Shown piece by piece: positions 1 to 52,950 of a stretch of DNA of 52,950 nucleotides; position 1 is the stretch's first letter, and the number at the start of each line of letters is the position of its first letter. Source of the stretch: Candidatus Bathyarchaeia archaeon (GTDB taxonomy: Archaea; Thermoproteota; Bathyarchaeia; Bathyarchaeales; Bathycorpusculaceae); the NCBI GenBank assembly GCA_038883795.1, contig JAVZLK010000008.1, forward strand, positions 1 through 52,950, read 5' to 3'. The notes under the pieces were generated by a model, which made no database searches, was not told the DNA's origin, and saw only the letters and a program-made list of their open reading frames with translations. The position numbers and the translations under genes were made by a program.

Positions 1-333
1 GAACGATTCAAAGATTGCCCAAGAGTGATCCACATTTTTAAGACTATGGGCGGCTACAACCTAATCGCCTTGGTTGTGGCGGAAAACCAGGACACCCTCG
101 AAAGCATATCTATAGAAAAATGCTCCCTAAGAAGTAGCGCAGGCATACGGAGATCAGAATTCTACCCAATAGGCGAAATCCACTTTTCACCCTTCCTCCC
201 AATAAGAGAATACCTAACCCATAAAGGGAAAGAAACAACACCATGCAATGTAGACTGCAGACCATGCGCACGCTACATAAACAACAAATGCGTTGGATGC
301 CCAACAACAAAACACTATAAAGGAACACTCTAA
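1..333 (+). CDS. Lrp/AsnC-family regulator, C-terminal part with Cys-rich tail (5'-truncated by window)
   Basis: Frame open from base 1 (ERFKDCPRVIHIFKTMGGYNLIALV, AsnC ligand-binding-like); C-terminal CxxxCxxCxxxxxxxCxxC. Confidence 0.6.
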   Translation, partial: ERFKDCPRVIHIFKTMGGYNLIALVVAENQDTLESISIEKCSLRSSAGIRRSEFYPIGEIHFSPFLPIREYLTHKGKETTPCNVDCRPCARYINNKCVGCPTTKHYKGTL

Positions 334-450
334 GGAAGAACATGTTTATACGAAATAAGAAATAACCATAGAATTTTCTGTTAGTGTCTCCTAACAGAAC
401 TTGCAAAGATTTTGCAGAAAGTTTTCTTATTGACGATTGAAAAACTTCAT

Positions 451-993
451 TTAAAGCTTAACGCTTACTTCAAGGCCACCCGCACTTGCTGGCACGTGTT
501 TGCTTGTATATTTCCCTGAATGTCTTACATAATCCAGATAGTCCGGTGCATGCTTCGCGTTATCTGCAATCACGATGCTCCCTTTGTGGAGTTTATCCTC
601 GATTAGCCGTGGATAATCTAGATATTGTTGTTTCTCAGCGTCTATGAAAACAAGATCAAATTTGCCCTTCAACTTTTGAAGTAGTTCGAGAGCGTCGCCC
701 ACCAAAACTTTAATCCTGGGCGGTATTTCCGCCTTTTTTATGTTATCCCTTGCAATTTTTGCTGCTTGAGGATCAACTTCTACGGTAATCAGTTCGGCAT
801 TGCCTTCCAGCTCTTTTCCCATAAGAATCGTTGAATAACCAACAAAGGTTCCAATTTCCAAAACACGTTTAGGCTTAATTCCGCGAATAGTTTCAATAAG
901 AATCCGACCTCTAATAGGCCCAACGATTGGTAGAAACTCACCCTTTTTAATTTTGCTCTCAATTTCGCTCAAAACTCTTTCCGCTTTGCTCAT
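451..993 (-). CDS. SAM-dependent O-methyltransferase (catechol/caffeoyl-CoA OMT-like)
   Basis: VLEIGTFVGYS motif I; FDLVFIDAEK; IADN. Confidence 0.9.
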   Translation of the reverse strand: MSKAERVLSEIESKIKKGEFLPIVGPIRGRILIETIRGIKPKRVLEIGTFVGYSTILMGKELEGNAELITVEVDPQAAKIARDNIKKAEIPPRIKVLVGDALELLQKLKGKFDLVFIDAEKQQYLDYPRLIEDKLHKGSIVIADNAKHAPDYLDYVRHSGKYTSKHVPASAGGLEVSVKL

Positions 994-1560
994 CTATTCT
1001 TCTCCAACTTTCAAACCATATTCAATGTTTTGGTTGTGCAATAAAAACTTCTCGAACTCGCCTTGAATGTCACCGTATTTTAGGCTTAAAAGGTCTGATA
1101 TGCTTAAGCCGCTTTGAACGATGCAGGCTGCGATACAACGGTATTGGGTGTTCTCCATCAACGCTGTGAATTTGGCTATCTCTTCAATGGTCCATGGATG
1201 CTTTTTGTGGACAGCCGTAGCTGGCGGTCGGCTAACATACCGCATGCCCAACGAAATGTCGTAGTATTTAGCTAGGGACTGAACAGCTCCAACATAAGTG
1301 TTTATGGATTTTGGGGCAAAGCCTTCACCTTGTAAATAGCCTATGAAGGCGTTTAGGGTTTTGCGGGCTACCCGTGTTTTCTCTAGCCTGGGCTTTTGCA
1401 GGTCTTCCTCAACAAGCCTTAGAAAATCAGCAACGTTAAGTCCTTGGCTGGCTAAGAATTCTTGGAATATGGCTAAGCCCCTAGCGTAAACGTGGCGTGT
1501 TCCAGCTCTAAGGGCTGAGAGGAATTCCTCGACTTCTGGCGATGATAGTCGCGACATCAA
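994..1560 (-). pseudogene. Truncated tyrosine recombinase/integrase (SAM-like N-domain and start of catalytic domain)
   Basis: FAPKSINTYVGAVQSL core-binding motif; box I-like QSGLSISDLLSLKYGDI; ends before HxxR and catalytic Tyr. Confidence 0.75.
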
Positions 1561-1864
1561 CTGAAAAATTTAATGGAAAAGCCATAACTCGGAACAGCCT
1601 TTCATATTATGGCGCTTTCAAGGTTTTTTGAAAATTTTCTGTTCAGTTAGGCGTTTTGGGCTTTTCTGTTAAGAGGTGTTAACAGTAATGGAGTTACCAT
1701 GCATGAAAACGCTGGGGTGTGGTTTTTCTGCGCATAAAAACGCCAACCGAGGGCTGAGTGGCGGCGCAATAGAGAGTTAAAATAATAATAGTTATAAATG
1801 GAGTGATAGGCGCAAGGCTAGTATATGTTCAAGTGTGCAATTTTTCTTTTAGAGGGATGCCTCT

Positions 1865-2386
1865 ATGCCGAGGCAGAGGCTTGCCGGAAAAGTGGGCGTG
1901 TCTTTGCATCTTTGGGTTCCCCTTGACTTGGCTGAGGCTGCTAAAAGGCTGTGTGTGTCAAGGGGCACTTCTCTAAGCGCTGTGGTAACAGAATTCCTTA
2001 AAAGATGGGTTGGTGAGGCAGGCGAAGCAGGTGAATGGGCTGAAGACTACGAGTTTTTGAAACGGGAATATCGCCGCCTATTCCGCGAGTTTGAAAGGTT
2101 ACACGCCCAAATGAGGAAGGAAGATCCAGAAGACGAACTATTAAACCTAGCAGTAGAACAAGGCCTAGACACCGAAAAACTCGCAAACATGGATGAGGTT
2201 GTCGCCAAGCCTGATCAATTCAGCAATAGCTTTACTGTCAACCCTGTCGCTCTTAATCCTTGCCTCCGCTATATACCGCGTCTTCTTAGGATGGGAAACC
2301 TCAACTCTAAAGCCCTTTTCACCAAAGCACGGTACAAGGGGGCACATGGAAGTATACGTCATGGTGTTCTGGTTGAACAAAAATGA
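1865..2386 (+). CDS. Ribbon-helix-helix (CopG-like) protein with coiled coil; 3' end replaced by antisense IS110 fragment
   Basis: VSLHLWVPLDLAEAAKRLCVSRGTSLSAVVTEFLKRW fits RHH pattern; sequence after ~2207 is transposase on the other strand. Confidence 0.6.
   Translation: MPRQRLAGKVGVSLHLWVPLDLAEAAKRLCVSRGTSLSAVVTEFLKRWVGEAGEAGEWAEDYEFLKREYRRLFREFERLHAQMRKEDPEDELLNLAVEQGLDTEKLANMDEVVAKPDQFSNSFTVNPVALNPCLRYIPRLLRMGNLNSKALFTKARYKGAHGSIRHGVLVEQK
2205..2365 (-). pseudogene. IS110-family transposase internal fragment
   Basis: VEVSHPKKTRYIAEARIKSDRVDSKAIAELIRLG aligns to VLANPLKMKAIASAKIRNDKVDAKVLAFLLRSG of the intact IS110 at 42764. Confidence 0.85.
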
Positions 2387-2906
2387 AATTTAATCTACTA
2401 TCAAACGCGTGAGTGTAAAAAGGGTCTAAAAGGCCTTCCCGTGCCTTAAAACGCTGTAAAAGCCGACAGATAGATTGCATGTTAAGGCTGTTTATAACGG
2501 AAGTTTTAAAATGTATGAGGTGATTTTGAAGTATTAAAAGCGATTAGAGTGTTTATGAAGGGATCGTGGCAGAAAGGGTTCTAAAGCTTAAGCTTACTCC
2601 TTTACAATTGAGTTAAGTCGATAATGTAGGAAAATGGGGATGCGCTATGCATAGAAGGTTTTCGAGCCCCCTCTTACTTCGGCTATTTTAGTCGGGCTAA
2701 TTAGTAAAGTTATAATTTTTTTCTTTAGGCTTTGCTGGGACATACTTTAATGAGGGACCTGCGTCTTCATCGAAGATATTGATGCGTCAATTTTGCCGTT
2801 GGGACGACGCGCGCTGCAAAACTGAGGAAAAATTATTTCAACCTTAAAATTAAAGTTTGAAATGTTGGGTGTAGGGTAAGACGTTATAGTTAAGTGGACT
2901 AGGGAA

Positions 2907-3254
2907 TTGGGGCTTCATGTAACGCTAATGAAAGACAACTGGAGGCTTCGAAGGATCAGCGGCCTATTGATCATGAAGCGCAAGAAGGGTAATCAGTGGG
3001 CTTATTACATAGCAGTAAGAAGGGATGAAAAGGGCAAAAGGTACAGACACATCTACCTTACAAGCGTTCCGACAGACATAAGACATTACTTTATGGGTTC
3101 AGACACGGATTTACTTCAAAAGTATGCCACAGAAGACTTGAAAAAAGCTGGGTTCAAAATCCTAGAGTGGCATCCAGCCCCTCGAAAACCGCCAGCCCCA
3201 AGAAGAAAGCTGAAGACCAGGATTAGGCGTTTACTCGCGCGCTGGAAAGGTTAA
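2907..3254 (+). CDS. Basic hypothetical protein (mobile-element type)
   Basis: 115-aa ORF ending just before the att-like site; no family recognised. Confidence 0.5.
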   Translation: MGLHVTLMKDNWRLRRISGLLIMKRKKGNQWAYYIAVRRDEKGKRYRHIYLTSVPTDIRHYFMGSDTDLLQKYATEDLKKAGFKILEWHPAPRKPPAPRRKLKTRIRRLLARWKG

Positions 3255-3264
3255 TTTAGAATAA

Positions 3265-3306
3265 GGACTCGAACCCATTTGGGTTTAGTTCCCGGCGGGC
3301 CCGCCA
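3265..3306 (+). repeat. Degenerate tRNA 3'-half, probable attR of an integrated element
   Basis: GGG-TTTAGTT-CCCGG-CGGGCCC-G-CCA matches T-arm, acceptor strand and CCA of an archaeal GGGCCCG-starting tRNA (Lys/Arg-like); no 5' half present. Confidence 0.65.
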
Positions 3307-3447
3307 CCTAAAACCTACATGTTTCGAAACATCGTTTGGGGTGAGGCTTGATTAAGGGTTATTGTTCTTAGTTTTTGTTTGGAATTTTTGACCTATGTTG
3401 ACCAAAAATTTTATGAGAAACTCTTATATTTGTTTCGAAAAACAAAA

Positions 3448-4152
3448 ATGGTGCAACTATTGGACGATCAAGAAGTAATCGAGGTTTTAAGATCCTCCGG
3501 TAGACATTTCGGGCGGCTTTACCCTGTTCTTTTGGATAAACATGGAAACGTTATTGATGGTTTGCATAGGCTTGAGGCAGATCCAAACTGGCCTAGAATA
3601 AGACTTGATCACATAACATCAAGCGAAGACAGGCTTGTGGCAAGGCTCATCGCCAACGTTTGTAGGCGTAAAGTTTCAGCTGTGGAGAAAAGCCAAATGC
3701 TGGAGGAACTTGGAAAACTGTACATCAAAGCTGGAGTTAAGCCCGGAGCTGAATTAGCTCGAAAGATCTCTGGGGCGACGGGCATGAGTTTTAGGTGGGT
3801 TATGAAGTACTTGCCTGACAAACTTAAGGAGAGGCCTGGTGCAGGGGGATGGTCCAGAAGACCCAATTTGCCAAATGTAAAAGAATATTTATACACATGT
3901 AAAGTTGCACAACATACAACTGAATCTTTTGCGAAATTTTTGACGGCAGAACCCGCGAATAGGGTTTTAACCATTAAGAAGTATACTAACACAAACTTTG
4001 TTCAAATTCTGTTGGCAAAGCGATTTTACGAGGATGTCGATAGATTCGCTAAAGATTTAGGCACTACCGCTGAAATAATCATTAATAACGCTTTGATCTG
4101 GGCTGTGAGGAAACTTAAAGAATCTTTATCGTTAGATAGTTGTCCTTCTTAG
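3448..4152 (+). CDS. ParB/Srx N-terminal domain protein with HTH-like middle
   Basis: PVLLDKHGNVIDGLHRLEA and ANVCRR ParB motifs; ATG at 3448 preferred. Confidence 0.8.
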   Translation: MVQLLDDQEVIEVLRSSGRHFGRLYPVLLDKHGNVIDGLHRLEADPNWPRIRLDHITSSEDRLVARLIANVCRRKVSAVEKSQMLEELGKLYIKAGVKPGAELARKISGATGMSFRWVMKYLPDKLKERPGAGGWSRRPNLPNVKEYLYTCKVAQHTTESFAKFLTAEPANRVLTIKKYTNTNFVQILLAKRFYEDVDRFAKDLGTTAEIIINNALIWAVRKLKESLSLDSCPS

Positions 4153-4329
4153 GAAAGCTCTATGACCAACAAAACCTTAACTTGATCCACTAAGCTATGT
4201 TGAATAATTTTATTTCAAATGATAAAAACTCCCTATGTTTTGCTATTTAAAAAAGGTATAACTAAGAAGTTCGCGATAATACAAGATAATGCTTATAACA
4301 TAAACTTACGAGGAAATCCTCAGATAAAC

Positions 4330-4740
4330 ATGAAGCAGACGTTAAAGGAGTTAATAAGACAAGGGGAAACAAGCCCCTACTACAAACTTTTAGGAATCAA
4401 AATTGATGAGGTAAAAGAAAATTATGCGAGGCTATCATTGGAGATCTGTAAGAAACATATGCAATTTTTGAACACTATTCACGGTGGAGTTGCAGCAAGT
4501 CTAGCCGACTCAGCCGCAGCATGGGCTATTTTAGGGTCAAGCGACGTTGATGGCTTTCCAGTTACTATTGAGATGAAAATAAACTTTTTAAAACCTGTGA
4601 GTTCTGGTGAGCTTATTGCTGAAGCGAGAAAAATCTACTCAGGCTCCCGGATCATGGTGTGCGATGTAGAGGTCAAAAATTATGAAAATCTCATCGCCAA
4701 ATGCCTAGTAACTTACTACCTTATAAAAAATGCGAGCTGA
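4330..4740 (+). CDS. PaaI-family (hotdog) thioesterase
   Basis: IHGGVAASLADSA; TIEMKINFLKP. Confidence 0.92.
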   Translation: MKQTLKELIRQGETSPYYKLLGIKIDEVKENYARLSLEICKKHMQFLNTIHGGVAASLADSAAAWAILGSSDVDGFPVTIEMKINFLKPVSSGELIAEARKIYSGSRIMVCDVEVKNYENLIAKCLVTYYLIKNAS

Positions 4741-4828
4741 GCTTTCGCTTTTAATCATTAAAATCGTTCTTTCTCTATTTTTGCTTACCATTAGCATGTT
4801 CATTTAACTTAATGCTAAACATATGGTT

Positions 4829-5365
4829 TTAATCCTTTAGGGGCTTCATGCAGTGTTTAACTTTGGCTCGCATTTTTATCGGCATGTGTATGCGTATACA
4901 TTTTGTAGGGCAATGGGCTTCGCATGCTGTCTTCTTTTCTTCTGAAAGACGGTGAAGGCATAGGTCACATATTCTCATTTTACCACTAGAATCAAATTGT
5001 GGAGCATTACATGGACAAGCATAGAAGCATAATCTGCAACCCGTGCATTTAGATGCATCAATGTGTACAATCCCTATAGTATCCCTTGATATCGCATTAA
5101 CTGGACATGCTTGTACACAAGACGCATTTCTGCAGTGCAAACAAAGGATTGGGACAAATTTTTGGTAAACTTTGCCATTCTTGAATTCTGGGCCTACCGG
5201 TAAAATCCTGATGAGGCTGGGATTTTCATTTTTTGAGCATTTATTTGTTATGTTAAGCGGTAGATTATGTTCCATTTTACATGCAATAACGCATGTATAG
5301 CAACCTATGCATTTCTCCTTATAAACAGATACGATTTTATGTGTTAATGTTCTCGTCGTTTTTAT
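4829..5365 (-). CDS. 4Fe-4S multicluster electron-transfer subunit (DmsB/FdnH-like); start anomalous
   Basis: CIGCYTCVIAC (upstream of ORF-track ATG), CLHCRNASCVQACP, CTGCRLCFYACP, CDLC...CEAHCP. Confidence 0.88.
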   Translation of the reverse strand: MKTTRTLTHKIVSVYKEKCIGCYTCVIACKMEHNLPLNITNKCSKNENPSLIRILPVGPEFKNGKVYQKFVPILCLHCRNASCVQACPVNAISRDTIGIVHIDASKCTGCRLCFYACPCNAPQFDSSGKMRICDLCLHRLSEEKKTACEAHCPTKCIRIHMPIKMRAKVKHCMKPLKD

Positions 5366-7500
5366 TCATCCTCCTTGCATGGGTAAACTTTGCACAGTAA
5401 TGCCCTAAAATTTGTTGATCCCATGGCTGGATCAAATGGCGGTTCATTGCTAGTTAAAATGTTAGCATTGCTTTTCCATACACCGTGATCTGGACCGGGT
5501 TCCTCAGGGTAATACCATGATGCTTGGACAACAACAATTTTAGGGTGCATGCCAGCGAATAAGACTGCTTTTTGCTTTATTCTGCCTCTCTTAGTTTCGA
5601 TCCAAACCCAATCGCCATCTTTTATGCCCAGTTCTTTGGCGGTTTCCGGGTGTATCTGCACGGCTGGATACGGTTGCAGTTCTCGTAGCCAAGGGTTCTG
5701 GCGGTATTGAGAATGGAAATAATAAGGCACCCTACCTCCCGTTGAAAGAATTAATGGATAATCTTTGTAAAGTTCGGGAGTGCTATATGGGCTTTCATTT
5801 GGCTCCTTGAAATCTGGCAGTGGATCATAGCCCAGTTCTTCCATTATTGTTGAGTAAAGCTCCACCTTTCCTGTTGGAGTGTTGAAACCTCCCCCCTTCC
5901 TCCAGTAGTCTGTCTTATATTTATAATAAAGCTGTTCTTTCCCCATACTTGCTAATACACCCATTTTTTTAAATTGTTTCCAAGTTATTTTTGCCTCCCT
6001 TAATCGATGATTAAGCATCTCTTCAACGTCATTGAACCAGTATTGAGGTGCGAGGCGCTTGCCTAACTCGTTTAAAATCTTATTGTCTGGCCACGCTTCA
6101 CCAAGTGGCTCTACAGCTTTCTGCACAGCTGAAATAAAAAACCTTGGATGCATGTCATATATATCATCTGTCTCTAACCAATGAGCCACTGGTAGAACAA
6201 CATCCGCATATTCTGCCGTTGGGCTCATATAAAGATCTGCAACCGATAGAAACTCCAATTTTAACAATGCCTCTAAAACTGCCTTCGAGTTAGCATAGCA
6301 TAAAAGAGGATTTGACCCTTGAATGTGCATGACTTTTACTGTGCCTTCTCCATTTCTTATCTCTTCAAGCATAGTTTCTACGTGACATAAAGCTAGTGGA
6401 GATTTTGCTAAAAGACGAAATTTGTCAGCTCCGACGGGCAGCCCTTTTGGGGCAGGAACTTCCAGGATAAATTTGTCTGACGCCGCTGCAACTGCTGGTA
6501 TCCAGCTAACCATACTCCCTGGTCTCTCAATATTGCCCGTTATGGACGTAAGGCAAATTATAGCTCTTAATGTTTGAGTTGAGTTAATGCCCGCTTCAAG
6601 GCTTTCTCCAATTTGAATACATCCTGGTTTGCGTTTAGCAAAAATTCTCGCTGCCTCCACAATGTCTTCTTTAGGGATCCATGTTATTTCAGCAACTTTG
6701 TCAGGAGAGTACCTTTGAACTCTTCTCTTTAACTTATCAAATCCATAAGTCCAATTCTTCACAAATTCTTCGTCAAATAAATACTCATTAATTATTACAT
6801 TCATCATTCCAAGAGCAAGCGCAGCATCGGTACCTGGTCTAATAGGCAACAATAAGTTCGCCCTGTTTGCTAGACGAGTTGCTCTGGGATCTACAAGTAT
6901 GAAGTATTCAGCCTTTTCAAGTGCGTTAAGGAACCAAACAGCCATCTCTCCATCTGCATTAGTTATTTCCAGTTGTTTACCCCAATGTATTATTGTCTTG
7001 GGTAGTTCACCACCCCAACCATGGTAATCGCAGTATAATCTTTCTCCAACAGTTATTGTGAAAGTAGCCAATCGAGGGGCGAAGCAGAAGTGGGCTGGCG
7101 CAAACACGTTTGGCGTACCGATTGATCTTGCAAACCTAAAAGTGTACTCGTTATACCCTCTACCAGTTCCTTGACCTATCGCTACAGAACTAGGACCATA
7201 TTTCTTAATGCTCTCTTTTATTTTTATTGCTATAGTATTTAAGGCTTCACTCCAACTCACCCTTTTCCATCTACCTTCACCACGTTCTCCAATTCTCTTT
7301 AAAGGATATAAAATCCTATTTGGATTATAAACTTCCAAAATACTTGCAAGTCCTTTGGCGCACATGGTTCCTTTCGTAATCGAATTTGGATCGCCTTCGA
7401 TATACACTATCTTTCCATTTTCAACCGTAACTATTGCTCTGCAGCCACCATGACAGCTTTTGCAAGTGGTTTTAACCATTCTTTTTTGATGAGAACTCAT
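5362..7500 (-). CDS. Bis-MGD Mo/W oxidoreductase catalytic subunit, acetylene-hydratase-like clade, cytoplasmic
   Basis: CKSCHGGC...CAKG 4Fe-4S motif; AHFC Cys ligand position; RPGTDAALALG; FHSQYR C-terminal domain; no Tat signal. Confidence 0.92.
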   Translation of the reverse strand: MSSHQKRMVKTTCKSCHGGCRAIVTVENGKIVYIEGDPNSITKGTMCAKGLASILEVYNPNRILYPLKRIGERGEGRWKRVSWSEALNTIAIKIKESIKKYGPSSVAIGQGTGRGYNEYTFRFARSIGTPNVFAPAHFCFAPRLATFTITVGERLYCDYHGWGGELPKTIIHWGKQLEITNADGEMAVWFLNALEKAEYFILVDPRATRLANRANLLLPIRPGTDAALALGMMNVIINEYLFDEEFVKNWTYGFDKLKRRVQRYSPDKVAEITWIPKEDIVEAARIFAKRKPGCIQIGESLEAGINSTQTLRAIICLTSITGNIERPGSMVSWIPAVAAASDKFILEVPAPKGLPVGADKFRLLAKSPLALCHVETMLEEIRNGEGTVKVMHIQGSNPLLCYANSKAVLEALLKLEFLSVADLYMSPTAEYADVVLPVAHWLETDDIYDMHPRFFISAVQKAVEPLGEAWPDNKILNELGKRLAPQYWFNDVEEMLNHRLREAKITWKQFKKMGVLASMGKEQLYYKYKTDYWRKGGGFNTPTGKVELYSTIMEELGYDPLPDFKEPNESPYSTPELYKDYPLILSTGGRVPYYFHSQYRQNPWLRELQPYPAVQIHPETAKELGIKDGDWVWIETKRGRIKQKAVLFAGMHPKIVVVQASWYYPEEPGPDHGVWKSNANILTSNEPPFDPAMGSTNFRALLCKVYPCKEDE

Positions 7501-7707
7501 GCTTCATCCAAACTACATTAACGAATTTATTTCTTTTGATAGTGAGATAAAAATTTTGAGAATTTCCTATAGAAATTATACAAAGGTTGTTGCTTTGAAT
7601 TGGAAAAGCGGGATTTATTATTAAGTTCAATGCGCAAATGATCAAATAGGAAAATTTATAACTTAAATGCGATTTACATTTTATTCTATAAAAGGGGGTA
7701 AACAATC

Positions 7708-8937
7708 GTGTCATGGGGAAGTATGGGAACAGATCGTGAAGAAAGAATCAACTATGAGCGCATGAGGAACTACAGGCTGGAAAGGATGAAAAGTCAAATG
7801 AAGAAAGACGGTATTGGCGCTTTGCTTTCTTTTGATGCGTGGACGGTGCGTTACTTGAGTGGCGCATACGTTACAATACCTACACGCTGGATAGAGAGCC
7901 AGGCTGTGGTTTTGCCTAAGGATGGTGACCCATATGTTTTCGGGGGAGGCAGCGGTTGCCCGTACCGTATGAGGGAGGAAATGCCTTGGCTTAAGAGAAA
8001 AGTCTACGGTATGTTTGGCATGTTAAAAATTCTCGAGTCAAAAGAAGACTTTAAGCCCGTTGTTGAGGCAGTTACTAAAATATTAGAGGAAAACGGCGTA
8101 AAGGATGAGCCCTTAGGCATAGAAGGCTGCAGCTCACAACTTATTATATCCGAGGCTTTCAAAGACGTGGGAATATCTGTTGTTGACGCAAGACACACTG
8201 TACAAGAGGCACGGAAAATAAAGAATAAGGACGAAATTGAATGCATACGTATGGCCTCTGCTATGGCCGAAGCGGCTTTCGAAGAAATCCGCCAAGCAAT
8301 AAAGCCAGGTGTTAAAGAGTGTGCGCTGGTAGGCATTGGGATGAAAAAATTGTATGAACTGGGAGCTGATGAATGTCAAGAGTTCGTGTGCATATCTGGA
8401 CCGTTAACAAATCCATGGCGTATTGACTATACAGATAGAATGATAAGACCTGGTGACTTGGTTATTGTCGATATAAACGGAGCGTCTTTTAACGGATACA
8501 AAACATGCTACTACCGTACTTTCAGCTGCGGGAAACCCACGGCAGAACAGAGGGAAATCTATCAAATATGTAGGGACATGTTAAAGGATGGCTTGAGCGC
8601 TGTTAAGCCTGGTAATACAACTTTGGACATATGTGAAAAGTGGCCAACAGACCCGAGTTTTTGGGGCTATGAATCATGGCAAGATGCTGTCGGTTTAGCC
8701 CTTGGGCACGGCTTAGGGCTAAGTCTACATGAAAAACCGTTTATATCATATCCTGTTGCCAAAAGAAAACCTGAAAAACTTGAACCTGGCATGGTCATAG
8801 CTGTGGAAACATGGTATGGAAAATGGGGTGGACGAGACGCTGTCCGGTTAGAAGACGTGGTAGCGGTAACCGAAACGGGATATGACCTTCTCACAGTTTG
8901 GCCAATAGACGAGTTGACGGTATGTTGGACCGGCTAA
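7708..8937 (+). CDS. M24-family (Xaa-Pro peptidase/creatinase-like) hydrolase
   Basis: ARKIKNKDEI; VDING; GHGLGLSLHEKP; AVE; RLED. Confidence 0.88.
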   Translation: MSWGSMGTDREERINYERMRNYRLERMKSQMKKDGIGALLSFDAWTVRYLSGAYVTIPTRWIESQAVVLPKDGDPYVFGGGSGCPYRMREEMPWLKRKVYGMFGMLKILESKEDFKPVVEAVTKILEENGVKDEPLGIEGCSSQLIISEAFKDVGISVVDARHTVQEARKIKNKDEIECIRMASAMAEAAFEEIRQAIKPGVKECALVGIGMKKLYELGADECQEFVCISGPLTNPWRIDYTDRMIRPGDLVIVDINGASFNGYKTCYYRTFSCGKPTAEQREIYQICRDMLKDGLSAVKPGNTTLDICEKWPTDPSFWGYESWQDAVGLALGHGLGLSLHEKPFISYPVAKRKPEKLEPGMVIAVETWYGKWGGRDAVRLEDVVAVTETGYDLLTVWPIDELTVCWTG

Positions 8938-8953
8938 GAGGCTGAGGGGGTTT

Positions 8954-10225
8954 ATGTCAAAATCTGTTGTTGCAATAGTAAAGGGAAAAAATCCTGAAAA
9001 AATGGTTGAGGAAGCCCTATCCCTTTTAGGCGGGGTTACATCATTAATAAAACCTAACTCTGTAGTTGTTGTTAAACCTAACGCTGGACACCCTTTTCCA
9101 CCAGAAACTAGCGTATGCACAAGTCCTGCTGTAGTCGCTGCTGTCATCAAGAAGCTTCGCAAGGCCCAGCCCAAAAAGATAGTAATGGCTGAGGCTGCCG
9201 CTATTGGTTGCGATACATTAAAATGTTTTGAGGTTAGTGGTCTCCGTGAAGCCGCAGAAAAAGCTGGTGTGGACGAAATTATTGATATCAAAAGGGAGAA
9301 AGATTTAATAAAAGTACCAATACGGGATGCTAGATCGGATCTCACCCATGTACTTCTGCCAAGGTTCTTAATAGAGGCAGAGCACATAGTAAATGTGCCA
9401 ATATTTAAAACGCATGTCAGCATGGTGTTTACGTGCGCGCTTAAAAACATTAAAGGTGTTGTTCAAGACAGAGTCCACTATGAAATGCATCAGACTGACC
9501 TTTCAGCCGCTATGATGGATTTATGGTCCGTTGTAAAAGCAGACCTCACAATAGCCGATATGATCCGCCCGGCAGAAGGATACGGTCCACACCATACATT
9601 ACCAACAGACTTCGGTTGTATCGTAGCAAGCAAAGACCCGGTCGCTGTAGATGCAACGATCTGTCGCATGGTCGGCCTTGACATAAATAAAGTGACATAC
9701 TTCAGTGCAGCCCGGGAAAGAGGTCTGGGAAACTTTGAGGAAGACAAAATTGAAATACGGGGAAAGCCCGTAAAGGAAGTATTTAAGCAGCTTTGGATAC
9801 CATACCTCGGCGGCTTTGAACAGTGGCCTGAATATCATATAATTGCGGAAAATGCATGTAGTAACTGTCAAGCGCTAATAGGGTTCACTATGGAAAAGCT
9901 CAAAGCTCTTGGGGAATACGATAAAAACAAAGGCGCCACGATAGTTGCTGGCCGCGTTAAAGAGTTACCAAAGGTAGAGAATCCTAAAGACCTCATCCTA
10001 GTAGGCAATTGCGTCATGAAATATCGTGGTCAAGGAATATTTGCAGGCGGATGTCCCCCTGCTGAACCCTTTCCATTGTGGGCGATTGTTGATCGTAAAG
10101 ACTACTATGAGCTTTCAGACCCTGAAAAAACTAGAGAGAGAATGAACAAAGAAACAGAGATATTTACAAAATATTCTGAAGAGCAACGTGATAAGTGGCG
10201 AAAGGCGCAATCCAAGAAAAAGTAG
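8954..10225 (+). CDS. DUF362 domain protein with Cys-containing C-terminal domain
   Basis: VVVKPN; IFKTH; TCALKN; ASKDPVAVDA; ACSNC, GNC, GGCPP. Confidence 0.85.
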   Translation: MSKSVVAIVKGKNPEKMVEEALSLLGGVTSLIKPNSVVVVKPNAGHPFPPETSVCTSPAVVAAVIKKLRKAQPKKIVMAEAAAIGCDTLKCFEVSGLREAAEKAGVDEIIDIKREKDLIKVPIRDARSDLTHVLLPRFLIEAEHIVNVPIFKTHVSMVFTCALKNIKGVVQDRVHYEMHQTDLSAAMMDLWSVVKADLTIADMIRPAEGYGPHHTLPTDFGCIVASKDPVAVDATICRMVGLDINKVTYFSAARERGLGNFEEDKIEIRGKPVKEVFKQLWIPYLGGFEQWPEYHIIAENACSNCQALIGFTMEKLKALGEYDKNKGATIVAGRVKELPKVENPKDLILVGNCVMKYRGQGIFAGGCPPAEPFPLWAIVDRKDYYELSDPEKTRERMNKETEIFTKYSEEQRDKWRKAQSKKK

Positions 10226-10309
10226 ACGGCATTCAATTGCATCGAACTAAAAATACTCTTTTTTCCTTCCTTAACTATTAGACAACTGCCTAGATTTCTT
10301 ATAAGGCAA

Positions 10310-11188
10310 TCACCTTTTTTCACTAATGGCTATCAACCTTACATTGGCACCATCGCCACTTATCCATTTCGTCGGTAGACCAATTATAGTGCATCGTTTT
10401 CCAACAACTTTATCGATATCCCCACCAACGTTTTCCCATCCCATCACTCCGTTGGTCAGTAGTATCCTATGTGCTGGCTCCCAGTAGGGGAAATCTTGGT
10501 AGACATCTCTTCCTGTTTCCTTTTTATATTCTTCTATAACCCATGGCAGCAGTGGAGGAGGCTGAACTATCCGAGTGCCCAGGGGGTGATCTAAAGCTTG
10601 ATTGTCAACGCCGACGGCTTTTACTCCTTTCTTAACTAACCATTCAGCGGCCTCTTTATAAAGACCTGGGGAGTAAACAAAATATTTGACGTTATCGCCC
10701 CAAAACCTATGCCATCCGGTGTGGATGATGACTATGTCGCCTTTTTCTATGGATGGTTGAGCATTCTCTAAATCTTCAGGGGTTATGATTTCCCATTTTC
10801 CTTTTGGAATATCCACTATAACTCCTTCGCCCATGTACCTCTCGATGGGTACTTCATCAATTGTCGGGTATTCCTCCTCTACATGTATTGGTGCATCAGC
10901 ATGTGTTGCAACATGCATTGGATGATGTATCCATTGGGTTAGAACCCTAGACTTAGCATGGTAATGCATGCGTTCTATGCTTATGTCCTCAAAATATGGC
11001 CATAAAGGGGAACCGAGACCATATCCTTGAGTTAGATCTATAACTTCCACCTGTTTACCAAGCAATTTAACAGTAATTTTTTTCAAAATATCGCTTGGTT
11101 TTCCTAAAAGTTCTAGTGGTAGCATGCCATGCAGATAGACAGAACGTTCAAGTTTCTCCTTCTCACGTATTTTTTCGCAGCTAACCAT
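10310..11188 (-). CDS. Cyclase family (kynurenine-formamidase-like) metallohydrolase
   Basis: HVATHADAPIH; IHTGW; GVD; GWENVGG. Confidence 0.9.
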   Translation of the reverse strand: MVSCEKIREKEKLERSVYLHGMLPLELLGKPSDILKKITVKLLGKQVEVIDLTQGYGLGSPLWPYFEDISIERMHYHAKSRVLTQWIHHPMHVATHADAPIHVEEEYPTIDEVPIERYMGEGVIVDIPKGKWEIITPEDLENAQPSIEKGDIVIIHTGWHRFWGDNVKYFVYSPGLYKEAAEWLVKKGVKAVGVDNQALDHPLGTRIVQPPPLLPWVIEEYKKETGRDVYQDFPYWEPAHRILLTNGVMGWENVGGDIDKVVGKRCTIIGLPTKWISGDGANVRLIAISEKR

Positions 11189-11321
11189 TTTTCAATCCCA
11201 TCTCATTATTGGGGTTTGTCAAATTAACTTTTAAGGTTTTTCATTAAAAATAAACCATTACACCTTAACTTGGGCTAGAAAGGTAGACATCAGATTCATG
11301 CAATCGCTGTCTGTTTGCGCG

Positions 11322-12515
11322 CTATTGTAAAGGATATTCTCGACAAACTTTGTGTTTATTTTTGGCTTTGGGTATGGTTAAGCGTCCGTCCACTTCATCG
11401 AGGTCAAACCACCATTTATCAGTTTTTTCTGCCGGGTCCACAAAATTATTATTTATAAGTTTTTGTCTTTGCTCATTTACGTACTTATGCAGTTTGGCTA
11501 TATCACCATCCCAATTGGCAAAATCACGCGGATCTGTGTTTGGCCTATGCCATGGACAGACTTTAGCACACCTTCCGCATACCGTTCCCTCTTTATTTGT
11601 AAGACAAAAGATCCCGCAGGCCTCGGTATTCAGTTTCCAAGTGTAGTAGCCGTTGTAGAGAATCTGGTCACCATGAGGAATCGCTCCAGCTGGGCATTGT
11701 TCAGCACAGATTTTACAACTTCGACAATACTCTTGGAGGCCGAAATCGATGGGCCCATCGACTTCAAGTTCCAAGTTGGTTAAAACACAAGAGGCTTTAA
11801 AATTCACACCCAGAAAAGGATTTAAAACAATCCCCATTCGACAAATCTCCCCAATACCAGCTTCAAGTAATATCGGCGGCATAACAGTTAAGTATCTAAG
11901 CATATGAGAAGCCTCTGCCTCATATCCTAAACGTCGAATATAATTGGCTACACATTCACTCTGAATGGCCAAGCGCACATAGGCCTGGAAGCTTGCCGCA
12001 TCCATGATCCAATCCCAACCGTTTGAAGCACAGATGCTATTTTCATGTTTCCTAACAACAAATACGATCGCATATTTGTAAGACGGCTCAATAGGGTTAC
12101 CTTCCTCGTCGTGAGTATAATATGCATATTCAGGTACCCGCCCTATACCTACAATATCAGCTCCCAGAAAATAACCAAAACTCTTGAAATGACGGCTTAG
12201 TATCTTTGGGTCTTCGGAAATGGGAGCCTTGTAATGAGCAACCTCGTTTTTTGCAATGGTGCTGATGTGTTTCTGAATGTCGACAAGAGCTGCTGTGACA
12301 GGATATCTCCATAATCTTTTATATTTTTCTTGAATCTCCTTCCCAAAGTCGCCCCTAAGTGCCCTGGAAAAGAAATGCTCCTCGGGATCTGGCCTTTCTA
12401 TAGGTCCTACTATCCTAGTAGTCGGCTTATCTACATATTTCAATAAATGAGTCGGATATGGCCCAAGTTGAACATCAGAATAAAGGATATCCCGATACTT
12501 CATTTTTTTCATCAT
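11322..12515 (-). CDS. rdhA: Reductive dehalogenase-family cobamide/2x4Fe-4S enzyme, non-respiratory type
   Basis: FLGADIVGI; AGIGEICRMG; CRSCKICAEQCP; CGRCAKVCPW; N-terminal GPYP..L..VD.PTT; no Tat signal, no rdhB. Confidence 0.8.
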   Translation of the reverse strand: MMKKMKYRDILYSDVQLGPYPTHLLKYVDKPTTRIVGPIERPDPEEHFFSRALRGDFGKEIQEKYKRLWRYPVTAALVDIQKHISTIAKNEVAHYKAPISEDPKILSRHFKSFGYFLGADIVGIGRVPEYAYYTHDEEGNPIEPSYKYAIVFVVRKHENSICASNGWDWIMDAASFQAYVRLAIQSECVANYIRRLGYEAEASHMLRYLTVMPPILLEAGIGEICRMGIVLNPFLGVNFKASCVLTNLELEVDGPIDFGLQEYCRSCKICAEQCPAGAIPHGDQILYNGYYTWKLNTEACGIFCLTNKEGTVCGRCAKVCPWHRPNTDPRDFANWDGDIAKLHKYVNEQRQKLINNNFVDPAEKTDKWWFDLDEVDGRLTIPKAKNKHKVCREYPLQ

Positions 12516-12656
12516 ATTTTTAGGCTTATGGAGTTCCGATTAAAAAGTTTTCCGTAGTTAGCGTTGATAGTCCATTGCATGAAAGTTTTCGTCATTGCTA
12601 GTTATGGGCGAGACCAGACAAACACAATTTTTCTGTAAATCAAAAATAGAAAAAGG

Positions 12657-14132
12657 TTAAAGGAATTTCACCAGTTCTTCGCGTTTCAATCTCGGCAGTT
12701 CTTTTTTGATCCCGGCCAGATATCTTGCTATGTCCTTTACCTTCTCTATGTTATAGGACGCCATTATTGTTATTGTCTCCATTATGGGAGAACCGCCACC
12801 ATGAACTCCGGCCCCTTGAAAAACTCCAGTAAGATCTGAAGCAACAATATTTTCAGCAAGTCTAAACGCTCTATGTACGTATTCAGGTGGGAGGTTTGGA
12901 TTGCGCATTATGTATTTGTTGAGGAGTGATCCTGTTTCTTCGCTGTAAAAATCTTCTTCGAACGGGAGTGTACAAGCTAGGCCTCCTGCTAAGTCAGTAA
13001 GAATCTCATATTCGTGATAGATATTTTCACCAGCTATTTTTCTTCCGGCGTTTACGTAAACAGGGTCTGGTATACAGGTGCCGGATGGAGATTTAAAGGC
13101 ATAATGTGCGCTGGCTATGCCTGCGGCATACACGAGTTCTGATATGGTAATGTATTTAGCCAATTTATCCCGCACATGAGTTTCTCTTTCGATGTTATTG
13201 CATTCTGCAACTAAAGCTGCAGTGCCGCAAAGCACATCCGTTACAGCTGGTTTGCAGCCAGTATAACTATGCCTATGGTAAAGCGCGAACAACAAAGCAA
13301 GGGCTCTTGCAAACTCCCATTCGCCGCACATAAAAACCCTTTCCCAGGGAACAAAGACGTCATCAAATATTGTTAGTGATTCTGCTGTCCCGAAGTTGAC
13401 GATTGGAGCATCAAGTTTTTTTCTTTTGCGAAGGTATGCTGGGCGAACAACAAGTTTAACTCCTGGATCATCTGCTGGAACGGCGAAAGCAACAGCCCAA
13501 TCACCCTCCTCTTTAGTCAAGTTGCGTGTAGGAAGAGCTATAATTTCGTCTGCGCACGGTGCAATGCTGTTATGCGCTTTAGCTCCACGGACTATTATGC
13601 CATCATCTCTTTTTTCAACAATTCGCAAATAGAGATCTGGATCTCTCTGTTCATGTGGTCTTTTTATTCTGTCGCCTTTAACATCAGTTTGAGCACAGTT
13701 CGCAACTAAGTCGTTTGCTTGAATATGCTTCAAGTAATTTATGAAACGCTCATAATAATTGGTGTTATACTTCATGTCAATAAGCTTTGTAACAACGGAT
13801 AGAGCATTCATGGCATCTACACCCATGCAACGACCGATACATCCTCCAGTGCGATGACAAAGTATACGGGTCATCTCCTGCTTTTTCAGTAAATCTTCCC
13901 TGCTCTGATGGATATGGCAAAAGCGATTAACTTTTTCCCCTGTAATATGGGAAGTAGCAGTGCAAAGATCTTCAAACTCTGGATTATTAGCCATGTCAAA
14001 AGTTACGCAAATGACGTTTATGCAAGGGCGAAGCCTCTCGTCGAGTCGATCCACTTTCTTGCCGCCAATGTACACGTTCCTGTTCATCACCTTCAATCTC
14101 TCAACGTATTCTTCTTTAGTTTTAACCGCCAT
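12657..14132 (-). CDS. 4-hydroxybutyryl-CoA dehydratase-like (HpaB/AbfD family) Fe-S flavoprotein
   Basis: TGGCIGRCMG; QTDVKGDR; FVPWERVFMCGE; HRHSYTGCK; HGGGSP. Confidence 0.9.
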   Translation of the reverse strand: MAVKTKEEYVERLKVMNRNVYIGGKKVDRLDERLRPCINVICVTFDMANNPEFEDLCTATSHITGEKVNRFCHIHQSREDLLKKQEMTRILCHRTGGCIGRCMGVDAMNALSVVTKLIDMKYNTNYYERFINYLKHIQANDLVANCAQTDVKGDRIKRPHEQRDPDLYLRIVEKRDDGIIVRGAKAHNSIAPCADEIIALPTRNLTKEEGDWAVAFAVPADDPGVKLVVRPAYLRKRKKLDAPIVNFGTAESLTIFDDVFVPWERVFMCGEWEFARALALLFALYHRHSYTGCKPAVTDVLCGTAALVAECNNIERETHVRDKLAKYITISELVYAAGIASAHYAFKSPSGTCIPDPVYVNAGRKIAGENIYHEYEILTDLAGGLACTLPFEEDFYSEETGSLLNKYIMRNPNLPPEYVHRAFRLAENIVASDLTGVFQGAGVHGGGSPIMETITIMASYNIEKVKDIARYLAGIKKELPRLKREELVKFL

Positions 14133-14597
14133 ACTTACCCCTCTTTTCACGATCTTAAAGTGAAAATTCCATATAACCCTACCTCTCCAACGCTCAATGC
14201 TGCTGAACTAACTTTTATATTAATTTTTGACTTGGAAGCAAGTTCTTTGCAGTCTTCACTACCACATATCTTGGATTCGCCTTAGACAATGGAGAACCAG
14301 TTAATTCACAGAATGAAAAGAAAATTTTACATAAAAAACAAGGTGCACGGATCCAGTTGCATATTGTGCAACTCAAGATTTTGATGACAAGTCCCGCTGA
14401 AAGCCTCAGTACACACCAGACTTAAGTTTCTTCAAAGCCCAAACTAAAAACGTGTTGGTGATTAAGGAATTCGTGCGAACAGCGGATGGGCTGAAAACTT
14501 ACCGGTGGACCTTGCTATAATGAAGTGTTCGCGACGGAACATTTAAATTTTGATTGACAATACAAAAGAATGGCTTTGCTAAGTTAAGTGAATTTAT

Positions 14598-15734
14598 ATG
14601 AGAGAGTTTGAATCTTACATTCCACATTTTAAGCTTGCTGCAGCGCAAGTTGCGCCTGTTTACATGAATAGAGCGGAAACCGTTGAAAAAGCGTGTCATG
14701 TAGTCGAAGAAGCGGCCAAAAATGGTGCAAATATCGTGGGTTTTCCAGAGTGCTTCATTCCAGGCTTTCCAACATGGGTTTATGCAGGGTCCCCTATATA
14801 TGATACGTTAAATTTCTTTGAGCAATATGTTAAAAACTCTGTTGAAATACCAAGTAAATGGACGGATATTTTATGTGATATTGCCAAACAAAACCAGATA
14901 TACATTGTAATTGGTATGAGTGAAAAAGATAGATATTCGTCGTCAACGCTTTTTCAAACTCAGCTGTTTATAAGCAATAAAGGTGAAATATTGGGAAGAC
15001 ATCGTAAAATTGTTCCAACATATGCAGAGAAACTTATTTTCACAGGAGGAGACGGAAGCACATTGTCCGTCTTCAAGACAGAGTATGGAGAACTCGGAGG
15101 CTTGAATTGTGGAGAAAACAATAATCCACTCGCAAAATTTGCTCTGATTGCCCAAGGCATTAAGATACATGTTGCAAGCTGGCCCATGCCAGGAGCTTTT
15201 CCATTTAATTTCAGGGATATGATAATACCATGTGTGCGGGAATTCGCCTATGAAGCTAAAGCGTTTGTAATAAATTCTTCGGCTGTTGTCACACCAGAAA
15301 TAAAGGAAACTCTTTTAGAGTATGCAAAAACCGCTAAGCCTGTTTTTGAACGCGATATTCAACTTGGTGGAGGCGTCTCATGCATCATAAGCCCCATGTT
15401 CGGAAGAGTTATAGCACAAGCGGACCCGGAAAAGGAAATGATAGTTTATGCTGATTGCGATCTATCAGAGCATTATAAATCAAAAGCAAACCATGATTTA
15501 CTGGGAAACTACAACAGACCAGACATTTTTAAATTTATTTTTAACAAAAAGGCGCAGCGCCTTGTTGAAGTTAATGAAACCATCAAAGAAGGAGTTAATT
15601 ATTTGCTTGAACTCTTACCTATAGAAAAGCGTAAGGCTCTCGAAGAAAGGGCTTCTGCGGAAGGAAAATCTGTTGATAAGGCAATTATGGATTTGATTGA
15701 AAATTATTTAAAACATGCTAACCCTAAAAGTTAG
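14598..15734 (+). CDS. Nitrilase (carbon-nitrogen hydrolase) with C-terminal RHH-like extension
   Basis: Glu-Lys-Cys triad: FPECFIPGFP, HRKIVPT, LNCGEN; GNYNRPDIF. Confidence 0.92.
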   Translation: MREFESYIPHFKLAAAQVAPVYMNRAETVEKACHVVEEAAKNGANIVGFPECFIPGFPTWVYAGSPIYDTLNFFEQYVKNSVEIPSKWTDILCDIAKQNQIYIVIGMSEKDRYSSSTLFQTQLFISNKGEILGRHRKIVPTYAEKLIFTGGDGSTLSVFKTEYGELGGLNCGENNNPLAKFALIAQGIKIHVASWPMPGAFPFNFRDMIIPCVREFAYEAKAFVINSSAVVTPEIKETLLEYAKTAKPVFERDIQLGGGVSCIISPMFGRVIAQADPEKEMIVYADCDLSEHYKSKANHDLLGNYNRPDIFKFIFNKKAQRLVEVNETIKEGVNYLLELLPIEKRKALEERASAEGKSVDKAIMDLIENYLKHANPKS

Positions 15735-15839
15735 ACATTATTTAACCTGCGCTTAATCCACATAGTATAAAAACCCCATTATTCGGCGCAATATTTCAAA
15801 CTACGCGTTAAGTGTCGAATAGTTTAGTTATCAACGATT

Positions 15840-16496
15840 TTAGGATCTTTGTATATATCCGCTATTATATATTCTCGTGCCAATAGTGTACAAATACGGT
15901 AAGAAAACGGCGAGGTTTCTCATCTCTTCTACGCAATGCTGAAATAGGTTTTTCGCCATTTCGTAACTGGCATACGAATGTTTTAGCCAAAAGCGGCTCC
16001 GCATTTCACACCCAACATCCCTATCCCGGACAAAGTGGGTCATAAATCCAGTTTCCAATTCTTTCGCTTCTTCGCGGACGTAAAGACGGGCACAAATAGC
16101 TGTTGCTCGAGCTTTCTCAAATTTTGATGTATCGTAAAAATCGGATGGATCTTGAAAGCTAATCTTGAGCTTTGCCACCGGCGGCCTACCCCCAAGAGTT
16201 TCTTCAACTATATGGCTGGCTCCGATGTAATTGCCAGGGCTCCATCTACCATCCCAAGCACCATGCAAGTGGTCTATAGGATGCCAAAGTTTATAGATTT
16301 GAGTGTGCTCTTTGGGAGACAGCCCATATGCAAACCACCATTCTATCATATTTCTATGGCAATAAGGCATCCTCGTAAGCGCGGCAACAAGGTAATAACC
16401 ATTCGACATACGCATGTACCCACTTTCTAGGGGCAAATAACCTGGCTCCAGAAGGCGATTGATCTGCTCAAGTGGTAATTCCAAAATTTCAGACAT
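15840..16496 (-). CDS. phlG: PhlG/phloretin-hydrolase-family C-C hydrolase
   Basis: LESGY; MIEWWF; YKLWHPIDH; HIVEE; EMRSRFW; HCVEEMRNLAVFLP. Confidence 0.85.
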   Translation of the reverse strand: MSEILELPLEQINRLLEPGYLPLESGYMRMSNGYYLVAALTRMPYCHRNMIEWWFAYGLSPKEHTQIYKLWHPIDHLHGAWDGRWSPGNYIGASHIVEETLGGRPPVAKLKISFQDPSDFYDTSKFEKARATAICARLYVREEAKELETGFMTHFVRDRDVGCEMRSRFWLKHSYASYEMAKNLFQHCVEEMRNLAVFLPYLYTIGTRIYNSGYIQRS

Positions 16497-16788
16497 TTTT
16501 CTCGCCTACAATTGTTATATTTTGTCTAGATTTAAGGTTTACCGTCAGAATCGAATTCGTCAAGTCAGTCAAAACTTCTTAAAAAATTTACGACTTCAGC
16601 ATACGCTTCAGACTCAAAATACTTTCACAGTCGGCCCCAACTCTAGTAATTTCTCGGATTATAGCACATGTATAAAAGCTGAAACTGACATAATTTATTT
16701 TAGGCGATCCTCATTAGTCAACGGTATCTCGCGAAAACTTTAAGTTTCATTTCCTCTATTTAACAATAAAGCCATTAATGGGTTTGTT

Positions 16789-18470
16789 ATGTTGGAAAGG
16801 GTTTCATTGAAGGATGTTAAGGAAAAGATTGAAAGTTTGAAGGCGCTTGCAAGGGGAATACCTGAAGTATCCATCACAAGGGCATATTTAATGACAAAAA
16901 GTTACATTGAAACAGAAGGGGAACCTATGCCAATAAGGAGGGCTAAAGCTTTAGAAAAAGTCTTGACCGAAATGCCTATACGGATACGCGATGGAGAACT
17001 TATTGTAGGTGACGTATCAGATAAACTTGGGCGCAGTTCTTGTATCCCCGTTGAATATTTTTCAGAATGGCTAGAGCGAGAAATTGACATGCTTGACAAA
17101 AGGGAGGGAGACACGTACAAAATTTCAGAAGAAGATAAGGCAATCTTGCTTAACGAGGTTCTCCCCTATTGGAAAAGTAAAACAATGTACAGTTTGGCAA
17201 TGTCTCTGATGCCGGAATATGTTATGAAGGACGTTGAAAATGGAGTATACATTATTGGAAACCTTAAAACCGCAATCAGCCATGTTTCGGTTAATTATCC
17301 TAAGGTTCTTAGGTTGGGTTTGAATGGTGTGAAAAGCGAGATCGAAGAAAGGTTAAAATCCTGTGATCCTACAAACTACAAGGATATTGAACGGATTATA
17401 ACATATAGGGCTATGCTAATAGCCATAGACGCAGTAATAAAATTTGCACGTAGGTACGCTGAGCTCGCTAGGAAAATGGCGAAAGAGGAAAGCGACATTC
17501 AAAGAAAAGCTGAGCTTGAAAAGATAGCTGAAATCTGCGAGTGGGTGCCTGCAAACCCAGCCAGAAACTTCCACGAAGCACTACAAGCACTATGGTTCAT
17601 ACAATGTGCACTCTACACTGAAGATTATGGGTGGGTTTTCACCTTAGGTAGGGTTGACCAATACCTATACCCATACTACAAAAAAGACATAGAAGAAGGA
17701 AAACTAACAAAAGAACAAGCAAAACTACTACTTGAATTATTATTTATAAAATTTAACTACATCACTTTAGCGGTGGAAGCTGAACACGCCAAATATTTCC
17801 AAGGCTCTAACATGCTTAATATAGTTGTCGTTGGCGGGGAGACCGAAGATGGGCTTGATGGTGTTAATGAATTGTCATATTTGATTCTGGACGCTGATGA
17901 ACAAGTGAGACTGATAGACCCTGAAATAGTTGTTAGAGTGAGCAAAAAAATCCTGATGAGTGGATAATCCGCGCTATAGAGCATACTAAAAGAGTTGTTG
18001 GAAAAGTAAAATTTGTCAATGATGAAATAGCTATAGCGAAACTTTTACGTATGGGGTACTCTATTAAGGATGCACGCAACTATGTACTGGTGGGTTGCTG
18101 GGAACAATTCGTCCCATATAAAACTCATTACATAGGTGCTACAAACGTTAATGTGGCTAAGATTTTGGAGTTAGCCTTAAACAATGGAAAGGATAGGTTG
18201 ACAGGCGAACAAATAGGGCCGAAGACAGGAGACCCGAGAAATTTTAAATCAATCCAAGACGTGATCGAGGCCTTCAAACAGCAACTGGAATATTTCCAAA
18301 GGCACATAGTTGAAGCCGAAAATATAATATGTTACGCGTTAGCTGAGCGAACACCACTGGTTTTTCAGTCAGCATTTATTGACGGCTGCATAGAAAGTGG
18401 AGTTGACGCGACCAGAGGAGGAGCATTATACAACGCTATGTGGGAGCCAGGAGGCGCTATTCCAAACGTG
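16789..18470 (+). pseudogene. Glycyl radical enzyme (PFL2/dehydratase/lyase-type), frameshifted and C-terminally deleted
   Basis: VPANPARNFHEALQ; LGRVDQYLYPYY; frameshift at A7 run 17944-17950; GCWE Cys loop; no C-terminal RVxG domain. Confidence 0.88.
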
Positions 18471-18477
18471 CGCGCGC

Positions 18478-18921
18478 GCAGATACGTGCGGCTATACTAT
18501 TAATCGAAAAGCTGAGGAGTGTCTAGAAAAGGCTGATTTACTTCTTTATGATATTAAAATTTTTGATTCTGATAAACATAAGGAGTATACAGGAGCAGAT
18601 AACTCTGTAATATTGAAGAACTTTCAACATTTGGCCGATATGGGAAAACCAGTAATAGTGAGAGTGCCCATAGTCCCAAAGTATACAAATTCCATTGATA
18701 ATATAGTGTCTATTGCCAAATTTCTATCGCCAATGAAAAATATTCTTCGAATCGATATTCTTCCATATGTGAAATATGGTTCTGTAAAATATGAGTACTT
18801 GAATAGGGATTACGCATTGAAAGAGATTGAACAACCTACTTCGGAGTATATGGAAGATTTAAAGGCATTTCTTGAAAAGATTATTCCATCTATTAAAATA
18901 AACGTAGGGGGAGTAGCTTAG
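18478..18921 (+). pseudogene. GRE activating enzyme (radical SAM), C-terminal half only
   Basis: DTCGY; DLLLYDIK; HKEYTGADN; VRVPIVP; ILPY; CxxxCxxC motif absent. Confidence 0.85.
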
Positions 18922-18937
18922 GGCGAACTTTTTAAAA

Positions 18938-19786
18938 TTACAGAATGAGCTTATATTTTGCAGCAAGTGTTTCATATTCCTTAAATCCAATAAACTGCTC
19001 AAATTCGGTTTCTGTAGCTATTTTATCCTCGGACGCATCGATAAAACCTCTATTTTTAAGTTCTAGCATAAGTTTTAATACAGCTTTATAGGCTGCTAAT
19101 AAAGGAGCAGACCAATACACGAGAATTTTAAGTCCTCTTTTCTTTTCTTCCTCTATGGATACACCTGGAGTATTAAGATTCATTAACGGAACTGGAAGAA
19201 TTTTAGCTACCTCCGGAACCTTTTGCGACGGAAGTGTTGGAATAAAAAGTAGATCTGCCCCGGCGTCTGCATAAGCTTTACACCTCTCAATGGCTTCTTT
19301 AAGATCACCGTATGCCCATAAGGCATCCGTGCGTGCGATGATCACAAAGTCTTTGTCTAATCGCGTATCCACAACTGCCTTTATCTTTTCTACCATAATT
19401 TCTTTTGGCAACAGCACAGGCTTAAGTTTCGTGTGTTTTCCAAATTCATGATCTTCAATATGAATAGCTGCAACCCCTGCATTTTCAAGTTCGCGCACGG
19501 TACGTCGAACTTTAATGGCATTACCAAAACCGTTCTCAGCGTCCGCTATTACTGGAATATTTATTGCATTGGCAATATATCTGCAATAAGTAACCATCTC
19601 AGTTAGTGTTTCATTCATAGTGTCAGGCATTCCTAGCACGGTAGCTTGCATAATATAACTTCCTAAATAGACAGCTGGAAACCCAACCCTTTCAATAATC
19701 TTGGCAGATAACGCGTCATAAGCGCCAGGGGCAACAATAATATCCTTTTCTTCCAATAAACTCCTGAATTTTCTTGTAATTTTCAT
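18938..19786 (-). CDS. Isocitrate lyase/PEP mutase superfamily lyase
   Basis: PGAYDALSA; DAENGFG; IHIED; IARTDA; GADLLF. Confidence 0.9.
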   Translation of the reverse strand: MKITRKFRSLLEEKDIIVAPGAYDALSAKIIERVGFPAVYLGSYIMQATVLGMPDTMNETLTEMVTYCRYIANAINIPVIADAENGFGNAIKVRRTVRELENAGVAAIHIEDHEFGKHTKLKPVLLPKEIMVEKIKAVVDTRLDKDFVIIARTDALWAYGDLKEAIERCKAYADAGADLLFIPTLPSQKVPEVAKILPVPLMNLNTPGVSIEEEKKRGLKILVYWSAPLLAAYKAVLKLMLELKNRGFIDASEDKIATETEFEQFIGFKEYETLAAKYKLIL

Positions 19787-20029
19787 AGGCTCTAAATGAT
19801 TTTTCACACTTTATACATTATGTCTTATAGACCTCTTAGCGAAAAGCATTCTTAATAACAAAATGAGCGTATCAGCTAACATGCTAATCATTTTGCGGCC
19901 ATTCCGAGAATCGTTAGAACAATATCTGAACGCCATAATTAAACCAGGGTCATCAGCTAATTTAGATGTTTTTGATGTTGTTTTGTTTCGGTTATGGGAA
20001 TTAGATTGAAGTAGTCACAAGGGGGCCCT

Positions 20030-20175
20030 AAGATACAAGGAGGAAAGCAGTATAGGAATTTCGATGTGGCTGTCTACTGTTACAGAGGCGTCTAAAGGTA
20101 TTTTCGGAGCTAGAAGAGGGTAAAGGCCTAAAAACTAGGTGTAGGCTGAGGCGGATGCAGAGGAGATGAGGTGTT
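20030..20175 (+). pseudogene. Possible degraded DDE transposase C-terminal remnant
   Basis: Broken frames read YRNFDVAVYCYRGV / GIFGA / GLKTRCRLRRMQRR, resembling an archaeal transposase Y..R...E.IFG motif; weak. Confidence 0.3.
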
Positions 20176-20406
20176 GCGCGCGCCATGAAACACAAGACAA
20201 CCGCAGCAGGAAACAAGCATAAAATCAGACAATACAGGACGCAAGCCTTGCAACTGAACCTTTCAGCTGGAGTTTTATGCTGAGCCCGCAGAGAGGGTTT
20301 TAGCCGTTAAGAAGCATGCTAACACTTCCAAAAGCAAAAACTTAAGATTAAACCAAAAATAAAATAAAAGTTAATTATCATCGTTTATCAGGAGGAGTTT
20401 GAACAA

Positions 20407-21273
20407 ATGATTGGAGATGTACTAGCGAAATGCTTACATGGATTTTTGGATAGAAACCTTCTTGGCAAGCCTGAGGACGCCCTCAAAAGGCCATTAACGA
20501 TAATCTTTGGAAAGAAGGTTGAAGTTTTCGATTTGACACAACCTTTTAGCGGTTCCACACCGACATGGCCATATGCCGCGGAAAACGCTAACATAATAAG
20601 AATGCGATCCCACGCAAGGGATCGCGTGCTTGCCCAGAAAATCACCCATAGCATGCACCTATCAACACACATTGATGCACCAATACACGTTGAAGAGGGC
20701 TATCCAGCCATTGACCAAATACCTGTGGAACGCTTCATCGGCGACGGCGTAGTTGTCTCCATTCCAAAGAAAGAATGGGAGGTAATAACTCCAGCCGACC
20801 TAGAAAAAGTAGATCCACCAATAGAAGAGGGAGACATAGTTTTAATCAACTCAGGCTGGCACCATTATTACGGAGACAGCGCCAGATACTTCTGCTTTGC
20901 TCCAGGTCTCTACAAAGAAGCAGCTGAATGGTTTGTGAAAAAGAAAGTGAAGGGTGTTGGTGTCGACCAGCAGGCTATGGACCATCCGCTGGGAACAAGG
21001 CTTGTTCAAACAGGCGGAGGGTATCCGCCTCTTGCACCGTGGCTAATTGAGCTCTACAAAAAGAAGACTGGAAGAGACGTATACCAAGACTTCCCATATT
21101 GGGAACCGTGCCACAGAATATTGTACACGCATGGGATCTTTGGAATCGAAAATGTCGGAGGAGAGTTAGACAAAGTTACTGGAAAAAGATGCGTCATAGC
21201 TGCTCTTCCGCTTAAATGGATCGGCGGCGACGGGTCAATAGTTCGGGTTGTAGCCATTGTGGAGAAGCGATAA
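20407..21273 (+). CDS. Cyclase family metallohydrolase, paralog of 10310-11188
   Basis: HLSTHIDAPIH; shares TGRDVYQDFPYWEP and PGLYKEAAEW with the first copy. Confidence 0.9.
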   Translation: MIGDVLAKCLHGFLDRNLLGKPEDALKRPLTIIFGKKVEVFDLTQPFSGSTPTWPYAAENANIIRMRSHARDRVLAQKITHSMHLSTHIDAPIHVEEGYPAIDQIPVERFIGDGVVVSIPKKEWEVITPADLEKVDPPIEEGDIVLINSGWHHYYGDSARYFCFAPGLYKEAAEWFVKKKVKGVGVDQQAMDHPLGTRLVQTGGGYPPLAPWLIELYKKKTGRDVYQDFPYWEPCHRILYTHGIFGIENVGGELDKVTGKRCVIAALPLKWIGGDGSIVRVVAIVEKR

Positions 21274-21292
21274 GGGGGAGAAATGCGCGCGC

Positions 21293-21836
21293 GTAATTGC
21301 CAAATTCTAAATCGACGTTGTCAACTTCTTCTCGTGATAGGAGCCCCTTTCCAGTTCCATGGCAAACGCTATGCTTGCACCTGTTGAAATTATATCTAAT
21401 CCATATTCATCGCATAACCGATCAGCTGCGATCACCGCCAGAAAGTAGCTAATCCAACCATGGTCCCTAAGCTATAAGTTGGGTGTCCGTGGTTGTTAGC
21501 CCCCACAAATCAGAGGCATCATCGATGGACACATTGTCATCTTCTACCCAAAGATATACTGGTTTTTCTGCTTTTCCGGAGATCACTATGGCATCATAAC
21601 ATGCGAATTTCAATTTTTAATTGTGTGGGGAAGTATCCGCCATTCTACCAGCACACTATGCTCCCGAGCCAACTAATGGACCCACTGAAAAATATCAGTT
21701 TATTTTCGGATTAACCTCATCATAGTATTTTTATACCGAGCCTGACCCCACAATAGAAGGTTGCATATAATCTATTTTAAGGCTCATTTTGTGCGCATTC
21801 ATTGTGGACTAGCAGATCCGTTGTCATTTTCATCAT
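21293..21836 (-). pseudogene. Aldehyde:ferredoxin oxidoreductase (AOR family) remnant
   Basis: Manual translation: ENKLIF; [38 protein letters not shown]; DRLCDEYGLDIISTGASIAFAMEL; DLEFGN; stops, frameshifts and a large internal deletion near 21480. Confidence 0.85.
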
Positions 21837-21927
21837 CTTTTTGCTCTGAGGTCTATAAAAACAAATTGTAAAGATTGCGAAAGTTTTAAGTGAATGGTCA
21901 GCTCTTCATCATGAAGAGGTTGTAGCT

Positions 21928-22275
21928 ATGAAAAAGGTAAGTCTGGGAGAGGCTAAACCTTATGAGGCACCGGGACACTTTAAAATGGTTGCTTTGAGGC
22001 TTCACCACAAAGAAACCACGGGTGTCAAGACTTTCTGGGTTGGGTTGTCGCATTTTCTTCCTGGTGGAGGCGCAGAGGTGTCTGCAAATGACTTTGAAAA
22101 AGTTTATTTTGTGCTTTCTGGGACGTTAACTGTAAGGGCTGAAAACGGGGAAACCATAACGCTTGGGCCCATGGACTCATTGTATATTCCGGCTGGCGAA
22201 AAGCGGTACTTGGTTAATGAGACTAATAATCCGGCCAGCATGTTGGTTATTGGAGGTTACCCAAAAAATAAGTAA
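21928..22275 (+). CDS. Cupin domain protein
   Basis: SHFLPGGGAE; EKVYFVLSG; DSLYIPAGEKR. Confidence 0.88.
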   Translation: MKKVSLGEAKPYEAPGHFKMVALRLHHKETTGVKTFWVGLSHFLPGGGAEVSANDFEKVYFVLSGTLTVRAENGETITLGPMDSLYIPAGEKRYLVNETNNPASMLVIGGYPKNK

Positions 22276-22302
22276 CGCTGTCCCGGATGGAGGAATGTGT
22301 TT

Positions 22303-23196
22303 ATGAAATTTGGAATACACCTTCCGGGATGGGGGGTCTGGGCCCTTCATCCTGAGCTTTATCTTAAAACGGCGCCTTTAGCTGAGGAGTTAGGGTACGA
22401 GTGGATTTTTACGAGCGATCACTTTATGGAACCAATCGCCCCTGAACCTCTACCAGTTGAAAGGCATGCTACAATAGAACCATATACTTTATTAGCTTAT
22501 ATAGCTGCTCAAACATCAAAAATAAAGATAGGCACTTGCGTGACTCCTCTTCCAATGAGGTATCCCCCTCAGCTTGCTAAAATGGTTTCGCAATTAGATA
22601 TTTTATCTGGAGGAAGAATGGTGCTTGGAATAGGAGCTGGATATGGTCCAAGAGAATGGAAAGCGTACAGCGTAACAGGTTGGATATCCGATAGGGAAAG
22701 GATGGAAAGAACAGAAGAGGCCCTCAAACTTATGATTAGTCTTTGGACGCAAGACCGTGTGGATTTTCAAGGTAAATACTATAAAATAGAAGGGGCAGTT
22801 CTCCAACCTAAACCCATTCAAAAACCGCATCCACCTCTCCTCTTTGGAGCTAGAGGAAAGAGAATGCTTGACTTGACCGCAAGATATGGAGATTTCTGGT
22901 TAATGTCTGTAATCCTGGTAGGAGGCCTTGAGGAATTTAAATTACGGGCGGATTACTTAAAGAAAAAGGCAAGTGAGTATGGCAGAACAATAAAATTGGG
23001 AGTAGTGGGACCAGTAATTGACGAGGCATTTAAAGCTGAAATTCCGATTTTAGCCAGATTCAATGAAGTAGCCCAAAAAATTGAGGAATTTAAAACCGCT
23101 GGATGCAAATATTTAAGCTTAGTCTTCTTCCCTCCACAAAAATTCACTGATTTAATGAAAAGATTTCGAAAGGAGGTTATGCCTAGCTTCACTTAA
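22303..23196 (+). CDS. LLM-class (probably F420-dependent) oxidoreductase
   Basis: AEELGY..SDHF; LDILSGGR; PKPIQKPHPP. Confidence 0.9.
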   Translation: MKFGIHLPGWGVWALHPELYLKTAPLAEELGYEWIFTSDHFMEPIAPEPLPVERHATIEPYTLLAYIAAQTSKIKIGTCVTPLPMRYPPQLAKMVSQLDILSGGRMVLGIGAGYGPREWKAYSVTGWISDRERMERTEEALKLMISLWTQDRVDFQGKYYKIEGAVLQPKPIQKPHPPLLFGARGKRMLDLTARYGDFWLMSVILVGGLEEFKLRADYLKKKASEYGRTIKLGVVGPVIDEAFKAEIPILARFNEVAQKIEEFKTAGCKYLSLVFFPPQKFTDLMKRFRKEVMPSFT

Positions 23197-23331
23197 TTGA
23201 ACGCAATTGCGGCTAGCTACCCAAACTTTATCATGGTTTTGTGGAAAGGAGAAAGCTATATTTATTTTTGTTAGTATATCACGTTAAGTAAAAATAAGAG
23301 AAGTGCAAACTGAATTTTCTGCGGTGGTTGC

Positions 23332-24774
23332 ATGACCAAAGGGAAAGACGAAGAATTAGAAGCCGATGTTGTAGTTGTTGGAGCTGGTGCATGTGGGCTA
23401 TCTGCAGCTTTAACAGTGAGTTCTGGAGGCGCAAGTGTCATAATTTTTGAAAAACGAAGTAGCGTAGGTGGCTTAAGCAACTTTGTTGAGGGCATATTTG
23501 CAGTCGAGAGTAAATTGCAGGAAAAAATGAAGTTAAGCTATACTCTTGAAGATAGGTTCAAGGTGCATATGGAGGCATGCAATTGGGAACCTGATGCGCA
23601 ACTGGTTAGAACTTTCATGGAAAAAACAGCTGATACAATAGACTGGCTAATGAAGTTAGGGTGCAAGTTTTCCGGGGTGTATAACCAGTATCCGGGGTCA
23701 CCGTTTGTTTGGCACATGCTTGAAGGAAGAGGACTTAAAGGACTTATTGAACCGCTGTTTAAACGGGCGCAGGAAGAGAAAAACATTCGAATATTTCTTG
23801 AAACTTCTGTGAAGAAGATAGTAAAAGAAAATGGCAAAATTGCAGAAGTTGTTGCTGAAGACAAAAGTGGAAACGTTATTAACGTAAAGTGTAAGGCGGT
23901 CGTTATTGCCACGGGCGGATATGGAGACAACAGCGAATGGATAGAGAAGTTCTTAGAATCTGGCAAATACTTAAAACCAGTTATAAAAGCGGATCAAACG
24001 GGTGATGGGATTAAAATGGCTTGGGAAGTAGGGGCAACCGCTATGGGTCTAGGTACCATGCAGGCAATTCCATGCATTCTTAACGAGTTTATAGGTAGTC
24101 TGCTATCGGTGATAGCTCTTCAACCAAATCTCTGGGTCAATGAACGAGGGGAGCGTTTCTGCGATGAGTCAATTGTTTGGAGGTTTCCCATAGTAACTAA
24201 TGCTCTTTTGCGACAACCTCATGCATGCGCCTATAACATATTTGACCAAAACATGGTAGCCTTCATTAAAGAGCGTGGACTACAGTATTGGGTATTAGAA
24301 TATTTTGATCCGTTGACGAGAGCCAATGAAATTTATGCTGAACTAAAACGAGGTGTCAAAGAAAACAAAGTTTTTGAAGCAGCATCCATCAAGGAGTTAG
24401 CCAAAAAAATTAATGTTGACTCCGTAAAGCTTGAAGATACCGTGAAAGCATATAACGAATGTTGCGACAAGAATTATGACTTTCTATTTTTTAAGGATCG
24501 CCGCTATCTCCATCCTATAAGAAAACCAAAGTTTTACGCTGTCAAAATCAGCCCCCACATCATAATTACCGAAGGCGGAATCCGGGTTAACCATAAAATG
24601 GAGGTTTTAGACAATCAGCTTAATGCTATTCCAGGCCTTTACGCCGGCGGTTGCTGTGTAGAGGGACCTGTTGGCCACACCTATCCTCTAATATCCACAG
24701 GTGTTTCAGCAAGTTTCGCTGTAAATTCGGGACGCATAGCAGGCGAGAACATTCTAAAATATCTTGATAAGTGA
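23332..24774 (+). CDS. FAD-dependent oxidoreductase (flavocytochrome c/fumarate-reductase-like flavin subunit)
   Basis: DVVVVGAGACG; IATGGY; TGDG; VNERGERFCDE; TEGGI; IPGLYAGG. Confidence 0.88.
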   Translation: MTKGKDEELEADVVVVGAGACGLSAALTVSSGGASVIIFEKRSSVGGLSNFVEGIFAVESKLQEKMKLSYTLEDRFKVHMEACNWEPDAQLVRTFMEKTADTIDWLMKLGCKFSGVYNQYPGSPFVWHMLEGRGLKGLIEPLFKRAQEEKNIRIFLETSVKKIVKENGKIAEVVAEDKSGNVINVKCKAVVIATGGYGDNSEWIEKFLESGKYLKPVIKADQTGDGIKMAWEVGATAMGLGTMQAIPCILNEFIGSLLSVIALQPNLWVNERGERFCDESIVWRFPIVTNALLRQPHACAYNIFDQNMVAFIKERGLQYWVLEYFDPLTRANEIYAELKRGVKENKVFEAASIKELAKKINVDSVKLEDTVKAYNECCDKNYDFLFFKDRRYLHPIRKPKFYAVKISPHIIITEGGIRVNHKMEVLDNQLNAIPGLYAGGCCVEGPVGHTYPLISTGVSASFAVNSGRIAGENILKYLDK

Positions 24775-24892
24775 CTGCAGCGATAAAACAGCGAACAACA
24801 AATGCAAATGGAGTAATTCATATTTTTAGAGAAAAATTTATATCCCCTTGTTTTTGTTCATCAAACTAACTTCATTAGTAGGCGGGGGAAAA

Positions 24893-25828
24893 TTGCAGAT
24901 TAAGAAAGTTACTTGTGTTGGTGGAGGGCTCGTAGGTGCAAGTTGGGCATTGTTGTTTGCATTAAAAGGATACCCTGTTACTTTGCAGTCTCGAAGGAAG
25001 GAAACAATTGAGAAAGCAGTTAACGATGTAAAGTCAAACTTAAGTTTCCTTGAAGAAAAAGGGTTAATAAATAGCAAAGGCAAGGAAGCCGTATTAAGAA
25101 GAATAAAAACAACCTATGACCTTTCTGACGCTGTTAAGGACGCCGATTACATACAGGAATCTGTTGCCGAAGATCTTGAATTGAAGCGAAATGTTTTCAG
25201 TCAAATTGATGCGGCAGCTCGGCCAGACGCGATTATTGCAAGCAGTTCCTCTGCTCTCATAATATCTGATATCCAAGTAGCCACAACTAAACCTGAAAGA
25301 TGTGTAATTGTGCATCCATATAACCCTGTACATTTGATCCCTTTAGTGGAGATTGTTCCGGGGAAGAAAACATCGCCAGAAACCGTTAAGATAGCGCACG
25401 ATTTCATGCTAAGATTGGGAAAAGTTCCTGTGGTAGCTAAGAAAGAGGTTCCAGGACATATAGTTAACCGACTAGCTCACGTATTGTTTAGGGAAGTAGC
25501 TGACTCTGTAGAAAAGGGAATAGCAACTGTAGGGGATATAGATAAAGCGTTCACTGCAAGCTTGGGTATTAGATGGGCTATAATGGGGCCTTTCCTAACA
25601 TATCACTTAGGTGGAGGACCAGGTGGAATAGATGAATTCTTTGAGAAATATAGAATGGGTTTATCCGCGTCTGTTGTGGAGAAAATAATCCGAGGAGTGA
25701 AAGAGGAGGAAATTGTCCGAACTAGATCCATGGACGAGCTTATCAGATGGAGAGATGAGAAACTAATAGAATTGCTGAAAATACTGTATCCAGATGTCAT
25801 CAAAAGCTTGAGTGACTCATGTTTGTAA
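24893..25828 (+). CDS. 3-hydroxyacyl-CoA dehydrogenase family (carnitine-DH/lambda-crystallin-like)
   Basis: GGGLVGASW; IQESVAE; HPYNPVHLIPLVE; PGHIVNRL; RWAIMGPF; TTG start at 24893 inferred. Confidence 0.9.
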   Translation: MQIKKVTCVGGGLVGASWALLFALKGYPVTLQSRRKETIEKAVNDVKSNLSFLEEKGLINSKGKEAVLRRIKTTYDLSDAVKDADYIQESVAEDLELKRNVFSQIDAAARPDAIIASSSSALIISDIQVATTKPERCVIVHPYNPVHLIPLVEIVPGKKTSPETVKIAHDFMLRLGKVPVVAKKEVPGHIVNRLAHVLFREVADSVEKGIATVGDIDKAFTASLGIRWAIMGPFLTYHLGGGPGGIDEFFEKYRMGLSASVVEKIIRGVKEEEIVRTRSMDELIRWRDEKLIELLKILYPDVIKSLSDSCL

Positions 25829-25880
25829 TGAAAAGATTTTTAAGATCTAGCGATTAAATAATGACAGAGGTGCCCCAAGA

Positions 25881-27155
25881 ATGTCTTTGCATGGAATATC
25901 CAAACTCGCCATCGCTGCCATTGTGATTGTCATAATCGTAGCGGCTTCAGTAAGTTATTATGCGCTTGTTTGGCTACCTTCACAAACTAAACCAGCCCCG
26001 GACAACATAATACTCGTTCACGATACTTCAATTACAGGGTATTTAGGCTTTCTCGGCAAGTATCTGGGTTACGGTGTTAGATGGGCTGTACGAGTTATAA
26101 ACGAACATGGTGGAGTCTACGTGGCAGAATATGGCAAGAAAATCCCAATAAAGCTGATACAATACGATGACGAAAGTAACTGGGATAAATCTGCGGCAAA
26201 TCTGGAAAGAGGGGTAGTAAGAGACGGCGCCCACATTTTGATTAGCGCGGGTAGTCCACCGGGTGCGGTGGCAGCAGCCAGCGTTGCAGAGAGATACCAC
26301 ATACCCGCAATAACCAGTCCTGCCCCCTTGGGGACTGTTCCAGAGCTTGCAAGTGGAACTTACAAATACTGCTGGAATATTTTCTTCAATGTAACCGATC
26401 CCAATACTGGAATGTGCACTCTCCAATATAGGTCGCTGAGCGGCGTTTCCAGTAATAAGAAGGTGGTTTTATTCGTTGACAACACCGCTGATGGTAAAGT
26501 GATGGGTGATTACTGGGAAATGTATGCCCCACAATACGGCTTCCAAGTTGTTTATAGGGGTGATTTCCCAGTGGGTCAGACGGATTTCTCAAGCATGATA
26601 CTTGAGGCAAAAGCCACAGGCGCCGATATACTAATTGCCCAATGTAATCCAGAAGATGGAATGAGGATTTGGACTCAATGTAAACAATATGGTTTTAGAC
26701 CTAAGGCAGCATGGTTTGAAAGAGCCGCAGAAGGACACGGATGGGTTGAAACTCTGGGTGCAGACGGTGACGGAGTTTGTGTGGCTGGCTTTTGGAATCC
26801 AGGGTTGCCATACAAAGTTGCAAAATACAACGCGACGTGTCAAAAATTGGCTGATGATTTCATGCTGGAAACTGGGGAATATTGGGGCCAACACTTAGGA
26901 ACCGGGGCAACATATGTCTTTGTACTTGCTGATGCAATTGAGAGAGCTGGCTCCCTTGATCCAGAGAAAATTAATGCCGCTATTGCGCAGACAGACGGTG
27001 AATATCTCGTCGGACATGTAAAGTTTATACCTCCAAGCCATGAATGCGCGATTCCGCTAGTTAACACGCAATGGCAAAATGGCGAATGCAAAATAACATA
27101 CCCGCCAGAGAAGGCAACGGCCACATTCGTATACCCACTACCACCATGGAGTTGA
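25881..27155 (+). CDS. ABC transporter substrate-binding protein (Liv/branched-chain type)
   Basis: N-terminal TM anchor; INEHGGV; YDDES; DAIERAGSLD. Confidence 0.88.
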   Translation: MSLHGISKLAIAAIVIVIIVAASVSYYALVWLPSQTKPAPDNIILVHDTSITGYLGFLGKYLGYGVRWAVRVINEHGGVYVAEYGKKIPIKLIQYDDESNWDKSAANLERGVVRDGAHILISAGSPPGAVAAASVAERYHIPAITSPAPLGTVPELASGTYKYCWNIFFNVTDPNTGMCTLQYRSLSGVSSNKKVVLFVDNTADGKVMGDYWEMYAPQYGFQVVYRGDFPVGQTDFSSMILEAKATGADILIAQCNPEDGMRIWTQCKQYGFRPKAAWFERAAEGHGWVETLGADGDGVCVAGFWNPGLPYKVAKYNATCQKLADDFMLETGEYWGQHLGTGATYVFVLADAIERAGSLDPEKINAAIAQTDGEYLVGHVKFIPPSHECAIPLVNTQWQNGECKITYPPEKATATFVYPLPPWS

Positions 27156-27159
27156 CCCT

Positions 27160-28032
27160 ATGGACCTCCCCTTTTTTCTACAAACTTTGTTAAACGGACT
27201 TTTTTTAGGGGCGCTATACGCGCTTATGGCTGTGGGTCTTTCCCTTTGCTTAGGTGTTTTGAAAATTCTGAACATTCCCCATGGTAGTTTTATATTGCTG
27301 TCTTGTTACCTCACTTTTACTCTTTATCATGCATACGGTTTAGACCCCCTAGTTTCTATTATAGTACTTTTTCCCTTATTCTTCTTTATTGGCATACCCT
27401 TCCAAAAGTTCATAACTTTTGGTTTGCGAAAGGGCTCAGCTGAATCTATTCTAATATTAGGATTCGCCGTTACGGGTGTCATGGAAAATGTATTCCTTCT
27501 CATTTGGAGGGCAACTGGCAGGGCCGTAAGAACTTCGTATTCCACAGCCTCTTTAACATTAGGGAACATTATAATTCCAGTGGTCTATGTGTTAGGCCTC
27601 ATTGTAAGTGTCGTTACATTACTAATGCTGTACCTGTTCTTAACCAAAACTTACACGGGCAAAGCTATACGAAGTGTATCTCAGGATCCAGAAGTCGCAT
27701 CCGTCTTCGGGGTGAACGTCGGCAAAATACGTTTTATAGCTTATGCAATTTCAATGGCGTTAACAGCGGTCGCAGGAGCTTTACTTTCGATGATTTTCCC
27801 ATTTCAGCCTTTCACTGATGTAGTATATTTAACGAAATCTCTTACAGTTGTTGTGCTTGGCGGGTTAGGGAGTATTTTAGGTACATTAATTGGAGGATTA
27901 CTGCTTGGCGTAGTTGAATGTTTAACTGGAGGAATCCTTGGAATAGGATATCAAAATCTGGTTGGCTTAATCATCTTTTTAATAGTGTTAGCATTTAAAC
28001 CGAAGGGCTTATTCGGGAAATACATTGAATGA
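27160..28032 (+). CDS. livH: Branched-chain ABC transporter permease
   Basis: LNIPHG; TYTGKAIRSVSQD; VVLGGLGS. Confidence 0.9.
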   Translation: MDLPFFLQTLLNGLFLGALYALMAVGLSLCLGVLKILNIPHGSFILLSCYLTFTLYHAYGLDPLVSIIVLFPLFFFIGIPFQKFITFGLRKGSAESILILGFAVTGVMENVFLLIWRATGRAVRTSYSTASLTLGNIIIPVVYVLGLIVSVVTLLMLYLFLTKTYTGKAIRSVSQDPEVASVFGVNVGKIRFIAYAISMALTAVAGALLSMIFPFQPFTDVVYLTKSLTVVVLGGLGSILGTLIGGLLLGVVECLTGGILGIGYQNLVGLIIFLIVLAFKPKGLFGKYIE

Positions 28033-29025
28033 GTGAGGAATATGTTGAATCTAAAAATAAACTGGTTTTTGGCTCTGATTATTCTCGTATGTGTTTTCTT
28101 AGCGTTACCTATGGCAATGCCTACGTACATACTCTTTATTTTATTCTTAATGCTTGTAAACCTATGCTTAGCCCAAAGCTGGAACCTTTGCGGGGGCTTT
28201 GCCGGTTTAATTTCGCTAAGTCATGCTGCTTTTATAGGTTTGGGCGGGTATATGGCAGCTTACTGGTGTTTAATGTGGCCACGATCATGGATTGCCCCGT
28301 ATTTGGGGATAATAACTGGAGGGTGCTTAGCTGCTCTTTTTGCTTTCCTAATTTCCTTCCCATTATTAAGACTGCGAGGGGCATACTTTGCCATAGGTAC
28401 ATTAGCCGTTTCCGAGGCTCTTAAAATCTGGATGATAAACTGGCCTGGTGCAGGAGGGCCGGCAGGAATACGTCCTCCAGCCTACCCTCAATATTCACTT
28501 GCTCACTCTTACTACATGGCCCTTTTTATTGCAATTGCAACAAATTTAGTAGTTTGGAAAATTAAAAATTCAAAATTGGGGATAGCAGCATCGGCCCTCC
28601 GAGACAACATAGATGCTTGTGAAATAGTCGGTGTTAACACGTTTAAAACTAGAGCCTACATTCTGACAGTAAGCGCCTTCTTTGCAGGCATGGCAGGTGG
28701 CGTTTCAACAGCACATTCCCTTATGATCGAGCCCTATGCAGGTTTTTCTTTTCTTACAACTCTTTGGGCAATGAACATGGTCTTTCTAGGAGGTATAGGA
28801 ACAATGTTAGGGCCGCTTTTAGGATCAATCATCATTACAATCATTAGAGAAGAAATAGCCGTCTTTGCAGAAGTACAATTGCTAATAACATGTCTCCTAC
28901 TGATAATAATTATAACATTCATGCCTGAAGGCTTTGTAAAATACATTACGAGAGTTCATCGTTTATCAGAGGCGATCAAATCTGCGAAATTTGGTACGTC
29001 AATAAAGAGAGAAATTAAATCATAG
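28033..29025 (+). CDS. livM: Branched-chain ABC transporter permease
   Basis: SLSHAAFIGLGGY; RLRGAYFAIGT; FLGGIGT. Confidence 0.9.
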   Translation: MRNMLNLKINWFLALIILVCVFLALPMAMPTYILFILFLMLVNLCLAQSWNLCGGFAGLISLSHAAFIGLGGYMAAYWCLMWPRSWIAPYLGIITGGCLAALFAFLISFPLLRLRGAYFAIGTLAVSEALKIWMINWPGAGGPAGIRPPAYPQYSLAHSYYMALFIAIATNLVVWKIKNSKLGIAASALRDNIDACEIVGVNTFKTRAYILTVSAFFAGMAGGVSTAHSLMIEPYAGFSFLTTLWAMNMVFLGGIGTMLGPLLGSIIITIIREEIAVFAEVQLLITCLLLIIIITFMPEGFVKYITRVHRLSEAIKSAKFGTSIKREIKS

Positions 29026-29148
29026 CAGTGCTTGTCCTTGACAAAAATTTTATATTTTTAGATATCTTTTTGTAGTTGATTGACGGTAAATTGAGTGCCG
29101 TAGAACAAAACATTGCAACCGCCACTTTAGCTGAATGGAGAGAATAAG

Positions 29149-29865
29149 ATGCTTAAGGTTAATAACGTTTCAAAGTTTTTTGGTAGTTTAGCAGCCGTTG
29201 ACAACGTAAGTTTAGACGTTAATAAAGGAGAACTTTTAGCTTTAATAGGACCTAATGGGGCTGGCAAAACCACCTTACTTAGACTTATAATGAATATCTA
29301 TAAGCCGTCGTCGGGCATTATAGAGTTTGAAGGAAAGAAAATAAATGGCTTAACTCCTCATAGAACTTGTAAACTAGGGATATGCATGACTAACCAGATC
29401 CCTGCCCCTTTTCATAGGATGACATGTTTAGAGAACGTAATTGTTGGGGGAGTTTTTGGGGCAGGTTTAAGCATTGAAAATGCAAGGAGAGAAGCTGAGA
29501 AAATTTTAGGATATGTACTCTTATCAGAATACAGAGATGTGGTTGCATCCAATTTGACGCATCTTCAACAAAAACTGTTAGAGTTTGCTAAAGCGTTAAG
29601 CATCAAACCAAAATTGTTGCTCATTGATGAACCATTAGCAGGTTTAACTGAAAAGGAAATACATCCTATAACGTCTCTTATTAAAAGATTACATAACGAA
29701 GGTATGACTATCCTCTGGGTTGAGCACGTTATAAGCGAAGTCGAAAAATACGCCGAGAGAATTGTTGTTTTAAATGAAGGAAAAAAGCTTATTGAAGGAA
29801 ATCCTAAAGAGGTAATTAGAGATAAACGGTTCATTGAGGCATATTTGGGGGAGGAAACGTGCTAA
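29149..29865 (+). CDS. livG: Branched-chain ABC transporter ATPase
   Basis: GPNGAGKT; LLLIDEPLAG; VEH; EAYLG. Confidence 0.92.
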   Translation: MLKVNNVSKFFGSLAAVDNVSLDVNKGELLALIGPNGAGKTTLLRLIMNIYKPSSGIIEFEGKKINGLTPHRTCKLGICMTNQIPAPFHRMTCLENVIVGGVFGAGLSIENARREAEKILGYVLLSEYRDVVASNLTHLQQKLLEFAKALSIKPKLLLIDEPLAGLTEKEIHPITSLIKRLHNEGMTILWVEHVISEVEKYAERIVVLNEGKKLIEGNPKEVIRDKRFIEAYLGEETC

Positions 29866-30563
29866 AGATAGAGGATGTAAATGTTTTTTATGGATACCTA
29901 CACATATTGCATGATGTTACTTTAAAACTTGAAAAAGGGGAAATTGTTGCGTTAATTGGCGCTAATGCAGCTGGAAAATCTACACTTATAAAGGCAATAT
30001 GTGGCATCGTTCATCCATCGTCGGGCATCATAGAGTTTTTAGGTAAGAGAATAGACAATCTAAAACCCTTTGAAATTGCGACGCTTGGTATATCACTTGT
30101 CCCCGAAGGAAGGAGACTTTTTCCATACATGAGTGTACTAGAAAATCTTGAAATGGGAGCATATCTTCCGAAGGCGAGGAGTAAAATAAGGGAAAACATA
30201 GAACGAGTTTTTAACTTATTCCCCATTCTAAAAGAGAGAAGAAAGCAATTGGCATGCACGTTAAGTGGAGGAGAACAACAAATGCTTGCCATTGGACGTG
30301 CATTAATGTCGGAGCCAAAATTATGTATCTTAGATGAGGTGTCCCTTGGTTTATCTGTAAAGGCAATTAATATTGTTTACAAGGCTATAAAGGAGATCAA
30401 CGCAGAAGGCATCAGTTTACTTTTGGTTGAACAAAACCTTAGAAGAAGTCTTTCAGTTGCCGACAGAGGGTATGTAATTGAAAAAGGGAGAATAGTTTGG
30501 GAAGGAGATAAAAACAATTTTGATGAAGACGAACTAAGAAGACGATATTTTGGGGTAGCATAA
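29859..30563 (+). CDS. livF: Branched-chain ABC transporter ATPase
   Basis: GANAAGKS; LSGGEQQML; LLVEQN. Confidence 0.92.
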   Translation: MLKIEDVNVFYGYLHILHDVTLKLEKGEIVALIGANAAGKSTLIKAICGIVHPSSGIIEFLGKRIDNLKPFEIATLGISLVPEGRRLFPYMSVLENLEMGAYLPKARSKIRENIERVFNLFPILKERRKQLACTLSGGEQQMLAIGRALMSEPKLCILDEVSLGLSVKAINIVYKAIKEINAEGISLLLVEQNLRRSLSVADRGYVIEKGRIVWEGDKNNFDEDELRRRYFGVA

Positions 30564-30763
30564 CTGAATCAGAATCATAACTATTTATAATTCTTTCTGG
30601 TAAATAACGTAACATGTAGCCTCACAATACTATTGACTAAAACCTTCAAAATGTAAGAAGCTACAGCCAACTAAAAATGTAGAACGGAGCACTTGTACTT
30701 CAAAAATTTTTATTAATTAAAAAGTATTGTATACGAGCCTACTTAATCAGAGGTGACGAGGCA

Positions 30764-32203
30764 ATGGAGTTTGAAAAATTAGATTCTTTATTCCATCCTA
30801 AGTCAGTTGCTGTTCTTGGTGCGTCTGCAAATCCCCGCTCTGGTGGAAATAACTATGTACGATGTCTTATAAAGCATAATTTTAAGGGAAAAATATTCCT
30901 TGTTAACCCAAACTATAACAACATTTTGGGGTTGAAGGTTTATCCAAGTTTACGAGAAATACCTGACGCTGAAATAGACTATGTAATCTCATGCATACCT
31001 GCAGAAAATCTATTGGATCAGATTGATGATTGCCGTGCCAAAAGCGTTAAACTTATTCATCTATTTACAGCAAGGATGAAGGAAACAGGGATAAGCGAAA
31101 GAGTAAAACTTGAGGATGAAATAATAAAGCAATGCAAAAAATTTGGAATTAGAGTTTTAGGCCCTAATTGCATGGGTCTTTACAACCCGAAAATAGGGCT
31201 ATCTTACTATGAAGATTTCCCAAAAGAAGCGGGACCTGTAGGTGGTATTTCTCAGACTGGTGGAGGATCAGCGATAGTCATCCGTTATGCTGCCATGAGA
31301 GGTGTGAGATTTAGTAAAGTGATAAGCTATGGCAACGCCTCAGATATTGATGAGTCTGAACTTCTTCGTTACTTAGCTGATGACAAAGAAACAAAAATAA
31401 TAATGGCATACATTGAAGGCGTGAAAGACGGAAGAAAATTTTTGGATGCCTTATCATACGCCACCAAACGGAAAGCGGTTGTTATACTGAAGGGCGGAAG
31501 AGGGCAAGCAGGTTCGAAGGCCGCACTTTCCCACACAGGTTCTCTCGCCGGATCAGCTGAAATCTGGACGGCGGCTTTAAAACAGCATGGCGCCATCCAA
31601 GTTTCAAGCATGGAAGAACTTGTAGACGTAATTGTCGCATTGCGCTTTTTACCAAAAATAAATAGAAGAAGAATTCTTGTAGGCGGAGGTGGTGGCGGAA
31701 TGTCCGTAATTTCAGCAGACTTGTTCGAAGAAGCTGGTTTCGAATTCCCAGACTTGCCTAAAGAAGTAAGAGAAAAACTTATAAAAGAAGCTCCACTAGC
31801 TGCTGACTGGCTTAAAAACCCCATAGATGGGTCTATAATAGATCAGTTGGGTGGGTCTCACATGGAAATTTTATACTACGCGAGCAGGATTGGCAATTTT
31901 GACGTTATAGTCGCAAACTTTCAAGAAGATGATCCTGCTCCCCTCCAAGTCTTTAAGGAGATAAGAGTAAAAGAGTTTTTAGATGGAGCGATAAAATTAA
32001 AGAAAGAGGGAAAACCCATAATTTGTATAATCAGAAACGCTGAGTTGACACCGGATGAAATAAAAGGTACTAAATGGGAGGTTATTGCAGAGCTTAGAAA
32101 GTGTTTAGTGCAGAATGGGATACCAGTGTATTCATCGCCTGAAGATGCTGCAAGAGCTTTGAAAAAAGTTGTTGACTATTATGGTCGAGGAAAAATCGGT
32201 TAG
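30764..32203 (+). CDS. acdA: ADP-forming acyl-CoA synthetase, alpha subunit
   Basis: PKSVAVLGAS; GPNCMG; SYGNASD; SHTGSLAG phospho-His motif. Confidence 0.88.
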   Translation: MEFEKLDSLFHPKSVAVLGASANPRSGGNNYVRCLIKHNFKGKIFLVNPNYNNILGLKVYPSLREIPDAEIDYVISCIPAENLLDQIDDCRAKSVKLIHLFTARMKETGISERVKLEDEIIKQCKKFGIRVLGPNCMGLYNPKIGLSYYEDFPKEAGPVGGISQTGGGSAIVIRYAAMRGVRFSKVISYGNASDIDESELLRYLADDKETKIIMAYIEGVKDGRKFLDALSYATKRKAVVILKGGRGQAGSKAALSHTGSLAGSAEIWTAALKQHGAIQVSSMEELVDVIVALRFLPKINRRRILVGGGGGGMSVISADLFEEAGFEFPDLPKEVREKLIKEAPLAADWLKNPIDGSIIDQLGGSHMEILYYASRIGNFDVIVANFQEDDPAPLQVFKEIRVKEFLDGAIKLKKEGKPIICIIRNAELTPDEIKGTKWEVIAELRKCLVQNGIPVYSSPEDAARALKKVVDYYGRGKIG

Positions 32204-32272
32204 AATTAGTCTGACAGTTATGCCGCTAGTACTGCACAACTATCGTAATTATTGATTTTGTTTTCCCTACCT

Positions 32273-33046
32273 TTATCTTCTCCCTATAACGATTCCTGCG
32301 GGATCTATTTTTGTTCTTAATATTCTCAGTTCTTCATCTGTGGGTGGTTCTGTCTGTGTCACTTTGTCTGGTATTATCAATCTAAAACCAGTATTAGCTT
32401 TAATCTGTTCAACTGTTACGCCTGGATGTGTAGAGAGTAGTGTCATTCGTTTTGTTTTTTCGTCAAACCCCATAATTCCCAACTGGGTTATTACACGATA
32501 TGGTCCTGTATCCGCGGGTAGTCCTGCCTTCTCTCTAGCGCCTGGACCTGTCAAGTATCCGGGTGTAGTAATGAAGTCTACTTTTTCAACAAATCTTCGT
32601 GTATCTTGTTGCATTATTACTATTGTTCGCCAACATAGTGACCCAACATCGTTTGCACCACCGCTTCCTGGAAGGCGAACCTTTGGTTTTTCATAAGGAC
32701 CTATCACAGTGGTGTTGATATTTCCATACATGTCTATTTGAGCCGCTCCGAGAAATCCGTAGTCGATATAGCCAAGTTGACCTATAGACATTACATAATC
32801 CATGCTGCTAGCCATGATCGCCCTATAAACTGTCCGAGAATCTCCCACAGATATGGGTATTATTGGCACTTGTGGTCCCATTCCTCCTGCCTCGAAGACT
32901 ATAAGCAAGTTAGGTGCATGTGTTTTTTGGGCTAATGTGGCGGCTACAAGTGGCAGTCCTGTGCCAACAAAAACTGTTTTGTTGTCTTCCAGAATTCTTG
33001 AGGCAGCACATGCCATTAGCTCGATAGTATTGTATTCTGTTCTCAT
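32273..33046 (-). CDS. gctB: CoA-transferase beta subunit (glutaconate/3-oxoadipate type)
   Basis: VFEAG catalytic Glu; AQIDMYGNINTT; RLPGSGGAND. Confidence 0.9.
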   Translation of the reverse strand: MRTEYNTIELMACAASRILEDNKTVFVGTGLPLVAATLAQKTHAPNLLIVFEAGGMGPQVPIIPISVGDSRTVYRAIMASSMDYVMSIGQLGYIDYGFLGAAQIDMYGNINTTVIGPYEKPKVRLPGSGGANDVGSLCWRTIVIMQQDTRRFVEKVDFITTPGYLTGPGAREKAGLPADTGPYRVITQLGIMGFDEKTKRMTLLSTHPGVTVEQIKANTGFRLIIPDKVTQTEPPTDEELRILRTKIDPAGIVIGRR

Positions 33047-33050
33047 ACGC

Positions 33051-34064
33051 TCACTTCTCCGCCCAAGGGGTTATAAGAGGGGCCCTCAGCTGCTCGAGTT
33101 TCCTTAAATGGTTAAGTTTTCTGACACCACCTACCAGCGCTAGATATTCCTCAAAATCCTCAACTCCATATACGTATTTTTCAAAATATGATTTTACACC
33201 TTCGTCTGTTTTTGAAAGTCTCAGCCATTCTGCCATGTGCTCCTCATCTGAATAATAAAGGCAAGGCATGTTGCCTGGATGGGAACCATAAGGTACTTCC
33301 ACCACCGCATCAACTAAGAAGTATGGAATCACTGTTCTCCAAGGTTCGTTTCTAATTCTTTCTTCGTTAATGATTTCTTCTGTTGTTATGATGAGCCTTC
33401 GTGCGGCTCTTGCTAGTTCAAAGTCTTCAATAGTTATTCCATCAATTTGGGAGTTCCCGTACTTGTCACATCGATGTACATGTATGAATACAACATCAGG
33501 GTAGCATGCAGGGAGAAGGCATATTGGTTTTCCACTGAAAGGGTCTTTTACAATTTTTGCAGAACTGTATTTAAGGGTGTCCGTACCCAGCATTACTCGT
33601 GTTGGAATGAAAGGTAGACCCATGGCAGCTGCTTTAAAACGCCACTGGAATCCAGCATTTGAAATCTCGGCTGCAACTTTCACACGCCCGCTTTCAACAG
33701 CTCTTCTAGAAGCTGCTGATAGCCCTCGAAGCTCATGTCCAAAACAGTAGGCCACCTCAACCTTGTCAACACAGCCTGAAGATACTAGAATGTCAACATC
33801 GTGGACGGCTGTCTTCCCAGCCATAACCAAGTTTCGCTTCCCTTGCCTTATTATTTCATAAACCGCAGCCATCGAAAGCCTGACATGACCAAATCCTCCC
33901 ATGGCAATATAACTACCATCGTTCACAAACTTTGCAATGGCCTCTTTCAAACTCATTTGTTTATCCTCAAGATTTCTAGATTTGTTCTTCCTGACCCACT
34001 TCCGATGTTCATCAGGGTCATGCCATGCAAGTAATTCTCCTATGCCTTCCTTTATAGTTTCCAT
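33051..34064 (-). CDS. gctA: CoA-transferase alpha subunit
   Basis: IAMGGF; AAAMGLPFIP; DKYGN; PYGSHP. Confidence 0.9.
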   Translation of the reverse strand: METIKEGIGELLAWHDPDEHRKWVRKNKSRNLEDKQMSLKEAIAKFVNDGSYIAMGGFGHVRLSMAAVYEIIRQGKRNLVMAGKTAVHDVDILVSSGCVDKVEVAYCFGHELRGLSAASRRAVESGRVKVAAEISNAGFQWRFKAAAMGLPFIPTRVMLGTDTLKYSSAKIVKDPFSGKPICLLPACYPDVVFIHVHRCDKYGNSQIDGITIEDFELARAARRLIITTEEIINEERIRNEPWRTVIPYFLVDAVVEVPYGSHPGNMPCLYYSDEEHMAEWLRLSKTDEGVKSYFEKYVYGVEDFEEYLALVGGVRKLNHLRKLEQLRAPLITPWAEK

Positions 34065-34335
34065 TTTTTCACCCCATCAGAAGTTCAGCACAGTATTTTT
34101 CCACCTTTTTATAACTTTTTCGATTAATTACGCCTTTTTTGAATGGGTAAGTTACAAGGTAACCAGCAACGTCTAGGATTTAAAAAATTAAAAATTTAGA
34201 GCGTGGATGTATGTTAAGAAATTTAAACGTTGCTTCTCTTATAATAAAAGCAACCAGCGCGAATGCACGATTACAGCTAAACATCAGATAAGTTTTATAT
34301 TTGAGTTAAATTATTCAAGTTTTGGATGGTATGTG

Positions 34336-35499
34336 ATGTTGGAATTATCATTTCCAAGAATTATAGTGATAGGCGAGGGCTCATTGGAATATCTTAGTCG
34401 TATTAGAGGAAAGAGGGCTCTAATTGTTACTGGCAGTATTATAAAAAAAATTGGCCTTGTTGATAAAGCTGCAAAATATTTGGAAAAAAATGGGATAAGA
34501 GTGGAAGCCTTCGAAGTTGAACCTGAACCCTCAGTAGAAACTATAATAAAAGGAGCAGAATTAGCGAGAAAGTATTCCCCTAACTGGATTATTGGGTTAG
34601 GTGGAGGCAGTAACCTAGATGCAGCGAAGGCAATATGGGTACTCTATGAACGTTCAGACCTAGAATTGGCTTCTATAACCCCTTCAATAACACTTGGATT
34701 AAGAGCCAAAGCCCAATTACTCTGCATTCCGACAACCAGTGGGACTGGTTCGGAAGCAAGCTGGGCTACGATAATTACAGATTTAAAAGAAAAACGAAAA
34801 ATGGAACTTGTTAATAAAGAGTTGGTGCCCGACATAGCTATAGTGGATCCTGAACTCTCAATGACCATGCCCCAAAAGCTTGTGGCGGAAACAGGTTTAG
34901 ACGCATTAACCCATGCCATAGAGGCCTACGTTTCATCGTTAAGAAACGATTTTTCGGACGCTCTGGCAATATATGCTATACAAATAATTTTTAAATATCT
35001 CCTGAGATCCTACAAAAATCCTGAGGACAAAGAGGCAAAGAAAAAATTACACTACGCAGCAACGATGGCTGGGCTTTCCTTCAGCAACTCCCAATTAGGC
35101 ATGGCCCATGCCTTAGGTGGTGCAATCGGTGGAGTGTTTCGCATTCCTCATGGTCAAGCCATGGCACTTCTCTTACCATACTCAATAGAGTACAATAAAA
35201 TAGCAGCTAGAGAGCGATATGAAGATATCGCAAAAGCTGCTAATATCAAAGTGACGGCAAACAGCGATATGGTGGATGAACTTGTTAAAACTCTTCGTGA
35301 GCTTAACCACCAACTTAAGGAGCCAGCTTCGCTTAAAGATATTGGAATATCTTCGAAGCATTTTGAAAAGAACATTGACTTTTTAGTCGACAGAGCTATG
35401 AGGTCAGCTGCACTTCAAGGAAACCCGCGAGTTTTAGACACTGAAGGCGCTAGAAAAATGTTTACGTATATTTATGAAGGGAAAAAAGTAGATTTTTAA
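34336..35499 (+). CDS. Iron-containing alcohol dehydrogenase
   Basis: GLGGGSNLDAAK; PTTSGTGSE; DALTHAIE; GMAH; HG. Confidence 0.93.
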   Translation: MLELSFPRIIVIGEGSLEYLSRIRGKRALIVTGSIIKKIGLVDKAAKYLEKNGIRVEAFEVEPEPSVETIIKGAELARKYSPNWIIGLGGGSNLDAAKAIWVLYERSDLELASITPSITLGLRAKAQLLCIPTTSGTGSEASWATIITDLKEKRKMELVNKELVPDIAIVDPELSMTMPQKLVAETGLDALTHAIEAYVSSLRNDFSDALAIYAIQIIFKYLLRSYKNPEDKEAKKKLHYAATMAGLSFSNSQLGMAHALGGAIGGVFRIPHGQAMALLLPYSIEYNKIAARERYEDIAKAANIKVTANSDMVDELVKTLRELNHQLKEPASLKDIGISSKHFEKNIDFLVDRAMRSAALQGNPRVLDTEGARKMFTYIYEGKKVDF

Positions 35500-35509
35500 T
35501 TGATAAAAT

Positions 35510-36136
35510 CTAATATTCTCGTATACCATATTTTTCGTGGTAAATAATCTCTTCTAGGTTTTTTCTTGGGGCTCCCCCGTGTCTTCTCACCGTGTCGGGT
35601 ATTTCTGGTATTTCTAATGGGTAACCAATTGTGATGACCGCTATAACATCAATTTTTTTCGGTATTTTTAAAAGGGTTTTAAGCTTTCTTTTGTTGAACA
35701 TTGATAACCAGCAGGTGCCAAGGCCTAAGGCATGCGCTGCAAGCATGAGATTTTGAATAGCAGCTCCAGTGGCATATTTGTATGTTTCCCTCCCAAAAAC
35801 ATGGGGTGCTGTCATCGCTGGATTAGCGCACACAACTATGTGAACAGGAGCTTCAGAAATCCATTCTGTGCTATACTTTGAAAACCTCGTTTTCCATGGA
35901 TCTTCTTTCGTATTTATTGTTATAATTCTATTTTCCTCCACAAGTTCTTGAATTTTCTCTCTAGTCACCTGATCTTTTATAATAATAAATTCCCATGGTT
36001 GAAGGTTTGCAGCTGAAGGGGCCCAATGAGCCGCTTCAAGAACCATTTTAACCTTATCATCTGATATAGGGTCAGTTTTATACCTTCTTATGCTTCTCCG
36101 TGTTTTTATAGCCATTAACAATTCCACTGATATCAT
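35510..36136 (-). CDS. Nitroreductase family protein
   Basis: RRSIRRY; APSAANLQPWEF; QNLMLAAHALGLGTCW. Confidence 0.93.
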   Translation of the reverse strand: MISVELLMAIKTRRSIRRYKTDPISDDKVKMVLEAAHWAPSAANLQPWEFIIIKDQVTREKIQELVEENRIITINTKEDPWKTRFSKYSTEWISEAPVHIVVCANPAMTAPHVFGRETYKYATGAAIQNLMLAAHALGLGTCWLSMFNKRKLKTLLKIPKKIDVIAVITIGYPLEIPEIPDTVRRHGGAPRKNLEEIIYHEKYGIREY

Positions 36137-36385
36137 CGTCCTTTTTATGGAATAGCGTATCGCTTGTTATATATATGTTGCGGGAAACCATCATTGGTAA
36201 ATAGTTTCCTTCTCTGCGCTTATTACCATAAATTACCGGGAAATGGTTTAAAAGTCTAACTTTAAAGTTAGAGTCGAAAAAGTAATTTAGGAGAAATAAT
36301 AATTTTTACATTCTAAAAACACGAAATAACCTTCCCGCGCATGTCTCTATAAAATGAAGAGACAATTGACGGTGATATAGATAAA

Positions 36386-36934
36386 ATGCCGAAGAAGGCA
36401 ATTATAGCTTCTTTACCGCTTCTTTTAATAGCTGTTATTCTAGTGTGTTGCATTAAAGAATACCGCATCCAAGAGGTTATTATAGACAAATGGGATCCCA
36501 TAACACCATCTGTGCTTGAGCCATACAATCAAACGGGGTGGGCTTTCGCAGTTTTAACATCAAATGGGACGTGTCTAGAACTTAATATTTCAGCCTCTGG
36601 TCGTGTGAGAATTATAATAGGTAAACTAGTTTACTTTAACGAAATCACGAGAGAAAGAACATATGATAACGTTGTTTTTAATGAAACAGGGACAAAATTT
36701 GTCCAAAAAGTTGAAATCGCCGAGAAAGACGTGGATTTTTTAGAAATTGAGAACAGAGAAACATGGTCCATTGAAATCTCCGGTAACATAAACAAAATAG
36801 GTAATGATTACCTACAATTTTATCCCTACTCAGGCATTGGGACGTTAATTGGGCTAGTGGGATTATCATTTTTAGTTTATGGAATTGTGGCGAAAGCAAA
36901 CAAAAAGAAAAAGAGAAACTTCAAGTATCACTAA
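36386..36934 (+). CDS. Hypothetical membrane-anchored protein
   Basis: N- and C-terminal hydrophobic helices; Lys-rich tail. Confidence 0.65.
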   Translation: MPKKAIIASLPLLLIAVILVCCIKEYRIQEVIIDKWDPITPSVLEPYNQTGWAFAVLTSNGTCLELNISASGRVRIIIGKLVYFNEITRERTYDNVVFNETGTKFVQKVEIAEKDVDFLEIENRETWSIEISGNINKIGNDYLQFYPYSGIGTLIGLVGLSFLVYGIVAKANKKKKRNFKYH

Positions 36935-37030
36935 TTTTTGGCAAATTAAAATTACAAAGTCTTTTATGTGTGCTTTAATCTTGTTATGTGTCGCTGCATT
37001 CATTCATCCCAATTCATACATTATTAAATA

Positions 37031-37043
37031 GCTAAATTTTTAT
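37031..37043 (+). repeat. Left 13-bp target-site duplication GCTAAATTTTTAT
   Basis: Identical to 40637-40649; directly abuts left TIR. Confidence 0.85.
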
Positions 37044-37106
37044 CCCCAAACCCACACACAGTCACAACCACACACAAACTTAGGCTAGACACGGTTTAGA
37101 CATGGT
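37044..37106 (+). repeat. Left terminal inverted repeat
   Basis: CCCCAAACCCA (11 bp perfect), then GTCACA, ACACACAAAC and ACATGG blocks shared in order with the reverse complement of 40563-40636. Confidence 0.75.
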
Positions 37107-37149
37107 TTCTGCCGAATAATCACAAGGATTTTGTTATATAATATTACGC

Positions 37150-38159
37150 GCACTATGTTTTTGTGTAGTCACGTAACCGATAACCTATAATTATCCCAAT
37201 TACAGTCAAAATTATAAACATCACAATATCAGATGTTTTCTGTAGAAGATAACTAGTAATTTTCTCCCATAATGTAGGTTCTCTTGTTAGTTCGGAATAT
37301 TTGTCCCATATTAGCGTTTTCATTTCCTCAGAAAGCCCTAACCTTTCTAATTCATGTAGATCATTGTAAAAATCCTCAGGATAGTCTTTGTAATATTTAT
37401 TATTGATATTTTCATTTATTTTTTCAAGTAATAGCGGTACTTTATGCTTAACCTCTATCTGTTTAATTATGGTTTCGTTAAATTGGTTTCAACAATCCCA
37501 AAAGAAATGTTTTAAAGCATCTAAACCAGCTTGGTAAGTTGACCATGCCTGTTTGGTATTCGCTCCCTTAATAATCAAACCTGATCTTGAAACCAATTCA
37601 CCAAATATTATTACAGCACCTTCACCCTCAATTTTAAATGGGCTCTCGCTTTCGCCCACATAATAGAGTGAAGCTTTTCGCTAACCGATAATAATGCAAA
37701 GTTTTTTATGCCTATCTGTGAGTCTAGAACGTAAGGTGACTCACTGCCTACAATTTTGACAACTTTTAGATTACTTAAATCGCTTGACATATTAGGCCAA
37801 AAATGATATTCTATTGATTTATCTATAAGTTTATAATCCCAGAGAGTTTCATTTGTTGTTGAATCATATTTAAAAGCGACAGCTGCACCATGATTTTTCG
37901 ACACGACTCCATAAACTTCTTTTGGGATATTGTTATATTTGAAAAACACGTGCCCAATATCATGAATTAAGTTTAGATTCTCTTCAGCAATCTCTTTGTA
38001 CTTACGTAAATATGTTTCAACATAACCTTTTAACTCTCTTTCGCTTACAACCTCAGATTTAGGCATCAATAGTACCGTACTGATTAAGACTATTATAGAA
38101 ATTATAAGTATTACTACAAGTGCAAATAATTTTTTCTCGGTCTTCAGTTTTTGATACAA
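37150..38159 (-). pseudogene. Interrupted secreted/membrane cargo protein
   Basis: ORF 37611-38159 with N-terminal TM; coding-like frame continues (IFGELVSRSG...FFWDC*NQFNETIIKQ...LWEKLLVIF) after a frameshift and an in-frame TGA. Confidence 0.55.
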
Positions 38160-38192
38160 CCCTAATCATTAATGAGTTTATGAAAATCACGG

Positions 38193-38210
38193 AAAAAGCT
38201 TCCGCTTTTT
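38193..38210 (-). terminator. Hairpin AAAAAGC-TTCC-GCTTTTT at the cas1 stop
   Basis: 7-bp inverted repeat with T-run immediately 3' of cas1. Confidence 0.4.
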
Positions 38211-39238
38211 TATCTAAATGAGGAGATTCTAGGTTTCCATGAGAGCCTTTCATTTCGGAGAAACTTAGCCAAAAGGTAAGTTTCCTCATTAATTAGGGTT
38301 TCAATTGTTTGGCTTTTTCCATGTTTAATTCTTGGAATATCAACCTTAGCCTCAAACAACCGATTGAGCTTTTCAGCTAATTCCCTAGTCTTTTCCATAC
38401 TCAGAACTTGACGCTTTCCAAGACGGTTAGAGCTGAACCATTCTTTTTTAACTGTGAAATCCTTAGGCTTTAAATCTTGACTAAATCCTATTAGAAAATC
38501 GTCTATGAGGTATCGGTATAATTCCATCATGTCGCAAACTAAACTAGGCTTACCAAACTGTTCGCTATGAACAAAACCGAGGTAAGGCTCTAGATGGGCA
38601 TTAAGAACTGCCATGTAAACCCTAAACTTAAGCATGATATAAGCTAAATTGAAAGTATTATTCAAACCATCATAGGCTTTCCATCCCTTACGTTTTTTAG
38701 CCTTGAAAGGTATCAGCTTAAGGATTTCATGATAATAATGCTCTGAAGCCTTTCCCTCAATAGGTAACAACCTTCTTCTAACATCCATAAGGCTATTAGA
38801 GTTTAAACCCTCACTCTTAGCTTTGAAATACGCTAAGTCAAGCTCTCTTAAGCCATATTTCCTTAAAACCATGTTTTGGCTCTCAATTTTGCTCAGAACT
38901 ATTGTTTTAGCTATGGCTATACCCTTGCCATTATGCAAGGCTTCATACTGAGCTATGCGAGTCTTAACATGGCTATCATCATCTAAGCTTCTGAGAACAG
39001 CCACGGGATTACCATTCCTAGTCTTAACAATAACGGGAATATCCCAGAAACCACAAGATGCCAAAACACTAGTGCTAACAAAATTCCCGCTTGAAACTAT
39101 TATCCTGCCTATCTCATTCTCAAATAACGGAACACGCTGAAGATTCCCATCCCTATCCCTAATAACGAAACAACCCTTCTCCATACCAAGATAATAGCCG
39201 TTACCTTCAACGTTAATAGTTAAAACCCTAGCCTTCAT
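38210..39238 (-). CDS. cas1: Solo Cas1 endonuclease/integrase (casposase-like)
   Basis: IEGKASEHYY (Glu), NNTFNLAY, LEPYLGFVH (His), SLVCDMMELYR (Asp/Glu); intact frame; ATG at 39238. Confidence 0.93.
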   Translation of the reverse strand: MKARVLTINVEGNGYYLGMEKGCFVIRDRDGNLQRVPLFENEIGRIIVSSGNFVSTSVLASCGFWDIPVIVKTRNGNPVAVLRSLDDDSHVKTRIAQYEALHNGKGIAIAKTIVLSKIESQNMVLRKYGLRELDLAYFKAKSEGLNSNSLMDVRRRLLPIEGKASEHYYHEILKLIPFKAKKRKGWKAYDGLNNTFNLAYIMLKFRVYMAVLNAHLEPYLGFVHSEQFGKPSLVCDMMELYRYLIDDFLIGFSQDLKPKDFTVKKEWFSSNRLGKRQVLSMEKTRELAEKLNRLFEAKVDIPRIKHGKSQTIETLINEETYLLAKFLRNERLSWKPRISSFR

Positions 39239-39458
39239 GAGGATAACCAACCTCTTTTAGTTGTTTCTCTAAACCTTCTAAGAATTTCTTCATGTAATCC
39301 TCATTCTCCAAACAATTTTTAATGATAAGCCATTCTGGATACCTTAAGAAATGGCTTTTAAACAGCTGGGAAGCGAAGCCATCTTCAAACCTACAGTATT
39401 TTTCAAAGAGAATTTGATGCTTCAGAAAATTTAATTCGCAGGTTAAAGTGTTCAGCAC
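39228..39458 (-). CDS. Small hypothetical protein overlapping the cas1 start
   Basis: Stop overlaps cas1 start by 11 nt; frame open to 39497; no Cas2 YD motif. Confidence 0.55.
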   Translation of the reverse strand: MLNTLTCELNFLKHQILFEKYCRFEDGFASQLFKSHFLRYPEWLIIKNCLENEDYMKKFLEGLEKQLKEVGYPHEG

Positions 39459-39880
39459 AATAGTTGCTATTTGCTCTTCAACAGGTTTTCGATAAGCCTA
39501 TGCGATATTGGAGTAGCGTACTCAAGGTTATTGCATGGATGGGAATCGTTGGAAACAACCTAAATTTATGGAAGTGGATGTGCATGCAAGCCATTAAAGG
39601 CTATTGCACTTTAAGGGTAAGCCCTAAACCTTTAAACCCTAATGGTTTTAAGCCTTCCCCAAGGGTTGCCTATCGTTATGGAAGCCAAAATAACATGGTT
39701 AAAGAGTATTTGGCTCTTAGGAAGCATGTTTTAAGGATACTTAAGCGATTATGTTAAGACAGATTGGAGAGAATGCAGAAAAGCACTCTTAGGAAAAGCG
39801 TAATCAAATCTTGATTTTTACTTTTTTACTTGCTTCAGCGGTATTTTTTCGAAATCTTCTCCCCTTACTGCAACTTTTAC

Positions 39881-40447
39881 TTAGTACTCTTTACCAGTCT
39901 CAAGTCTTATGAGATATTCAGAAGAAAATGATTTATTACCAACTGCCGCTTCAAAGGGGTGATATGGAAAGAGCAAAATAACTTTATCATTCTGCCTTAA
40001 CTCCTTTAGAGCACGTAGCGGATATCTTTCTCCTTCTAAAATCCAAGCGTATCCAATATGTGCATTAAAGGGTTTTTCCTCGGTACGCACAATTTTTTGT
40101 CCACGTATAGTTTCAATTTCAACATATAACAAGGAAGGAGTCTTACCTGAATCGTCTTTTATGTCAAAGCGTGCATCGATGTTTAAAGCTATTTTCTTCC
40201 CTTTATTTAATACCGTTGCAGTTAAATAATACCCTAAGCTATCATTCACTTGTTTTTTATCAAATCTTGCATTCTCAATTTTTAATACAACCCTAAGTTG
40301 AAAACAATAAGGAATTAAAGGCAAAATGATGGACAAAAGAGAAAAAATTACAGTTTCCCAATTTCCCAAAAATCCAATAGTTCTTAAATAAATCCATGCA
40401 ACGATAAGAAATGTGATGATTAATAAAGTTATTATTTTCCATCTCAA
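39881..40447 (-). CDS. Hypothetical membrane cargo protein, possibly with premature stop
   Basis: Two N-terminal TM helices then beta-rich domain; frame reads on past TAA as VKVAVRGEDFEK. Confidence 0.6.
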   Translation of the reverse strand: MRWKIITLLIITFLIVAWIYLRTIGFLGNWETVIFSLLSIILPLIPYCFQLRVVLKIENARFDKKQVNDSLGYYLTATVLNKGKKIALNIDARFDIKDDSGKTPSLLYVEIETIRGQKIVRTEEKPFNAHIGYAWILEGERYPLRALKELRQNDKVILLFPYHPFEAAVGNKSFSSEYLIRLETGKEY

Positions 40448-40562
40448 ATTTAAACGCCCTTTTTATTAATTTTGTCAAAGTCTTTTTATTTTTGTCTATT
40501 CAACTTTATTCCAATAATGTTGATTTGAATCATTAAAATAAGGAAAGTTAGATTTATAGTTG

Positions 40563-40636
40563 CCATGTTTGTTTGGTTGTCTGTGTTTGTGTGTCTGTGA
40601 CAGGGTAGGGTGTAGGTAACGGGTTTGGGTTTGGGG
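40563..40636 (-). repeat. Right terminal inverted repeat
   Basis: Ends TGGGTTTGGGG; G/T-rich; shares CCATGT, GTTTGTGTGT and TGTGAC with the left TIR. Confidence 0.75.
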
Positions 40637-40649
40637 GCTAAATTTTTAT
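40637..40649 (+). repeat. Right 13-bp target-site duplication GCTAAATTTTTAT
   Basis: Identical to 37031-37043; directly abuts right TIR. Confidence 0.85.
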
Positions 40650-40669
40650 TCATGTTGTATTTCTTTATA

Positions 40670-41548
40670 ATGCCTCTACAGGGGCTTGCAAGGTTGAGAA
40701 AGCGTAATTGGATACTCTTCATATCTATGATTCTTATGTGGGGTTCGAATTGGACAGTTATGAAAGTCGGGGTAAAATTCGTAGGTCCTCTAAACTTTGT
40801 AATGCAAAGGTTTTTTTTAGGTTTAATCGTTCTATTACCTATACTGCTCTTTAGGGGAAAAAAAATTCCAAGAGATAGTAAAGTATGGTTTAACCTCTGC
40901 ATACTTAGCTTCGTTCAAGCCGCGTGGGTATCCTTCACAAACATCGGTTTGATGTACGAAAGTTCTGGATTAAGTTCTCTACTAACTTATACTCAACCAC
41001 TGTTTGTTTTTTGTTTAGCCGTTCTGTTTTTGAAAGAAAGGGTTGGCATTATTAAAGTTATAGGTATTATGATAGGTTTTTTGGGCGTAGCCGTACTTTA
41101 TGCTGGAAGAATTTCTTTTTCTGTGAACGTCTTTAATTCATCATTATTCTTTTTAATTTTAGGGGCATTTCTTTGGGCTGTTACCGTCATTTACTATAAA
41201 AAATTTTTAAGCAACGTTGACCCTGTGCTTGTGAATATCGTTCAATTTTTTCTAGGTTTTGCCGTTATTTTTGCTATGGTTTTAATGTTTGAAGGATTGA
41301 CGTTTAGCGTTTCTCCATTGTATATTTTTGCCGTTTTATATGCATCAATTTTTGGGTCTGCTGTAGCATCAACCATATGGTTAATACTCATACGGGAAGA
41401 AGAAGCGACTATTGTCTCCGCTTCAAGCCTTGTTGTCCCAGTTACTGCATCATTATTTGGCTTAGTGTTTCTTGGTGAAGTTATTGACGCAATTTCGCTC
41501 TTAGGTTTCATTGTTACATTAACTGGCGTATACCTCGTAAACAAGTGA
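40670..41548 (+). CDS. EamA/DMT-family transporter
   Basis: MWGSNW; YTQPLF; about 10 TM helices; ORF-track start 40625 lies in the TIR, so true start is probably 40670 or 40694. Confidence 0.9.
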   Translation: MPLQGLARLRKRNWILFISMILMWGSNWTVMKVGVKFVGPLNFVMQRFFLGLIVLLPILLFRGKKIPRDSKVWFNLCILSFVQAAWVSFTNIGLMYESSGLSSLLTYTQPLFVFCLAVLFLKERVGIIKVIGIMIGFLGVAVLYAGRISFSVNVFNSSLFFLILGAFLWAVTVIYYKKFLSNVDPVLVNIVQFFLGFAVIFAMVLMFEGLTFSVSPLYIFAVLYASIFGSAVASTIWLILIREEEATIVSASSLVVPVTASLFGLVFLGEVIDAISLLGFIVTLTGVYLVNK

Positions 41549-41633
41549 ATGGATATTTTCAAACCGCGACCGTAATTTAGATATAAAGAGACAACAATAA
41601 AACTTATTAATGTTTTATTTAAAATACTGAGGT

Positions 41634-42527
41634 ATGAAATTTGGAGTTAGTCATTCTCCTCATCAATGGTGGACAAAGACAGAACAATTCGAAGAATGGA
41701 TTTTAAAGGTGGAGGAAATGGGTTATGATGGCATCTTTGTTCCTGACCATTATAACCTTCCTTTTCCACCAAAGGCTTCGCTTGTAGATGCTTGGACCAC
41801 GCTTTCCTATATAGCTGCCAAGACTTCTACCGTTAAAATTGGAAGTTTAGTTAGCCCTGTACCAAGATGGCTCCCAAGCCAATTAGCCAAGATTATCGCT
41901 TCTGTTGACATATTATCAAGGGGCAGAGTTATAGCCGGATTCGGTGCGGGCTTTTACCAGGATGAATTTGTAAATTATGCACCAAGTGGTTCTTTTGATG
42001 ATCCTCGCGTTAGGCTTGAGAGACTTCTAGAAGGAGTAAAGTTAATCCTAGAACTTTGGACTAAAGAAAACGTTAATTTTGAAGGAAAATATTACACTTT
42101 AAAAAAAGCCCTTTTATATCCTAAACCTATTCAGAAACCTCATCCTCCAATATGGTGCGGAGGACGTAGACAACGTATTTTAGAGATAACAGCAAGATAC
42201 TTTAATGGATGGGTACCGAGCATATTTGAGGTGCCAAAAAACTTTGATATTTCTGCTTCTGTTATATCCAGCCCAGAAGAATACGGAAGTTGTGTAGAAA
42301 GAATTAAGGGGCTCTTTCGGAAGTTTGGAAGGGAGGAAACCAGTTTTACTTTTGGAATTTTGGGCGAAGTAAACTTTGATTTCGACCTAATCGAGAAATA
42401 CAGAGTAGCAGGTTGTCAATACTACATAGTTGATGTAGTGCCTCCTGGCAAGCAAATTCCTAAACCAACCGAATGTCTAGGATTAACTGAAAAGTTTGCT
42501 AAAGAGGTAATGCCATCTTTTAAATAA
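41634..42527 (+). CDS. LLM-class (probably F420-dependent) oxidoreductase, second copy
   Basis: VPDHY; VDILSRGR; PKPIQKPHPPIW. Confidence 0.9.
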   Translation: MKFGVSHSPHQWWTKTEQFEEWILKVEEMGYDGIFVPDHYNLPFPPKASLVDAWTTLSYIAAKTSTVKIGSLVSPVPRWLPSQLAKIIASVDILSRGRVIAGFGAGFYQDEFVNYAPSGSFDDPRVRLERLLEGVKLILELWTKENVNFEGKYYTLKKALLYPKPIQKPHPPIWCGGRRQRILEITARYFNGWVPSIFEVPKNFDISASVISSPEEYGSCVERIKGLFRKFGREETSFTFGILGEVNFDFDLIEKYRVAGCQYYIVDVVPPGKQIPKPTECLGLTEKFAKEVMPSFK

Positions 42528-42586
42528 GTGAGTCATACACTTTGAAGAGAGTTGGTGAGTGTGACAGGGGTACGCGCATGACTTTT

Positions 42587-42603
42587 ATGAAAGGCTGTTT
42601 CTG
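42587..42603 (+). repeat. Left subterminal IR of IS110 (ATGAAAGGCTGTTTCTG)
   Basis: 15/17 match to the reverse complement of 43842-43858. Confidence 0.8.
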
Positions 42604-42609
42604 TTTAGT

Positions 42610-42736
42610 GTTTGGGCTGGGCTGGTCCGGGAACACTTTGGCCTTTGCGGCCGTGCGCATGACTGGACCTTGCCTTGAGCTGCTAAGATAATGGGCTTTG
42701 CGCTCGAATGAGTGTTTGCAGCCTGAAGTCAGCCAA
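42610..42736 (+). ncRNA. Candidate bridge/seek RNA of IS110
   Basis: Nested stems GGCTG/CAGCC, GGTCC/GGACC, GGCC/GGCC, GAGC/GCTC; internal loop carries GCGCATGA and CACT matching the target flanks. Confidence 0.6.
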
Positions 42737-42763
42737 AAATTAAAATGAAAGGGGGAATGTGGA

Positions 42764-43810
42764 ATGAGGTATGTGAGTGTTGATGTTGGCAAGGGGAAGT
42801 GTGTGGCTGCGTTTGTTGATGGGGATGGCGTTTTGGTTGATGAGTTCAGCTTTGCTAATGACTTTTCAGGGATTGGAATGTTTGTTGGTAGGCTTTGTGA
42901 AGGTGACATGGTTGTTATGGAGTCTACTGGCAATTTGTGGGTTAACCTTTTTGAGCTGTGGAGGGCCAGGGGCGTTAAGGCGGTTTTGGCTAATCCTTTG
43001 AAGATGAAGGCTATAGCTTCAGCGAAGATTAGGAATGATAAGGTTGATGCTAAGGTTTTAGCCTTTCTGTTGCGTAGTGGTCTTGTGGCTGAATGTTATG
43101 TTCCGCCAAAAGAGGTTAGGGAGTTGAGGGCTTTGGTTAGGCATAGAATGCAGCTTGTCCGTTCCGCCACAATAGTTAAAAATCGTGTTCACAGTTTGCT
43201 TGACAGGTACGGCGTTAAACATGGCTTTTCAGACCTTTTCGGAAAGGCTGGAATGGATTGGCTTAAAAAGCTTGAAGTTAAGCCTTTGGATAGGCTTCTA
43301 TTGGACAGCTTCATTGAACAGGTTGAATGTCTCAAAAGGCTAATAGGGAATGTTGATGGCGAGATTGGCCGTAGGGCATCCATTGATGGGGATGTTAGGC
43401 TTTTGCTTAGCTTGACCGGCGTTAACGTTTATTCAGCCCTTCTTATAAAAAGCGAAATCGGCGATATCAAGCGTTTTCCAAACTATAAGAAACTGATCAG
43501 CTGGGCTGGTTTGGCTCCTTTGGTTTATCAGTCTGGAAGTATTGAGAGGCGTGGGCATATAACGAAGCAGGGTTCTGCTGTTTTGAGGTGGGTTATGGTT
43601 GAATGCGCAAGATCAGCGGTTCGTTTTGATGATAAGCTTGGCGAGTTTTATGAGCGTGTCAAGCGTAGGCGTGGTGGGCAGAAGGCTTTAGTTGCTGTTG
43701 CTTGTAAGATGTTGAAGATTGTGTGGTTTATGTTGACTCGTGGGGAGCCTTACAGTTCTAGGAATTCTAGGCTTTATGGGGAAAAGCTTAAGAGGGTTTC
43801 TGGGTTTTAG
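42764..43810 (+). CDS. IS110-family DEDD transposase/recombinase
   Basis: SVDVGK; MESTG; NDKVDA; AGLAP..YQSG; ITKQG; VAVACK. Confidence 0.95.
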   Translation: MRYVSVDVGKGKCVAAFVDGDGVLVDEFSFANDFSGIGMFVGRLCEGDMVVMESTGNLWVNLFELWRARGVKAVLANPLKMKAIASAKIRNDKVDAKVLAFLLRSGLVAECYVPPKEVRELRALVRHRMQLVRSATIVKNRVHSLLDRYGVKHGFSDLFGKAGMDWLKKLEVKPLDRLLLDSFIEQVECLKRLIGNVDGEIGRRASIDGDVRLLLSLTGVNVYSALLIKSEIGDIKRFPNYKKLISWAGLAPLVYQSGSIERRGHITKQGSAVLRWVMVECARSAVRFDDKLGEFYERVKRRRGGQKALVAVACKMLKIVWFMLTRGEPYSSRNSRLYGEKLKRVSGF

Positions 43811-43841
43811 GTTTAGTTGCTGGCTTTGGGTTTCAGCTTTG

Positions 43842-43858
43842 CAGAAGCTGCCTTTCAT
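43842..43858 (-). repeat. Right subterminal IR of IS110
   Basis: CAGAAGCTGCCTTTCAT. Confidence 0.8.
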
Positions 43859-44045
43859 GAGTGAGTAAGTATTCACTAATCCGCTTTAGGTCTTCCTCTC
43901 AAAACGAGGTTCTTAATTTAGTTATGTTTGGGTGGCATTTCTCTGTTCATGGCTAAAATCAATCTTATTTATATGTCAGTCACAAGCATGAAATAACAGA
44001 TTTCAAGTAACTAACCCAAATAATTAATAAAAAAAGCGATGATGC

Positions 44046-45485
44046 TTACTCTTTTATACCAGCAAGTTTCTTAGCGAGTTTCTTCTTCTCATCAAAATTT
44101 ACAGAATTGTATATTTCTCGTCTTTGGGCTTGAGGCGAACCTGCTCCATGCCATGTACCGACTCCATGTAAACCTGCACACCAATTTTGAATGAACTTGG
44201 TCATTCTCATTCGTTTGTTTGCTGGAACAGCGGCTTTAAGATATTTTTTGATGTATTCTGATACATCGGGATTTTCAAGTTCTTTTTCTGAGGGTAAGGT
44301 TACCGCCAAACCTCCAGTAATGTCGCCAAGTAAAGCCATCATTTTCCAGAAGCCATCTGCGCAATTAAGTTTAGCCACATTTGAATACATCCTATGTGGC
44401 AGATATACCCCAGAGCCTTCGGGTTCCTCGCCTCCCTTTAACGCAGCCGCTACAGCACAAGCATGTAAAGTTTCATTTATTTTTACCATTTCTATTATTT
44501 TCTCTTTTACGTGAGGCACTTCTGCTGTTCCCAAATATTCAGCCATAGTTTGAGCTGCACCGATCATTAAATCTCCAAACCCAACTTTACAAGCTCCACC
44601 ACAGGTCATCCTATGCATTCTCGCAAACCTATTCCACATATGCGTGGTGAATTCAACTTCGCCACACATGAAAACTCTCTCCCATGGAATAAAGACATCG
44701 TCGAAAATTATCATACATGTTTCTCGTACACCATAAATTGGGTTTCCAAGATGGTATATGTTCCTTGCATAGAGCCTTTCAGAATCTTCAGGAGTATATT
44801 GACAAATGTATGTTAAACCTTTCGCGCCATTTGGAATGGCGAACGCCACGGCATATTCTTCCTCTGTTTGGCGAAACGTCGCTCCTGGAATTATTATATG
44901 TTCATGAGCGGCTATTGCACCACTTTGATGAATTCTCGCGCCTCTAACAATTATTCCCTTATCGCGTTTTTCAACAACCCTAATGTGCATATCTGGATCC
45001 TGCTCTTTAGGTCTTTTACTCCTGTCGCCTTTGACGTCTGTTAATGAGCCAGTGCAAGCCAAATCATTTCTTTGAACCCATTTCAAATATTTGAGAAACC
45101 TTTTGTTGTATTCCGTTCCAAGTTTTTTATCCATCTCGTAAGTTACACTTGCAAGCGTAGTTAATGCGTCGGCCCCTGTGCAACGATAGTTACATGTACC
45201 CAATGTTTGACTAGTCAAAATCGCCATTTCGACTTTTTTCTCAAGATCTTGCATGTTTCGAGGAATATGAACACACCTGCTCACTTGTTCGCCAGTGTAG
45301 GGTGATTGAGCAGCCATGATACCTTCAAAATTAGGGTTTTTAGTCATGTCATAAATTTTAGCAATAGCTTCAACAACCGATTTTGTGACGGGATTAGTTG
45401 TGATAGATATAACCTTTTCTCCGTTTAAGTATACGCGCGGATTAAGCTGTTTAATACTTTCGATGTACTCCCCAGCTGTTTTCAT
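44046..45485 (-). CDS. Second 4-hydroxybutyryl-CoA dehydratase-like (HpaB/AbfD family) protein
   Basis: GTCNYRCTG; LTDVKGDR; FIPWERVFMCGE; HRMTCGGACK; WHGAGSP. Confidence 0.9.
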   Translation of the reverse strand: MKTAGEYIESIKQLNPRVYLNGEKVISITTNPVTKSVVEAIAKIYDMTKNPNFEGIMAAQSPYTGEQVSRCVHIPRNMQDLEKKVEMAILTSQTLGTCNYRCTGADALTTLASVTYEMDKKLGTEYNKRFLKYLKWVQRNDLACTGSLTDVKGDRSKRPKEQDPDMHIRVVEKRDKGIIVRGARIHQSGAIAAHEHIIIPGATFRQTEEEYAVAFAIPNGAKGLTYICQYTPEDSERLYARNIYHLGNPIYGVRETCMIIFDDVFIPWERVFMCGEVEFTTHMWNRFARMHRMTCGGACKVGFGDLMIGAAQTMAEYLGTAEVPHVKEKIIEMVKINETLHACAVAAALKGGEEPEGSGVYLPHRMYSNVAKLNCADGFWKMMALLGDITGGLAVTLPSEKELENPDVSEYIKKYLKAAVPANKRMRMTKFIQNWCAGLHGVGTWHGAGSPQAQRREIYNSVNFDEKKKLAKKLAGIKE

Positions 45486-45740
45486 GTTATCCACTCCGAT
45501 ACATATTTGGATGTTATCTTATGTTTTTATATGTTTTGTTTTAATCGTAGCTTTTTCGGTAGCTTCATGGAAGGTTGCAGCGATAGCAGCTAAGAAAGCG
45601 TGCCCTAGGAATAGCTAGGAAGCTTAATCGTGAAAAATTAATGCAACAATGGAAGGTAAGAAGAGTATACATGCATAAATGTATGTAGCGTGCTAAAATT
45701 TTTTATTATTTAATAGTACACAGCTACTATGGGTGTTAAA

Positions 45741-45915
45741 ATGGGAAATGTAAAAATAATTGATTTAAGCGTGCCGCTTGAACATAATTCCCCACTCGAT
45801 CCAGAACTTTATAGGCCAAAAATTAGGGTATGTAGACCATAGGGAGGGTACGGTTGATATGCAGCAGTTGTTTGGAGTAAATTCACAAGACTTAGTTTAT
45901 TCTAAAGGGCTGGCT
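45741..45915 (+). pseudogene. Cyclase-family N-terminal fragment
   Basis: MGNVKIIDLSVPLEHNSP..PKIR, frameshift, YVDHREG..MQQLFGV..DLVYSKGL; truncated. Confidence 0.65.
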
Positions 45916-45943
45916 CGGAAAGTTATCTCCTCAAAAAATAGAA

Positions 45944-46183
45944 TTGGCAGAAAGTGGTTTGACATGGTTAGATTTGAGAATTCTTGATTACATCAGGAAA
46001 TATGGAAGGGTGGTCGCTCAAGACCTCGAGAGGTACACTGCACATTCAGTGGTCGAATGTGCAGCAAGTATGACTCATCTTGTACGTCTTGGGCTAATAA
46101 ATAAACGAGGGATATTAAGAAGAAGAGTGACAATCTCCAACGAAGGCAAGGGGTATATTGAGAAGTTCAAGCATCTCCTTTAA
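45944..46183 (+). CDS. Small winged-helix protein
   Basis: LTWLDLRILDYI...HLVRLGLI...TISNEGK. Confidence 0.6.
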   Translation: MAESGLTWLDLRILDYIRKYGRVVAQDLERYTAHSVVECAASMTHLVRLGLINKRGILRRRVTISNEGKGYIEKFKHLL

Positions 46184-46295
46184 ATCAACAGTCGATATAC
46201 ACTCGTACTTTTTTTGGGAGTTTAAGCAAATATAACTTTGTTTTATTCGAATACATTTAATGCGTCATCAACCTTTCATGTAGCGTTAAATATTT

Positions 46296-46844
46296 TTATT
46301 TCCACCATTTCTTTTTCCTAGGCATAGCTATAATTTCACGAATTTCCAGCCTCTTTTGAATGTCTGAACTGAACATGTCTGAAGTTGATGTGGCTTTAAT
46401 AATCGCTGCTGAATCGGCCCCACTTCCCGTACCACCGACAGCTATCACTTCTTGACCAGAAGGAATTATTCCCTTGTCAACCGCGATTAGCGTGACTTCA
46501 GCGCAGACTTTTATCCCTTGACCAAAAGTGTAAAACGTGTTCCTAACCAACTCATTTCCCATCTCGTGCAAAGGTAAGTAATTTTCAAAATTGCAAATAG
46601 TGACGTCCAGATTCTGAAGTTCTTGAACGTTTTTCTGGGTGATTTTTTTCCACGAAACCGCTATCAGTTTTGCTTTATTCTTTAAGTATTTAGCAAACTT
46701 TAATGCTGTATCACCAGAGGTACTGGCTACAATGACCGTTTTGATTCCTTTTTCCTTTATTTTCTCCGAAACTGCTTGAATCACATATTCGGTATTTTCG
46801 GGACCGGGTTCTTCAAAATACCAAACTTTGCTAATTGTTTTCAT
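46296..46844 (-). CDS. Pyruvate-kinase C-terminal-like domain protein (MTH1675/DUF1867 type)
   Basis: YFEEPGPENT; VASTSGDTA; FGQGIKVCAE; GGTGSGADSA. Confidence 0.88.
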   Translation of the reverse strand: MKTISKVWYFEEPGPENTEYVIQAVSEKIKEKGIKTVIVASTSGDTALKFAKYLKNKAKLIAVSWKKITQKNVQELQNLDVTICNFENYLPLHEMGNELVRNTFYTFGQGIKVCAEVTLIAVDKGIIPSGQEVIAVGGTGSGADSAAIIKATSTSDMFSSDIQKRLEIREIIAMPRKKKWWK

Positions 46845-47019
46845 TTTTATTCACACCTATGAAACTTTGTTTAGCGTTTGATGATAAAAAATTTATGCCC
46901 GATTATTGATTATTTAATTGTATATTTTCTGGGAGGTTTAATGTTGGCCTTCTCCAATTTTATGTGATTTCAACATTCCATCAAACCTTCGGCATTATTT
47001 TCTTTCGCACAAAAGTGAG

Positions 47020-47982
47020 TTAATACTTTTTCGGTGTCTTAGATATGCCAAGCATCTCTCTAGCTTGTGCTGGCGAAGCAATTTCACGGTTAAGCTCTTT
47101 TGCTATTCTCGCGGTTCTCTCCACTAATTGTGCGTTGCTTTTTGCTAACTCTCCTTTTCGGTAGTATATGTTATCCTCCAACCCCACTCTTACGTGGAGA
47201 CCCATTGCTATCGCTATTGTTGTAAGTGGGAGTTGGAATGGGCCTATCCCTATTACGCTAACAATAGAGTTCGGAGGGACGTGATAGAGCATTGAAATCA
47301 GGTTGTGTGCTGTCGGCAATACAGCACTCGGTGGGCCCATCACAAATTGGATTATATACGGGGGATGTATTAAATTCTTTTCTATTAAGTTATAGACTAG
47401 TTGGAATTGACCTTGGTGATAGACCTCAAGTTCAGGCTTTATACCTTTCTCAAGCATCCTTCGAGCAAAAAGCTCCGTCTCACCCCATGAAAATGTGGGT
47501 GGCCAAATGCTATCACTCACCATGTCTTCTGGTCTACCAGATAGTGGAGGCTCTCTTTTTTTGAGAATAGTCTTCCAAGCCAATGGACCCATATTAAGAC
47601 TTGCTATTTCTGGGTCAGCATCTAACGACCTAATTCGCTCCTCCGTTGTTAGCCCAAATCCTCCACCTGTTGTATTGTTAATGATCATGTCAGGGCAAAG
47701 TTCCCTAATCAATTTGTTTACCTTTCGATAATCTTCAGGATTACATGATGGACTAGCATAGCCCTTTTTCGGATCCCTAGCATGTATATGAACTACAGAA
47801 GCTCCAGCTTTATACGACTCGTATGCTTGCTGGGCCTGTTCTTCAGGGGTTTCTGGAAGATTAGGATTTAATTCCTTACCATGACCCCCTCCCGTCAAGG
47901 CCGCACCTATAATCAACGGGGGCAACTGTTGACCCCGCACCAACCTGATATACTCTTGTGGGTCGTTATAATTCCAAGCCAT
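47020..47982 (-). CDS. Beta-keto acid cleavage enzyme (BKACE/Kce, DUF849)
   Basis: LPETPEEQ; VHIHARD; TTGG; ASLNMG; PELE; HVRVGLEDN. Confidence 0.92.
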   Translation of the reverse strand: MAWNYNDPQEYIRLVRGQQLPPLIIGAALTGGGHGKELNPNLPETPEEQAQQAYESYKAGASVVHIHARDPKKGYASPSCNPEDYRKVNKLIRELCPDMIINNTTGGGFGLTTEERIRSLDADPEIASLNMGPLAWKTILKKREPPLSGRPEDMVSDSIWPPTFSWGETELFARRMLEKGIKPELEVYHQGQFQLVYNLIEKNLIHPPYIIQFVMGPPSAVLPTAHNLISMLYHVPPNSIVSVIGIGPFQLPLTTIAIAMGLHVRVGLEDNIYYRKGELAKSNAQLVERTARIAKELNREIASPAQAREMLGISKTPKKY

Positions 47983-48087
47983 ATTTATCACCTTTTATTG
48001 AGCCGAAAATAGCGGAGATTCCAATATAAAACTTTCTGTAAAAGTCAAGAAAAATTATTTTTCAGTTTTTCGAAAAGCGATAGGTTT

Positions 48088-48273
48088 TCACTTTCCAAAT
48101 CTTTTTAAGACGGCCCTTGTCATAGCCAATCGCATTATTTCGTTTGTTCCGGCGGCGGATATTAGAGGTAGCGAATCTCTTAAGAGGCGTTGTGGGATAT
48201 GTTCAACAGCGTTGCCCCATGCTCCATATATGTCTATAAGCCTTCTTGCACATTGGATAGCGGCTTCTGTAGC
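48088..48273 (-). pseudogene. Acyl-CoA dehydrogenase 3' remnant
   Basis: Manual translation ATEAAIQCARRLIDIYGAWGNAVEHIPQRLLRDSLPLISAAGTNE, frameshift, IMRLAMTRAVLKRFGK*. Confidence 0.75.
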
Positions 48274-48274
48274 C

Positions 48275-49992
48275 CAAATCAGAATATACTATCCGCTCTC
48301 CCCAAGCATGATGTGGCTATTCAAAAAAATCCTAAGCCCAAACGATGTCCCCAGAACCGAATACGTAAGAACAACACTCTACATGGTTGCAGAAGCAGCA
48401 GAAAACGCCCTCAAATACGAACCAGACAAGGCATTATCCGTAGGAACAAAACACATGCCACTCGCAAGAGCAGGCGCAGTAGACCTCATGGCAGAATTCG
48501 AAGCAGACTGGGCAAGCGCAATATCAGACATAGAACACGCCATACGAGCAATAAACCCCGAACAACAAAAAACAGTAAACATAATCGCCAGACAAATACT
48601 CGCAAAAGGGACAACAGCCAACGTAACAATGCTAATAGAAGTCAGAGACTCAAAAGAACTCAAACGCTACGGATTAACAGCCGAAGAAATGCAGCTTGAC
48701 ATGCTCGCTGTTCTCTCCTCAGAAGAAGCAACAAAAAGCATAAGCCAACTCCAAGAAGCAATAGAAGCACTCAAAACCCAAAGCGCAAGAATAGAAGAAA
48801 AAGAACACGAAGAACAAAAATTCTACACGCCATCCCTAATAAGAACCATACACGACAAACTCGCAGCCTTCGTCTCAGAACAAAGACGCATCCTCGAAGA
48901 ATCAGCACAACTCCTAGCATACCTCCAACAAGCAAACCTAACCAGCCTCTTCTACAACCCCAAAGCCTCAATCAAATCAAGAGAAAATGAAGTCACAGTA
49001 TTACTAAAAGAATACAACACCATATCAAACATAGAAGACATGCTAAACAGCCAGACATCAGAAACGCCCAAAACGAAGGAATACTCTCCATAGCAATTGT
49101 TCCACCATGGGACGCTTTCCTCTTCAACGAACTATACCAAAGAAAAACAGACTATCACACCCTCATAAACACCATATCACAAAAACTCCAAAGCATAAAC
49201 CTCGGAAGAAAAATCTCCCATCCACTCCACATAATTGTCCTATTACCAAACATAAACCCAGACAAACTAACAAGGCTAATCGACGACGTAATCTCATACG
49301 CAGCCGTCAAAGACTTCCTAAACCATCTAAGAAACAAAGAAAAAATACTCGAAGAAAAATGGTAGACTACGAAAGAACAATACAGAAAAGACTAACCTTA
49401 AGACTAACAGAATTCTTCGAGGAACAGCGCAAAAAACTGGAAATAGGATTGAAAAACTCCCTCGACCGACAAGTAAGAGACGCAAGAACATCAGCACAAA
49501 GAGAACTTGTCAAACTCACCCGCAGAATAGCCACAAGCGCCCTCGAACTCTACGAAGAAATCATCTTCTACAGCATGCAATCACAAAACTTCATATCCCA
49601 AAGTCTGATCAAACTCTTCGGCGAACTTGGCGGAGAAGCCTCAAGACTCGAACAAGACGGAAAAGACTCACTTTCAGACTAATCACTCAATAAACACATT
49701 CTTCAAAAGAGTAGTAGAATCAACAGGCTTCACTTGGGACCCAACGCTCATCTCCGAAGCCATCTACAAACACTACAAATTCGAAATTGAAAGCGGAGTA
49801 ATCAGAAAACAAGACAGAATAAGCGAAATAGCAGAAAACGCATTACTTGGCACATTCGACATAAAACCCCTAAGCTTACAAGCCATAAAAGAAGCAATCG
49901 GCAAACTTTCCACATCACTCAAAGACGTAGAAAAAGAATGGAACCCCTATACGACCACATCAAAAAGGCATACAACAAAGCAGGCGACGTAG
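48275..49992 (+). pseudogene. Multiply frameshifted large helical protein fragment (weak DUF499-like similarity)
   Basis: One coding-like path with frame changes near 49070, 49360 and 49680; A/C-skewed; YYPLSP...PRTEYVRTTL motif. Confidence 0.45.
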
Positions 49993-50019
49993 ACCAAAAA
50001 CAAACCCACCTGAAAAACG

Positions 50020-52260
50020 TTTTCGAATAACTCCTAATACGACTGAGGCAATCTTCTGCAGTCTGCTCATGATACCGCAACTCAAAATCCTTCTTATGAG
50101 TCGACCTCAAAACCCTAATCTCTCTAACCTCATCCCTGTACGAAACTGTGGCTTTCGGAATCTGACTGGCTCCATTATTCTTTATTATGCTTGCTCCAGC
50201 ATCAACAATCGACTTTACACTCCTATAATTCGTAGAAATCTTAGTAACAGCAGGATTCTCAAAATACTTGTCAAAATTAATGAAAAAGTGAACGTTAGAA
50301 CCTGCAAAACCCATAATACTCTGCCAATCATCCCCAACACAAAACAACTTACACTTAGGATTACGGTCAAGCAACAGCCTAATCAGCTTATACCTCTGCG
50401 CACTAATGTCCTGATACTCATCAACTCATCAATAGCCTTGTTAATCATATCCTCAAAATCAATCTTACCCAGCCTCCTCAACTCTACTTCATAATCCCTA
50501 AAAACCCTAACAGCCAATTCTCCAAAAGCCAACTGCTTCCGAGACCACATGCCCTTACGCAGTTTCTCCTCAACCTTATCAGGAGTCAAACCATACGTCT
50601 TCGCATTCCAAATAAAATTAAGAATATCATTCGCAACAGGGTCCTTATAAGGCCCCCAAGCAACCTCAACGACCTCATCATAGCCCAACGGACTAAACTC
50701 AAAACTTCCTCCATACTTTGATTTGAGCTTCTCAATCACACGTTGTTTAAGCAAATCAAAAACCTGTCAGGATTCTCCTCATCATATTCATAAGCAAAAG
50801 TTTCAACAAGTAGCTTGTTATTCTTGTCAAACCATTCCTTCTTACACCTCATATTAATCTTGTAATTCTCACTCGACTACCCAAACCAATCAGCAACATT
50901 CCCATTCTCATCAACCAGCCCAATGTTCAACAAAAAGATCATACTCAGTAAGCCAAAAAATCGGGCCTGAAACCATCCACATCTGGTTCATACTCCACTT
51001 TGACAGCCTTTCCGTTAAGCTTATGCATCAAAAAGAAATCCAAAATCTCCTTCTCAGCTCTACTTTTAACGTGAACGCCATTTATGGCAACATAACGCAG
51101 CATCTTCTTATAACGCAAAGCACGCTCCTTATCCTCAAAATCCGCCTTCTCCTCAACGTCACGAAAACATCTAACATACCTGAGGAAGGCATCATAAAAA
51201 TCAGGCTCACTCTCCAACTTGCGTTCGTAAATTTTCTTAACCATATCAAACTTGTTCTCATCAACAATATCCGTATGCCTAATCCGCCACCCAGCCTTCT
51301 CCAAAATATTCTTGCCGAGTTTATGAAAAGTCTTCACATTAACGTCGCTGATACCATAACGAGACCGAAGCCGCTGCTTAATCTCCCTCCTCGCCTTATC
51401 CTGAAAAGCAATAGCCAAGATCCGATTAGGCTTAACGCCATCGGGCTTACGCTCAATCAAATACGCAATACGAGTAATCAAAACCTCAGTCTTACCAGAA
51501 CCTGCTGCCGCCACCACCAAATTATGCTTATCATCTTTAACTACGGCTTCCTTCTGCTCCTCATCCAAAGAAAGCCTATCCTTAACAAAAAATTATATTC
51601 CTTCTTTCGTCTTTCAATAAACTTTCTATTATAGTCCAAAATAAACTGAAGATATTCTTCCACTTCACTCTTTATGGAAGACACGAATTCTTTATCTAAT
51701 ACTTTCTTTGTTTCCAGAATAGAAAGCTCCTCTTCAAACGCTTTCAATCTGCCAATAACTCGTTCTCTATCATCATGAACAAGATAAGTGCCACCGTCTT
51801 CGATCTCCCTAATCTGCTTACGAATGTCTTCTTTCCGCTGATTAACAAAATCTGTTGCCAAGTTTAGCACAGCTTGCTCATAATCACGCAAAACTGCGGT
51901 ACCCAAAAGAGCAGAACTTTCAATGGCTTTACTCACGATCAAAGATGACACTACCTCTTTGAAAGTTGCTAAATCAGCAACATGCTGTCTTTCATCAGCC
52001 AACTCAGAATATTCTATACGGTCACCTGCCTCACGCTTGTGTCTCCTAAGGGCTTCATAGTCTTCAAAATGCCTCAAAATACTCTTCATAAGCAAATCAT
52101 TTCTCGCAATAAGCTCAGAAATTCTCTCATCAAAATCCCTGCGGATAAGAAGGCCTATCAAAAGAAAACGCAAAATCCTCAATAAGACTTTCTGTCTGTA
52201 TCTTTTCTCAAGCTCTCTTGTATTCTCCTTCAGTTCTGCGATTGCCACTTGGAAATCCAT
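50020..52260 (-). pseudogene. UvrD/helicase IV (HelD)-like SF1 helicase, multiply frameshifted and 3'-truncated
   Basis: DEEQ; AAAGSGKT; TFHKLG; RPDF; IDFEDMI; VGDDWQSIMGF; NYRS, spread over at least 4 ORFs. Confidence 0.85.
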
Positions 52261-52679
52261 TAAATCACATCAACGGCGTAAGCCACTAACTCTTCTGATC
52301 AACGCTATTTTTCCCAATCACAATAAATAGATTTTACTAAGCTGTAACTCGAAACGTGCAGTTTTGCTCTGTTGAGACAAACATCAACATAGTACGCGTA
52401 AGGGCATTGCACCCGGAAGAGAACTCGAAAATCAAAATCATTTTCCGTGTTTTCGTTATGCGGTGTTAACTTGTAATCAGGTTTTAGTTTTTCACAAAGA
52501 TGTTCCATTAGTTGCAGTTAAAAGAAACAAACAGAAACCCGCACATCACGAAAAACCGAACAAAAAAGAGGGGATTTTGCGGGAGACATCGCCCCTTTAA
52601 TATATTAGAAGCCATAAAAGACTAGCTGTAAACGTGAAATGCGCCTAACTCAAAATTAAAGTTAAGGAGTGAGCCAAGT

Positions 52680-52950
52680 TTGAAAATATTAAATTACAAA
52701 AACGTGAAAGCGGAAGAAGCTAAAGAAGAGGGAGCTTCAAAACTCAAAGTGCGATGGCTCATAACAAAAGATTTAGGAGCGCCGAACTTTGCTATGAGAC
52801 TTTTTGAAGTGGAACCTGGAGGCTACAGTCCACTGCATTCGCATCCTTGGGAGCATGAAGTATTTATCCTAGAAGGAGAGGGGCCTGTCATAAGCGAAAG
52901 CGGAGAGAAGAAAGTAGGCGGGGGCGACGCCATACTTGTTCTTCCAAACG
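52680..52950 (+). CDS. Cupin domain protein (3'-truncated by window)
   Basis: TTG start after AAGGAG; APNFAMRLFEVEPGGYSPLHSHPWEHEVFILEG. Confidence 0.9.
   Translation, partial: MKILNYKNVKAEEAKEEGASKLKVRWLITKDLGAPNFAMRLFEVEPGGYSPLHSHPWEHEVFILEGEGPVISESGEKKVGGGDAILVLPN

Follow-up and report, generated by a model that had tools for sequence, protein, structure and literature searches.

A cas1-bearing insertion in a Bathyarchaeia genome is probably an internally deleted copy of a family of small transposons with family 5-type casposases

Results

Features and boundaries of the locus

The stretch analysed (the window; 52,950 nt, positions 1 to 52,950 of contig JAVZLK010000008.1, Candidatus Bathyarchaeia archaeon, GCA_038883795.1) holds a 3,593-bp element at 37044-40636, inserted with a 13-bp duplication and organized as follows (TSD, target-site duplication; TIR, terminal inverted repeat; AEP, archaeo-eukaryotic primase, here primase-polymerase).

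37031..37043, no strand: left TSD copy, GCTAAATTTTTAT; fits the family target pattern nnTAAAnTTTWAy
37044..37054, plus strand: left TIR tip, CCCCAAACCCA, 1.5 CCCAAA units, with a C/A-rich subterminal region to ~37080; tip shared with 24/28 delimited relatives
37611..38159, minus strand: cargo ORF, 182 aa, one N-terminal hydrophobic anchor by hydropathy; nothing in Pfam at E ≤ 0.1
38210..39250, minus strand: intact cas1 of family 5 casposase type, 346 aa from TTG at 39250; PF01867, E 3.8e-44
39228..39458, minus strand: winged-helix gene stump, 76 aa, N-terminal wHTH part deleted, overlapping the cas1 start; homologous to a 190-aa ORF, L040:7451-8023
39464..39757, plus strand: C-terminal stump of an AEP-like gene, 97-aa ORF, homology over 39479-39751 (profile positions 63-146 of 151)
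39484..39488, no strand: internal deletion junction, ~1.68 kb lost relative to the L040 element (closest complete relative, cas1 89% identical)
39881..40447, minus strand: cargo ORF, 188 aa, two N-terminal hydrophobic segments by hydropathy; nothing in Pfam at E ≤ 0.1
40621..40636, minus strand: right TIR tip, reverse complement CCCCAAACCCAAACCC, 2.5 CCCAAA units; outermost 11 bases match the left tip perfectly
40637..40649, no strand: right TSD copy, 2, 5 or 20 nt upstream of candidate EamA start codons

The two 13-mers are identical at 13/13 positions. The left copy is followed by CCCCAAACCCA, TGGGTTTGGGG stands directly before the right one, and the gene flanking the right end encodes an EamA transporter (PF00892, E 9.9e-45). 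The preliminary description is thereby borne out in placing the direct repeats immediately outside inverted repeats, although the perfect inverted repeat is 11 nt long and its proposed imperfect continuation over 60-75 bp falls away: when the two 110-nt ends are aligned locally with gaps, the best alignment lies 36 nt out of register, with a score reached by 11/500 composition shuffles. Beyond 11 nt the subterminal regions resemble each other through shared C/A-rich composition, with no registered repeat. The 13-mer alone is unremarkable (allowing at most one mismatch, 2 matches in the window versus 0.52 expected; 2 reached in 10/100 shuffles), and a 13-mer direct repeat that directly abuts an 8-nt inverted repeat is seen once in the window, against a single case in 200 dinucleotide shuffles taken together. 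The weight of this end structure comes chiefly from relatives with the same ends.

The window copy has lost an internal segment

Alignment with the L040 element places window 39746-39484 against element positions 1129-1390 and window 39488-38229 against 3066-4325, which marks the window copy as an internal-deletion derivative. Gone with that segment are two small genes, the wHTH domain and the half of the AEP-like gene that holds its catalytic motifs; cas1 and both tips are kept. The small ORF overlapping cas1 and the two putative membrane cargo genes that had been reported are present, the latter with hydrophobic N termini, but the earlier reading had missed that the overlapping ORF is the winged-helix stump and that 39464-39757 is the AEP-like one. 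The cargo region 37611-38159 shows no DNA similarity to L040, nor 39881-40447 to relatives. Pfam scans of eight window ORFs returned no PolB, Cas2 or transposase, in keeping with the description of an element whose interior is free of these and of a CRISPR array.

A family of elements with tandem-repeat tips and AT-rich targets

Homologous solo cas1 loci have the same kind of termini, CCCAAA-type tips with 13-nt duplications. We delimited 28 elements of 1.5-7.3 kb in a large Bathyarchaeia family that includes the window element (cas1 is present in 28/28 by construction of the set); among metagenome loci, 18/80 gave a TIR and TSD pair, two of them dubious, many contigs being too short to hold both ends. 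Family tips are short C-rich tandem repeats, mostly (CCCAAA)n, and some relatives have TIRs of 73-108 nt versus the 11 nt in register of the window copy. Target sites are intergenic (10/10 insertions checked for position), AT-rich and palindromic, with 13-nt duplications and the pattern nnTAAAnTTTWAy. The longest direct repeat across the 28 junctions is 13 nt in nine, 14 in ten, 15-19 in seven and 10 in one, with no exact repeat in one; repeats above 13 nt arise where a terminal C/G can be assigned to TSD or TIR alike. The flanking repeat of L048 is only 10 nt, and that of L141 contains a mismatch. Cargo is variable and often consists of defence genes; no stop-to-stop frame in the 28 exceeds 545 codons, the length of one for a type I R-M methylase.

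The genome of the window holds further traces of the family: an element at C49:4537-6056 whose tips are CCCAAACCC, which has a 12-13-nt duplication of its own, ATAAAAATATAT, and whose cas1 is frameshifted; one tip with a cas1 3′ end (C35); and a cas1 pseudogene (C28). All cas1 copies other than that of the window are broken. A sister element of 5,473 bp, with Cas1 69% identical, lies in a congeneric genome (G001), and its site is empty in four other congeners, the window genome included. In three of these (G000:C7, G002:C18 and G003:C12) the flanks are contiguous around a single copy of ATAAAAGTTTTAT (ATAAAAGGTTTAT in G002); in G004:C1 the left flank and 13-mer are present and the contig stops 6 nt past the 13-mer. 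The search for an empty site with one 13-mer, proposed as a check of the insertion, thus succeeded for the sister element; for the window copy itself, neither an empty site nor an excision joint was found.

These data bear on what moves the elements. A transposase-like ORF at 42764-43810, 2 kb from the window element, raises the case that Cas1 is a passenger and that the ends are mobilized in trans by such an enzyme. We consider this very improbable: Cas1 is the sole protein common to all 28 elements, which were drawn from numerous genomes and metagenomes, and no PolB, DDE transposase, tyrosine recombinase or serine recombinase of the family turned up in Pfam scans (8 window ORFs, then 24, 15 and 63). 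Remnants, moreover, consist of a tip and a cas1 3′ end, and a 13-nt duplication fits casposase geometry (PMC8464041). Cas1 itself would therefore be the enzyme that catalyses insertion, as its conservation and the absence of another candidate suggest.

Cas1 belongs with the family 5 casposases

The window Cas1 is intact, as first described, with catalytic residues E165, H228, D240 and E243, all invariant in 26/26 aligned family members. Relatives begin MKAK..., so its start is probably ATG at 39238 and not TTG at 39250. The generic Cas1 model TIGR00287 scores 170.8 bits (cut-off 71.7) over residues 12-335 of 346, leaving no space for an extra C-terminal HTH domain; 0/8 subtype-specific Cas1 models reach their cut-off. 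The best solved-structure match (phmmer) is Archaeoglobus fulgidus Cas1 (4n06, E 3.8e-19, 72 bits), above the Methanosarcina mazei casposase (6opm, E 8.4e-10, 41 bits). Element Cas1s form one clade with 100/100 support, apart from five other Cas1 homologues of related Bathyarchaeia (27-30% identical, assumed to be CRISPR-type, genomic context aside).

Nearest of all are the 'family 5 casposases' described from hot-spring metagenomes (Salgado et al. 2022, Front Microbiol 13:1069452, PMC9755687). The window Cas1 is, by eye, ~80% identical to their Cas1_938 and Cas1_1200, with long identical runs; the database protein P0125 shares 79% identity with the window Cas1 (BLASTP) and ~90% with Cas1_1200 (by eye). 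Published family 5 members share >50% identity among themselves (PMC9755687), and on these sequence comparisons we assign the window Cas1 to that family. Both have no cas neighbours, keep the catalytic residues and carry no C-terminal HTH, and both are of archaeal (Thermoproteota), hot-spring origin. In the published tree family 5 falls outside casposase families 1-4 and neighbours subtype I-A Cas1 (PMC9755687). An undescribed class, raised earlier as a possibility, is accordingly not supported.

Similarity to CRISPR Cas1 of archaeal class 1 systems (4n06) extends to architecture, the aligned E/H/D/E residues and the score above the TIGR00287 cut-off. Another reading is that the window cas1 is simply the host's CRISPR adaptation gene, flanked by coincidental repeats. 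The genome does have an array (37-nt repeat, at least four copies, at the end of contig C30), and its assembly yielded no second intact cas1. That array, however, is the only one found and lies on a different contig from cas1; Cas2 (PF09827) has 0 matches in the assembly, the same search being positive in 6/14 control genomes; and no subtype-specific model reaches its cut-off. Unlike CRISPR Cas1, the protein has no Cas2, adjacent array or other cas genes beside it and sits between TIRs and TSDs, as does the same gene at 27 other places, one such site being empty in close relatives. We hold a host adaptation gene to be very improbable, the least credible of the readings considered.

An AEP-like gene recurs in the family

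An AEP-like gene of ~150 aa is present in 25/28 delimited elements, and a wHTH gene (wHTH/ArsR-type matches in its N-terminal part) recurs just upstream of cas1 in relatives. A compact, IS-like native design, as read earlier, is not supported, the window copy being a derivative that lacks ~1.68 kb. Across 43 complete AEP-like sequences the aspartates D35 and D37 never vary, and H71, 34 residues on, is conserved in at least 90%; complete relatives thus have AEP motifs I (DxD) and II (H), and the window stump, without its N-terminal half, has neither. A conserved position for a third acidic motif was not evident in the alignment summary. The fold of the family is RRM-like. Structure comparison with VIA-align is dominated by AEPs (2fao, Z 7.0; 8iqb, 6.3; 3h20, 5.8; 6zp9, 5.5; 7nqd, 5.0), all under the Z of 8 treated as safe, and 'primase 1D family' is the closest Atlas cluster that bears a name (score 0.94). 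PF24387 matches 5/7 full-length members at 15-24 bits, below its 27-bit cut-off; nothing came up in Foldseek at E ≤ 0.001, and a profile search of PDB sequences with the family returned nothing relevant. With small AEPs ('primase 1D-like' PF24387, the LigD polymerase domain, RepB′, PrimPols and CAPP) the proteins share D35/D37, H71 and the RRM-like fold, but they are only ~150 aa long and their Pfam scores stay under the cut-off. CAPP, the CRISPR-associated Prim-Pol, is another AEP genetically linked to Cas1 (PMC8211822). Given the frequency of the AEP-like gene and the recurrent wHTH gene, the family may encode its own replication protein.

Such a protein invites a reading in which the family consists of small plasmid- or virus-like integrative replicons: the AEP-like protein would copy an excised, possibly linear form with telomere-like ends and Cas1 would serve as integrase. 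Besides the AEP-like gene itself, the tips speak for this: repeat number is unequal at the two ends of L046 and L040 although the remaining TIR is identical, and repeat type differs even between close Cas1 relatives. Metagenome contigs of the family are often no longer than 1-7 kb, but short contigs are equally expected from repeated elements in assemblies; delimited copies all have host flanks and TSDs and so are all integrated, and Pfam scans revealed no capsid, partition or conjugation genes. On balance we find the replicon reading unlikely, if worth keeping in view.

A different matter is whether the window copy can still transpose. It may be a dead relic of a mobile family, its wHTH and AEP-like functions gone, its subterminal repeats eroded and its cas1 intact as decay is recent. 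The signs of decay are the deletion, a TIR of 11 nt in register, the degraded state of the remaining cas1 copies and the AEP-like stump, which is the sole AEP-like match in the whole genome (87% complete), with no intact gene. Yet cas1 retains an uninterrupted frame of 346 codons that encodes all four catalytic residues, the TSD copies have not diverged, and three elements without an AEP-like gene (C49, L028 and L034) keep clean TSDs; the family 1 casposase, for its part, integrates very short, varied ends in vitro (PMC8464041). We place the relic reading just short of an even chance.

Discussion

Taken as a whole, the evidence makes it highly probable that 37044-40636 represents a copy, integrated and internally deleted, of a transposon family of Bathyarchaeia whose small members are mobilized by Cas1 of the family 5 casposase type. 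The initial proposal of a Cas1-driven transposon bounded by TIRs and TSDs holds in its core, Cas1 being the only conserved integrase candidate, with TSDs and an empty sister site; its novelty as a class and its native compactness are not supported.

Casposons in the strict sense are reportedly, after Krupovic et al. 2014, self-synthesizing transposons with Cas1 and PolB. The elements here have a Cas1 integrase with the four residues, and TIRs with TSDs, but no family B polymerase among the scanned window ORFs or in the 28 elements.

Family 1 casposons (Nitrosopumilus, for example NitAR1-C1) likewise combine a casposase without HTH and a 13-bp TSD, the latter seen in vitro for the Ca. N. koreensis enzyme (PMC8464041), which recognizes a sequence-specific, partly symmetric target and is lax in its end-sequence needs. 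They differ in having a protein-primed PolB and conserved neighbours and in mostly using the 3′ end of ef-2 as target (PMC6563490); the present family has no PolB, intergenic AT-rich palindromes as targets, a conserved AEP-like gene and short tandem-repeat tips. Family 2 casposons (Aciduliprofundum boonei, Methanosarcina mazei) share Cas1-driven integration, TIRs, TSDs of ~14-15 bp, tandem arrays, accessory HTH proteins and variable defence-type cargo, but are 8-20 kb long, with an RNA-primed-type PolB, an HNH nuclease, a casposase-fused HTH and often tRNA gene targets.

For the present family we envisage that a Cas1 oligomer would bind element ends whose 3′ strands finish in G-rich short tandem repeats (...TTTGGGTTTGGGG-3′). 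Each of the two 3′-OH ends would attack one strand of an AT-rich, roughly palindromic target, at points 13 bp apart, and host gap repair would yield the 13-bp duplication. Insertion regenerates the target on both sides, so arrays of elements can accumulate at one site; tandem insertions into one target occur in family 1 casposons (PMC6563490). The element would leave its donor by excision or by copying, the AEP-like protein would stand in for the PolB of classical casposons, and the window copy may or may not still move.

A PolB-less family 5 casposon group was already proposed in 2022: most members have no PolB (5/6), TIRs occur in some contigs and the group was termed 'non-self-replicative transposons' (PMC9755687). 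The main text of that paper holds 0 occurrences of 'TSD', is silent on host range, element boundaries, empty sites and any target motif, and does not contain the word 'primase'. New here are the TSD length, the target motif, the telomere-like tips, the empty sites and the AEP-like core gene. At its most speculative, and we hold this to be improbable, the family would be a second, independent self-replicating Cas1 element, an 'AEP-casposon', linear after excision, its telomere-like ends maintained by slippage of its own mini primase-polymerase. The G-rich 3′ tips, (TTTGGG)n, (TTGGG)n, (AGGA)n or (TG)n, would then be re-synthesised by that slippage. Since the window Cas1 is nearer to CRISPR Cas1 than to the one solved family 2 casposase by sequence search, such an element would either stand closer to the CRISPR adaptation integrase than any other living mobile relative, or represent a CRISPR Cas1 that has turned transposase again.

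The window element and its termini

The window element is a transposon of the Cas1 type, closely delimited at both ends. From 37031 on, the sequence runs ...AAATA, then a 13-mer GCTAAATTTTTAT (to 37043), then the left tip CCCCAAACCCACACAC...; over 40621–40649 the right tip ...GGGTTTGGGTTTGGGG is followed by the same 13-mer (40637–40649) and TCATG.... The 13-mer occurs at these two places and nowhere else in the window, and the inverted repeat adjoining its copies is 11 nt long and perfect. By itself the 13-mer repeat says little, with two near-matches arising in 10 of 100 shuffles; a directly repeated 13-mer with an inverted 8-mer abutting it is found once in the window, and 200 dinucleotide shuffles together yielded a single case. 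An imperfect terminal inverted repeat (TIR) of 60–75 bp, as claimed in the preliminary description, does not hold up: the best local alignment of the ends lies 36 nt off register, with a score reached in 11 of 500 composition shuffles, and beyond the TIR both ends are merely C/A-rich and without a registered repeat. The number of CCCAAA units is unequal at the two ends (37044–37054 versus 40621–40636).

Genes and gene remnants in the window element
38210–39250 (−): cas1, intact (PF01867, E 3.8e-44)
39228–39458 (−): stump of the winged-helix (wHTH) gene
39464–39757 (+): stump of the AEP-like (primase-polymerase-like) gene

Two cargo ORFs carry N-terminal hydrophobic anchors; neither matches Pfam at E ≤ 0.1, and no DNA similarity was found between the cargo regions and those of relatives. 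The earlier observation that PolB, Cas2 and transposases are missing inside agrees with our scan of the window ORFs, which matched none of them. Outside the element, a 348-aa ORF 2 kb to the right (42764–43810, +) is, judging by its translation, presumably an IS110-type transposase, and a 182-aa ORF to the left (36386–36934) falls in no Pfam family. This left-flank ORF has paralogues at G000:C13:32391–32897 and G000:C49:679–1215 (49–55% identity), one of which stands ~3.3 kb from the C49 element described below.

A family of tipped Cas1 elements

The source assembly G000 (2.18 Mb, 81 contigs, 87% complete; the window is contig C8) contains three further cas1 copies, all broken.

Other cas1 copies in G000
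C49, 4537–6056: 1.5-kb copy with tips CCCAAACCC and a separate flanking repeat of its own, ATAAAAATATAT; cas1 is frameshifted
C35: one tip CCCCAAACCCAAACCC... adjoining the final 42 codons of cas1
C28: cas1 pseudogene

Within the order, 41 genomes were searched, G000 among them, and 19 have matches to cas1. Full-length uninterrupted genes (48–69% identical) occur in G001, G008, G012, G021 (two), G023 and G030. G008 and G021 additionally have genes that are near-complete or shorter (the one in G008 is 86% identical over residues 95–344), and short C-terminal fragments occur in many of the genomes searched. At the fetched loci, (CCCAAA)n-type tips and 13-nt direct repeats bracket cas1; these are the termini that the preliminary description had proposed to look for at homologous solo cas1 loci. 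A metagenome scan added at least 486 relatives, and 80 of these loci were analysed with a blind search around cas1 for any TIR of ≥8 nt with an 11–15-nt flanking repeat, tip sequence being ignored. It succeeded in 18 of the 80, many contigs being too short to hold both ends. Leaving out two hits that look spurious (L079, L080), L042 (same contig as L028) and L107 (same size and target-site duplication, TSD, as L106) gives 28 delimited elements of 1,520–7,272 bp. Viral contigs searched with single-protein patterns gave no match.

The 2.8-kb L028 element of G008 encodes a 321-aa Cas1 (L028:9460–10425) with an internal gap at profile positions 75–90; it is without the AEP-like gene, yet its tips are clean and its TSD is 13–14 nt. 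In X1, a hot-spring run from the probable source metagenome, a contig with a loose end at window position 40624 runs from the right tip into other DNA (...GGGTTTGGGG joined to ATAAAAATTAAAA); it is another copy of the element at another AT-rich site. In a second hot-spring run, X3, summed contig depth reaches up to 334 over cas1 only (38300–39800), and many related elements must therefore be present there.

Empty sites

The best-resolved insertion is a sister element of 5,473 bp in G001, whose Cas1 is 69% identical to that of the window. The 13-mer ATAAAAGTTTTAT ends its left flank and begins its right flank, and the two flanks are contiguous in G000:C7, G002:C18 and G003:C12, where they overlap by exactly ATAAAAGTTTTAT (with one substitution in G002). 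The empty-site test proposed earlier is thus passed by this sister element, a single 13-mer standing in each of the three genomes. The G004:C1 contig stops 6 nt past the 13-mer, so that nothing but this and the left flank is seen there. An empty site of the window copy itself was not found in 12 related genomes or in the contigs of four hot-spring runs. Its neighbouring EamA gene and left-flank ORF are without a syntenic counterpart in the 12 genomes (two matches each, on different contigs). Contigs of the four runs were compared with 36300–41300; those of X1 cross both junctions and show no joint omitting 37044–40636, which proves nothing because contigs cannot show rare variants. The flanks of the C49 copy, sought in G001–G004, were not found.

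Target duplication, target and tips

Longest exact direct repeat across the junctions of the 28 elements
10 nt: 1 element (L048)
13 nt: 9 elements
14 nt: 10 elements
15–19 nt: 7 elements
None exact: 1 element (L141, one mismatch)

A repeat exceeds 13 nt where a terminal C/G could be counted with the TSD as well as with the TIR, an overlap already noted in classical casposons (PMC4046053). Targets are AT-rich and roughly palindromic about the seventh base (GTTAAAATTTAAC, ATTAAAATTTAAT, ATAAAAGTTTTAT and GCTAAATTTTTAT), and insertions are intergenic in 10 of 10 examined. A promoter TATA box was considered as the target and dropped, the distance from TSD to gene start ranging from 2 to >1,000 nt. 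Several sites (L030, L085, L089, L093, L106 and L142) hold arrays of elements with a common 13-mer, as reported for family 1 and 2 casposons. Array neighbours lie head-to-tail with a single 13-nt target copy between them (L030:6549–6560; flanks of L085, L089, L093, L106 and L142) and sometimes differ in tip type.

Tip types among the 28 elements
(CCCAAA)n: 24 of 28 elements
(TCCT)n: 2 elements
(CCCAA)n: 2 elements (L106, L123)
(CA)n: 1 element

As the tips are short C-rich tandem repeats, the 3′ strand is G-rich, as in telomeres (end form ...TTTGGGTTTGGG-3′). Unit number is often unequal between the ends of one element (L046, L040, L044, L034, L027), even where the rest of the TIR is identical: L046 has two versus three units and otherwise matches at 74 of 74 positions, and L040 has four versus three. 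Tip type does not agree with the Cas1 tree, the labels needing six changes where the minimum possible is four, which makes the tips look evolutionarily labile. Switches among (CCCAAA)n, (TCCT)n, (CCCAA)n and (CA)n are seen between closely related Cas1s.

Cas1 as the putative integrase

We infer that Cas1 is the integrase because it is the sole protein common to all 28 elements, its catalytic residues are invariant, no other recombinase was found and the duplication is 13 bp. Residues E165, H228, D240 and E243 are conserved in 26 of 26 aligned sequences and correspond to E141, H208, D218 and D221 of E. coli Cas1 (numbering from PMC4046053). Pfam scans of element ORFs (sets of 8 from the window, 24, 15, and 63 of ≥150 aa from 24 elements) returned no PolB, DDE, tyrosine or serine recombinase family, and the longest stop-to-stop frame in any element, 545 codons, is a type I restriction–modification (R-M) methylase. 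The family 1 casposase of Ca. N. koreensis, which has no HTH domain, makes the same 13-bp duplication in vitro, whereas family 2 casposases make one of ~14 bp (PMC8464041).

The preliminary description had suggested an undescribed class, but Cas1s of this type are in print. Salgado et al. 2022 (PMC9755687) propose from hot springs a 'family 5' of casposases: solo Cas1s that adjoin subtype I-A in the authors' tree, retain the catalytic residues, have TIRs in some contigs, are without PolB in all members but one and are interpreted as 'non-self-replicative transposons'. Long identical runs are common to the window Cas1 and to Cas1_938 and Cas1_1200 as printed in Table_3 of PMC9755687, and the database protein P0125, nearly the same as Cas1_1200 by eye, is 79% identical to it; compared by reading with these published sequences, the window Cas1 belongs to family 5. 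The main text of PMC9755687 makes no statement on TSD, boundaries, target, empty site or primase; a 2023 casposon review and a 2023 methods paper do not mention PolB-less elements, and our literature search turned up no account of a Cas1 element with an AEP gene or with telomere-like tips.

Our own data agree with the published placement. Among solved structures, the window Cas1 scores best against A. fulgidus CRISPR Cas1 (4n06, 72 bits), above the M. mazei casposase (6opm, 41 bits), and of the Cas1 models only the generic one passes the cut-off. Element Cas1s form one clade (100/100 support); five other Cas1 homologues of related genomes, 27–30% identical and assumed to be CRISPR-type, fall outside it. 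G000 itself has a CRISPR array at the end of a contig (C30:19204–19467; at least four 37-nt repeats, GTAGCAATGACTCC...GAAAC, with 36-nt spacers); neither Cas2 nor a CRISPR-type cas1 was found in this 87%-complete assembly.

A recurrent AEP-like gene, truncated in the window copy

When the ORFs of 12 elements were clustered, three genes recurred: cas1 (12 of 12), a 142–175-aa AEP-like protein (9 of 12) and its neighbour, a protein of 100–170 aa (8 of 12). The position directly upstream of cas1 is repeatedly taken by a wHTH gene. A profile search finds the AEP-like protein in 25 of 28 elements, all but C49, L028 and L034; in L040 its gene has a frameshift, and in the window element it is cut short. 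The 510 database clusters of the protein are all unnamed. D35 and D37 are invariant and H71 nearly so. The AlphaFold model (pLDDT 84) has as its best structural neighbours mostly AEP primase-polymerases (Z 5–7), PF24387 ('primase 1D-like') matches below threshold, and an Atlas search gives 0.94 to a primase 1D cluster; Foldseek returned no match at E ≤ 0.001, and the profile run against PDB sequences hit only an irrelevant cyclophilin (E 0.16). From motifs, model neighbours, PF24387 and Atlas together, AEP membership of this ~150-aa protein is likely but not secured.

Set against the L040 element, its closest complete relative (cas1 DNA 89% identical), the window copy is short of ~1.68 kb at a junction near 39484–39488. 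Lost with the deletion were the wHTH domain, two small genes and, from the AEP-like gene, the N-terminal half that bears the motifs; no other AEP-like gene was found in the whole 87%-complete G000 assembly. What had been read as a compact, IS-like design is a deletion derivative of a family that is not gene-poor. The window element is a decayed member of that family, and we rate its chance of still moving slightly below even.

Cargo of other elements includes R-M, Mrr, Schlafen/AlbA, rhomboid and lipocalin genes. Defence-type and accessory cargo of relatives (L106:4421–6974, L089:8108–8680, L046:4722–5885 and L028:10437–10955) comprises a type I R-M methylase with S subunit, an Mrr-type endonuclease, a Schlafen/AlbA_2 protein and a SAM methyltransferase.

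Discussion

Casposons are the leading candidates for the ancestry of the CRISPR adaptation machinery, and those characterised so far are defined by Cas1 plus PolB. A 2023 paper still terms both genes ubiquitous in casposons (PMC9966878). Classical casposons carry PolB, whereas the Bathyarchaeia elements are small, without PolB, and have an AEP-like core gene instead. For the family, the analysis newly gives the exact boundaries, the 13-bp duplication and the target, which is AT-rich and palindromic; it also adds the variable, telomere-like tips, the tandem arrays, the empty sites, the Bathyarchaeia host and the AEP-like core gene in PolB's place. The window copy itself, being decayed, is of limited interest; the family is abundant, with at least 486 metagenome relatives and an AEP-like gene in 510 protein clusters.

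Because these elements are small, PolB-less and abundant, and their Cas1 scores higher against a CRISPR Cas1 (4n06) than against the M. mazei casposase among solved structures, they offer a compact, sequence-defined system for studying in vitro how Cas1 chooses its ends and target: the stagger is 13 bp, the tips are simple repeats and the target is AT-rich and palindromic. CRISPR-associated Prim-Pols parallel the recurrent Cas1–AEP linkage, which makes one ask whether Cas1 integration and DNA synthesis are intrinsically linked. The family could also help to decide the direction of exchange, that is, whether Cas1 passed from transposon to CRISPR or the reverse.
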